From NCBI GenBank assembly GCA_009103225.1, contig RHPI01000818.1, positions 186,001 through 250,000 of the forward strand: a stretch of 64,000 nt of DNA, read 5' to 3'. Below are positions 1-64,000 of the stretch, piece by piece (the first letter of the stretch is position 1; each line of letters starts with the position of its first letter). Both the position numbers and the translations under genes were made by a program. Source of the DNA: Chlorokybus atmophyticus (Eukaryota; Plantae; Mesostigma and Chlorokybus algae). The notes under the pieces were generated by a model that saw nothing but the letters and a program-made list of their open reading frames with translations, made no database searches and was not told where the DNA came from.

Positions 1-442
1 GGCCTGCGCGCACCGCATCGCTGCCGATCTAGGTACACACACCACAATGATGTGGTCGTCGCGTCCATCTGCATTATGTGGCTGAGACCATGCTGTTGTG
101 CCAATGTACGCATCTTTGATTGCGTGGCATAATGTGTTGAACTGCTGTCGTCCTGTGTTGTTCTTGTTGGACAGTGCATGCAGGCAAAGCAAAGGTTTGC
201 CATGCAGGTTGTTGTATACAAGTCAGTGCATGCTAGAGTTGGTGTATAGGTCTGTAGCCGTTTTAGGTCAGTGGTAGTAGCGTGCAGGTGGTCTCAGCAC
301 GTGCGCACGCGCGCATGCACGCACGCGCGTGTTAATGGCATGACCTCACCATGTTGGCTTGGTTGCAGGCATGGAGAAGCGAATACCCGGGCTGGATGAG
401 GCGTTCAATGCTTTGTTGCGGACCGTCAGGAGTAAAGTATAG
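1..442 (+). CDS. 3' end of a gene entering from the left edge (two exons, 1-32 and 369-442); product not identified; C-terminus ...RTVRSKV*
   Basis: GT at 33 and AG at 367-368 join in frame to give ACAHRIAADLG-MEKRIPGLDEAFNALLRTVRSKV, stop TAG 440-442. Confidence 0.5.
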
Positions 443-1700
443 GACGGTCCTAGTAGGACCGCTTTTGCAATTTTGGCTACGCACTATGAAGTAGTATGTA
501 ATGTAGGTTTGAACACAGCCACCACACATATGTTTGCTGTATGCGCGTTCTGCTATGCACAGCGCATATAGCAAGCTCTTGCCCTCTTTACGCATGTTGG
601 TTACCCTGTATCACCTTTTTCTTACATTGTTCCATTGAGTTGTCGGAGATCCATCTTATGCAAAGATGCACAAGCACGAGTAACAAGTTACAAACCCACC
701 GTGGACCCCAGTAAGCGCCGGCCTGCATGTGGTCAACATTATAATGAGCTGAGCAGTGACCCCACATACACAATGACATGTAACTATGTGGACAGGTATC
801 ATGCCTTGCATGCAAGGGAGGTAATTATTCACAGGGGGTATTGGTCATGAGCATCCGCATGGTAGCTTTTGCCTACGTTGTCATAGTTGTTTGATTAGAC
901 AACGGCCGACATTTTAGCGTAACTAAATATATATACAATAGTCACATTGACAAGTTGGTCATTGATAACTAGAGCAAGCTTTGTGCGGATCCACAATCTT
1001 AAAAAGAGTAATACGAGTAATCAGTAATTATGTTTGCACATCATTATAATCAAGCCTAATGTATATCATGTTTACTGCATAGAAATCTTGTTCAAGCGAT
1101 ACGTTATGATAAACAAATCACGCGTGTGCACTCTCTTTAATGCACATTCTCGTGACACGCATCTCCCACAAAAGCAATAAGCACTTTCCATAAAATAGCA
1201 GCAAAGCTTCCACGTATACTACAAAAACAAATCAACAGCTTTGTAAGATGAGTACATATACTTATACTTGACAATTACAATTGACATATATAACGCTACA
1301 ACGTTTACAACGTCATATATATGATAACGTGATTACTAACCCCGTTGTGATAAGGTTGCCAAAATCTTACTTCCATGAGCATATTCGCACGAGACAGCCT
1401 TAAAACGAGCACGTATGTTTGCAAGTGAAAGGAATGGAGAAAGGAGAGCTATTTCCATAACGTGGGAGAGCATGATCAATCAGTGGTAAAATAGCTACCA
1501 GGTCACGGCCTACCATTGGTGCTACCATTTTGGTAGGCTACCAAGCTTATCATGAACCTTGCGCTTACAAGTTGTGACTTGTGCGCTACACCCCTATCAT
1601 GAGAAACATAGGTCCCAACTCCGGACCTTTGTTCTGTTGGGTTGCTGGGGTTCTGACCCAGGATCTCGAAGATTCAAGGGCGCGTATCCGGGAGGCGCGC

Positions 1701-1741
1701 GCCACGTGGACAGACGCAACTGACAGTCGCGAGTAACGCGT
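1701..1741 (+). promoter_or_regulatory. G-box/ABRE (GCCACGTGG) plus CE3-like ACGCGT upstream of the ERD7-like gene
   Basis: GCCACGTGG at 1701-1709 and ACGCGT at 1736-1741, about 200 nt upstream of ATG 1910. Motif match only. Confidence 0.35.
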
Positions 1742-1909
1742 CCGATGCCAACCGTCGCCGTCGAATAAGCAAACCGCACGTTGCAATTTGTCACATTTCA
1801 TGCGATACACAGCGTGTCTGAAAGGTATCTGGCACTACTGTGTATATCCTATTACTGCGTTCACCCTGTTGGTGGATTTTTGTCCAGCATACAGGCGGCG
1901 GCGGCGGTG

Positions 1910-4186
1910 ATGGCGTACGGCGGGGATGCTGTGGCGGCGGTGCTCGTGCGCTTGGAGTCGGTGGAGGTGTTCCGATTGGCGTCAGCGGACGCTCCCAGCA
2001 CAAGCAGCGCCGCACCTACAACTCACCTCAGCGCAGAGCTGATTGCAACTGGTCCACTTGAGCTACTGGTTGCTGGTAAGTGAGTGAGTTCAGCTGTCAA
2101 GCTGGACAGCTGGCAATCTGAACGGCTGTCAAGCGCATGCATGCTGAGGTTGAACTAGGTAAGTGAGATGCTTGTTCCTTACAGAGCGTCCGAGAGATGC
2201 TCCGCCGGCCTACGTGGAGACGTACGACTCGGACGACAGCGACAGCGAGGGGGATGGCGCCGCCGCTGCTGCTCACTACGGGAAGCAGCCAGCCTCTGAG
2301 CTGCAAGCGCCGTCGAAAAGCCACCAACACCAGCACGCGCATTCCACAGCAGATGAGCCCGTCGCCATGCTGCGCGTTGGACAAGTCTATTGGTCCCTGG
2401 GCAGAGAGGTATGCTGTTGTTAGACATCATTGTACGTTGTTTGGCTCATAACATATGTTGTTTGTCGTATCTCAATAGGAGTATTGATGTCTATGTTGAT
2501 GATGCTGAGTGTCCTGATTGTCTGTTAGGTACCAGCCATGCGCACGGCGCCGCTAAACTACGTGTTCATGGTGCCGGGGGCTTTCTACGGTGTGAGGTGC
2601 GTGCTGGTTGTGAGCATATGCACGTGGTGTTTTATCACAATTGCAGCATAGAATTCAACGCGTGCAATCAAGCTCACCACACATGCGCTCGCACACACAC
2701 ACACACACAGACCAGGTTACACACAAACATGCTCCGCAGGTTGGCAGCAACGACGATGGGCGGTGACGTGGAGCTCTTTGAATCCGCGCTCGTGCAGCTG
2801 TCGGAGTTTGCTGTGGCCCCCGAGGCCCCGCAGCGCCGCCGCGACCGCCTCATCGCACTCATCGAGCAGGCCGGCCGCCACGCCAGCCGCGGCATCTCGT
2901 ACACCGCTCAAGTCACTGCTGCCGGCCTCAACAAGTAAGTGCATCTGTTGCTGATCATCCTCCTTAAATTGGATCAAGTCACTGAGTTCACATTCGTCCC
3001 AACAAACAACTTGTTCACGCACACAAACGCTAGTTGTGGCCGCTAGTGGTTCTGTATGAGCGCACACGTTTGCTTGACAACCACACACACGCGCATGCAC
3101 GCACAAGTACACACACCATGACCTGATGCTTTATTTCTTTGGTGTGTGTGTGGGTTTGGTGTTCGCAAAGGGTTGATTTAGCAGGCATTAGCATTGGGTG
3201 TGACAACAAGCTAATGCAGCCTGATCGATGGCTGTGCAGGACTTCCTCTTACGCGCAGAGCAGGACGTCACCTTCAACAACACCAGCGCATGTCCCTCCT
3301 TCCATTGTCAAGTCGGTGTCCGCGGCGCGCAAGGCGTCCGGGGCGGCCACGACTGTGGCGTCCTCCCTGGTGACGGCCATGGCAGGGACGTCCGTCGCCA
3401 TCGCCTCCGCCCTTGGTTCCACCATACGCGCGCCCGTCACTGTGGCACAAGCCATCGGCGGCGGCGGACAGACGAAGGAAAAGACGCCGTCGGCGTTCGC
3501 GGAAGTGCGAGATGCTGCGGTTGTAGCCTTAGCAGGTTGGTTGATGCAGCGATTTGCTTTGCATGCATGCTTTTTGTCTTGTGCGTGTGCGTACGCATCC
3601 ACATTTGCGCTCAAGCATACACACATGCAGTGCATGCAGACACGTGCACGCACGCACGCACATGCACAAGCATACACGCATATACACATATGCATGCACC
3701 AGTACACAAGCAAACACCTTCACGTACCACCTTTCATGCTGTCCAAGTGCTTGATCATTGCTTTTGCATGCAGATGTGTACATGGCCATGGAGCAAGCGG
3801 GCGACGTGCTCTCCACGTCGGCGACGAACGCGACAAGCAGCTTCGTTCAGCACAAGTACGGCGACCAGGCCGCAGGCGTTGCCGCCGAGTCAGTGCAGAC
3901 AGCCACCAACGCCGTCAGCACCGTCCTGATGTGGCGCAAGCTCGGCTTCCGCGCCTTCGCCAAGGCCACCGCCAAGCGCACGCTCAAGCACGTTGTGAAG
4001 GGCCGAGCCAAAGCCGTCGCAGCGACAAGTGCGTCACAAGCTAATGATGGGTTCGCAGCTTTTCACCCAATGTCCTCGCAAGGAACTGCTCTGCCTCCAG
4101 GCTATACTGTCAAGTCAGATGGTACGCCCGCACAACCCGCAGCTGCTCCCTACAAGACAGATTTCTCTGGTTTGCACATCAAGTGA
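1910..4186 (+). CDS. ERD7: Senescence/spartin-domain protein, ERD7/EDN-like (6 exons)
   Basis: Spliced ORF starts MAYGGDAVAAVL. It contains VSAARKASGAATTVASSLV and DVYMAMEQAGDVLSTSATNATSSFVQHKYGDQAAGVA, matching the senescence domain (compare ERD7 VEVAGKNVMSTSS..TTELVSHRYGEEAG). Canonical GT-AG junctions keep frame; stop at 4186. Confidence 0.85.
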
Positions 4187-5052
4187 ACAACAACCTCCTT
4201 GTTGTGAACTGCTATTCCACTTCATTGCACTTTGTACAATTACCACTTGTAGATCAAGCAGGCTGGTATCCGGTGACAACTCTGCATTAGTTTAGGTAGT
4301 GCAGCATGAGTCCAGCCGCAGGTAGTTAGTAGCTTGCTTGCGCCATGTTTGAGTTTTGTTAAGCTAGCCACAGCACAGTGCTGCTGTGCCAAACACATGT
4401 GCGTTGGGTGTGGCTAGAGCAAGACATTGTGCGGTGTAGTCACAGTATGGATGGGAGTTGCAGCGATGGTGCATTTGTATGAAAGGTGGAATGAATGTAC
4501 CTCTGTAATGCTGCAAAAGTTGAGTTAAACCTTGTGTAGCTGCCTTAACATGTTCATGATGTGCTGTGACACATATTGGCTTCCGTCGTCCATAACATGC
4601 ACAGAAACATTAGCCTCCTTTCTTGTCCACTACACCGTACTGTTGCACTGCTTGCATGCCAGGGTGCAAGGAAGGTATGTGCGCACACCATTAGCCTTGA
4701 CAGTGTGGCATTGTACAGCTGATATAGCTGTTCGCAGCTCGTGCACAAAATAAGTTGCCCAAGCAAGCGTAAGCAATACGACAAAGGGCACTTGCTCACT
4801 TGCCAACTCTGGTACGGAAGGTGACCATCCACAAAAAAACATTTTCACACAAAACGTAGCCTGAAACCTTGCAGCATCGCCATTGAATCCAACGCTGCAG
4901 TCGGTGGTTGCACACTGCAACTCGCAAGTGGCTGTTGAGGCGACCGCATACAGCTGAGACTGTAACTAGACTTGCATGTGCATGTGTGATACTTGTCTGT
5001 CAGCAGATCAACGCTCTTTGCAGGAAGCTCGCACAGTTTCACTGCTTACTAA

Positions 5053-5093
5053 GTGAGTAGCACTTGCATTTACACAGTGCAAGTGCTACTTAC
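5053..5093. repeat. 16-bp inverted repeat/hairpin with 9-nt loop
   Basis: GTGAGTAGCACTTGCA (5053-5068) pairs with TGCAAGTGCTACTTAC (5078-5093); one G-T pair. Confidence 0.85.
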
Positions 5094-5849
5094 AGGCTCA
5101 GTTTCAGTGTCTGTCTGTCGCACAACCTGGGTAGTTCCCAGTGGGCACTCACAGTTGGGGCCCACAACTCAGCAGTCGCCTCGCTTGCCAGTGTGCGCTG
5201 CGCTGTGGTGAGGCGGCGGCGGCGGCAGTGGCGGCGGAGGCCGAGGGAGGGTTGCTTCACTTATCTTTTGGCTCGGCGGGCATGCTGTGCTGTTGAGGTG
5301 AGCGCTGTGCGCATATGCGCGTGTTTGCTTTTGTGGTGTCTGTGCAGCACGGAACGACAGACTGTGAAGTGGCGCAAGCTGAGTCAGTGCCTGCTTGCTT
5401 GCTTGGTTACTGGCTAGCTGGACTGCTGTACCCGCCGCATGTTGGGTCAGCACAACAGCGGGCCACCAACTCAATTGCAATGCGCAAGCCAGATCTGAGC
5501 GGTTAACTTTCCCGACTTGGACACACAACAAAGGCACATTCCAAGTTGTACCACAGATTACACCCTGAGAGCGTGTTTGGAGACGCTGACCGAATCTAGC
5601 AGCATGCTTACTCGCTTGTTCCAAAATACTGCAACAAGAACGTAAACATCTTGTGCTCCTTGTTGCAGCTCCACTTGCATGCTATCCAATGCGTGTAAAG
5701 AAGTTGCGGTTGAAACAACAGCAATGGTTACGTGCACTTTGCACATATGGACATTTTGAAGCAAAGGGTTGACATGCTGGTTGTGCACTCTCACCACCAA
5801 GCCAACAGCATCAACCGGTAGTTGTGTCATTTCAGCAGGACAAGGTGTG

Positions 5850-8800
5850 ATGGCGTCCGGCGGCAGCAGCTACCGTGCGGTGCGAGACTACTCGTCGCAA
5901 TCTAACCCGCACGAAGTGCGCGTGGAGCACACCAACTTCCAATGGTCGGTTTTGTTCGAAAGCAGAACCATCAAAGGCGTGGCGACGCTGCGTGTTGTCG
6001 CTGTACAGGTGCTGTCACTTATCCGCGCAGCAATGCGCATAGTCACAGCACGTACAACATCAATTGTGTCATTGTGTTGTGCATCTCATTGCCGTATACT
6101 ATGGATATATCGTGCAGCGAACACCACCACACTCTACAATGCTTGTGTAACCTCACTACTGCACACAAACTACTTATGACAAGTAACACGCACACATCGC
6201 CCTTGTTGTTGGCTTTATGCTTTATAAGTAATCTGTATGTAACGCTCTTGTACGCGACAGAGTGTGTGCATGTGGCCTTGTGTCACGCACATTGCATGAC
6301 AAGCAGTAGACAACACAACTCAATCCAACGGTGGCTGGCTTACATCTTTCACATCTTTGTGCTGACTGCAGGACGACCCTTCGGGGCTGGTCTTAGACAT
6401 ACGTGACCTAACTATAGACTGCGTTTTGCTAGAAAAGGATGGTTCAGGGGTGAGTAATCTCTCCATACTCTACTGTTCAACGCAACCTCTCATTCTTTCC
6501 AAGGGTTGACTTCTTGATTCACGTGGCATGTTAGGTGCCTTTGTCGTACTCTTTGGACGACGCGCATTCCAGTCTTGGAACGGCGCTTCAAATAGGGCTG
6601 CCGAATGGCATACACGCAAATGATTCGCTGTCGATTGCAGTGGTTTACAGCACCTCTCCCACTGCTACTGCCATCCAGGTGAGACGATTCCAGGCTGCGG
6701 CTTTGATATGTTGCTGTAATGTTGTTATGACATACGCGCATGCCCTCCAGACCCGTCCGTACCCGCATGCTTATCGCTAACACGCACGTGGGCACACTTG
6801 ACATGTGCACACGCACGCACCTGTATGTTGTGTGATGTACGGTTGTACGGTCTGTTGGGCAAGTGCTGTGATGTATGTTGTGTGTGTAATCTACATGGTG
6901 ATTAGCCTACTGGCCACGGTGATGCCATTCTGGTCCTCATAGCCACTGTTTTCTGCAGTGGCTCGAAGCGGAGCAGACAGCTGGTGGCGTGCACCCGTAC
7001 CTGTTCACACAGTGCCAAGCAATCCATGCCCGGTCGCTTTTCCCATGCCAGGACACACCAGCTGTAAAGGTACAATCTCTGCTTATTCGTAGTCATGCAG
7101 CTCATATTACGCTCACAGGAGCAACTCTTGTGACGTAAGTTGTGTTATGATGTTGAGTATGATGTATTTGGGTCGTCTGTTGTGCTGCAGTCGACATACA
7201 CGGCGACGGTAACAGTCCCGGCAGCCCTCACAGCTCTGATGAGCGCTGTGCCAGTTGACGATGCCAAGGGAAAAAGGTTCATGGACAGGATAACTTACAG
7301 ATTTGAGCAAAAGGTCTGTCATATGCAATGACGTTGTTGTGCTTGCTGCTGCTGCTGTTGCAGTGGCCGCTGTTGTTGTCGTCATCAACCTTGTTGTTGA
7401 GTTGCTAGTCCACAGGTGCCTATACCGAGTTATCTGGTGGCGCTGGCAGTTGGGCAGCTAGAGAGCAGGCGGATAGGCCCGCGCTCGCACGTGTGGTCGG
7501 AGCCGTCCATGGTCGAGTTGGGCGAATACGAGGTGATTATGTTTTCAGTGAGCAGCAGTCAGCGTGCACTGCTGCTCATGTGCATGGTATTGATTGCTAC
7601 CACTGCTGTTGTAGTGCAATCAACACTTGCACAGCAGTACGTAGTAAGTTGACGATGTAGGTTCCGTTGTATGCTATGTAACGCGTCGCTGACTTGCTGT
7701 GTGAAGTTTGCTGACACGGAGAAGTTCCTCGCGGCCGGTGAGGCCCTTCTGGGCGAATACGTGTGGGGCGTATATGACCTGCTCTTGTTGCCTCCATCCT
7801 TTCCGTAAGCAGCGTCATGGCTTTCCTTGGCATGTTTTCTTGGTGCTATGGCCCTAACAATCGGCTTTTGTGCTTTGTTATGTGCAGATACGGTGGCATG
7901 GAGAATGTGAGCAGCTGTTGAAAATGCACTTTCAACATGATATAAGTGCCTGTTGCAGCAAATATGTTGGAGGCATACCTCATAATCTCGTTTGCTGTTC
8001 CGCCAGCCTTGCTTGACATTCGTGACACCAACGCTCATCGCTGGAGACAGTAAGTACCACTGGCGTTGTGTATTGCCATGCTTCTGTCTCACTTTCGTCA
8101 ACCAGTCTAACATGCAATCTAGTCTGCCAACGTCACGCCTTAATGTGCCTTACGGTTGTGAACGCACAGGGTCGCTGGCGAACGTGGTAGCGCACGAAAT
8201 TGCTCACAGCTGGACAGGCAACCTTGTCACAAACAGCTCCTGGGAGCACTTTTGGGTAAGGTGCTGTTGTTGCTTGTTTCATTCATTCTGAACCAACAGA
8301 CTGCGTGTTGGCGTGTTTGTATCATTGTCGTAACCCTTTCAACCTCGTCTTTGAAGTTGAACGAAGGCTTCACAGTGTTTGTGGAGCGCAAGATTATCGG
8401 ACGCCTGCACGGTGAGAGCACGTAAGTCTTCCGCTTATGCTCAAACAATAGCTCAGTCTAAGGGCTGTATCACCATTACCGCACGAGTATTGCCGCAAGC
8501 ACGCGTGGCATGTATGCTATTGCAATGCAGAGGTGTTGTTCATTGCGGAAAGTTGTACGCAGTCTTCATGCACACGCGATTGGCGGCCTGAAAGCCCTGC
8601 ACGACTCTGTGGAGGTATGGAGGGTTTTCACAAAAAGAGCATGTGTGTGTGCGCATAGGCGTGCGCCAGTGCACACGTGCGCGTGCTTGCGCATGTGCTG
8701 CAAAGGGCCATACTGGTGATATCAATGGCATGATGTCTTGTATTTGCACAGCTTGCGCAGTCATTGTCAGCGCTTCATTATGTGACTCTGCTGAACATCC

Positions 8801-10281
8801 CACCCACAACTGCATACTAACCGCCCAGGTTTTCGGAAGAGACCACAAGTTCACTTGTCTGCTTACCGACCTGTCCAACGCTGAAGACCCTGACGACGCA
8901 TTCAGCTCCGTGCCATACGAGAAGGGCTTCAACTTTTTGTTTTACCTGCAGGTACAGCTGTTGCTTTAGGCTCTGCTGTCTGGTAGATGGGCGGCAATCG
9001 TAAACCATACTCGCCAACATTTCTTTGTGCTGCATCACAGACTCTGGTTGGCGGGAGCAGTGCGTTTGAAGCTTTCTTGCGTGCTTACATAGACCACTTC
9101 AAATACAAGTGAGTGCTGTGATTGTGTACTAAAGGTTGGTAATGTGGCAATGGGATGACGTCGTCCTGTGTGACATGTGATCACTAGGACCCTTGACACG
9201 CAAGACTTCAAAGACTTCTTCTTGGAGCACTTCAAGGGCTGCCAGAGACTTGATGAGATTGACTGGGAGGCATGGCTGCGCAAGTAAGTGTATATGCCTT
9301 CTTGCTTGTACACCGTGTTGCAGCAACGCTCACAGCGCAAACAACAACAATTACTGCTGAGTCATTTCCCCGTTGTGTTCAGGCCGGGCATGCCTCCTAC
9401 CGAGAACGACTTTGATAGTTCATTGATTGAACCCGCATTGAAGCTGGCGCAGCAGTGGCATGAAGGGGGAGAGCAGTGCTCTTCGCAAGACATCAAAGGC
9501 TTTACTTCCGAGCAGGCACCATCATTCGCTGCTTTGTTGGATTCTGACGGGGACATAAGACACCTGTATGTGCGCAGATGGTAGCTTTCCTAGACAAGCT
9601 GCTGCTTCTGAGGCATAACAATCCGCTGCCGCTCAACTGCTTTAGAAGACTGGCCTCCATGTATCAGGTAATCTTGTACCTGACACTTGAAGCCTTGAAC
9701 CCAGATTGTAGCAAAGCACCAGTCAGTTGCTTCGTGCACCACACACATGCACACGCATGCAGGCTCATGAGTGTGCGCATGTAAATACATTACATCCGCA
9801 CACTCAATACATCTCGTCATGAGCTTTGGCAACTTGTAGCGAGTCCACGGTCAGTTGTCCGTGCATGCACACCCACACAGACTCATCGCACATGCATGTG
9901 AGGTTCGCGCATGCGTGTAACAGCACAATTTTGCAGCTGGAAGCCTCTCGCAATGCGGAAATTCGCTGCTGCTTCTACGAGCTGGGAATAGCGAGCGAAG
10001 ACGAGAGTGTGGTTCCGCTGGTGGCGCGGCTCCTGCGCGAACAAGGGCGAATGAAGTACCTCAGACCTCTGTACCGCGCGCTGTTCAAGTAAGCACTCTG
10101 CGGGGCAGTTTGGACAGTTTGTGTCGGCAGGTGGCAATGGTTGAGCGCATCGGAGTGACGCTTGTTTTGCAGGAGCAAAGTTGGCAAAGAGGCTGCGCTG
10201 GCCACTTTCGCGGATTGTCGCAACCGCTACCACCCCATCGCTTCAAAGATGGTGGCTTCAGACCTGCAGCTGAAGATGTAA
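5850..10281 (+). CDS. LTA4H: M1-family zinc aminopeptidase, leukotriene A4 hydrolase homolog (about 20 exons)
   Basis: YGGMEN exopeptidase motif; HEIAH..(18)..E zinc motif ([29 protein letters not shown]); [12 protein letters not shown]; C-terminal [12 protein letters not shown] and YHPIA..MV..DL; stop TAA 10279-10281. Confidence 0.95.
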
Positions 10282-11437
10282 ACATGGTTCTCGCTGATCG
10301 CTTGCCTTGGTAGTGAAGGCTGCAGCCTTCAGCTGCCTTTGTTTGATTTTTGTATCCAGCAAGAGCCTTCGCGCTGTTGGCAGTATGGAAACCAGTAGTT
10401 CATGCATTACTGTGTGCAATGTTGCATGCACAGTAGTGTAGTACATTACACCTTGTCGCCGTTGCGGTCCGGAATGGCATGAGAGTCAGGAGGTGCGATC
10501 GTTATCATCACCCATCGAGACTGTCTGCATTAAATGGTGGCTGGCTTCTGTTCGTGTCATCAATCACATATGCGCCGAACAAAAGTGTTGTCACACTTTG
10601 CTACACCCCAGATCGTTTTAGCGGGGTAGATGTGCAATTACACTGTTGCAATTGAGGCACACAACAGTACATCGAGGGACAATGGTATCATCTTTAACAT
10701 ATCTGCCCAGTAGTTCCTCTACGCACAACATTAGGGGAAGAGTTGCTGATGACTCCATGCATCCACAATGAGACAGTTGCAGAGAACTCTACAAATCACA
10801 GGCAGCAAGAGGTACAAAGCAGCGGACTTCAAGCATCTTGCACAGGTTAGGCCTATCCGGTTAGAGTGAGCTTGAAGTCTACGCTGCAACTGCTACAAGT
10901 CAGCCATGGCATGCACGAAATGGGTTGCTGCTCCCTGGCAAAATGCAGGGTCTGCAGGGTTCCGCTTCCAATAAGCTGCCACCAGCACACCCTCTGAGAA
11001 GACGGCGCAGCGATGACGCCTGTGCGCAGTAGAGCCACCCTCATGTACAATTCAGCAGTGTGCCAGAAAGCAGTTTCTGGCATTGTGCGTGTGACTTACC
11101 TTGCACGTTGCACCCCTGCTAAAACCTTAGCAGCAAGGACTCCAAGATGGACGCATTAGACACTGCACACTGTCATGGGCAGTATCGTTAGCATTTCGTC
11201 AACAGCATTTGTCAACCATAATGAGTTTTTTAGTGTGATGGATAAGCCACCTATGCAACATACACTGTGTTCACAATTGCAGCAGGAATAAACACAGGCA
11301 AGCTCGTTTGCTAGCTCAACTGCTAACCTAAAACCTGTTGCAGGGAGACAAGGGTAGTTGTAGCCACATGCACTGTGCCGGCTTGGAGCACCAACTGAAG
11401 GTCAAGTTTGGGAGCTTGTTTCGTCCCGCATCTTCCA

Positions 11438-14400
11438 TTAGTTCAGATACTTGCGACACCTATTATGAGGCGTCAGTGTGCAATAACAACAGCGGCATGT
11501 CAACTGTTCGCAATGCGCGCGCATGCGTGTGCTGCTGCACTAACCTTGCGCTGCCGCAGGTGCAGCTGATCTTGTCATCTTCAATGGGAAACTTGTAGTC
11601 GTATGACAGCTCTTCACCAACACGTATGCGCCTCTTGGAGTAAATGACAATCTTTTTGTGACCATCAATGCTTATGATCTTGGTGTAGCAATTGGGCTGT
11701 ACAGAAGCCACAGGAGTTAGAACAAGACACTGACATGGAATGTAGGACAAGGTCAACACTGGTGTCTGCAAGCCGGCTTACATCACAAGAGTGGTTGATA
11801 AAACGGGCCATGCCACCATGCTTGGTTGCGTCAACCTGCATGCACATGAACCTGTCAGAGAATGTAAATCTGATTTGGCAACATGCAACACCAACTCTGT
11901 CAGGCGAGTGGCCGGCCCTTCAGACCCGAGGCACACTTGCTTCAACCCTCAAAGATGGCATACTCACCACAATCTCGTCATCAATCCTGAAGAGGTAACT
12001 GGACCCAATGCCAATCTGCGTGTAGAGCTTCTCTCTCAAGTCGGATACCGACAGCCGGATGATCTCACCGATGTACTCTATCACAAACTCTTCGGCCTTG
12101 ATGTCTTCGAGAGCAAACAGGCCCCAGTGATGAATCCGGCTGCGCCCGAACATCAGCCGCTTCTTGCGCTCCTTCAGCATCTGTTTGAGCTTCGCACTGC
12201 CAGCCACGACCGCACTGGAGGTCTCGCTCCTGTGCCGAGCTCGCTGCAGTGTGGCTGAGACACTGGCTGATGCAGTGGACACAGGCTGGGCAGTGCTGGC
12301 GGGCACCTCTTCAGCAGCCTCTTCAACAACCTCCTTCCACCTGTTACACCTCTGCCAGCCAGTTACGCTCGCCCGAGCGCAGCCTTGCCAATCAACTGGC
12401 ACATCTGCTTGTGGAGCTGGGAGACTCAAGTTCCCTGTTTGCGTGATGTCCACCATAAGTCCAACCTGTAGTGACTCACTTTGCATTTCTTGCAGCTTGC
12501 GCTTCTTGGCAGTCTCTGCAGATTTCCCGGCATCCACCCGCCGTGCCTTACTGGGCTTCCCTGCTATGACACCCTTTTTAATGGCCATCTGCGCATACTT
12601 GTCTGCATCACCCTGCAATGACATGGATGCAATAAGTGATGCTGATTGACAATCATAGAAAGCAACCATACACACGCATGAAGTTTCACACCTACCATGC
12701 ATGTGGCCTCTTAGCTGGACAGGGCACAAAAACTCTTGAACTCACCTGCTGTAACAACCTCGTCTCAGCTTCCAGAGCCAGCTTCAACGACTGGAGCCTA
12801 GTGCCGTCAACAGCAGTCAATATGTACGCCGGCCCCATCCCATCAGTGCGCGTATACGCCTTTACACTTTGCCATAAGTAAGGTCTCAATACCTGCCAAA
12901 CCCACTGGACAGCTGAGTTTGGGGAGTGTGCAGACAATGTGCTCAAAGAAAGCCATGGGTGGACTGGTGGTGCCGGTAACAAGTACTGTAAGATGTTCAA
13001 ACAGCAGGTGGCTTGCAATGGTTGCTAACTGCGCTGCACCTTGGTTAGGAGTGTATCCTCAATCTGTTCGCGTCCAAGTCCATGCCACCACTTCGATCCA
13101 ATCCACTGCGCATTGGCTTCTGTAACCTTTGATGTGTGAACGGCTGCATGACGTGCCTTTTTCCTCTTTGCAGTATTCGCAGGTCTGCTGTCGGGGTGTC
13201 TCGCCTTCTTGTCCTTGTGACCGTCAAGAAACTTGCTCGGCTTGGCTTGACGTGGCCGTGAACGGTCGTAGAAGTTACTGAGGGCGTTGTCAGTGTTTGC
13301 TGTTGACGTTGCTGGCGCTGCAACGGGGTTTCCTTGTTGACTGGGCTGCAAATCACTTGCTGAGACAGGCTCTTTGTGAGAATCCTTACAAGCAGTACTC
13401 TTGTCGATACTGACAACAGCTTCAGGAGCAGCTGTGCATTCGGCTGCACCTCTATCGGTTTTGGGATCCTTCGTCGGTGCAGTGGCCTTGCCATGTAATT
13501 TGCGTGCGCGCTTCTTGCGCCTGGCGTGAGCAGCGCGCCCCTTCTCAGTTTGCGCTCGCCTGGCCTGCTCATTTTTTTTCACCTTGCCTGGGGCCTCATC
13601 AGTTGTTTGGCCTGCAGTCATTTGCTCCGGTTGGCCATTCGCCTTCAAGCTTGCCTTTGCTTGTAACTTGGCACGATAAGCAGCTCGCGCCTTCTCAGTT
13701 TGTGCTCGCCTGGCTTCCAAGCTCTTGTATGCTTTCTTTTCAGCTTCACCTGGGTGAGTTTCCTTGGGTTGGGGTGACTCATGCTTGTCGACCCCAGCGC
13801 TGTCATCCGCCTGGAGTTGGGCAACACCACAGTCAGACGCACCATCCTGTGAGCCAACATCACCATCAACTTGTGGCGGAGAGCCAGCGACAGCATGACC
13901 TACCGCATCCTGTTGCGCATTGTTAACAACAATGTCGTGTGCTTCCAGAGATGCAGAGTCCAACACTTCCCCGCCAACTGCCAGTTCAGCTTCACCAGCA
14001 GCTTGCTCGGAAACATCCTTGGCAGTGGGGCCTGCATGAGAGCACCCTTCGGCAGCGACTGATGCGCTCTTGGCAAAAGCCGCACCGCCGTTAGCCTCCA
14101 CTGGCAACACCTCCGACATCTCCTCAGCGCATTGCGTGTTGCCTGTCGCAGGCCCTGCCTGCAGTGACTCCAGGATTGGAGTATGCTCAGCAGTTTGCGT
14201 GGGTGTTGGCGCGCGCTCTGAATGGGGCTCAACTTCAACTTTCAATCCATATAGCGCATTCAAGGACTCATCCTCCGCGCTGGCACTGGCTGGCACGTGA
14301 TGATTGCTACACTTCTCTGATCCTAGAAGAGCGGGCTCAACTTCAAATCCAGGTGGCGCATGCATGGAGTCATTGTCTGCGATAGCAGCGCTGGCATGAG

Positions 14401-16098
14401 CGTGGTGACTGTTATCGCCATTGTCAAACCCAGGTGGCGCATGCATGGAGTCATTGTCTATGATAGCAGCGCTGGCGTGAGCGTGGTGACTGTTATCACA
14501 ATTGTCTGGTCCTGCAGCAGCAAACAGGCGTTCAGCACAGGCGTCCCACGCTTGATGTGCAAGCAGGCTAGCAACCAGGCAACTCAGAACAAATGTACAT
14601 ACCACAATCGTCTTGTGCACCAGGTATTCTGGTTTGTTGTTGCAATGGTATGTGGGGATGTCTGACAAGCCACTCGTCCAACTTCGTATTGATTGCCCTC
14701 GGCATCAGGACATGCCAGGCCAGCGCAAGCACCTGCATGTGCAATTGAATGCTATCACAACTGGTTGCAATTGCATATTACATAACACAGTACAAACCAT
14801 ACCAGCTGTGCTAAGCGCTTGCGAATGAGATCACCAGCAGCGTTCATGGTTGCAGATCTGTATCCCGGAGCCACAGGAGCCTCAATGACGTCTAGAATCC
14901 CCTTCAACCGGAAAGCCTGGTCGGTACTTTTCTCAAGACAGACCTGTTTGCAGTTATTTACGAATGGTAACTACAGTGCTGAAACATCAAGTCAGAGCAG
15001 CATGGGTGTTCATGCCAATCGTGTATACCATCACATTTCTACCTCGCGGTCTTCTTGCAGGTGGCCGCCATGAAACCAAACCCGCAACGTGAACAGATCG
15101 AATGGGCCTTGCAGCTGCCCCTTGGAGTCGCGAAGCATCCAGATCTTCTCGTGGCCCTTGAACAAGTCGCAACCTTAAACATTCAACATGCTTATGCAAA
15201 CTCCGATATTCGTTACTAATGCGGTTGGTGCACAAGCTCTCACCTTCAACATCTGGCGCAACTGCGGAGGCACTTCACCGTGGAGTGCTGGCTTGGGGGG
15301 TTTTGGCAGCAACTCAGGTGGCAAGCCATTGCATGCTATGATGTAACAGAGCGGCAGAGCGGGGCCGTCCAAGTGAGACGAGTGGTGCAGAAGAAGATCT
15401 TTCGAAATCTGCCCTTGGTCCAGGTAGTATTGCAGGTCCATCAGCTTGTATGGGCCATGAGTAGCATCGTGGGTACGGTTGATCCACACGCTCTCTGAGC
15501 TGGTGGGAATGCTAGTGTTGTTGCTTGACGTGTGCTGCTGTGCAGCATTATGACAGTGCTTCGCAGCCCAGTCCAATAACTGCTGCATTGTGGTCTCCTG
15601 TCCACTTTTGCAATCCAGGACTGTGGTTTGCGCACTGATGTGCCTGTGCATGCAACATGTCAGCTGGAGAACCCAGCACAAACTTCTATCTACTAGCCAT
15701 TGCTGCAGCAGCAATGGCTAGTAGATAGAAAACATTTGACTCTGGCTTTAGAGTAACGTACCATACGCTAGCTACCACTGACGAAACTGCATACAACGAC
15801 AACTTTTGCGACAATCTGTGGCCACTACACAAAACCAACAGAAACAAAGTGTGTATATGGAATTTGTGACAAGCAGGGCACAGCTTGGTAGTGTAATTGA
15901 CGCAGTGCGTAGGTGGCTTCTGGTCAAGTTGCTTCTAAACAACCGCAAGGGCTACTGGCAGGGAGATGCTGCTTACCCTTGCTGCCATTGCCGCTGCAGC
16001 TGCTCCAGCGACAGCGGCTTGGTGATCTCGCCGGAGCGCTTGTCTCGGTAGCACCACTGCGCAACCTGCATGCTTGAGTTGGGTGCGGCTGCCTCCAT
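11438..16098 (-). CDS. ATXR7: SET1-class H3K4 methyltransferase, ATXR7/SDG25-like, with N-terminal GYF-like modules
   Basis: SET and post-SET regions: [91 protein letters not shown]. Last exon 11438-11460. GYF-like W..D..G..QGPF segments lie near the N-terminus. Start ATG 16098 is inferred. Confidence 0.9.
14345..14506 (-). repeat. In-frame 81-bp tandem duplication (2 x 27 aa) in the large ATXR7 exon
   Basis: Units 14345-14425 and 14426-14506 encode [27 protein letters not shown] and [27 protein letters not shown]. Confidence 0.95.
15684..15730. repeat. Perfect 22-bp inverted repeat with 3-nt spacer in an ATXR7 intron
   Basis: TTCTATCTACTAGCCATTGCTG-CAG-CAGCAATGGCTAGTAGATAGAA. Confidence 0.95.
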
Positions 16099-17222
16099 GT
16101 TTGCAGGAGCGGCAGGCCATTCAAGAATACACTCAGACACTGAGAGCTGACTGACTAGAATACTCGGACAGCAAGTCTCTCTTCAAGACGCCTGAGGCTT
16201 GGCAGCCACCAGGGCCTGCAATCTGCGGATGATGCTTGCAACTGCTGGCCAGCCTTCCGTCCAATCCATCCGCCGCCCCGCCTCCACCGCTCGCTAGGTG
16301 AAAGCGCCACACTACGCCACTCAGCTGGGCCAACCGGCGGCGGCAAACCCCACCTCCAAGGCACCCGAGGGATAGCTAGCCTAGTTGGCTCAGCCTACCA
16401 GCACACCGCCGCCGCCATCAAGCACGTGTATGTCGATCATGTGCATGGAATGTTGCAGCGTCCGCACTCAATACGTGCGGCGAAAGTTGCCACACTTGTT
16501 CGTGTGACAACATTCCCCATTGTTTGTTTAGCAGCTCTCCTGACACCAGCATTGCTAGTCCAGCAACCTTGGCTTTGATAGATGTGGTCTCGTCTTTAGC
16601 GTTCAGAGGCTTGGGCAACCATTGTGTTGGTCAATGCTGTGCATATATACCACCATGCCTACCGTGTGCACTAAACAGTCATCGTGCTATGTGTGTCTGC
16701 AGTTTCACGACCGCAACACGACCCTGTTGTTTACATGAATGCAGAAAATGGATCCAATGGTGGTGCATGCAGCTTATCTCGTGCCAGGTGCCACTCCGGT
16801 GGGCTTCCAATGCAGATGCATGTGAAAAGGTGCTTACAAGAAAATTGCACATTGAGCACTGCGTAACGCCACAAAACATGCCCCAAGTTCGCAGAACTCA
16901 CAACCTATCAACCTATACATGGGAAGCGTCACAGTGATATACAAGGCGCAGCTGCTAAACATGCAGCCAAATTACATACAAGCGTCTGTGGAGTTCTGCG
17001 CAATGTCTTCAAACTACTCCTCCAAAGGAAAATTGGAATGCACAGCCAAAGATGTACAGCATTTACAAAGTGTGCAGCATGCCACTACCTGGTGCCCCCA
17101 AGCACGCGTACCCTCCTGTCAACCTGTGGCTTCTTGATATGGCACCAACTTGCTGTTGAAAAACAGCCTTCCCAGAAGGTGCAACAATCCGCCAAGGGTT
17201 AAAATTGCGCAGATTGCTGCTG

Positions 17223-19080
17223 CTAATAGGATGTGAAGTCTCTTGCCGGCTGTCGAGGAACATATATTTGTAGGATGCCATCGACAAACTCCGCCGTGAC
17301 GGCATCATCATTAATGTCATAAGGAAGGGGCCAAATGCAAGCGAAGCGTCCGTGCGGGAGCTCCTGGCGCTTGAACTGAGCAGAGGGCGAGTCCACATCC
17401 AGGAGCGCATCGTTAGCCAGCACGTCCAATGGGCGGAAGCCGGATATCACGAGCTGGCTGGATGTGAGCTCGACTCGAATGTTTGAGGACCGCACGCCAG
17501 GCAGCTCCACGCTGACGGTGTAGAGGGTTTGCGTCTCGCATATGTTCACGCGCGGCTTCCAATCGCCTTGCAAGCTCAAATTCTGCAAGGCCACACAAAG
17601 AAGTCAATGCACAACAATCTGTAAGCAAGCAAGCAACCTGCTCATGAGCATGATGCGTCACACAGCCAAAATAATGTGTGCTGCAAAGGCAGGCGTGACA
17701 ACATTGCCATTTGCAACAACATGTAAGTGCTGTATTGAAACTGACCTGCTCGTTGGGCTGGCGAGCGCTGCTGCTGAAAGTGTGGTCATGCACATATGGC
17801 CCAGTCGGCTTTGTTGATACGACATTCTCGGCCTGGTTTGGTGCAGCAAACTTGGGAGGGTTCTGTGCAATACTCGACAGCTGCTTTGCCTGACTGCTTG
17901 GCTGGGCAGGATGCGAGTACACAGGAGGATTGGGGATGGAGTACAGCAATGCTTCTGCGGCAGGCCTCACGGGCTTGCGCGATGCGGTCCCGGCCACATT
18001 TGCAAAAGCGCAGTCCGATGGTGATGGCCGTGCAAAGTTGGGCCTTGCAATCGCTGTCGCCGGCCCCACAGGCACCCGTCCAATAGGCGCTGAACTGCTG
18101 GGTGCCTTGGCGCTGCATGGCGCATGACAACCCTGACTGCATGAACACTCCTTAGCAGCTTGCTGACCAGGAGGACACGCCTGTAACAGGTGTATACGTT
18201 GATATGGTGGTAAGTTGGTAGGCGGCTACCCTGAGCTCATAACGATTAGCCAGAGTGCCAACACTCGCAAATTTCAGACACTGTTGACAACATGTACGTG
18301 CATGGGGCATGGTACAGCTAAATCATGCGCACGTCTTTGGCAACCTCACACACTCAGCGCAGGAGAAAACTGTGACTGCTCTACTCAAGACTACAGGAAT
18401 AGCACAACTCCACAAGGACCTAGCACTGGCGTACCTGGCAAATGCAGCGGACCCAGCGCCTGTGAGGGCCATTGTTGCTGCGTAGGTAGCTCTTAAAATC
18501 TATGCGCGGTGCAGACCGCGTGTGCTGCCACCCGGAAGCGCGCGAATCATCAAGCTGGTCGCGCACCTTGTCAAAGTCCATGTACCAAAGAAAGGCCTCT
18601 GCATACGTCTGCACAGAAGCAAGTGGTCAGCGATACTCACTTGCAGAGCACACCTTGCCTCATCTGGAACTTAATGCGAGTGACACCATTTAAAGCTGTC
18701 GTTGCGGCTACAATGCACACACTAATTAGCTACTGCCACTCAGCTGTATTGCAGCTGACTGGCAGTAGCTAAATAGGCCACTGCTTGGGGCAAAAACAGC
18801 ATGTGGACTAGCAAGCAAAGACTTGCTCAGCATGATTTCGCTTGGCCTACATGACAGCTGCTTCAACAGCCACGGCAATGTAAGCAGCAACGACGACGAC
18901 ACCGACACCATCGACAACAACAACACAACTGAGTTCAACCTGAAGCAAACATACCGGTTCTGCGCTGAGATCGCCGTGCTGCAGCTCGCTATGCTGGAAT
19001 GCTCCATGCGAGAGCTCCTTCAGGTGACCGTGGAGGCAGTGAAGGCGCCGAGCAGCGGTGCGCTCATCCAGCGAGTTCAT
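17223..19080 (-). CDS. ACD31.2: Alpha-crystallin/HSP20-domain protein, ACD31.2 (ACD32.1)-like, with N-terminal PTS2; middle exons not fully resolved
   Basis: Last exon 17582-17223 encodes DWKPRVNICETQTLYTVSVELPGV..IRVE..GRFACIWPLP..INDDAVTAEFVDGILQIYVP (HSP20 domain). First exon MNSLDERTAARRLHCLHGHL..SAEP joins LSC, parallel to Arabidopsis ARRRLAAFAAHF..VPLNC. The linker has P.FARP-like motifs. Confidence 0.75.
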
Positions 19081-20068
19081 TTTTCAACAAGCACAGAACC
19101 AGACCGTAGCCTTACTGACGCGTATGTACAGCAGGTGTTGTCGATCAGCTTTGAACGGCTGCTGCAAACCAGCACATCGCCAAAGGCAACTTTAAACGGC
19201 TTGATACCCAGGCAGATGAGGCTGCGCTTTTTAATTCTTACCTTGGCAATTTAGCAAGCAGTACAGTGAGTGAGCAAAGAGCAAGGCGCAATCAACTTCT
19301 CCACCACCGCCGTCACCGCCACCACCACCGCCGCTGCCAGTAAGATTGCGTCAGCAACCGTAATTCAACTGGGAGGCGTAACGTGGTGACGCTACTGGCC
19401 GTAACTGGCTACGCGAATCGACTACTGGCATGACATCCACCTATCAAGAACTGCAGGCACAGGTGGCCATCACAGACCAGTGACAGCAGGCACCAGTGTG
19501 GTTGCAGCGCTTTGCTCTGTATATGGAAGGCAACACTCGCTCAAGTGCTCCATGCCAAATTCAGAAAGGACAGTGTATGCAAAGAGCTGGTTGCCTAATT
19601 GAGGCTGAGTCCCATGTTCACAAGCATAAATTATTATGCTGCATAATGCAGACAATGCACCACTGATGACACTGCGCTGTGTAATCATTTAAGTGCAATT
19701 GCGGAAGCTACCTTGCTGCCATAAATGTTCACGTGTCTTGCAGCCAGCTTGAGCGGATGGTACAGCTGTGGCGAACTCTTCATGCACACCAGGTACAAAC
19801 ACTCCACACATATACCCTTCACAACGTGCACACTGCTGAAAGCTCAGCAAGTGGTCACAAGCAGACTAACAGCAGCTTCGCTTTTGGAAAGGAAAAAGTA
19901 CATGGTTGTAAGGACCTGAGGGTCCTTGTGACTAGTATATACAAGTAATACAATGGTGGAGTAACCCAAATTATGTACTGCTAGGAGGTAGGTTGGTAGT
20001 ACTGCTGTGATACCAGCCTATCACAAGTTGCATGTGCTATTGTCTAACCAACTGCGCGCCCACATCAT

Positions 20069-20644
20069 CTAGAAGTCTGCATCGGTGGTGAACTGGAAGC
20101 TCGCAGGGGCCTGCTGCGATTCATCAGCCATACCAAGGACGTCACCCAGCTCCATCCACAGCCGCCTGAGCCGCTCCATGTTGAGCTTTGCTGTTGGGTG
20201 AACCATGCCAGGAGACTGAGAGCTGCACACCACGCAGAGCTGCACTTCACGAGCAGCCTGCTCGCGCGCGAGCTGCTCCAAACCTTTGTCGCAGTACACG
20301 GCGAGGCTGTCGAGGCCATAGAACTCGGCCTCGGCCTTGACGCTGCGGTACACTGTCTCATCGGCAGGCATGTTGAGGCTGCCCCTGAGGTAGTTGAGGA
20401 TATGGCGGAAGTATTTGCCATCCCTGTCGATGGGGACCGGGCAGTGGAACGGACATGGCGCCCTCGAGCGGTACTCTGACTGAAACAGCCTGGGGAATAT
20501 TGAGCCTGGGTCCCGGCACAGCGTGTCCAGCGACGTGCTCAGCTGCGTCCCACCTATGTTGAGCGTCACCGGCATGTCCTTGTAAACCGTCTCCCCGCAC
20601 GCGCACCTCTCGGGCAGACCCATGAACCTTGACCCATCCTTCAT
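20069..20644 (-). CDS. Intronless T1/KCTD-type BTB/POZ domain protein (191 aa)
   Basis: VTLNIGGTQLSTSLDTL..DPGSIF..LF..IDRDGKYFRHILNYLR..EAEFYGL is the KCTD-type BTB signature; single ORF from ATG to stop. Confidence 0.85.
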   Translation of the reverse strand: MKDGSRFMGLPERCACGETVYKDMPVTLNIGGTQLSTSLDTLCRDPGSIFPRLFQSEYRSRAPCPFHCPVPIDRDGKYFRHILNYLRGSLNMPADETVYRSVKAEAEFYGLDSLAVYCDKGLEQLAREQAAREVQLCVVCSSQSPGMVHPTAKLNMERLRRLWMELGDVLGMADESQQAPASFQFTTDADF

Positions 20645-21839
20645 CCGTTGGCTCAGCCAACTTGGCTGTCAACGTGGCCGTCTGCAAGCGTGAAGCCTTT
20701 GCGCGTGGACTGCGTAATGCAAATCTCATGACACCACATTGCGCAATTGGTTGTAAGGTGCTTACTCTGGCAAGCCATTTCAACAACCAAAAATTCCACA
20801 CACAGACCAACGGCTTGCCAGCACGAAGCTAGGGTGTTTGAGTTGCGCAGCAACCGCGCGGACACCCAAGCTTTGAGCCTGCTAAGGCACTGCACTACTT
20901 GCTCACTGCACAATTAGACGTTTTAAGGCGCAAGTGATAGCTGCAACACTGCAGACGCTGAGAACAAAGTGCTCAAGAGCAAATGACGCAAGTTGAGTGC
21001 ACCGGTGGATGATAGCCACGACACGACAAATCACAAGAGTCCGTCACTAGTGATCAAGACACACGGCGAACTGCAAATGCCAGTGACTGATGTACATTAA
21101 AGCGGCCAGTACCAACAGCAACCTTCGCAGCAACTGTGCGAACCCTAATGATCACAAGAAGCTACATTTTAGACAGACAACGCACAACATGGCTGTGAAG
21201 CCAATGTTTCGATGTCCATGGCAAAAGCTTCTGGCAGCAAAGACCACTGTTGAAAACTTACCAGCAACCCTAATATTAACTGAAGATTGCGCCGCAGGCT
21301 AGCCAGCAAACCAAGCCTTCCTCCTCTGCAGCCAGACCGGCTACTGGCATGGCCCCTATATTGTCCTCTGCCCTTCCTCGCTTACTGCCAGAGACGCTGG
21401 CAGCCTAAGACACCAGCAAGCCGCCTCCCACAGTCAACCTTCTCGCCCTGGCCTCCATCTTCTCGTACTACTTCTCACTACCTGTCTCCTCCTCCTCCTC
21501 GTTCTCGTCCTCCTCCTCCTACTCAGCAGCAGCAGCAGCAGCCGTCACCTTCGCCACGCACAGCCTCAATGCTAGGCCGCACGCCTGCGCGAATGTGGCT
21601 GGTGGCTGCCTGTTGCCGGCGGCTACGACATGACGGCCATTAATGACCGACCAACGGGCGGTTAGCACAGCCTGTGATTCGATGATCAATAGGGAGATCG
21701 TGCGAACATGACTTTCATGAACCTGCAAATTCTGCAATGCAGAGACTCTGGCCTGGAGCTGCTTAGCTGTTTTATGAATGGCCAGCTGAAGGTTGAATTT
21801 CCCAAAGTGTCACACATGCGGCATGCTCAATAAACATTG

Positions 21840-21951
21840 CATCAGATACTTTGTATACTCCAACCTTAGCGAATCTCCATACATGTAAAATGTTACATCA
21901 GATACTTTGAATACTTCAACCTTACAAAAGACTTTTACATGTACAATGTCA
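21840..21951. repeat. Degenerate 56-bp tandem duplication in an AT-rich intergenic region
   Basis: CATCAGATACTTTG.ATACT.CAACCTTA...TACATGTA.AATGT.A at 21840-21895 and 21896-21951. Confidence 0.8.
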
Positions 21952-23214
21952 TGTATTCTTGACGTGCTTGATGTCCGAGTAACTTGTAAATCAAACGACC
22001 ACCACCCCCTCTTTCTTGTGATGGTTCATGGTTAAAATGCACATGTCAACATGCTTAGCCACCTTTGCTATCATGTTACAATCTAAGTATTGGCAAGCAA
22101 GGAAATACAGGCATTGCCGGTAGCGACGCGCATGCTTATAAGTGATGATGCCTTCAATTTAAATATAAAGTGCCGCACACATTCATGAGGCTTGATTATG
22201 CATCCGTGTGACACACTCATCATGTTGGCATTGTCATAGTGAAAAGGCTTGGCACCACATGATGCATTGGACTTGTGGTGGGTGCGAGAATTGTTTAGCG
22301 GATGTGCTGAGCTCTGATATCGCAATCGCAACGTATGTTCGTGTGGTATGGCAATTACAACCACAATGCATTATATAACAAGCGCTTAGTGAAACTTCCT
22401 TCTTACATGCAAATAATGTGCATTTTAATGATGCCAAGTCCAACTTTGTTGCTGAAGGTGTTAGCTGGCGGTATGCAATCTGTTTTAAAGGTGATCCAAA
22501 ATTTAACATGTTTACGTAAGGTTTACGACCTCATAAAGTTGCGCTTGCGCATGTTAGGTGATAGTCACATGCTTCGATTGTTAAAATGGTGTTATGCAAT
22601 ATAACTCATGTATGATTTATGAATTATGATTGATAGAAACTTTTGAAGCACTCCAAGGCATATTCAACAGGTGTCAAATTTTGACCACATTTGTCATGGT
22701 TGTACAGTCGTCGTTCAACCACAAGTTGGTTGCAAAATCTCGAGAACATACTGCAGGTATGAAGCTGATCCAAAAGTATTTTGGAGTGCTGGGATGCATT
22801 GAGCCAACCACATGATGGCGGTTGTGTACTGTGTGCGACAAGCGCTTACAAGCAAACTCACAAGCACGCTCATAGTGCAGAGTGAGAGGGGGTCTTTGCT
22901 GACGTTTCCACTACCATAGGGTGCGCAAGGGTCCACGTAAAGCACAAGATATAGCATATCAACGTCACTTTCAGTAACCAGCAGTAATTACCAGAATTTG
23001 TGCATAATGTAGTCAATAATAGTGTCTGATTTTCAGTTGGTAATAGCAGTTACACAAGGTAGGTGGGCGATGCCATTCGCACCAACCTGTGTGGTTTTTA
23101 TTAAACTCCTAACCCTTTCCCTGGTGGAATCATTATCAGCTACCTGGACCTATTGAACGCATCAATTCACCAAGTCAAATAATGCATGTTGCAACCTGCG
23201 CCAGACGCCAGCTG

Positions 23215-24586
23215 TCATCTGGGCGGATCTGCGGGCGTGTCCACAAGCACGCCCACGAGGGTCTTCTCCATAAGGAAGTCGGCGTTAACCCACGCATGGT
23301 ATTTGTTAAAGAGGGTGGTGCCGTCCCTGCCAGCGCCCAGCATCAGCTTGTCCCTCCCACCTGGGTGGAACGACAAGTACGGCGAGATGTTGTACACCTT
23401 CCCCCTCAGCACCATCCACGCATCGTCTGGCGATTTGTGCCTCTTCACCTCCTCCATGGTCACACGCCTGCGCATATACTGCAATATCAGCTAGACAACG
23501 TGCAAGCGCAGGTGCTCAACCTTGCCAGCAGTCCTTGCGTATGCCCTTGCAGCCCAACAAGCATGCACTTTGCATTGTTGATAGGGTCACGTTATTGCGG
23601 TATGCAGTCATGTACACGGCTTTGCACTTGCAACATGGTACCTAACTTAAATACAAACACATATCAACTGGGTGCACGTGATGGGACCAAATACGCAATG
23701 TGAGTGGCCCTGTATGCTTGTGTGTAAGCGTACCGCAGAGGCTGTCCGTTGAGGCCGTTGAGGTTGGGTCTGGTCTTGGTAACCCTCAGCCAGTCCATCT
23801 GGCTGAACCCCTGCTGGTACGGCACCTTCTCCCGCACCTTTGGTGCTGCTGCTACCGGCTGCGCTCTTGCTGCATTTTGCGTCTGTGAACATGCACATGT
23901 GTGTCAGTGTGCGTGCATGCCTGGGGTATGGGAACATGCACACAACTGTGCCAGAGACCCGACCACGCGCGACTGCTGGGATATGCGCCTCAATCAACAG
24001 CATAGTGAGGTTAAGGTAACCATGCCACATGCAGTCAACAGGTCAGTTCAGATGCCAAGCAACAAGCATGCTTGTACATTGTTAAACGCAGATACTGCAA
24101 ATCATTTTGGAGCACCAGCTACGAACTGAGCAGCGTCTCTCCACAACAAAAACTCAACACAGAATCAAGATATGCTGTGACTGTGATGACTGTTACCAAC
24201 ACTGCACGTCTCTTTGCTGAGCAATGACCCTTTCCCCTCTCTCACGTAAAGATGTCATGCACAGAACAAGATCGGGAAGACGAGCTATTCTGCCACAACA
24301 CTTCCACTTTGCTGAGCAATGACCCTTTCTCCTCTCTCACGCAAAGATGTCATGCACAGAACAAGATCGGGAAGACGAGCTATTCTGCCACAAAACTTCC
24401 ACTTTTCGTCAAAAGGGTGGAGAAGTAGACCCAATCATTGCCCCATACCTGCTGATTGGCGCCATCTCCTGCGCCTCCTCGTCCTGCTGCTCCTCCTGCT
24501 TCAGGGGCTGCGCCACTCGGGGGCAGGGATGGAGGCGGCGGCATCAGGGAAACCTGAGCTGGTGCCGGCGGCGTCGGCTGTTCCAT
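23215..24586 (-). CDS. RLF: Cytochrome b5-like heme-binding protein, RLF-like (3 exons)
   Basis: [23 protein letters not shown], then [33 protein letters not shown]...[10 protein letters not shown], with both heme His ligands. Matches recalled RLF architecture. Start ATG 24586 is inferred. Confidence 0.85.
24213..24402. repeat. 95-bp tandem duplication (2 copies, about 3 substitutions) in RLF intron 1
   Basis: Units 24213-24307 and 24308-24402, both beginning TTTGCTGAGCAATGACCCTTT and ending CTTCCAC. Confidence 0.95.
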
Positions 24587-25435
24587 CTTCCCCACCTTGT
24601 TACCACACCGCCGCCGCCGGACACCTCCGCCTCCTGGTCCTCGTCATGGTCACGTCATCACTCTCATCGCATGGCAGCTGCGGCCGGCGGCGGCGATGGT
24701 GCAGGAGGGAGTTCAACCTCCGTGCTCCTGACCCCACTCTTGCCCTGCTCCTCGCTCTCCACCACCGCCGCCGCCGCCTGCTCCAGTGCGCCTGCGTGTC
24801 TGCCAAACGCACAAATGACACGCATGTGACACGCACACATGCACTGACGCACACGAACTCATGCACACACGCACACAGCGCTGCTGTACAGAACTGCAGG
24901 CCCCGTCAGTGTTGTTGCCGTTATCTGCTGCACATCTCCTGACTTCCACGCCTTCACCCAAGCCTCTGCTAGCGAGAGTCTAATGGTCAAAACTGTACGT
25001 GTTGGCGTAGCTCTGTTGTGTTGGTGCAGCCTTGGTCTGGGCCCCCATGTTGAGGTGTTCATGTTGTTTATGTCATTGCTGCATGCGTGGCACTCTGCAG
25101 CTGTGCAAATGCGTGCCGTAGATATGCTTGTGACAAAGACCGACCCAACTGATCGTGTAGGTATAGGCAACAGCATAAGCCAGTGAGAGATTTGTGCCAT
25201 TTGAAGTGTTAGTTCCACCTGATTAATCCTTGCGAACAGTAACAAGTTCAAGAGCTTGCATCAGGCGTTGGCAAATGACGATAAGAGCATACTTAAAATG
25301 CAGCGGGACATCAACCGAACTGCATGCATAAGCTGCCAGGAAGGACTGCCATGACATTGCCAGACAACTTGCACTCTGCAAAACACCAAGCACGCAACAG
25401 AATGACACGGCTGCAGAAAGAATGGCTTATTGCTA

Positions 25436-28400
25436 CTATTTATGCCTGGTCAAGACCAGCTCTGTCAAATGAAACAAGCCCTGTCGACAGAGGTTGGCGT
25501 GCGCAGAGTCCGTCGGCGGTAAAGACGCCACTGCCTCAGCTGCGAGCCTCGCGTGCTGCACCGCCAACTGCTGCGCCCTCTCTATGCCGTTACTCCTTTC
25601 CACCATCGCCAGCGCCTTAGTGGCACACAAAGTCAGTTGAGCAGCACTAACATGTGCGTGCGCGCGCGTACGCACGTGCGCACGCGCGAGTACATGCTGC
25701 TGTGTGCCATAGTGTGGAGTGACCAGGGGACTTGCTGCACTGCGCATCCCAACTTTACAACAAACACAAGGGGGTGCGTGAGGGTGCACCATGGTACCTG
25801 ACCAACATCCCCATCATGTTTGAACCTTCTTGTCACCATTGGTTGCAAGGCGGGAATCTGCTCTGCTGCAAAGATGACAGGTGCCGTCGCTATGCCCTGT
25901 GCAAAATAACCGTTCAGCAAAATGGAAAACAACTGGCAGCAGACACACATGCCTGGAAGAGAGTACATCACCTCTTGGATGTCCGCATGGGCTGGCTTGC
26001 CGAGTGTTTGAGATGAGCCCGTAAAGTCAAGAATGTCATCAACTATCTGGAAAGCAAGACCCTGAAGAACAAGTCAAAGTTGATGTGGCGCATAAGTAGC
26101 AAGCCAATGGACAGGATGACAGCTCTCTCTTCCACTTCTTAGACTGTTCAAGTTGTGTAACAGCTGCTTACCAAGTGTTTGCCAAAGTCATATACGTGAG
26201 AGCAAACCTCCGGAGGCTGGCCGGAGAATATAGCTATTGACTTTGCGCTGTTGGCTATGAGGGAGGCGGTCTTGTAGTATGTCTTACGCGTGTAATGATC
26301 CAGGCTGCAGGCGGTTGCATATAAGCATCAGCAACACACAGCTGTCACAATGCATATGTGATAAAAAGCGGTATAGTGTTTGTGTAATTATGGCTGCATG
26401 AGGCACCTGAGCAATAGGTCAGGGTGGGCGGTCATCTGCATAATCTCTCCTGTAACGAGGTCCTCAATCACTTGGGAAAGCAGAGTGATGACCTGCACAT
26501 GAGGGTGATGAGCACAGGACTACACCTTGCTGCATCCACAGCATTCTAAGTAGGACACACCTCAACATTCTTGAGAGAAGCCAGAGTCACGGATGAGCGC
26601 GCGAGAAGAAAGTCGCCAGCCAAAATGGCCAACTGCCCAAGACTGAAGCCTCAGTTTGAGGTTGAACAGCAAGTTAACACACATCACAACAAGCGCTTAC
26701 TTTGTTGCCAACTACTGCGTTCAATGAACTAACTCCTCGCCTTGTCTGCGCCTCATCTATGACATCGTCGTGTAGCAGGCTTGCAACCTGTCACGTCATC
26801 GCAGGTTGAGCAAACACAAATATTAGTGCATGGCAAACGTGCGGCACCGCCAGCACGTCACCTCGTGCGAAACATAAGCGGCACGCACATGCAGCACGTA
26901 AACATGCGAAGCAGCACTCACATGTATCATCTCTGTAATCTCAGCAATGCGCTGCTGTTTGTACCGGCGTTCCTCAGCGCTATATGTCGCATGCGGCCCT
27001 GGTGGTAACGCTGATGCCATCAGCAGCAGGATCTGCGTGCCAGTGAATATGTCACAGCTGGCATGCTTGGGGACTGGCATAGTTCATGGCTTCTAGCAAA
27101 CAGTCCTTGATGCAAAATTGCTATATAAGCAAATCATTATTGCATGCGGTGCTCAACCTGAAACTTATACCGTTGGCCTGAATCGCTTTCCTTGCGCACC
27201 CATCTTGAAAAAGTAATCTGCAGCGGCCTCCAAGGCTGGGACCTGCCATGACAAGCTGACATGACATGCGCGTGCGTGCGCACATGTGCGTGCTAATAAG
27301 TCTGCAACAAGCAAGCCAAGCGACAACACGTCATAGCAAACAAAAACCAGTGCGCATTCCATGTGCACACTGAAGTGCGCAGGAAAGCTTTGGTGTATGT
27401 GAGTGTCTACTTTGTTGATACCAAACAACCAGACCCAGTCGCCAGCAAATTGCTCAGCTAAGTGTTGCTAATCACCTCTGTTATGACCATCTTCCGCATG
27501 CGTTCTGAGACACTCCTGAGCTCATCTGCAACCAAAGCAAATGGGTCCACCTGCAGGTTGTGTCAACCAAAGCAAGGTCTGAGCAACTTTCGTCACAATC
27601 CTTCCATGCCAAAACAATTCCGACCACTTCTTTCTTACTTCAGGCTCAGCGGCTGTGGGCTGTGGCTGACCGGCAGCTGTGCTGGCAGAATGGTGAAAGC
27701 TGCGTCTTGGGCTCTGCATGTACGTAACTATTCCGAACAAACTGCTGCCAATGGGTGCATGCGCTGGGCTAAAGTTTCTTCAACACAAGTCAATCACAGC
27801 ATGCCTACACTGGCTCAGCGACAGTAGTCAAACATCCAACGAGCTTGCCATGTGCACGCTTGTGTGTAGAATACTACAACCAGCCAGATCGAGATGGTAT
27901 ACATAGTACTGAATACTGCCACGCGCCTGAGACTTGTGAAAGCTGTTGCTGAGTGCGCATATTGCCACCACACCTTACAAATTGATAGCTACTTCTTAAC
28001 AGCGCTATCGTGCACTTGCCCTTGCAGATACCCAAACCAGCACAATATCAAAATAGTAACAATGCAAGCATACGGACACCTTTACGAGCACACACACAGC
28101 AGAGCATTTCATATTCAAACAGGACCTAAGGCTGCAACCGGCTAAGAACAAAGGAAGCTGAATTCAAGCGCAGCACCTTAAACGTGGTACAAGTGCGGGA
28201 TTCTCCAAACCCCGGTACTTTGCCTTGACAGGCAAGCTACTCATGCATGAGGGCCAGCGCTGAGTAAGTAAGCTGTGATTGCGGTTGTTTGTAGCATGTC
28301 CATGCTCATGCTATGTAACCATGCAAGTACCGCACCTGCTGTGGTGGCCAGGACGACACGCTCGGCCCGTCTCCCCAATGGCTCCCGACTGAAGCTGCTG

Positions 28401-28515
28401 CTGTTGCGGCGGCGGCGGAAGTGCAGCGGTAGGCGCTGTCCACGTGCTGGCCGGCAGCAGCTGCCGTCAACAGTGAGGACGACAGGCGCTGAGCATTCCG
28501 CAGAACTCGCGCCAT
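25436..28515 (-). CDS. GPS1: Trans-long-chain prenyl diphosphate synthase (GPS1/SPS3/COQ1-like) with putative mitochondrial presequence
   Basis: Motifs: [47 protein letters not shown] (FARM), [29 protein letters not shown] (SARM), C-terminal [10 protein letters not shown]. The N-terminus [16 protein letters not shown] is Arg/Ser/Ala-rich. Confidence 0.93.
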
Positions 28516-28936
28516 TCTAACAAGCTAGCAACAGCCTGTCCACACACATGCGGCGCTTGTACACCAGCACCGCCCCCTCCGCCGCCGCCGTCGTTGGCCT
28601 GCTTGCGCAGGTGACTGCGCGTAGCGACGATTCGGCAGATTGGACCCAGTCGTGGCAAGGATATCGCCGTTGCTGGCGGCTATTACACTGCATGTATGTG
28701 GATGTCAAGGACGAGAAGATGACCATGTTCATACCTGGTACACGTATCAACACGTATGAACATGGCCTTGGTCGATGACCATGTTTGATACGAAATTCGC
28801 GAATTCGACCAATGCGCACTCCCTGGCCAATTCAACTTATTTTCACGGACGAGTGTCTCCGCCCTTGTCTCAAATTTTGGAGACAGCTTACGCATTCAAG
28901 TGCGGAAAACGGGTTGCGCGATTGTTGGAGGAGACA

Positions 28937-28940
<4 letters not shown>

Positions 28941-29005
<65 letters not shown>

Positions 29006-29087
29006 GTGTATGTGTATGTATACATGTATATATATACATGTATATATATATATGTATATGTATTTGTATATGTGTATATATATATAC
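28941..29087. repeat. Compound microsatellite: (TC)29 followed by a (TA/TG)-rich tract
   Basis: Directly visible. Confidence 0.95.
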
Positions 29088-30283
29088 TTAAAGTGTATAT
29101 TCTCCCCAACCTCACTTATGATGAATCCGTCAACATGTTGCGCGGTCATTTAAAACCCTTAAGCTTTGTAAGAGCACCAAAATGCTCTTGCGGTCGTTGG
29201 GATTGCGGGGGCCGTGGGTCTGCGTACAAGCGCTGATTTTAGTGGTCCCGCACTTAGCATTTTCGCGTGTGTCATTGTAAGCGGGGACTTTTGGTTATTT
29301 TAAGGAATACTTTCGCGCTTATGGCAGAAGAGTCGTTGTAACGAATAAAGCCAAGGGCTTGTTTACGACTTTACTCAAAGCTCCTCGCTACACGAAATCC
29401 GTATGCATGCTTCTTTCCGAGGCCTCCCACGACCACATGGATTGGCCGCCTCCAACTACTTCGGAAGCTATATAAAGTAGTATTGTTGATTCATTATTAT
29501 CCGTGAATAAGTTTTCTTATTTAAGAGTGAGCTCGTTGCCTTATAGTATAAAGTGTTGCACGGATTTGCCTCATGGTTAATACTCCCCTATCAGTGAGGT
29601 CACCAAAGTACTCACGAGACGATCTCATTAATCCCTTTAAAGATTTCATTCGTCGTCGTATTTATCAATTAGTGGTCGAACGTCGGTCGTACTCACAGTT
29701 GGATGCAACCATGTTCGGACGGATGAATCGATTCCGCGACCACACAGCAGCTGCAACACAACTGAAACCGCGTGTTCGTACTTAGCCCAACCACGGCTAC
29801 AAGTTGCTCAATGGAGTGCTGCTCTGGGTTGAGTCATAAGATATTTTCTGTTTACTCTCATTCATAATGTTTAACGCTCGTACTTTAACGTGATGCGCAG
29901 ACGTAGCAATGGATGGATTTACTATCTCCGCAACGAGTCATTTTTATAAGCCAAATCATCGTGATAGTACTATCTGAAATTCGTCTTATTCTCGATATTG
30001 TGATTCATATCAGTGCATCGTTTGAGTGTCAATTCCGAAGTGATTGCTCCGAGTCACGCAAAGCGTTCATCTTTTCAAGTACATATGTTATATTCAGCGC
30101 ATAAGCTTAAATCAATGGACTTACAATCGTCTTTTTGGCCTATAACGACCAATCTGTCGGTATGCGTTTGCCTACAATAATGCTGGGGCAATTATGTAGT
30201 TTTTTCATGGGTTCAAGTGGTAGCAGGCCTGTCTCCGCTACTAGAGCCATCCAGCTTCTAAATTGCTTCCGCCGTCATAGCCA

Positions 30284-30324
30284 CAGTGTTGCCACACGTG
30301 AGATTATCACGTGTGGCATCACTG
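30284..30324. repeat. 17-bp hairpin (11-bp perfect core) carrying two CACGTG G-boxes, followed by CTAG-T
   Basis: CAGTGTTGCCACACGTG-AGATTAT-CACGTGTGGCATCACTG; CTAG at 30328-30331, then T. Confidence 0.85.
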
Positions 30325-31422
30325 AGGCTAGTTGCGGTTGCGAATCCTGTCCGGTGATTACGAATGGCGCATAAGCAACAAGTGTTAACGCCGTTACCAG
30401 CTCCTTACACGACGCGCCCTGAACTAATAGCTCTTGCATTCCATTGATTGCAGCCTAACAATATCATCTCATAAAAATATAGTGTATATCAAGTAATGCT
30501 CAAGTAAAGTGCCAGCTTAACCACCAATAGTTTTCGCTGCAAGAGATGGGACCACATACCTTCACATAAGGCCATGCTTGCAGTGGGGTGCACGAGCGGG
30601 TTGCTTACATAGATAGATCATGAATGTATGCGTGTACTCATCAGGTACAATTACCGGCGAGACTCGTGTTAACCCATCAGTTAACATATTGTGCGTACAT
30701 CAACCAACATAAATTTTACTGACGACAAATATGTTGCGTTGTAGTCTAAGCTTTTACAAAGTCTTAAAGCCCCCCCCCCCCTCCTTAACCCATTTGCGTG
30801 CGGGGCTTGGAGTTGTGGATGGGAGGGGAGCTGGAGGTTAATTATGCACAATAATGCATGTAATACCACCGGCACATATAGAGCAGCTTCGGGCAAGCAG
30901 AGGGACAAGATGATCTCGGATGCAGAAGTGGGTGTAATTCACACCGTGTAAAGCAGCCTGCAATGCAATTACTGATCGCCAATCAGGAAACATGCTACGC
31001 TGCAATGATGGCACGCAATACAAAACATGTCTGTGCCCGCGTCATGATTGCTCTCGGCCGACACGCCCAAGCAGAATCCGGTCCCCCTCTGCCTTGCAGG
31101 TGGCGGCAAGCTCGTGCCCTGCCCCGCGCATGCAACAAAGCAGTGGAGGGCATAGAGTTCCCCTCAGCGATTAGCGCATCCGAAGCAAGAAGAAGCAAGC
31201 CATGATTGTGCATGACGATGCTGCGCCGCTGCGCACCGGCGGCGCAGCATCGTCATGCACGATGATCATGGTCTATCCACAAGCAGCAGCAGAAGTACCG
31301 CTCTGGCCTATCCATATGCGCAGAGGTACAAGTTGTCGTTTTACGTTCGAGTGTCCTTTGGCTTTGTCCGTTGCTGGCGGCTTCCTTGTTGGATTGTTGT
31401 TGTCTGGTGTGGCATCCTCATC

Positions 31423-31640
31423 ATGATGGCAGCGAGGGGTGTACTCAGTAGGCTGCTGCTGCTGCTGGTCGCCCTGCTGGTCGCCCTGCGGGCCGGGGTC
31501 GCCGCCCCGGCCTTGGGCAAGGGCCGACGCGGCGGCCACGCCGTCCACGGCCTCCGCTACGACTACTACAAGCACACCTGCCCGGACTTCGAGCGCCTCG
31601 TCAACCGCGCCGTCCGTCATGCCAGACTGCAAGTACGCCT

Positions 31641-31703
<63 letters not shown>

Positions 31704-33647
31704 ACTGTGGGTCAGGATCCGACGGCGCCGGGGCCCCTCCTCCGGCTGATCTTCCACGACTGCTTCGTACTCGGCTGCGACGCCTCGGACCTGCTCGACC
31801 AAGTGCCAGGTAGTAGCGGTCATGATGATGGCGATGCATGCATGCTTGCAGATGACCAGTGGTGGTGTTGGTGATTGGTCTCGTCAGTACCAAACGTGCC
31901 AGTGCAAGGGCATGCGAAAGATGAATGTATACGCACATATGTATACTGCCCCCTCCAATATGCTCGCAACGTACACGTGCCATGCTAATGCATGCATGTC
32001 AAGCTGCGCAAGCATGCACACACACAACCGCAGTTTGGGTGGGTGGGTGGGTGGGTGAGTGGGCCAGTACAGTAGGCGCACTTTTCACGAGCATTGCATA
32101 CGCACGCACGCACGCACGCACGCAGGGCACATATCTGCACCCACGCAGAGAGGCAATGCACATCAGTCTGCAACAGCAAGTCTCAAGAGTCAACTTGTCC
32201 TCAAGCTCCTTCTGCCCGCTCTTGCTATAGGTTCCCCCCCTGCGGAAGTTGCGGCGCCCGTCGACTTGACGCTGGACCAGTTCCAAACCATAGAGGCTGC
32301 CAAGATTGCACTCGAACAGGTGCGCACTGCTGCTGGGACGTGCATGCATCTCATCATGACCCACACCACGTGCCCATGCCCATGCACATGTGTGTATGTG
32401 CGCGACGACCAAGAGTGAGTGGTAGAGGGAGATGGTAGGGAGAGATGATGGTGACTCTTATACCTAACCCAGGTGTGTCCGGGGGTGGTGTCGTGTGCCG
32501 ACATCGTGGCGCAAGCAGCAGTCGATGCCGTCACGCAGTCGGGGGGTCCGCACTTCAAGGTGCGCATGGGCCGAAGGGACGGAAACCTCTCGCTCTCAAC
32601 AGATGCCACCGATTTCCTGCCCCCTACCTCCCTCAACACTCCAGAACTCATTGCCTACTTTGAGAGGGTTGGGTTGGCTGCTAAGGACGTCGTGCCCCTC
32701 TCCGGCGCCCATACCATTGGCCAGGTACATGTGTGCAATAGTTGCGCACTTAGACATAGCTCAAACAGCGCTGAGTGTGCGCCATTCATAACCGTATATA
32801 TGCACAGTTACCATGGTACTGTGTAGCTGTGTCATATGCACACATGTATGCGTCATCCACACATATGCGTACAACTGTAACTGTATCAATGCTCACATGC
32901 ATACTCGCGTGCAGGCACACTGTGGTGCTGTGGCAGACAGGTTGCCTCCACATCACGACCGCACTTTGACCAACCAATCATACAAGTAAGAAGAACACTG
33001 AGCATGCACCTTCGTTAACACGCGCATTTATGTGGTACACATGCAACTGTATCAACAACGATGTCATGTTGCCCTCTCCCAGACAGTACCTGGAGTCACT
33101 CTTCGACCCAGGCTGCCCCGACCATGGCCAGGCGCAGGTCTTCCTGGACAATACTACAAACTTGCGATTTGACAATGGGTACTATAAGAACCTCCTTCAG
33201 GGGAAGGGCGCTCTCCACTCCGACCAGACCCTTCTCTATGGCCACCTCAGACCTCAGGTGCGTGCTCTCACTCGGAAATGCTGGTGTGCATTCGACTAGT
33301 AACTGACGTCATATACATGCCCTATACATACAAGTCCTGACGCAGCCACCACAGTGCCCCTCTTGTCTTCTTGGTCTCGCACGCATGGTGCGCTCTCTGC
33401 AGACAACACCTGAGCAGCGCATATGCAAGATAGCGCAGCGCCAAAAATGCATTGTGCATGCGCACTGCTAACATCCACTAACCAGGTGGAGCTGTACGCG
33501 CGCGACCAGGACGCATTTTTCCGGGCGTTCATCAAGTCATTCCGGCGCATGAGTGAGCTGGGCGTCCTCACGGGTTCTCGTGGTAGCATTCGCAGCAACT
33601 GCAGCCGTGTCAACCCCCCAGGCCCCATCGGAGGCCCCGGCACTTAA
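31423..33647 (+). CDS. Class III secretory heme peroxidase (7 exons)
   Basis: Hydrophobic signal peptide, then LRYDYYKHTCP, LLRLIFHDCFVLGCDAS (distal Arg/Phe/His), CPGVVSCADI, GRRDG, LSGAHTIGQAHC (proximal His), FDNGYYKNL, SDQTL and IRSNCSRVN. All eight canonical Cys are present. Confidence 0.95.
31642..31701. repeat. (CT)30 microsatellite in peroxidase intron 1
   Basis: Directly visible. Confidence 0.95.
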
Positions 33648-34669
33648 TAGAGATAGCGCCTGAGCAGTGTTGCACAGAAATCAGAAGATCATCAACCTCT
33701 GTATCGTTGTCGTTGCAGTCTCTACAGGACACATGAGCCAGGCACGGTATGAACAGCAATACTGGATGTGCACGTACCTTGGCAGTAGCAGTGTTTTGGC
33801 ATAGGTGAGTACAGTGTAGTGTACAATATTGTGTAGGGTACGGTTGTCATTCGTGACTAAGTTGAGTGTCAGTACATGTTTTTCCAGTCCAGGTTCTTAC
33901 TGTGCGTTTGTGCACATGTGCTGCTTTGCAACACCGACACACGCAACTACACCAACAGGGTGTGCTCCATCCAGCTCGGTATGCTCAACTCACCAACCAC
34001 ATCAAGTGTGGTGCTATCATCCTCTCTCAGACCACCTCCTTTTCCTCAACCCTGCACTTCACCTCATCCCCACTTAACCCAACGCTGCTTTCGCCCTCCA
34101 CCCTGCCCTCGCCCCACTCACATACATGCTGCTGGCTATTAGGCAGACTACAGAGTAGATGATGGTGCTCTCCCCCTCATGCTCCTTGCACTACGGGTAG
34201 CGATGCAAAGCTGCGCGCACGTGTGCGTGTGCCGCATGTCACAGTTGCGCACCTTGCAGAACCGCATTGTGCTGCTGCTGTTGTTGGCGTCACCTGCTGC
34301 GTGTGTGTGCGCAACAACCACGACAACCACCAATGTCTACTATTCGCTCGCGCACGCGCGCGCGCGCGCACACACACATATACACCTACCCACACCCACA
34401 CCCACACCTCTGCCTGCTGAGCTACGCGTAAAATGACAGCGATGCACGGTGTAGACAACGTGACAAACCACACATCAACAGCCAATGCAAATCCCCATCC
34501 GCAAGCGATGTTGCATGCTTAATGGCGGCTATTTGGGGCAGGAATGAACAAGTTGACATCTGTAGTACAACAAGCTACCTGTCTAGCCACCACACGAACT
34601 GCCAGGCCTGCGGCACGCATTGAGGAACTAGGGTTCCATCCCAATCAATCGATAAATAATAATACTACG

Positions 34670-37316
34670 CTACTTAACATATAGCTCAGGGTCTAATAGC
34701 TCCTGTTGCGGTTTCAAGGCATTGGCATACCGGATGTACGCGTTCACATCAAACTTGCGCCGACAGCCATTCTCGTTCATGTAGCGAATCTTCCCAAACA
34801 CTGGCCTCTCTTTCCACCCCTGATCGTGCACTCCACACATGGACCACATGATACCCACCACGCCATTGGGATCCCGTCCGTCGATTGAGTACTACACAAT
34901 CACAATCGTGTGTCAAGGTCGAGTGCCTTCTTCATCTTGACAACGCCGCATTGTGTTGTGACCGCACTGATGACACTACGCACAACAATCCAGTACCTTG
35001 TCGTTGAGATACAGGCCAATCTCTAGGGCTTGTTGGGGGTTTTCTGTCCACTCCAAAATCTTTTTAGCCCAGTACATTCTGCGCGCAGGGCCGCAAGTGT
35101 GAGCAACAGCAGTGTGAACCCATCATGCAGCAAGCTAAATTGTGAGACTCGAATTACCGCATGAAGCCATGCATCTTGCCATGGATGACAAGTTCTCTTT
35201 GCGACGCATTCCACAACTCGTCATAAGTCTTGCCCGTCTCAAGCTGCTCTTTTGTGTACAAAAACTCTCGCTTGTCGTTCCAATGCACTCTCAACGTCTC
35301 TTGCGCCCAACCTGCCGCTCCTTCAATCTGCACCCAAAGAGTGTGTCATACCTTTCCCGTAATCTTGTCAACTGTGCAGTGCAGTGCAATGCAATGCAAC
35401 CCACTGAACTTACCTGGTCGTATTTTTCGTTGTAGTAACACCAGTTATCGGTCAGCTCTCTCCGCACGATGAGTTCTTCCAAGAAGGAGTCAATCTCAGC
35501 AGAGTGGCTCTTCCGGTACTTCTTGGCTTCCAACACCACCCTTGCAGCTGCCAACTGACCCGCATGCAGCCAGGGTGACAGGTTGGATAGCGAGTGCGGC
35601 TGCAAGGCAATAGCATCTTAGTGCTTGTGCTCCCGTGACACATACTGACACATTGACAGGAAGCAGTGCTGTACCTTGTGTGGCAGGTTGCGCTCTGCAG
35701 CATAACGTTTCAATCGAGTTGTAAGGAAACCGTTCTTCTCTCCCAACAGTGCGCGGATCGCACCGTCTTCCCCAGGCTCTGCCCATCTGATCTCAGGTAC
35801 TTCCTTCCCGGCCTCCTTCTACACACCAAGCGTCACAATGAACACACTCAGCCGCATGCAGTGCACATCAGTCATAGTAATGCAAGTGGTGCAGTGCTTA
35901 CCACTTTTTCCACGAGAGCATCCCAGTTGATAGGATCAGGCTTGGGTCCTGTCCACTTGGCTGCGGGTTGCAGCTGCCGATTGCAAACAGGATTAGACTC
36001 AGCCACAATCGCTTGTGATTGTATGCAAGCTGATTGCAAATGTTGGCCTGACTTACTGCCTTGCCAGCAATCACCAAAGATTGGTGTGTAAAACACGCGC
36101 ACGCTGAATATTAGCGACACTCACGGTCTTGGACACGCCAGCTGTCACAATACCTGCGGATACTCTTCCAGAAATTGCGATAGCTTCTTCATTATTTTGG
36201 TTCGAATGGTGCGAGCAGCATACTCCTGCTTCTCGGATGCCTCCCAGCAAGGAATGATGTTGTGTGCATCCACCTGCGAGTTGGCTTTGGTGCATGCAGT
36301 GACATTATTGTAACCGTGTGTGCCTCTAATATCTTGCACAGTTGAGAGTTGCCTACAGTAGCTGAGCTATTGCAAATTAGTGCACTGCTTGCCTTGACTT
36401 CAACTATGTGGTAGTAATGCTGCTCCATAACACGTCAACGTGCTACTAAGCCGATACCTCATGCACAGGCACATCAGCAGTCTCAGCAACAGCTTGCCGC
36501 CACGCTCGCTCGTCCCGCATAGGATAGAAGTCTGTGACCACAAGCGACGCTCTTGAACGCTCCACCAGATGAGGCACCACCACCTCTGGTGTGCCCTGAA
36601 ACACATGATTCCCTGTGATTGGGTGAGACAACATCTGCATGTCCTGTGCACATGCAGATGTGACCAAACGCACCTCTATAGCAAATAGAGGTATGTTTAG
36701 CTCGGCAAGCTTGGGCTCCATTGTGCGCAAGCCACGCAACATGAAGGATGGTTCTGCAATTCACGTGAGCAATTGATAACCAACTTTGGGTTGAGTGCAT
36801 GACAACATCTGTATTGTTCGAGCCGGCATGTAGGCCAACGACCACTGAGCAACTTACGTCGTGCATTGCCATACACAAACTCGGGCACAAGCACCACACA
36901 CACCGCCAGGCCTACATTCGCCTTCGCTGCTTCCTGCAACATGCACCTCAGTCGCTGTAAGATCTGTCACACTGCCAGCCCACTTGATTAAAGCGCATAT
37001 GTCAAGGAATACAGTGACAGTGCAAACTGTACCTGTGCAGCATACAGCAGAGCCCAGTTGTCCCGAACCCTCTTGTCACGCGAGCACCAGTACAGGACAG
37101 GACCGGGCCCTGGCTCACCTGTGAAGCAACTGGTTGACACATTATGGTACCCACAGAGTCACTTGCAACATACGCTTCATCACCACTGCGGTACTGACCG
37201 TCTGCAAGCTTTCGTACACGCTTGGGGTTAACTTCTGTCGCAAGTTTTGCCGGTTTCTTTGCGGGCTTCTCACTCTCTGCGGCTTCTGCTGGATCCAATT
37301 TGTGCTTTGCGGTCAT
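34670..37316 (-). CDS. PHR1: Class II CPD photolyase
   Basis: [112 protein letters not shown]. Confidence 0.95.
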
Positions 37317-38958
37317 TGCAGATGCTGCAAACACCCGCCGTTGGCCCTCCCACACGCTGCAGCGAAGCGGATGAAGCTGGACCGCGCCCCACCCCACGCA
37401 TGCAAAGCGCAAAATGCCTGAGGACACTGCCGCTCAGTCTGGTCAGCAGGATCAACAGGCACGGGCGATGATACTTCTGCCTTCTGCTACGGTTGTAAAT
37501 GCGCACCGCCACTAAGCAACTTGTTTAAGTTGGCTTGCACACCCACTAGCACTCATGCATGCCTGCATTGTGCGGCAAGTACTACCATCGCGTTGTGTGC
37601 CAACTCTTCCTTAGTGTCCCCAGCTTGTTGCAAACAGAAATTCATTAGCCGCTTACAGACGCTTAAGGGGTTAAATGTTTCAGCGTTTACAGTCTAGCAC
37701 TGTGCATGGGTATGAAAACGCCATTCTGCTACACGTTGACCTGTGTTTGGCAAGAAGCTTCACATGCATGCTAGCAGTTTTAAGCTGTGCTGCAGATAAG
37801 CAAGAAGATGTTGCATACAGCAACATTGTTACAGGTATAATCAGGATTGCCAGTGTTGAAGTCAAGCAACAAGCAAAAATCGAGGTGGATTGACAGTAGC
37901 ATTTAACTGACCAGCACGGCATCCAACTTCATCGTTGAGAGGTGGAAAACTACCACAAGCTGCCTGCTTGAACAAGCAAACGACTAGAGGCAAGCGCATA
38001 AACGACCATGAAGGCAACAGTGCAGCTGGAGGAGGACAAAACACAACGCTGCATTGTGAAACAGCAGTGCTACCTGCCAGTTTTGCAAGCGAAAGTGCCT
38101 CCCCCAAGCTTCACCAAGTCGTCGCCAAGTGCAAAAGACACCAACCACCACAACCAGCTTTGAAATAGCTTAAATGCTCCTCCCACACCTCACTCCATGC
38201 TGGTCGGCCTATTGCTGCTCACTTCCAAGCGACCAAGTCGAAAACTCCTTCCCCACCTCACGCAGGCTAACCACAACCCAGCCAGCTGACGAATCACCTG
38301 CAAGCTGTTGCTTACACACAACACTACTACTCAGCTGTAGGCGCACTCCACGTGGCTCCCGCCGCTTATCGCCAGCCCCTGTTACAGCCTTGATGGTAGA
38401 GAGGGAGGTCCTTTTGATATCAAGTCCATTGCGACGGTGGAGACAGGACCTTCACAGCTAAAATCACACAGAAATCAAGGACACAGAAATATCGCAGGGT
38501 CCTGCTGCTTTGCCGCGAAACCGAGTGGGACTGTCGGTCGCGACGTGGACAGCGCTCGACCCGGTGAGCCCTTGTGTCGCACAGCAAGTGCGACACAGTG
38601 CGGTGGCAAGCTTGTGCGCAAGCAGTGCGTAGGCGCACAAGCAGGTTAGGTGTTGGTGTTAGGGGCGTCGAAGTTGTTGACGTTGTCGTCGTTGTGGCCG
38701 CCGCCGTCGTTGTGTTAGTCGCTGTTGAGCTGCAGACGGCTTGATGGACGCGTAGCAGTGAAGGTTTGCGCTGTTTCGGCCCTTCTAGCTGTTACGGCAG
38801 GCTACATTGTGGAGTGCAGTCTGTGCATTGCAGTGGTTTGGTGGTGAGGGAAGGGAAGGGGTAACGGCATTGTGCTGTGCGAAGCAAGCTACGCAATTTC
38901 GATGTTACCACCTGAAGCGTAGATAAACGTATGCAACGGCAGATTCTCTGCGCATACA

Positions 38959-40488
38959 ATGCCTGGCCCAGGCTCCCACCTGCTGTTCGGGCTGGGGACT
39001 GGCCTGGCGCTCATGCATGCCAGCGGCGAGCGCTTCGGTACGTTCAATGCCAATGACTGAGCTAACTTCATTTTGATGCCATTCTGTATAATGACACCTA
39101 GGCCTTTGTGTTCCACCTCATGTGTCCTTACAACTTCTCTAGTTCCTGGCATGAAGCTTTATGCATTACCGTCGCTCCCCACCGTCCGTAGCGCCTCTTA
39201 AAGCATATCTGGCTTACGTACGCATGAAGCCTGAGTGATGACCGGTTTTTCATTTATCAAACCAGCATATGCGCTAACTTTGTTTAGAAGACAGGCTGTT
39301 GGCAGTATGTCCTTTTGAACTGCAGACTTGTGTGTTGCATGCATCGCCACAGTTTCACGTGTACATGCTTGTGCGAATGCAGTTTCAGACAATCAACTTC
39401 AGTGGAACTCAAACATTGCATGAAGCTTTACACCAATACTGTGCTTACCTACTATGTCAGGTCCATATCACACACTGGTGTTCGGCATAAATGGCTTCCT
39501 CGGTCCTGACATTGGACCAGGCACGGAGTTTTTCCTGCATGATTCTGCGCCCAACTTGGGAGGCAAGCTGATGCACTACATACACAATCCATTCTACTTT
39601 CCGCTGCTGCTGGGACCACCTCTGGCCTTTGGATATGCACGAGCCTCCCGGAAGCTGCTGCCCTCTCATGTATGTTGAAGTTGTATCTTGATGGGGCGTA
39701 GTTGTAAACGAAGCACATACGCTCTCTTCTTGCGGTTTGCGCACAGCTGGCGCTGTCGTTCCAGCAATGCGCGTGCTTAGTTGCAGCCGGCTGCCTATGG
39801 CATTTCTTCCTGGACCACTTGTTTGAGGTAAACTTCCAGCCTTCTAGTTCAAAGTTGGTGTACACTACTGCATGACAGCTCTTCCTCAATGTGTCTTGTT
39901 GTGCAGGAGAATGGGCAAACAGAGATGTACAAGTGGGTGATCAGCACTGGATGGTGGGAGAGCTCCGCTGAGGCAGATGTCACAATGATCGCTGTTGTTG
40001 GCACCCTCACCATGCTACTGTTGGCTTCATTCATGTTCATCAACAGGTGAAGTGTTGTATGCAATAGCATGCGAGGCTCAATACATCTCACTGGTGCGAT
40101 GCTTTGAAGACAGCGTCGATAGGTCATCGACCACACGCGCCAACACTAGCGCATGATGTTGGGGGGTCAAGTCTCACGTTGTGCCCCGTGTGTATGGTAC
40201 AGGCCAAGTCAGTTTCAAGTAGCAAAGACAGCGATGTACAGGAAGACTGCATCCATGGCTATGATGGTGTCGGTGGCGGTGCTGTACGTGTTGTGGTGCG
40301 CGCATAGGATGTACTGGACTCACCCGCGCCAGCCTGCTGTTGGTGAAGAAGCTGACTTGGGCGTGTTGGTGTTCTTGGGGTTGTACTTTTTCCTGCCACT
40401 GTGGCTCTGTCTCCACGCCATGCACGAGAAGCGCATCGTGGTGGAGCTGGCGGACGCTGACTACAAGGAAGTAGAAGAATGGGTGTAG
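38959..40488 (+). CDS. Conserved plant multi-pass membrane protein of unknown function; YdjM-like metal-dependent hydrolase motifs (5 exons)
   Basis: Spliced product MPGPGSHLLFG..RF/GPYHTLVFGINGFLGPDIG..MHYIHNPFYF../..GCLWHFFLDHLFE/ENG..WVISTGWW../..PAVGEEADLGVLVFLGLYFFLP. Several hydrophobic helices; all junctions are GT-AG and in frame. Confidence 0.8.
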
Positions 40489-41606
40489 GCGCTGAAAAAT
40501 GATGCTCATGGTTGGCATGAATTGTTGTTGGTGACATGTGTCCTGACGACAAGACAGCCACGGATAACTGAATCTGCATATTCTGTATAACCTTAACCCT
40601 TGTGCATTCATGTGGACTTCCACCGACGTACACTTATGTTGCAGCTATTGGATGATGGCCTATGCTTCTATGGGAGCATAATGCACTTACTTAATGACAC
40701 TTATGTGGGTTGGGGTTTTTCGTTGATCATCCTCTTGCCTTGCTTTGTTGGGCGTACAACAAACAGAGTAAGGGTAGTAACGCACGTAGGGCGTGCGTAA
40801 CATAGCCTCCCCGTTATCTCAGCGTCTGTGCATCTGGTGCTTGCCAGTTTAGTGCTTGCTGTGCGTGCTCAGGTTGGTGAGCTCGCACAGCTTGCACTAC
40901 TTGACACATACACATGTTGCTACACTTGTGCAACGCAGGTTGGTTGGTTGGTTGGTTGGTGTTTGCTGCTGCTGCTACTGCCTGCTTCAACCATACACCC
41001 GCGGCTTTGCATTGCACATAGGGTCACTTAGCATAGAGTAGTATGGCCCCGGGCGTAATATGACTACGTTGTTGGGCTTGGTTGCTGGAGTCTCATTGTT
41101 GTGCAACATGTGTGTGCACAACTGCATGTGCAATATGACTCATACCCTATACATGGGTACAGGAATCCACACATGTGTCATTGCATATGCGTGCAATCAC
41201 AGCACATGCGGTGCGCAGTGTAGCGACTTTGAGGGCCGCAGTGTAGTTGAGGCTGTCCCTACCAACAGCCTCAACTACAAGAAATAAGTAGTAGGTAGTG
41301 TGCACCTAGCCCGGTGGTCGTGATAGAGGTGAGTGTGGTTGTGGTTAAGTGCCTATGCATGTGTCGTGCATGTTCCATACATCATGTGCATATTCTGTAC
41401 ACTGCCTAGGCCTATGGTGAGTGTTGAGTGCATGACGTGTATCAAGTTAGTTGCATTTGAATAGCTGTAGTTTGCACCCTCTTTCATCCCGTACACGCGT
41501 GATGCATACCGAGTTGTGACAACTGCACTGCAAACCTGTTGCAAGGACATGTCAGGCGCACATACACGCATGGAAGTCAACCTAACGCATCTATATCTGC
41601 ACTATT

Positions 41607-42658
41607 CTATATTGAGGGATACTGGTACTCAAAATTCCCCAACCCAAGCATGGCACTGAGCGCCTGAGACAGCAAATAGCCTGTCCCGCCCAACACAATC
41701 ACCGTCAAAACAGCTGTCGTCGGTTTCTTCATTAGATCCGCAATTGGCTTGACCAGGCCATAAGCTGACCCTGAAGCAACCTGAGAGAAGAGCATTGTCA
41801 TCGATTGGTTTAGCGCATAGAGCGATCAACGAACACAGAACTCAACTACTCACTGTGAAGAAGTATGCAACGTAGCGCCGAACATTGTCCCAGAATGCAT
41901 CATTCTCTGGCGCCATTGCCAGAGCCCACATGTCGGACTCCAACACTCGCTGCGGGTGCTGAGACGCTTCAGCTGCTACGGCGGGGTCAGCAGCGAGCAG
42001 CGCCAGCGCAAAGGCTGAGAGCGCCACAGCTGCAGTCGGCAAGCTTGATGTTGATTCCTCCCGGATGGCTCTGAGGCTTTCTGCAGACAAAAACAAAGCG
42101 TCGTTGGCACATTGCAAGACTCTGGTGACTTTATAGTTGCTAAGTGACAAGCGGAAGTAGATCCTGACATGTACAGCAACATTGTCCCTGCGTGGTTGTA
42201 ATGAAAGGATCACTGACACGCCTAGTTGTTTGTTCAAGAGCAAACCAGAAGCACAGACAGAACTGCACCACCAGCACCGCTCTGGAACATGCATGGTAAA
42301 CGTGTTGACCAAGGATACTGCACTTGAGGTTTGAGGGTCGCGCTTTTGCTAGAATCGTTAGCAATCACAACTGGCCAAATGTGATCGCCACTCCCATGCG
42401 CATGACTGTGAACGTATGAAACAAAGCCTAATGCTACATGCATGCATTGCCTGTTTGGCGTCTGAAGTAAGAAGTCTGACCTTGCGAGCTGCCGTCCAAG
42501 CGTTCCGCGCTCGCCCTTGCGCAGCCATGCCGGCGGTTTAGACGTTGCACGCAGCGCGGCCTGCTTTGAGGCTGCGACACAACTCCTTGTCTGCTCAACC
42601 CGACAACGGCGCAGGGCAGAGCCCCCGCCGACGCGGACACCGCCGCCGCCATCGCCAT
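41607..42658 (-). CDS. ycf33: Nuclear-encoded Ycf33/DUF751 plastid membrane protein (3 exons)
   Basis: Transit-peptide-like N-terminus, then FWDNVRRYVAYFFT/VASGSAYGLVKPIADLMKKPTTAVLTV..LSAMLGL, the DUF751 pattern. Confidence 0.85.
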
Positions 42659-43324
42659 CGCCGTCGCCGTCGCCGCCCACAGCACCCAACCCTGCTAACA
42701 GATTACGCTACCGCGAGTGACGTAACACATCACAAAACGAATGACGCAACTGTGCTAAAAGCGTGATGCGTGATTTAGGTCTCGATTCAGGGCCATTGGA
42801 AGTCCTGGAGTCGGAGTACTGCAAGCGACCTGCGCAAAGGTTCTGACTCCGTTCAGGACAAATCCTACCAGTCAAGCGGCTGAAATTGACCACCGCTAGT
42901 GCGGGGCGCTGGCCGCTTGGATCTGCGGCAGCGGTAAAATCGATGCATCTCGTGTCCAACATCGACCGGCCCTATTTCCACAGGTCACGCGAACGCTCGA
43001 TCTAAGCAATCTTTTTTTCCGCGCAAGCAACGACGGTCAAGGCTAACCGCGTGCGCTGCCCGCCGAGCGAAGCCCTGCATCAGGCAGGTGCAACTGATAT
43101 CGCGATAGCTGTAACTCGATATCATTGCACTTGCTGGTTGGTCTGGCAGCTAAAGTTTGACGCTGGTGCCAACAATTAACCGCTTCCTGCTGGAGCTGCT
43201 GGTTGCTAAGCTTCGCTTTGTCGGCGACGGTGGGGGCGGCGGTAGCGACGGCGAGAGGGCTGGAGGACATTGAATTGCAGCTCAGAGTGCTTAAGTGTGG
43301 CGTTGAGAAGTCGTCCCCCCAAAC

Positions 43325-45327
43325 ATGGATCAGCCAGAGGACAAGGACTGGGAGGTCCTGAGCTGGGGCTCAAGGTCGGACATGAGCGACGACATCCCCA
43401 TGTCTGAGGATGGGCAGGAGGTCGTGGAGGAGGACGTCGGCGTCGGCCAGGGCGAATTGAACACGCTTGGTGAGATTAATACGGTGACCAATCTGGCCAC
43501 CGACGAGCGTGCCCATGTCGACGAGCTGCTTGCGCAGGTCGGTGCTCAACGTCAATGCTTGCATTGCATGCCGCTGATTTCGCTGCAATTGCTTGCAAGT
43601 ACAATTGATGGTGCTTGTTGTGGTGATGACAACTGCATTGTACATGCGAAGACATCAAGCGTAGACGTCTTAATCAAGAACAGGTTGAACCTTGTCATTA
43701 TGAAGGGCCTGCGGTAGCTGTATGACATGTGAATTTGAGTGCATGCTTGATCTTTTCCATCAGGGTTTCTTCCATTGATAAAGTATGTCTGGAAAAGACT
43801 TGCAACACGTTCTCACAGTAAAGAATGTAGTTTGCCTACCAGCGTTGCTGCCACGCAATGCATCCAGCCAGCATGCAGCACAGGATTACAACTAGCCCTG
43901 GGCGTGCACGTACTGTTCCAAGCAATAGGATTCTGCTTCGTGCTAGCAGTGATTGTGTACTTGTAGCTTCAATCTATGGTCTCTTTGGTTAAGGTTACAA
44001 GTCGCACAGCTTGGTTGTAGTCTTCGGTTGTAAGCTGCGATAACTTCAATAAAACTCGCGTTGGTCTAATATGTTTGACAGCACAGCGTATGCATAAAAG
44101 CTGCACTTCAGTCTAGCTTGCATTGCATGTGGGAAGTTTCGCAACAGTCAGCAGGTGACTTCATCAGCACTTGAACTGTTTATCCCATTGCATGCAGCTG
44201 ACTGCCATGGTAAATACCGTCGCACAGGGATGGTTAGCTGATTGCTCCTCCCACACTGCTAACTGTGCAGGCTGGCTCTGAGCTTCTGACGGCGTCGCGG
44301 GTGACTTTCAACCCTTCGGATGGGGCCGGAAGCAGTGCCAGTGCTGGCATTACTGACAGCGATGATGAAGAAGTCGCTGAGCAACACATCCCCAAACAAG
44401 CAGCAAGTGGCTCCGGGGAGTCTTCCGGTCAGTATATGGTGGCTGATGTTGCCACAGAGCCTTCACTTCTCGACGAGGCACATGCAGCAGCTATGTCGCT
44501 GTCCTCTCATGCGGATGACTTCATGGCGGAGCCTTTCAACTCCTCCCTTGCAGGTAGACAGAGCCTTATTCCCTCAAAATCTACCTCTTGCTTGTTGCTG
44601 GAACGGCAGACAGCTGCCTACTTGTTGTTGCTGTTGTAAGTTAATCGCCCCAGTGCAGTTGATTGTGTTGGGTATGAACATGTGACACAGAAGAATTGTT
44701 GTTGCAGATATGAACAAAGTGTGCGAAAATGAGGAACAAGGTCAGGAGCGCGGTGGCTATGATAGTGACGGCGGTGGGCACAGAGAGGAGGGTTTGCTCT
44801 CCGCCGCTTGGAATGTCGTGGTTCGCACCTGGAAGAGCACAACAGCTGCATTCGCAGGTGGGTAGGCGGGGTGGAAGCATGTCATCTCACGAGTAGTGTG
44901 CGCACGAGCATGAGAATGACAGTAGAGGGGGCAATCCATAACCAATCTGCTCAGCAGTACATCGTCACCAGTGTGTTTGGAATCAACAAAGGTAAAGGTA
45001 ACAGCTGGCATGCTGCAGATGGCAATGCGGCAGTGTGGTCAATGGGGCTGGCCTGCGCGGTGATGGGCGCTTTGCTGGTTGGCGTCATCTGCCAGAACAG
45101 ACGGCTGGCAATGCAGCTACGCGCCTCCGAGCAGGTATGTATTATTGCATGCCTGCTCCAGCACGTTTGGTGGTAGTCTGCACGCGCGTTGCTTAACCCG
45201 CCATGATCTGCAGGCGTACCTGATGCAAGTCCTGCAGCTGCGCCAGTGCTTGATGCACGTTCGGCGAGTGCCGGTTGTTAAGACCAGTCTGCCCGAGATC
45301 AAGTCGCAGCGCTTTTCAAGGGCTTAA
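43325..45327 (+). CDS. ATI1: ATG8-interacting protein ATI1/ATI2-like (5 exons)
   Basis: N-terminal acidic AIM DWEVL, long acidic disordered region, single TM (AVWSMGLACAVMGALLVGVI), then an amphipathic tail (QLRASEQAYLMQVLQLRQCL..RRVPVVK). Same layout as ATI1/2. Confidence 0.7.
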
Positions 45328-46295
45328 ATAGGATAACATCAATCATGCCCACATATGCATGGCGTTTCAAGCACCCACTTCAGTCATGCTGTCCTTCCCT
45401 ACTCAATAACACCGCGCAGCATCCCAACGACTACTGTCCAGGTTGCCGAGGCAGCATGGTGCCGGCATCGGATCTCGCCCTCCAGTTAGCCTCTGCATGC
45501 CTGCTGTACCTTCAGCAGTCTCATTTAGGACCAGGCAGGGGCGGCACACGTGAACCCTACTAGTCTTCCGTGGCTAGGTTTCTTGGTGCACATGTACCGG
45601 ACCTGCCAGCTCCACCCCTTGTATAGCTTGTGCTCTCAACTCGATACCTTCTTGTCTGTTTATCCAGTCATGATCACTGCTCTTCAAGTGTACAGAAAAT
45701 GCGAGAGGGGTATGCCCATTCAGACCACACCATGCATGCAACACTTAAATAACAAACTCAGCTCATTGCTACATACACGACCACCGGGCTACCTACACTA
45801 ACCTACCTCTACCCCCCCCTGTTAGTCATGCATGTATTCGTTGCAGTTGTGGTTACCTGCATTAGCGCTATGTATGCCTGGTGCCTGGTTCTACTGCTGG
45901 TTGTGGTCTGTCATAGTGCATAGGCTAAGACAGCGATAGGACTCAATGCTGTGCAATGCAACTCACAAACCCACCTTTCTCTGCAAAGCTACTTGTAGTA
46001 GTCGGCAAAGCTGTCTGGCGATGACTACTGTTGTGCGTAGTGCACCCATAGTTGTGCGCACAGCATTTCACCAACCACATGCACCATATGCACTTCATTG
46101 TGTACATGGCTTGACGGGTGGGTAGAGTTGCAACCAGTGAATCAATTTTGCGATGACATAACTATACGCCCGCTAGGCGTAATACCAGTGGTGGTGCGCA
46201 GAGTAGAGAGTGCCCATCTGCAGCAGCGCAGGAGCGAGCAGGAGAGCAGAGATGAGAAGAGATTAGCAATGCAATATCAGGCAACTTGGCAGTAG

Positions 46296-46578
46296 ATGCG
46301 ATCATGTATGCCTATGAGGTAAAGCAATCCAACAGGCCTGCTAACTCGCAACACCGCCGCCAAGTCGACATCTGTTGGTGGTGCGCGATGCTGACCCTCG
46401 CAGGCTGGAGAGCTTCCTGCGCATCATGCGGCAACGAGTGGCCTGCGCCTTGCAGCGGGCACAGGCGCTGGCTGTGATGGAGTGCGGAGCGGCGGCGGCG
46501 GCGATGCCGGGGTGGGCGCCCGTGCCCGGTGGACCGGCGACGACGGAGGCAGACGCTGCGCTGGCGGCCGTGGCGTAG
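46296..46578 (+). CDS. Candidate 65-aa spliced small ORF, unknown function
   Basis: Donor AG/GTAAAG at 46319; branch CTGAC and CGCAG acceptor at 46403. Product MRSCMPMRLESFLRIMRQRVACALQRAQALAVMECGAAAAAMPGWAPVPGGPATTEADAALAAVA*. Lies in a GC-rich island; no family recognised. Confidence 0.3.
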
Positions 46579-47674
46579 CGTGTTTGCACTGTGCATCGTG
46601 GTGCGGCTTGTGCGTAGGTGTGTAGATAGTGTTGCGTTGTGGTTGGCTTAGGGAGCGTGACAGACAAATTGCCCTGTGCTGTGTTAAATACACGTAGGGT
46701 TGTGTACATTGGTGAGACAGCCGCCATGACATACCTTCACCTGAATTGAGAGGCCCTGCACTTGCGCCCTATCCCTGCCTGTTCCTTGTTGCTCCGTTAC
46801 TTATATCTGCATGCAACTGGAACTGGTTTAAGTCGTGTAGGTCATTGCCTGCCTATCTGTGGTTTCAGTCTATGTTGAGTCTGCTTCCATGTTAGGCCCC
46901 TCTATCTATGCCCTATGCACACTCGAGTATGCATTGGTGTTGAGCTGCACATAAACTTGCCGGGCACTGTGAACTTGCAAGCTATCAGGCGATACATTTA
47001 CAAACGATTGTAACTTTTTGGGGCTCATCTTGCAAGCTGCAACGCGGCACGACGTGTTTGCATTTTTGTTCCGCCATGTACTACCTCACTGATAGCGTTG
47101 GCAAACAGAGCTCGGCTCAAGGCTTCGCAGAACTGGTTGCAAGCGTCATGTTGGGTACGCTGTCATCAAACCATGTCGCAGTGAGGGTGATGCAACTTCT
47201 AGAGTAGTTTGCCCCGGCAATCGACGCCTACTGCTGAGTCAGTCTGTTAAGCCTTGCCGGCTCATCGTGAGCGCTTGCATCCTCACAGATAATACGGTGA
47301 ACGTACTTGCATGCAACCAGTGCACGAATTGGACTGCATGAGGTATCAATTACCTGCACTTAACATGTATACTACCACAAGCACGCCCACGCCACCACGC
47401 ATGTCGCCAACCACAGCATAGCCATTGAGATAACCTTACGCGTAGGGCATTACTATAAAACTCGGCAATTGTGTGCATTACGGTGCTGCCACAACAAGAC
47501 CAAAGTGAACAGCATTAGACCTCTTTCAAACTCTCACCTTGCTTTGGCCTGCATCCTGTCTGTCATCCCTTACACACCCAGGCGCACACATCTCTGCATA
47601 CCTTTTGTACACACGTACATGCATGTCATAATGCATCGCTATAGTGAGCTCCAGCACCGCTTTGTTGACGTCGG

Positions 47675-48015
47675 TCAGTGCTTGCTGTGCGGGCCAAAGG
47701 ACTTGGACTTTACCACCTGCTCATCTGTGCAGCCAACAAAGCAACTCAAATATACAGGCAGAAGTGAACTACATGCTGCCTACTGGACACCAAAGCAACA
47801 CAGTTCAAGTACACAGTACGCATGCATGCAAAACTTATTCATGCATGCGTGCGTGTTTGCATGTGCATGTGTAACGAGCCAGCACCAGTGATTTTTGTCG
47901 CCATGTAGGTGATGGGGATGCCCGTGACGGCGAAGCCCGTCAGGAACGGCCACATCTCCTTGGCCTGGTTGGCGATAAACTTGGTGTACGGCGCCGCCTC
48001 CATCCAAGTAACCAT
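47675..48015 (-). CDS. Mitochondrial ATP synthase plant 6 kDa subunit (i/j-like), 59 aa, 2 exons
   Basis: Exons 48015-47886 and 47724-47675 give MVTWMEAAPYTKFIANQAKEMWPFLTGFAVTGIPITYMATKITDEQVVKSKSFGPHSKH*, resembling plant WPFLVGFAITG..IT..TEED.KNS.F. Confidence 0.8.
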
Positions 48016-48993
48016 CCTTGCACCGCTAAACGGGAGGGCCTGCTGAAGCTTCCCCAGCTTGCATGCACACAGAGACGCACAAAGCCACATATTTGGCCAA
48101 GGCATTTTTGCAGCCACAGCACTGTAGAGCGACTTACGACACCAAGTACCGCGCAGCCCAAAAAAGTCGATAACAACCCCAGGTCGCGCTTTACAACAAT
48201 CGCTCGTTTCGCCAAGGAAAGCTACCCGTCCACGGAATACCGCTGTTGATCTGACCGGAATCGGGCGGGATCTTCCGAGTAGCCCCTCAGAGCCAATGGC
48301 AGCTGTGCACGCAGGAGTGTACAGTGCGCATTGCGGGGTTGGCGAGGGTTTTGCGGACGGGCGTCACTGCCGTACCAGGCCCATGCTCAACAAGGAAACA
48401 CGTGGCGACTGGCTCGAGAACCTTCCGGATGACCATGTGACGTGCCGAGCAGGGAAGAAAAGGGGAAGCCATCATTACACGAGTCCGCAGAGGGTCGTTA
48501 CGGCGCTTTTCACATGATTCTGGCTGTGCAATTGACAGGTCACGTGAAAACATGTGACAAGTCTCGCTGGCTCGACCAATTGGGCTGATTCGCGCCCTTC
48601 AAACAGCACTCAACGTTGATTTGATTCTCGGCGCAGAAACGGTGCAGTAACTGTGCACAGCGTACGCTCAGATCAGATGTACCCAGCGTTCGATGTTTTG
48701 TACGACTCGTACTCTTACCTTCAGCCTGCTGATTGGCCCATAGCGCTGTCGGCCGTGTCACATAGTCAGTGTACGTACCGGAACGGGGGTACAGCGCTGT
48801 ACCCTATCGTACGCACGAGGCAGGCGTTGCGTGCGAAAGTGAACAAATGAGCCATTTGCGTGCAGAGCAACATCATTGTGTTGTTGCTTTGTTTGTCAAG
48901 CGGCGGCGGCGGCGGTTGTGAGGTTAGAGTTGTCGCTGTGCTTGTGATTGTAGCTGAGTTTGGCTCGCTGTTGTCGTTGTCGTCGTCTTCAAG

Positions 48994-49404
48994 ATGCCCG
49001 GCTTCATGCCCGCCCCAATGGTGTTCTTCCAGCACCAGCATCAGCACCAGCACCACCACGCTGTTACTGCAACAGCTCCTGCTGCAGTCAATCCCAAGGC
49101 GGTTCAGTTGCAAAAGGTCGACCAAGCGCAGATCAACATGCAGTACAACAACAAGGTCGTCCCTGAGTCCAACGTCCCTCTCCCGCCCTTCGACGCCCAG
49201 CGCTGTGCTGCTGCTGTTGCCGCTGCTGAAGAGAGCCAACAACCTCACAAGGGTGAGAAATTGTTTCGAAATGTTCGACTTTGACCTGTTACAAGTGTAC
49301 AGCTTAGTGTTGAAGCTTTGTCCGCAGCTCACTTGAGCGTCGCTTGTGACTTGAGTGCTTATATATCTGTTAATGCAGGGGTGTGGCCATATGTTGGGTG
49401 GTGA
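48994..49404 (+). CDS. Candidate about 94-aa His/Gln-rich small protein with spliced 3' region
   Basis: ATG in AAGATGC context; MPGFMPAPMVFFQHQHQHQHHH..QINMQYNNKVVPESNVPLPPFD..; donor at 49253 and acceptor at 49378 give GVWPYVGW*; further donor at 49506 and acceptor at 49637. No family recognised. Confidence 0.4.
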
Positions 49405-50441
49405 TGTCAGTTGCGCCGCCGTTAAAGGCGGAGGGATTGTGTACAGCCCCAGTATGGGTGAAGCAGGAGCTTACTGCAAGCGCTAGATTTTGTTGCTCGC
49501 AAAAGGTATGTTTATTTTTGTCTTAGGAATTGATCAAACGCTTGCTGCTGTTGGCTTCGCTACTGTGTTGTTTGGACTGGAGTGGGTCAAGTATCAACAA
49601 TGGATGCTAAATGTGGTCACTCTGTCTGTGTCACAGATGCGAGAGCGAAGTAGGTAGCATTGAGGTGATAGCCTCTCGCGTGAAGAAAAGCCCCCATAAA
49701 AACTCTACTACTACTCTCAAAGAGAAAGAGGAGCAGAGCAAGCAGAAGCTTGCAGCTCAGGCAAGCATCAAGCCAAAGTCAACAATGAAAAAAAGGGAAA
49801 AAATCCCACCAAAAAAAGATCAAGAGGTTCTTACTCCAGCGTCGCTGTATTGGTGGACACTGCCAGGCGTGAGAAGTTGGAGGGTGTAACTACTGCTGTA
49901 CATACTAGCTGCTTTAGAAGAGGCAGGCAGATAGGCCTTACTTTCTCTTCATATCGTTTATTGCTGCTGTTAGGTGTTACGGTTGCCGCCATTGGCAATA
50001 ATTTTGTGTGGAAGCTTATAGGCTTCGCGTTAGGTTTTTATGGGACTGTAGCTGCTGCTTGTTAAGTTTGCGCAAGGCAGGGCTAGGTGAATTGCAGTTT
50101 TGCTAACTTTCTAACTTCCTAGTATATCTGAATTGAAATCAAGATATTGGCTTGTTGCCTGCCACAATGCGCATTCTGTTTGCATATGTTGCGACAGGTT
50201 TACAAGAGATGGTATGTGCTGCGACAGGTATATGAGAGATGGTATGCTAGAATGATGTGTCTGCACATTGACATACCATTTGTTATTCCGAAAATAGCGC
50301 GTATGCAATGATTGTTGTACATAAAGCACACAAAATAGTTACGATCCCTTTATATGTATGGAGTGTCTGCTTTGCACACAATGGCAGTCAGAAGTGGTAC
50401 ACAACACGCGTGCACCCACACAGTGGTATGCTGCGCAATGA

Positions 50442-52817
50442 CTAGCTAAAGTATATTGGTTTCGCTCGTGCTGATCGCGGTGACTCAGGTGGTCTCTCGG
50501 GTAGCTCGTCCGCCGTCCTCCATCTAACAGCATTCATACCAACCATCATGATTGCCCATGCACGCATACGCGCGCATACACACTCCCAAACATGTGCACG
50601 CCACCTCCGCCCACCCACTCACTCCCACACACAACACGCACACACACACATACCTGACGTCGGTGACGAGTTCGGGGGCGTGGTGCACGCGGACGTCGCC
50701 GGCGGCGCGCTCGTGGCGCGACATCGAGTTCGAGTAGTGGAGTAGTGAGGGTGATGACGGAGACAGGGGATGCAAGGCTAGTGGGGTCTTGGGTTTGGGA
50801 AAGTGAGTCGTTGGGCCTCTACTCATCTCCTGCGTGTGCATCTTAGTGAGTTTGTGTATGAGAGAGAGAGAGAGAGAGAGNNNNNNNNNNNNNNNNNNNN
50901 NNNNNNNNNNNNNNNNNNNNNNNNNNNNNNNNNNNNNNNNNNNNNNNNNNNNNNNNNNNNNNNNNNNNNNNNNNNNNNNNNNNNNNNNNNNNNNNNNNNN
51001 NNNNNNNNNNNNNNNNNNNNNNNNNNNNNNNNNNNNNNNNNNNNNNNNNNNNNNNNNNNNNNNNNNNNNNNNNNNNNNNNNNNNNNNNNNNNNNNNNNNN
51101 NNNNNNNNNNNNNNNNNNNNNNNNNNNNNNNNNNNNNNNNNNNNNNNNNNNNNNNNNNNNNNNNNNNNNNNNNNNNNNNNNNNNNNNNNNNNNNNNNNNN
51201 NNNNNNNNNNNNNNNNNNNNNNNNNNNNNNNNNNNNNNNNNNNNNNNNNNNNNNNNNNNNNNNNNNNNNNNNNNNNNNNNNNNNNNNNNNNNNNNNGGAG
51301 AGGGGGAGGGGGAGGGGGAGAGGGAGAGCGAGAGCGAGAGAGAGAGGGAGAGGGGGAGGGGGGGAGAGGGAGCGGGAGAGAGAGGGGGAGAGAGGGAGAG
51401 GGAGAGAGTGCTTGTGTGCCTTTGGTGAAGGCGGATGCTGTGCCAGCCTCGCTGCCTCCAACACCTCCTCCTGATTCAGCTTCGCCTCCATCTGGAACTG
51501 CGCCTTCAGCTCCCTCGCTTCCTATACACACAGCAACACTTGTACCCCCCACAACTAACTCACAATTGCGCAGATCACTGTTGACGCTCGTCACGTATGC
51601 AGATGACTGCTGCGTTACAAGCCAGGCAATACAAGTGGCAGCACAGCAGGTACCTGGCACAGTGCGCATGTGTGCGAGAAGCAATGCGTGCAGCAGTCGC
51701 TCTTCGGCAACTCCTGCAAAGATGAGAGTGCACACATGCCCACAGTGAGAAGAAGCACGACACACTCACCCACCAGCCACCTATTCAGAACAACACGTCA
51801 CACACGTACACATCCACCTCAAACCCACCCACCCACACTCACCCACCTACCTTCAGGTTGTAGTAATGCCTAATGCGCGTTCGGTGTCCGTACGCGATAA
51901 TCGGCACGGGCGTGCACGCGTGGGCGCACGGTCCCAACACTGGCGCCAGCAGGCAGCCGATCGCGCCGCCCAGCAGGCAGTGGAGCAGGCACGGGGACCA
52001 GCAGGAGCGACCGGGAGGACGGGAGATGGCCTCCACGTTGTAGCCGAAGAGTATGCAGGGGCAGCAGAGACCCAACCAACCTGGGAGACGGAGTGTGGGA
52101 TGGGGAGAGGTACTTTGCGTGTGGTTGCATAGTTTGGCGTGCGCAGATGCAAGTGCATAATTGAACTTGCATCTGTGCATGTGTACGTGCACAATTGCAA
52201 GATGACATGCACACGCACACACATGCGCGACGACAGTTACATACATATGTGTATACGCACATACGCACGCACATGCCCACCTACACACCATTACATTTTA
52301 CATACGTTGACGCATATGCACTCCCGCACGCACATGCCACATACATGCACTCACAAGCACTGGCCCACAAACCCACCAATATGACAATTACGCGCACGCG
52401 CTCGCGCGCACACACACGTCCACTTGCATGCTTACATATCTCCTCGTCTGAGCAGCAGGCGCATATGTGTGTGTGCCATGGGCTGGGCCGCCAGTCGTGG
52501 GGGTTGCGGCGGCGGGCCAGGGGGGTGCCGCCACCGCCGTCCAGATGCGCATCCGCCGGCTTCAACCCGTCTGTGCAAGAATGACGAGTCTCATACTGTT
52601 ATTGTCACCACTGACTGACTCTATGGGCAATTGAAGCAATGTTGACAACCGTCTTTCAACACATGTTACTGCGTTAAGACCTGTCTACTGTGCATCAGTC
52701 GCGTGCTAATGACCTCATGTCCCCAACCTATGCGCACGCACGTACACGCACACCTGCTATGGCTCGCCTGGCGTTGAACACGCTTCCGCTGATGGGCTCA
52801 TTCACAGGCCCGTCCAT
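50442..52817 (-). CDS. PLAC8-family (PCR/CNR/FW2.2-like) Cys-rich membrane protein with long C-terminal tail; one intron spans the N gap
   Basis: W..HICACCSDEEI/CWLGLCCPCILFGYN..R.RIR..YNL/..DCCTHCFSHTCALCQ/EAREL is the PLAC8 signature. Start 52817 and tail exons are inferred. Confidence 0.85.
50881..51296. other. Assembly gap (416 N) flanked by GA-rich simple repeats
   Basis: Directly visible. Confidence 1.
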
Positions 52818-53290
52818 CCCAACACCGCAGTGACTCCAACCGAGGCAACTCACCAACACAACACAACACAACACAACAAGCCGACAGCGTATAAGCTTAT
52901 CGTATCCCAACCAAACCTAGATTATCCCAACACAACCCACAATCAAAACAGTGCAGCATCAGTATCACTGCTTCTGAGCAATCAATCTGCTTCTGAGCAA
53001 AGCTGCCTGATGACCAAGTCCTGTTCTTCATTCACTCACAGCGGCTGTGTGTAGGTACCTAAGTCAGATGCGTTACTACTACTCTACAACAAACCACCTC
53101 GAGTCACGTGACCTTCCATTCCTAAACTGCAACAAGCACAACCTGTCGCACACAAGTGTTATGTTGGGTTCCGAGTTGAGCCGGATCAGCTGCCTTCAGC
53201 CCGTCCGACCCCGATCATGCCCGGCTTTTCCACCGGTCGCGTCGACAGATTTCCTCGTCTCTTGCCGTCGTTACGCCGAGGGTTCAGCGA

Positions 53291-53334
53291 CGGCCACGTC
53301 ATGGCTGGAGTTGGCTCAGACCCGCGGCCACGTC
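53291..53334. promoter_or_regulatory. Pair of identical ACGT-core elements (CGGCCACGTC, i.e. GACGTGGCCG) between the divergent PLAC8 and FtsH2 genes
   Basis: CGGCCACGTC at 53291-53300 and 53325-53334; telo-box-like ATTAGGGTTT at 53465-53474. Motif match only. Confidence 0.35.
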
Positions 53335-53547
53335 GAGTAGGAGATACGGCTAAAACAGATATCGCAGATATATCCTGATGGCAGGTAAGCCTGCCGATAT
53401 CGAGCATGGACAGGCGATTGTATACTCCACGTAATTATTGGCTGCGAGAATTGGCTGTGAGTGGATTAGGGTTTGAGTGATGTACGTACACTGCACTCAG
53501 GAGACATAGTGAGGGTGTGGGACAAGGTGTTGGTCAAGGCAGCGAGG

Positions 53548-56394
<2,847 letters not shown>

Positions 56395-59081
56395 AGGGGA
56401 GTGTTGTAGCGCTATCTCGTAATACAAACAGCCATAGCCCAAACAACCATACGTGTACAGTATTGTCTAACGCTGTGAAATTTACATTTGGTTTCAGCTG
56501 AGTATGTGGCTGTGCTTGCCTTGGTGGCAACATCGGGTGTCAAGTATCATGCAAGAGTAGGGTTTTACTGCAGAATTTGTGTGGACTGTGTCAAGTAGCT
56601 CAAGCACGTTGACCAGCTATGCATGGGTGCAGCTTTTCATGCAGCATGAATGTATCATGGTGAATAGACATTTGCCAAGAATAGTAAAAATTGCACAAGA
56701 GGGTATCAAAGCAAAGGTAGCCTACTCTTGTGGTGCATGCAACGCGAAAAGGTATACTATTGCAATCCCATACCTCATGCATGCTATACCTAACTTTATT
56801 GTTTCACGCCAAATGCTTCTGCCCGCTGCTGCATCATGTAGGCTCACAAGGTACTGCGCATGATGTTACACTAAGCCATGTGTGATGCATGCTATGAGAG
56901 TGTGTAAACATTGGTGCTGGCTTAAACCCTTTCGTATGTTGTGCTATGCCATACACCCTTACACCATCACTCACTAGTATCCATCATATCTCTAAGTGCT
57001 CCACGCAACCACATCCATAAGTACAGCCATACAGCCATCAACCCCGCCCTCAAATACCACTTGCAGCGCGGTCGCCGCAGTTAGCAAGTGGGTATACGAA
57101 TATGATTGCGTCACGCCCAATACGTGTTGCTGCATAGCATCACAACACTAGCAAACAATCCAGATGCTAGGTTGTAAGTTCAGCTTGTATACTTGTCTTA
57201 TTGTGTGCGTGTCATTGCTTTCCATGATGCATGTGATGCATGTAATTGTGCACAAGTGTGCATTGCATGTCATAAAACGAACTTTGACAATAGTCTTGTA
57301 CTTGTGGGCATTCATCTCTACCCTCTACACCACATCAGCAATAGCATTGCACCTGCTGAACATATGAGTACAACTTGATTAGCATTCACTTGGTTTGAAT
57401 CCATGCGCTGCTGGTGTATGTTGGAGTCGCTGGTATAGCTGGTACTTGACATGTTTTAATAACTTTATAATAAACTTTATATCTACCGCAAAATTGCAAT
57501 GGTCTGAATTGAGTGCCAGCTATCCAAGTTGCCTTTTGAGAACAATCGTTAACAGCGATGACGAGCCACTCGCCGTCCATTTGCGAGGTGTGAGTTCACG
57601 CTCCTTCAAGAAGCGTGAAGGGTAGTGGTAATACCATTACCCCTCAAGATGCTAGAGGGGAACACACTATTAAACATATTATGCTATCTTCTCGCAAGAA
57701 ATACCACTTATCTACTTATACCGATAATAAGATGTGCTATAAAAAAAAACTGCATCACAAAATATGCGTTGATGTGTCGAGTACAATTATTGCGTGTGTC
57801 CTCTGTGTGTGGTGCCTATCTCATAATAAAGTGCGACCTAGAGTACATTACGCCTTAAAGGAACTCCGCAGGTACCGTATTGGGAAAGGAGGGGGGGAAG
57901 GGGGGGGGTAACTTTCCAAGTTGTTCACTGTACTATACTTTTGAGCCAAAAGTATCACTTACCAATTTTTTGCAAGTCATCGCAGATCAGCATGTGGTTG
58001 TTCGACTCTGCTTGTAACCACTTACACTATTGTGTGTAATTTGGTACTATATTATATTACTGGTAGTGACATCGTAAAGTTCAATTGCTGAATCAACTTA
58101 AATTTTATGTTCAATGGTAAATATTAAGTTTCTGTTTTGATGACATGCATTGTTTAAGTGATGACATTAAGCATGAAGTGCAGTATACAGCGTTTACATA
58201 AATAATGCTTGCATCATGTTGGCTTCACAGTGTAAACTTTAAAAAACTTGTGCAGGAGTTTTATCGGTGTAGTGAAATGTATGTATACAATGCAACAAAC
58301 AAATCCGACAAGTTCATCAAGCTTTGTTAACATGCCGCAGTATGAAAGTTCGTAGTTAGTATTTGTATGACGAACAATATGTTATTGTAATTGTAAGCAA
58401 AAAACAAAAAGCAAATTAGTTGCGTGTTCAAGCACATTAGCTGCGTGTCAATGCAACAATGCGACACACAATTGAGATGTACAGTGCCTTCCAAGTTGCT
58501 TATGCTCTAATTGCATCTCTCAAGGTGGGGTATCAACATCATTGACATTATAACCACATGTTGGTCATGCAATCAACTCTTTGTGATGCGCAGCTGTGTT
58601 TTCATAACAGAATGTTGGGCAGTGGTATGGTAGGATTGCACGAAGAGGTAGCCGAACCTAGTCAACTCATAAGAGTAGGTTGGACGAAATACAAACAATG
58701 TCTATAACATGCATAACTGCATTATACATCTACATTGGCACCAACAATGCCCATCATTATGCTCATAATCGCACTCTTCAAGTGTACTACAATAATGGCG
58801 TGTAAGACAACAACATATGATTGCAGCGTAGCTGCGGAAACGTTGTGTACACCATGCATTTATGTGGGCTTCCTTGATGCTGCAATGATGCATGTCCAAC
58901 GCAACGACTACCGACAAGGGGTGCCGCACACAACCTGTCTGATACGCTGCACAATGTGTGCAATGCCCACATGCAACACTTGCTGGCACTCAACACGAAA
59001 CAATATTGCCTAGGCTACAGCTTATGCCATGACTACTTAAAGAACAGGACCAATATGCATCCGTTTGAAATGTTTTGTACT

Positions 59082-61784
59082 TTAAGGTTTGGCATCCACC
59101 AACCTAGTAGCAACGAATGCTATTAGCTCCCAGGCAGCTTCAACGTGCCGTAGCTCTGTCATTGCTGCACCAATTGCGATTCGCAAAGTGAAAATCCCCG
59201 ACAGCACCTGAATCAATAGAACCTATCAACACTAAAACCATGCTGCCAATCGCACACCAGGAAGGGCAAAAACAACGACGAGCCAACGCAAAAGGTCTGT
59301 CAACAAGGATGTCAAACAGGCCTACTCACCGTGTGCGTCATGAAAAGTTTGCCCGTGTCATTCACTGCATCCAACAACTGCTGGTTGATAACATTGCCGT
59401 CTGCGTTACGGTCAGCGGGCGGCTTCAGTCTGAAGCAGACGAGGGAGAACAGCGTTGGAGCCAAACTCTGCAATGGGAGCTGCATGAGTATATAAACTTG
59501 CATACACAAGGGCAACACTCTGTCTGTAGTATGCCCACTACTCTGGTGCAGAGCAGGAAGTGTACAACATACCTCAAATCTATCGTCCTTCAACACCCAC
59601 GACTCGAAGAGCTTGGCATACTCGCAATGCTTGCGTATGTGTGTGCGCAGCCCCTTCAATCCATACGCGCGCAGCACAAACCACAGCTTCAATGCCCTGC
59701 CCAACTTGTCATGATGAGCACACAACTCAGACGAAGAGTCAGAACATGCAAACAGCCATGCCTGCAGCTCAGCACTTAATGCAAGTCACATACAGCAGAA
59801 AGGGCGAATCCCACTGAATACACCCAACCATCACCTGAAGCGGCGGCCTAGCGGTATCTGCCAATCTTTGTAATCCACTACCAAGCCGGTGTCTGATGCC
59901 GCATTCCGCAAGAACACTTGCTGCACAGACAAGGCAGCTTGCAGCCAGCTGGCGTCCTGCAAATTGTGTTCAGCTGGTCAACAAATCATGTTCTGCACCC
60001 TCTGTGTCAAGCAAAACAAGACAATCTACCACACTCCCACATCAGCTGTCCTGACAATGCAATGCACAATAGAGCGAGAATGCATCAGAAAGCAACCTAT
60101 GCTTAGTGTCTGACCTTCACCCACAAAGCAGAACAATCAAAGTTGGTCAGCAGCCACTTGTGCGCATTGACGCCAAGCGAATCAGCGAGCTCAACGCCGT
60201 CAAGGTAATGTCTGTATTCGGGACAGATGAGGGCGCTTCCAGCATAGGCTGCGTCAATGTGAAACCACACATCTTCTCTGCTTGTGATGAGCGCTAGCTC
60301 TGCGATGGGGTCCACTGCGGTGGAGGAAGTCGTCCCCACTGTACCCATGAGAAAGAAAGGTATGAGACCGGCTGCGCGGTCATCAGCTATCTGACTAGCA
60401 AGTACTTCTGGCCTGAGGGCATAGTTGTCCTCTCTCTCTGTGGGAAGATAGCGAAAGTTGTCCACGCTTATGCCCGCAATCATGCAAGCCTTCTTGAGAC
60501 TCGGGAACCCGTGATCGGAGGTGTAGCACACAAGCTTCAAGTTGGCGTTGGCCCGACTCGCGTTGTCTTCACATGATTGCAATGCACGCGCTCGTGCAGC
60601 GAGTAAAGCTACCAATGCAGCCTCAGAAGCCGTGCCTTGTATGACGCCTCCGCCTTTGTGACCAGATGTAAGAAAGCTCTCAGGCAGCTGCAGGGCTTTG
60701 CCCAGCCAGTCCAACACAATCATCTCGAGCTCCGTGGCAGCGGGGCTGTTGATCCAGCTGAAACCGATCGTGTTAAAAGCCGCGGACAGAAACTCCCCAA
60801 GCATGCCGGGGTAGCTGCTGTTTGCAGGGTAGTACGCGAAGAAGTTGGGGCTCTGCCAGTGAGTGATGCCTGGCATGATGTGCGCCTGCACATCTTTTAC
60901 ACAGTTGGTGGCCAATCAGCCTAGATTACAAGACTACAGGCAATCAGGCAAACATGTAGATGTACGCATGTCTGCATACGTGTACGTGCACGTGTACGAA
61001 TTCTTTGTACACACACGTCGATATATGTGTGTTCATGTGTATGGCAACAAGAACACACATGCAAAAGCACATGTACACAAGCACAGGTAAACGTGTAAAC
61101 CTGTATGCCCACGCACATTTGCATACACGTGTATATGGGTGTTCGTACATACATGCGTCTGTCAACAGGCATGCGCATATGTGTACACGTGCACTAGACA
61201 GGCAAACATTCACGTGTAGAGGTACTCAACAGCGACCCACATGCTGTCCGCAGGTGTCCCGCTGCCAACCCTACCTTTCATGACCGCCTCCCATGGCTCG
61301 CCATCCTCTGGCGCATGGTCTGGCAGCAGTTCCTTCAGGAAGCCAGGCGACACCTGCATGCCCACCGTACCAATACCATCTCAACCAAGCAATGTGCGAC
61401 TGCAGGTGTTTACACTTTATTCTAACAAGCAGCAAACACAATCAAGCCGCACCTTGCTGCGCACAGGGTACTGCTCAATGTCTCTGTAGTAGTCCGCAAT
61501 GAAGTCCACCATGGCGTGGGCATGGGCACGGAACTCCTCGTTGCTCCACGGATGATGGGTGGCTCCATGCTCGCTTGTGCTCGTGTCACCTGATGAACGT
61601 CACAAACTCAACATGCACGTCTGCTATCCAGCATTGCTCCTTACTCAGGACAGCGAGCCAAGCCACAGAATGAGCAGCCACCAGCATGCTCAACTTAGAG
61701 CTCAGCACTAGCTGATCACACCCATCACGCCGGGGGACAGCCGCATTAACAGCAACTGACCAGAACCTCACCGTTCTCCGCCAT
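59082..61784 (-). CDS. Group II PLP-dependent aromatic L-amino acid decarboxylase family protein; active-site residues predict an aldehyde synthase or other atypical activity (about 8 exons)
   Basis: [94 protein letters not shown] (PLP Lys), [20 protein letters not shown]; stop at 59082. Confidence 0.95.
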
Positions 61785-62025
61785 GACCGCCGCAATTGGC
61801 GACACCGCCGACCACCACCACAGCGATGTTGCCGGCCCAGCTTGCACGTAAGCAAAACCCTGTTCTCGAAATGAACGTAGCACTATTGCTTACTCCAAAT
61901 TCTGTACGCGGAGCACTAGACCCGATATGCCTACACACAGGCCAAACTTTGTGGCGGAAACTGTAGCCAGCGACACTACACTACAGCAAGCACAGTAAGA
62001 GCATAATTTTCCATAGACCTGCACC

Positions 62026-64000
62026 ATGGCGGCGGCGGCGGTGGGCGCGTTGGTGGTGGGCGCCGGGGTGAGAGGGATTGCAGCGGAGGGGCTTTCAGCT
62101 TCCGGGAGGCGGCAGGGTGTTCAGAGAGTGGCTGCGCAGGAGAGAGGGGCGTTCTGGGGTTGCCAGCAGGTGGTGCTAGGGTTGCATGCGTGCGGCGGTA
62201 GCAAAAGCAGGAGGCGGCGGCGGCGGGCTGGGCCGGCTGCGGTGAGCGCTGTGCTGCTGGAGAATGACGTGGACGCTAGCACCTCCTCGTCTGGCAACGG
62301 TGCCACAAGCAATGGCAACGGTTCCGACGTCGTCACGCCGCCCTCCCGAACCTCAGGACGCAAGGCTGCAGGCACCAAGGGTGCTTCGTCTGTCAGCTCA
62401 GGAATCAAGCTGGAGAAGGTTTGTGCTTGTGCTACTTAGCTATACAGTGTGTTTGTAACCAATTCAGCTCAAGTTCCGCGCTGGTGAAGAATTCAAGCTC
62501 CAGACTAATTTGTTTTAATCATGCGTGTACCAGCGTGCAATCATTCATAATGCGATTTGCTTGCTGGGCAAATGCTGCAAGCTCTGCATACGTAGAGAAT
62601 ATCGTACGAATGCTTGCGCGCGCATACGCCGATTGCCTGGTTGTACATGGTCGCATAGAGATTGCATGTACACTGTTCCCTATGGCTGCGTACGACTTCA
62701 ACGTGTGCCTTGGGAGTAGGATGCCGTGGTTCAGGCTTTATGTCGTGTATGTAGATTGTGTCATGCACATGTGGTGAACTATGTGCGCAACAAGTCTGTC
62801 TATTGGTGCATGTGCATGCATGCCATGAGAATTGGTAGTTGCAACTGCCGCAGCATGTACGAGTGCATCTGCGAAACTCCCCAAGCCAAGTACTGATTGA
62901 TGAGTGTGCAGTGCGGTGCTTCGTATTCGTAGATACTCGTGTGGTTGTACATCCGGTAGTCTCAATTGCTTGGCCGATGTCTGTTGCATGTCTTGCTGCA
63001 TAAACAGCGTCAGGCTGCCGTGATGACTACACTTGATCAATAGTCGCCATCTGTTGTGTCACTCTCATCAACTCCCCCCCNNNNNNNNNNNNNNNNNNNN
63101 NNNNNNNNNNNNNNNNNNNNNNNNNNNNNNNNNNNNNNNNNNNNNNNNNNNNNNNNNNNNNNNNNNNNNNNNNNNNNNNNNNNNNCCCCCCCCCCCCCCC
63201 CCCCCCCCCCTACCCCACCAGGACAGTCTCTTTGATCCAGCATGACATTTGTCGTAGATTGAACTTGATTGGCACGCAGGTCAGCAAAACCTTCAAGAAC
63301 GCACAGGTTCTTAAGGATGTTTCCTGGGAGGTGAAAAAAGGTGAGCGTGTTGGCTTGGTTGGAGTCAATGGCGCTGGCAAGACAACACAACTCAAGATCA
63401 TTGCTGGTCTTATGGAACCCGATGATGGCGAGGTGCGGTAGAAGCTAGGCCTTGCATGGAGACACTCAACAGGCTGGTACTAAGATCATGTGCTTGTCCT
63501 TGACAGGTTATCAGAGCCAATAACCGCATGCAAATCGCATACCTGACGCAAGAGTTTGACGTGGTACCCACGCGCACTGTGCGAGAAGAGTTCATGAGTG
63601 CGTTTGCAGAGCAACTCGCTGTCCAGAAGGAGATTGAAGAAGTGCAAGTGGGCATTGAGAATGCTACCGAAGACATGGATCTGCTGACACAGCTGTTGGA
63701 TAGGCTGGACGTGTTGCAGCGAAAGGCAGAGTCGGTTGACTTGTACAGCATGGACAAATTCATAGACAAGATGATGCCCAGTTTAGGTTTCACCTCTGAA
63801 GACAATGATCGGTTAGTGGCGTCCTTCAGTGGGGGTTGGCAGATGCGGATGTCCTTAGGAAAGGTATGCAGCGTGCACTGATCGTTATGTGTTGCTGTGG
63901 TTGTCTGGCCTATTCAATAGCATGCATTGGTGCTGCCAGATATTGCTACAAGAGCCAGACCTTTTGCTACTTGATGAGCCTACGAACCATCTGGACCTGG
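62026..64000 (+). CDS. ABCF5: Chloroplast ABC-F protein (ABCF5/ABCF2-like, EttA-related), truncated by the window end
   Basis: Transit peptide, then SSVSSGIKLEK/VSKTFK..VLKDVSWEVKKGERVGLVGVNGAGKTTQL (Walker A), FSGGWQMRMSLGK (signature) and LLLDEPTNHLDL (Walker B). Confidence 0.93.
63081..63185. other. Assembly gap (105 N) inside a poly-C run in ABCF intron 1
   Basis: Directly visible. Confidence 1.

Follow-up and report, generated by a model that had tools for sequence, protein, structure and literature searches.

The 64-kb window analysed here (the whole stretch of DNA, 64,000 nucleotides of the Chlorokybus atmophyticus genome) contains a gene of the AAAD family whose product carries Phe at both of the known switch positions of the active site. 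The locus raises the question of whether such a protein may still be an active PLP enzyme and, if so, which product it would form. According to the model of Torrens-Spence et al., the Tyr of the large catalytic loop protonates the C-alpha of the quinonoid intermediate, and the His of the small loop stacks on PLP and re-protonates this Tyr. Aromatic stacking on PLP is general across the superfamily, and the active sites of AAADs switch their chemistry through one or two changes. The exchange of Tyr for Phe, as in AtPAAS or in the Y350F variant of PsTyDC, results in a specific aldehyde synthase; the PsTyDC variant makes 4HPAA, and its amine formation is abolished. In the literature searched, we found no paper on a Chlorokybus AAAD.

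Gene model and transcription

The complete coding region was located at positions 59082–61784 on the minus strand, which also carries all features described below. It comprises eight exons separated by seven GT-AG introns and encodes an AAAD-family protein of 505 aa. When the exons were joined and compared, the translation matched protein P0287, followed by a stop codon, exactly. This protein, hereafter referred to as the Chlorokybus protein, was recovered by a profile search seeded with Chara and Physcomitrium proteins and with exon 4, and is identical to the EukProt EP00898 Chlorokybus atmophyticus entry P001113 and to jgi/Chlat1/2001 (505 aa). Exon 1 (61772–61784), with the ATG start codon at 61784–61782, agreed with the public model and is the exon without a transcript contig. 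Exon 2 (61453–61589) was covered by spliced contigs up to position 61553, and its translation equalled that of the public model. The same two lines of evidence, spliced contigs and an identical public translation, were obtained for exon 3 (61275–61353), exon 6 (59573–59696) and exon 7 (59330–59467). Exon 4 (60115–60893) encodes the large PLP-binding domain, including the small loop, D290 and the PLP lysine K322, and was supported by contigs, alignment and translation; in the list of open reading frames, it corresponds to a 270-aa open frame (60103–60915), in which the small loop and the HIDAAY motif could be read directly. The large catalytic loop resides in exon 5 (59835–59956), as established by in-frame translation and alignment to PDB chains. 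Exon 8 (59082–59207) ends with the stop codon at 59084–59082 and was supported by contigs and translation; the 3' UTR extends below position 59000.

The alignment of public transcript contigs to the region 59000–62000 confirmed six of the seven introns, all of them GT-AG. Two contigs derived from different studies covered the codons for His-Gly-Phe in the small loop, namely X1 (2021; 60114–60893) and X2 (2013; 60114–60521), and neither differed from the genome at any position. The gene is therefore real and transcribed, given that the spliced contigs of two studies and the public model agree with the genome. Assembly error was ruled out, since the contigs of both studies match the exon without a mismatch. 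The first-pass annotation, prepared from the DNA alone, had named reads or cDNA showing QTH as evidence against its finding; both contigs carry the Phe codon. No second copy of an AAAD gene was found in the 64-kb window.

Active-site loops, conservation and rarity

The small catalytic loop (residues 202–208; 60499–60519) reads S-D-H-G-F-P-S, and its relatives have S-D-Q-T/A-H-S-x. Direct reading of the minus strand gave the codons TCC GAT CAC GGG TTC CCG AGT. In a phmmer comparison with PDB chains, the algal loop aligned without gaps to the segment klvvyssdqthsalqkac of A. thaliana PAAS (6EEI), and the same gap-free alignment was obtained for poppy TyDC and Catharanthus TDC, with maximal posterior confidence across the segment. 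Because the flanking anchors LVxYxSD and S/AxxKA keep their spacing, the TTC codon at 60505–60507, covered by the contigs with no mismatches, puts Phe206 where the family has the His that stacks on PLP and relays protons, i.e., in the column of His192 of DDC, His203 of CrTDC and His205 of PsTyDC. This assignment had already been made in the first-pass annotation, and it was borne out by phmmer, by the codon reading and by the transcripts. The large-loop catalytic Tyr (Tyr332 in DDC, Tyr348 in CrTDC) is also replaced, with the TTC codon at 59912–59914 encoding Phe351. The same annotation had already mentioned a Tyr to Phe change in the loop. Phe351 aligned with Phe338 of AtPAAS (vqqvFlrn in the algal protein versus tnpeFlkn in AtPAAS and ldptYlkh in human DDC).

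Neither of the residues that define amine-forming AAADs such as DDC, TyDC and TDC, the catalytic Tyr and the small-loop His, is thus present in the Chlorokybus protein, which has Phe351 and Phe206 instead. The change that marks plant-type aldehyde synthases such as AtPAAS, PhPAAS and Rr4HPAAS, Tyr to Phe in the large loop of an otherwise intact AAAD, is present. Of the combination that marks the insect and Myrtaceae type, in which His is replaced by Asn and Tyr is kept, the protein shares only the loss of His. A conversion of CAC (His) to TTC (Phe) takes two base changes and passes through either TAC (Tyr) or CTC (Leu). Both Tyr and Leu have been reported at the small-loop His site in Papaver sequences, and these His to Leu and His to Tyr changes were not followed further in the study in question. 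We also considered a compensated frameshift at the loop; this was rejected, as the other two frames do not read QTH. The earlier argument that several in-frame codon changes speak against a single sequencing error held, with four adjacent codons differing from the family pattern and no mismatches in the contigs.

The CAC codon at 60511–60513 encodes His204 at the position of the family Gln, according to the codon reading and the alignment of relatives. The new His two residues ahead of Phe206, pointed out in the first-pass annotation, is thus real; it is not unique, since four relatives have His at the Gln position beside the normal His (SEHAHSS, SDHTHG). His204 was therefore downgraded as a compensating novelty. 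It is probably not a new catalytic residue, because four relatives pair the same His with the normal one and the length of the loop is unchanged.

Outside the two loops, the protein has the appearance of an ordinary family member. It is a group II PLP-dependent decarboxylase of fold type I: the PF00282 profile (Pyridoxal_deC) matched residues 53–433 with an E-value of 3e-124. The score of 414.9 bits exceeds the gathering cut-off of 27, the match spans all 375 profile positions, and exon 4 alone matched the profile at an E-value of 6e-86. The PLP lysine K322 (NAHKW) and D290 (HIDAAY) are intact, as noted from the DNA before, in columns that hold Lys in 371 and Asp in 391 of 397 relatives, respectively. 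K322, D290, T264 and the pocket residues are all in states common in the family. The Chlorokybus protein retains 81 of the 82 columns conserved at a level of at least 90% and deviates only at the small-loop His; given this retention, it lacks the look of a pseudo-enzyme in decay. At the substrate-pocket positions defined for plant AAADs (W89, Y97, Y98, P99, A100, I119, F121, F328, L372 and G373), only two residues set the Chlorokybus protein apart from AtPAAS, namely A100 and I119, where AtPAAS has Ser and Val, respectively. The AF2 model reached a pLDDT of 92.4 and a pTM of 0.90, with a pLDDT of 91 for residues 201–210, and it places a strand at 197–202, the small loop at 203–207 and a helix at 208–215. 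In a Foldseek search with this model, the top match was AtPAAS (TM 0.91/0.97, rmsd 1.7 Å), and TM values of at least 0.9 to plant, human and insect AAAD structures support the three-domain AAAD fold.

The rarity of the substitutions was evaluated in two steps. The first sample consisted of the 120 best word-search matches and the 150 best representatives from 1.84 billion proteins; the small-loop column held His in 256 of 266 rows and Asn in four, with gaps in the others and a single spurious Phe call (P0206). With 115 full-length plant proteins and 16 members of a cluster included, the set grew to 397 aligned relatives, in which His was found in 385, Asn in four and a true Phe in none. The remaining rows were gaps or truncations, together with two gapped mis-registers, P0206 and P0246, where the apparent Phe belongs to a shorter S-x-H-F loop that keeps its His. 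The four sequences bearing Asn have the large-loop Tyr wherever that loop could be aligned. All 130 relatives with Phe in the large loop keep the small-loop His, an observation that makes the His seem important even in aldehyde synthases. Because every other loop-Phe relative keeps it, the loss of this His may have a catalytic cost. The presence of both changes in one protein was not found in any of the 397 relatives.

The nearest relatives of the Chlorokybus protein were 60–64% identical, and none was found above 64%; the closest match among the best 150 representatives of the 1.84 billion proteins had 63% identity, and none of these representatives had Phe. A word search of 5.8 billion proteins returned none sharing three 5-residue words with the loop region, which is weak evidence of absence because the search, run with residues 113–162 of the exon ORF, covered proteins of 148–472 aa and excluded full-length kin. 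A degenerate DNA pattern for Y-x-S-D-H-G-F-P-S-x-x-K-A gave no matches in metagenome contigs, and the small-loop residue was His in each of the 39 metagenome loci, out of 44 coding for relatives, whose alignment spanned the loop. No natural relative with Phe in the small-loop column, or with both residues changed, thus emerged from the 397 relatives, the word search or the metagenome motif scan, and the suspicion that the motif might already occur in ordinary decarboxylases found no support among the 397 relatives. At 90% identity, the protein is a singleton among approximately 15 billion proteins. The lineage, and with it Phe206, is thus represented by one sequence.

In a quick maximum-likelihood tree built from exon-4 segments, the Chlorokybus protein was placed as sister to a 42-row clade that unites Chara with every land-plant AAAD sampled. 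For display, the unrooted tree was given a midpoint root; the joint clade of the Chlorokybus protein with the Chara and land-plant sequences received an SH-aLRT value of 98. The protein's terminal branch measured 0.51; that of Chara braunii, the clade's second deep-branching streptophyte, measured 0.69.

Predicted reaction and competing readings

Judged by its residues, the Chlorokybus protein appears to be a functional, transcribed PLP enzyme of the AAAD family and most likely a strict aromatic acetaldehyde synthase, a reading that we favour with moderate confidence. How aldehyde synthases of this family work is established in general terms: an external aldimine forms between the substrate and PLP, and its decarboxylation yields a quinonoid carbanion. 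Ordinary decarboxylases then protonate C-alpha by means of the large-loop Tyr, which comes from the other subunit and is assisted by the small-loop His; when this protonation is blocked, O2 attacks the carbanion and an aryl-acetaldehyde, ammonia and H2O2 are formed. In the Chlorokybus protein, the substrate would form the external aldimine on the PLP held by K322, and with both members of the proton-delivery pair being Phe (F351, F206), the C-alpha face would be fully aprotic. Phe206 could retain the second job of the His, pi-stacking on the pyridine ring, and the loss of His may have become possible once the Tyr was gone and its proton-relay role was without a partner. Aldehyde synthesis would be expected because the enzyme, like AtPAAS, lacks its proton donor and has a residue capable of stacking in place of the helper His. 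Since the pocket closely resembles that of Arabidopsis PAAS, an amino acid with a phenyl or hydroxyphenyl side chain is the probable substrate.

This reading is also supported by three known cases in which the loss of the small-loop His favours the aldehyde. The replacement of His by Asn, in EgPAAS and in PsTyDC H205N, leads to aldehyde or mixed activity. Insect DHPAAS has Asn192, and its Asn192His exchange moves the product toward dopamine; the literature thus agrees with the earlier statement that His to Asn creates aldehyde synthases in insects and Myrtaceae. Expression of PsTyDC1, with its natural Leu205, supports norcoclaurine formation that depends on the aldehyde, and the L205H exchange sharply increases tyramine.

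Among the alternatives, a crippled or very slow enzyme retains the most weight, although we regard it as unlikely. The protein would then be a pseudo-enzyme or a binding protein that has kept its fold and PLP site and lost turnover, the small-loop His being needed for decarboxylation or transaldimination. The retention of this His in 385 of the 397 relatives, and in every relative with a large-loop Phe, points in that direction, as does the behaviour of some natural His to Asn homologues that are nearly inactive, those of the Myrtales Medinilla and Lagerstroemia showing little or no activity in yeast. In addition, the H203F mutant of poppy TyDC (8X0O) was crystallised with unreacted tyrosine. 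The intact tyrosine in this structure could mean that the H-to-F exchange slows turnover; wild-type structures have also been solved with substrate bound. However, had catalytic constraint been lifted, drift would be expected at many conserved sites, and the Chlorokybus protein keeps 81 of 82, including all PLP-binding residues checked. Spliced transcripts of its gene are present in two data sets, and its terminal branch is shorter than that of Chara braunii (0.51 vs 0.69).

Two further readings are less probable still. One is a new reaction specificity, i.e., chemistry beyond plain decarboxylation or the known oxidative deamination, arising from the doubly aprotic Phe/Phe site, perhaps with His204 as a repositioned acid/base. 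An aprotic, aromatic-lined site formed by Phe206 and Phe351 beside His204 might conceivably support a reaction novel to AAADs, such as an altered fate of the quinonoid or the peroxide, and this we hold to be improbable. The combination is unique among the 397 relatives, the word search of proteins of 148–472 aa found none sharing three 5-residue words with the loop region, and one or two changes are known to suffice for a switch of chemistry in AAADs. Yet His at the −2 position is present in relatives that keep the normal His, His204 would not be expected to extend as far as the stacking site with loop length and anchors unchanged, and the pocket is otherwise unremarkable. The new PLP reaction envisaged in the first-pass annotation thus received no backing, as no evidence in our analysis points to one.

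The other is an ordinary decarboxylase whose C-alpha would be protonated by water or by another residue; we consider this similarly improbable. PsTyDC H205N retains some decarboxylase activity, and PsTyDC6 has been reported to promote aldehyde-synthase activity despite a canonical site, so that prediction from residues is imperfect. In the Chlorokybus protein, however, the proton-donating Tyr itself is Phe, a change that is the hallmark of AtPAAS-type enzymes and by itself leaves PsTyDC without amine formation, and the helper His is missing as well. Finally, errors in sequencing, in assembly or in the splicing of the gene model were a reasonable worry, given that the cloning of two Papaver sequences with odd residues at the small-loop His was unsuccessful, but such errors found no supporting evidence and are hardly credible in view of the base-for-base or translational agreement between the genome, two independent spliced transcript assemblies and the public model, and of four adjacent codons that depart from the family pattern with the frame kept.

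Few residues of group II PLP decarboxylases are conserved as strongly as the small-loop His, which is kept even in the many plant aldehyde synthases that lack the Tyr. The Chlorokybus protein, as a natural, expressed and otherwise strictly conserved enzyme, offers a ready test of whether oxidative deamination needs this His for stacking only or also for catalysis. Chlorokybus is one of the earliest-branching streptophyte algae, and because the unrooted tree places the protein as sister to the AAADs of Chara and land plants, its activity bears on whether aldehyde or amine formation came first in plants. If the Phe states are old in the lineage, aldehyde-synthase-type chemistry would predate land plants in streptophytes, and the amine-forming enzymes would be derived. 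An aldehyde synthase without amine leak could also aid the engineering of pathways to tyrosol, phenylethanol and benzylisoquinoline precursors.

Comparison with characterised enzymes

The sequence marks the Chlorokybus protein as a natural variant within a known enzyme family, altered at two positions already recognised as switches. It had been proposed to represent a third route to aldehyde synthases; this description was abandoned, as both positions are known switches (Tyr to Phe at one, His to Asn or Leu at the other).

The closest named system is AtPAAS (6EEI), a plant aldehyde synthase of the basal clade, which was the best sequence match over the full length (E-value of 6e-188) as well as the best structural match (57% identity). 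The two proteins share the Tyr-Tyr-Pro motif, a near-identical pocket and the large-loop Phe in place of the catalytic Tyr. They differ in the small loop, where AtPAAS has SDQTHS with the His kept and the Chlorokybus protein has SDHGFPS. Moreover, in the unrooted tree, the algal protein branches as sister to the entire clade of land-plant and Chara AAADs, outside the PAAS enzymes.

Insect DHPAAS (6JRL) and the PAAS of Eucalyptus grandis have lost the His at the same position. In these enzymes, however, it is replaced by Asn, which contacts the PLP ring through its polar amide, and the large-loop Tyr is kept, whereas the Chlorokybus protein has an apolar aromatic Phe and lacks the Tyr. A natural hydrophobic residue at this site is found in Papaver somniferum TyDC1, with Leu205 in the place of Phe206. 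Leu does not provide aromatic stacking, PsTyDC1 belongs to the TyDC clade of a flowering plant, and its aldehyde was undetectable in vitro. A Leu codon (CTC) lies one base from CAC (His) and one base from TTC (Phe), and Leu is therefore a possible intermediate between the two states.

The very same exchange of His for Phe exists in an engineered enzyme, Papaver somniferum TyDC2 H203F (8X0O; SDQTF), which was crystallised with PLP and tyrosine. The notion that His to Phe is unprecedented thus holds within the 397 natural relatives compared and does not extend to this laboratory construct. No paper describing the activity of the H203F mutant was found in the literature searched. Its crystallisation with PLP demonstrates the structural tolerance of this site for Phe, with PLP binding preserved. 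In contrast to the Chlorokybus protein, 8X0O is a laboratory mutant in which the large-loop Tyr is kept and the rest of the small loop is wild type.

Possible shared promoter, neighbouring exons and intron 3

The AAAD gene (minus strand, CDS 59082-61784) lies beside a divergent plus-strand ORF that begins at position 62026, with 241 bp between the two starts (61785-62025), and a bidirectional promoter may be common to both genes. Neighbouring exons were placed on the plus strand at 62026-62436, 63232-63438 and 63528-63878, comprising the ORF at 62026, the N-terminus of which is rich in Ala, Gly and Arg and resembles a transit peptide, and, farther downstream, exons matching ABC_tran (PF00005) that look like those of an ABCF-type ATPase. 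Two assembly gaps were recorded as runs of N, at 50881-51296 (416 bases) and 63081-63185 (105 bases). The latter is directly followed by a C homopolymer of 25 bases (63186-63210), which gave rise to spurious poly-Pro and poly-Gly entries in the ORF list. Within the AAAD gene, the longest intron is intron 3 (60894-61274, 381 bases). It is packed with short palindromic words of the ACGTGT, CACGTG and TGTACA type, the G-box-like CACGTG occurring four times, and no tandem array was called across it.

Matching contigs under other organism labels

Short contigs from two public sequencing runs, X3 and X4, each assigned to an organism other than that of the window (labels B and C), were 100% identical to the AAAD locus at 59000-59160, 59381-59545 and 60139-60320 (X3) and at 59000-59121 and 60062-60224 (X4). 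The identity extended to intron sequence. Either one strain was deposited under different species names, Chlorokybus having been divided into several species, or material was carried over between samples. Another X3 contig (60814-60879), with six differences and very deep coverage, derives from the AAAD of some other organism.

Large-loop Phe and the Tyr-Tyr pair

The large-loop Phe of P0287, the public protein model of the AAAD gene, was also present in homologues from Volvox reticuliferus, Physcomitrium and Selaginella (relatives P0125, P0021/P0267, P0057 and P0121 were examined), and the Chara homologue has Tyr at this position. The aldehyde-synthase-type loop is therefore not limited to the scent enzymes of flowering plants but has a scattered distribution that takes in green algae as well as early land plants. 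Residues 97-98 of P0287 (exon 4, AYYPAN stretch) are Tyr-Tyr, equivalent to Tyr79-Phe80 of DDC. Tyr at the second position of this pair has been reported in insects as a DHPAAS-type tuning residue, and it was found in 154 of the 397 aligned relatives. Tyr98 counts as a third aldehyde-synthase-leaning feature of P0287, shared with relatives that include AtPAAS, which likewise carries Tyr at the position equivalent to DDC Phe80.
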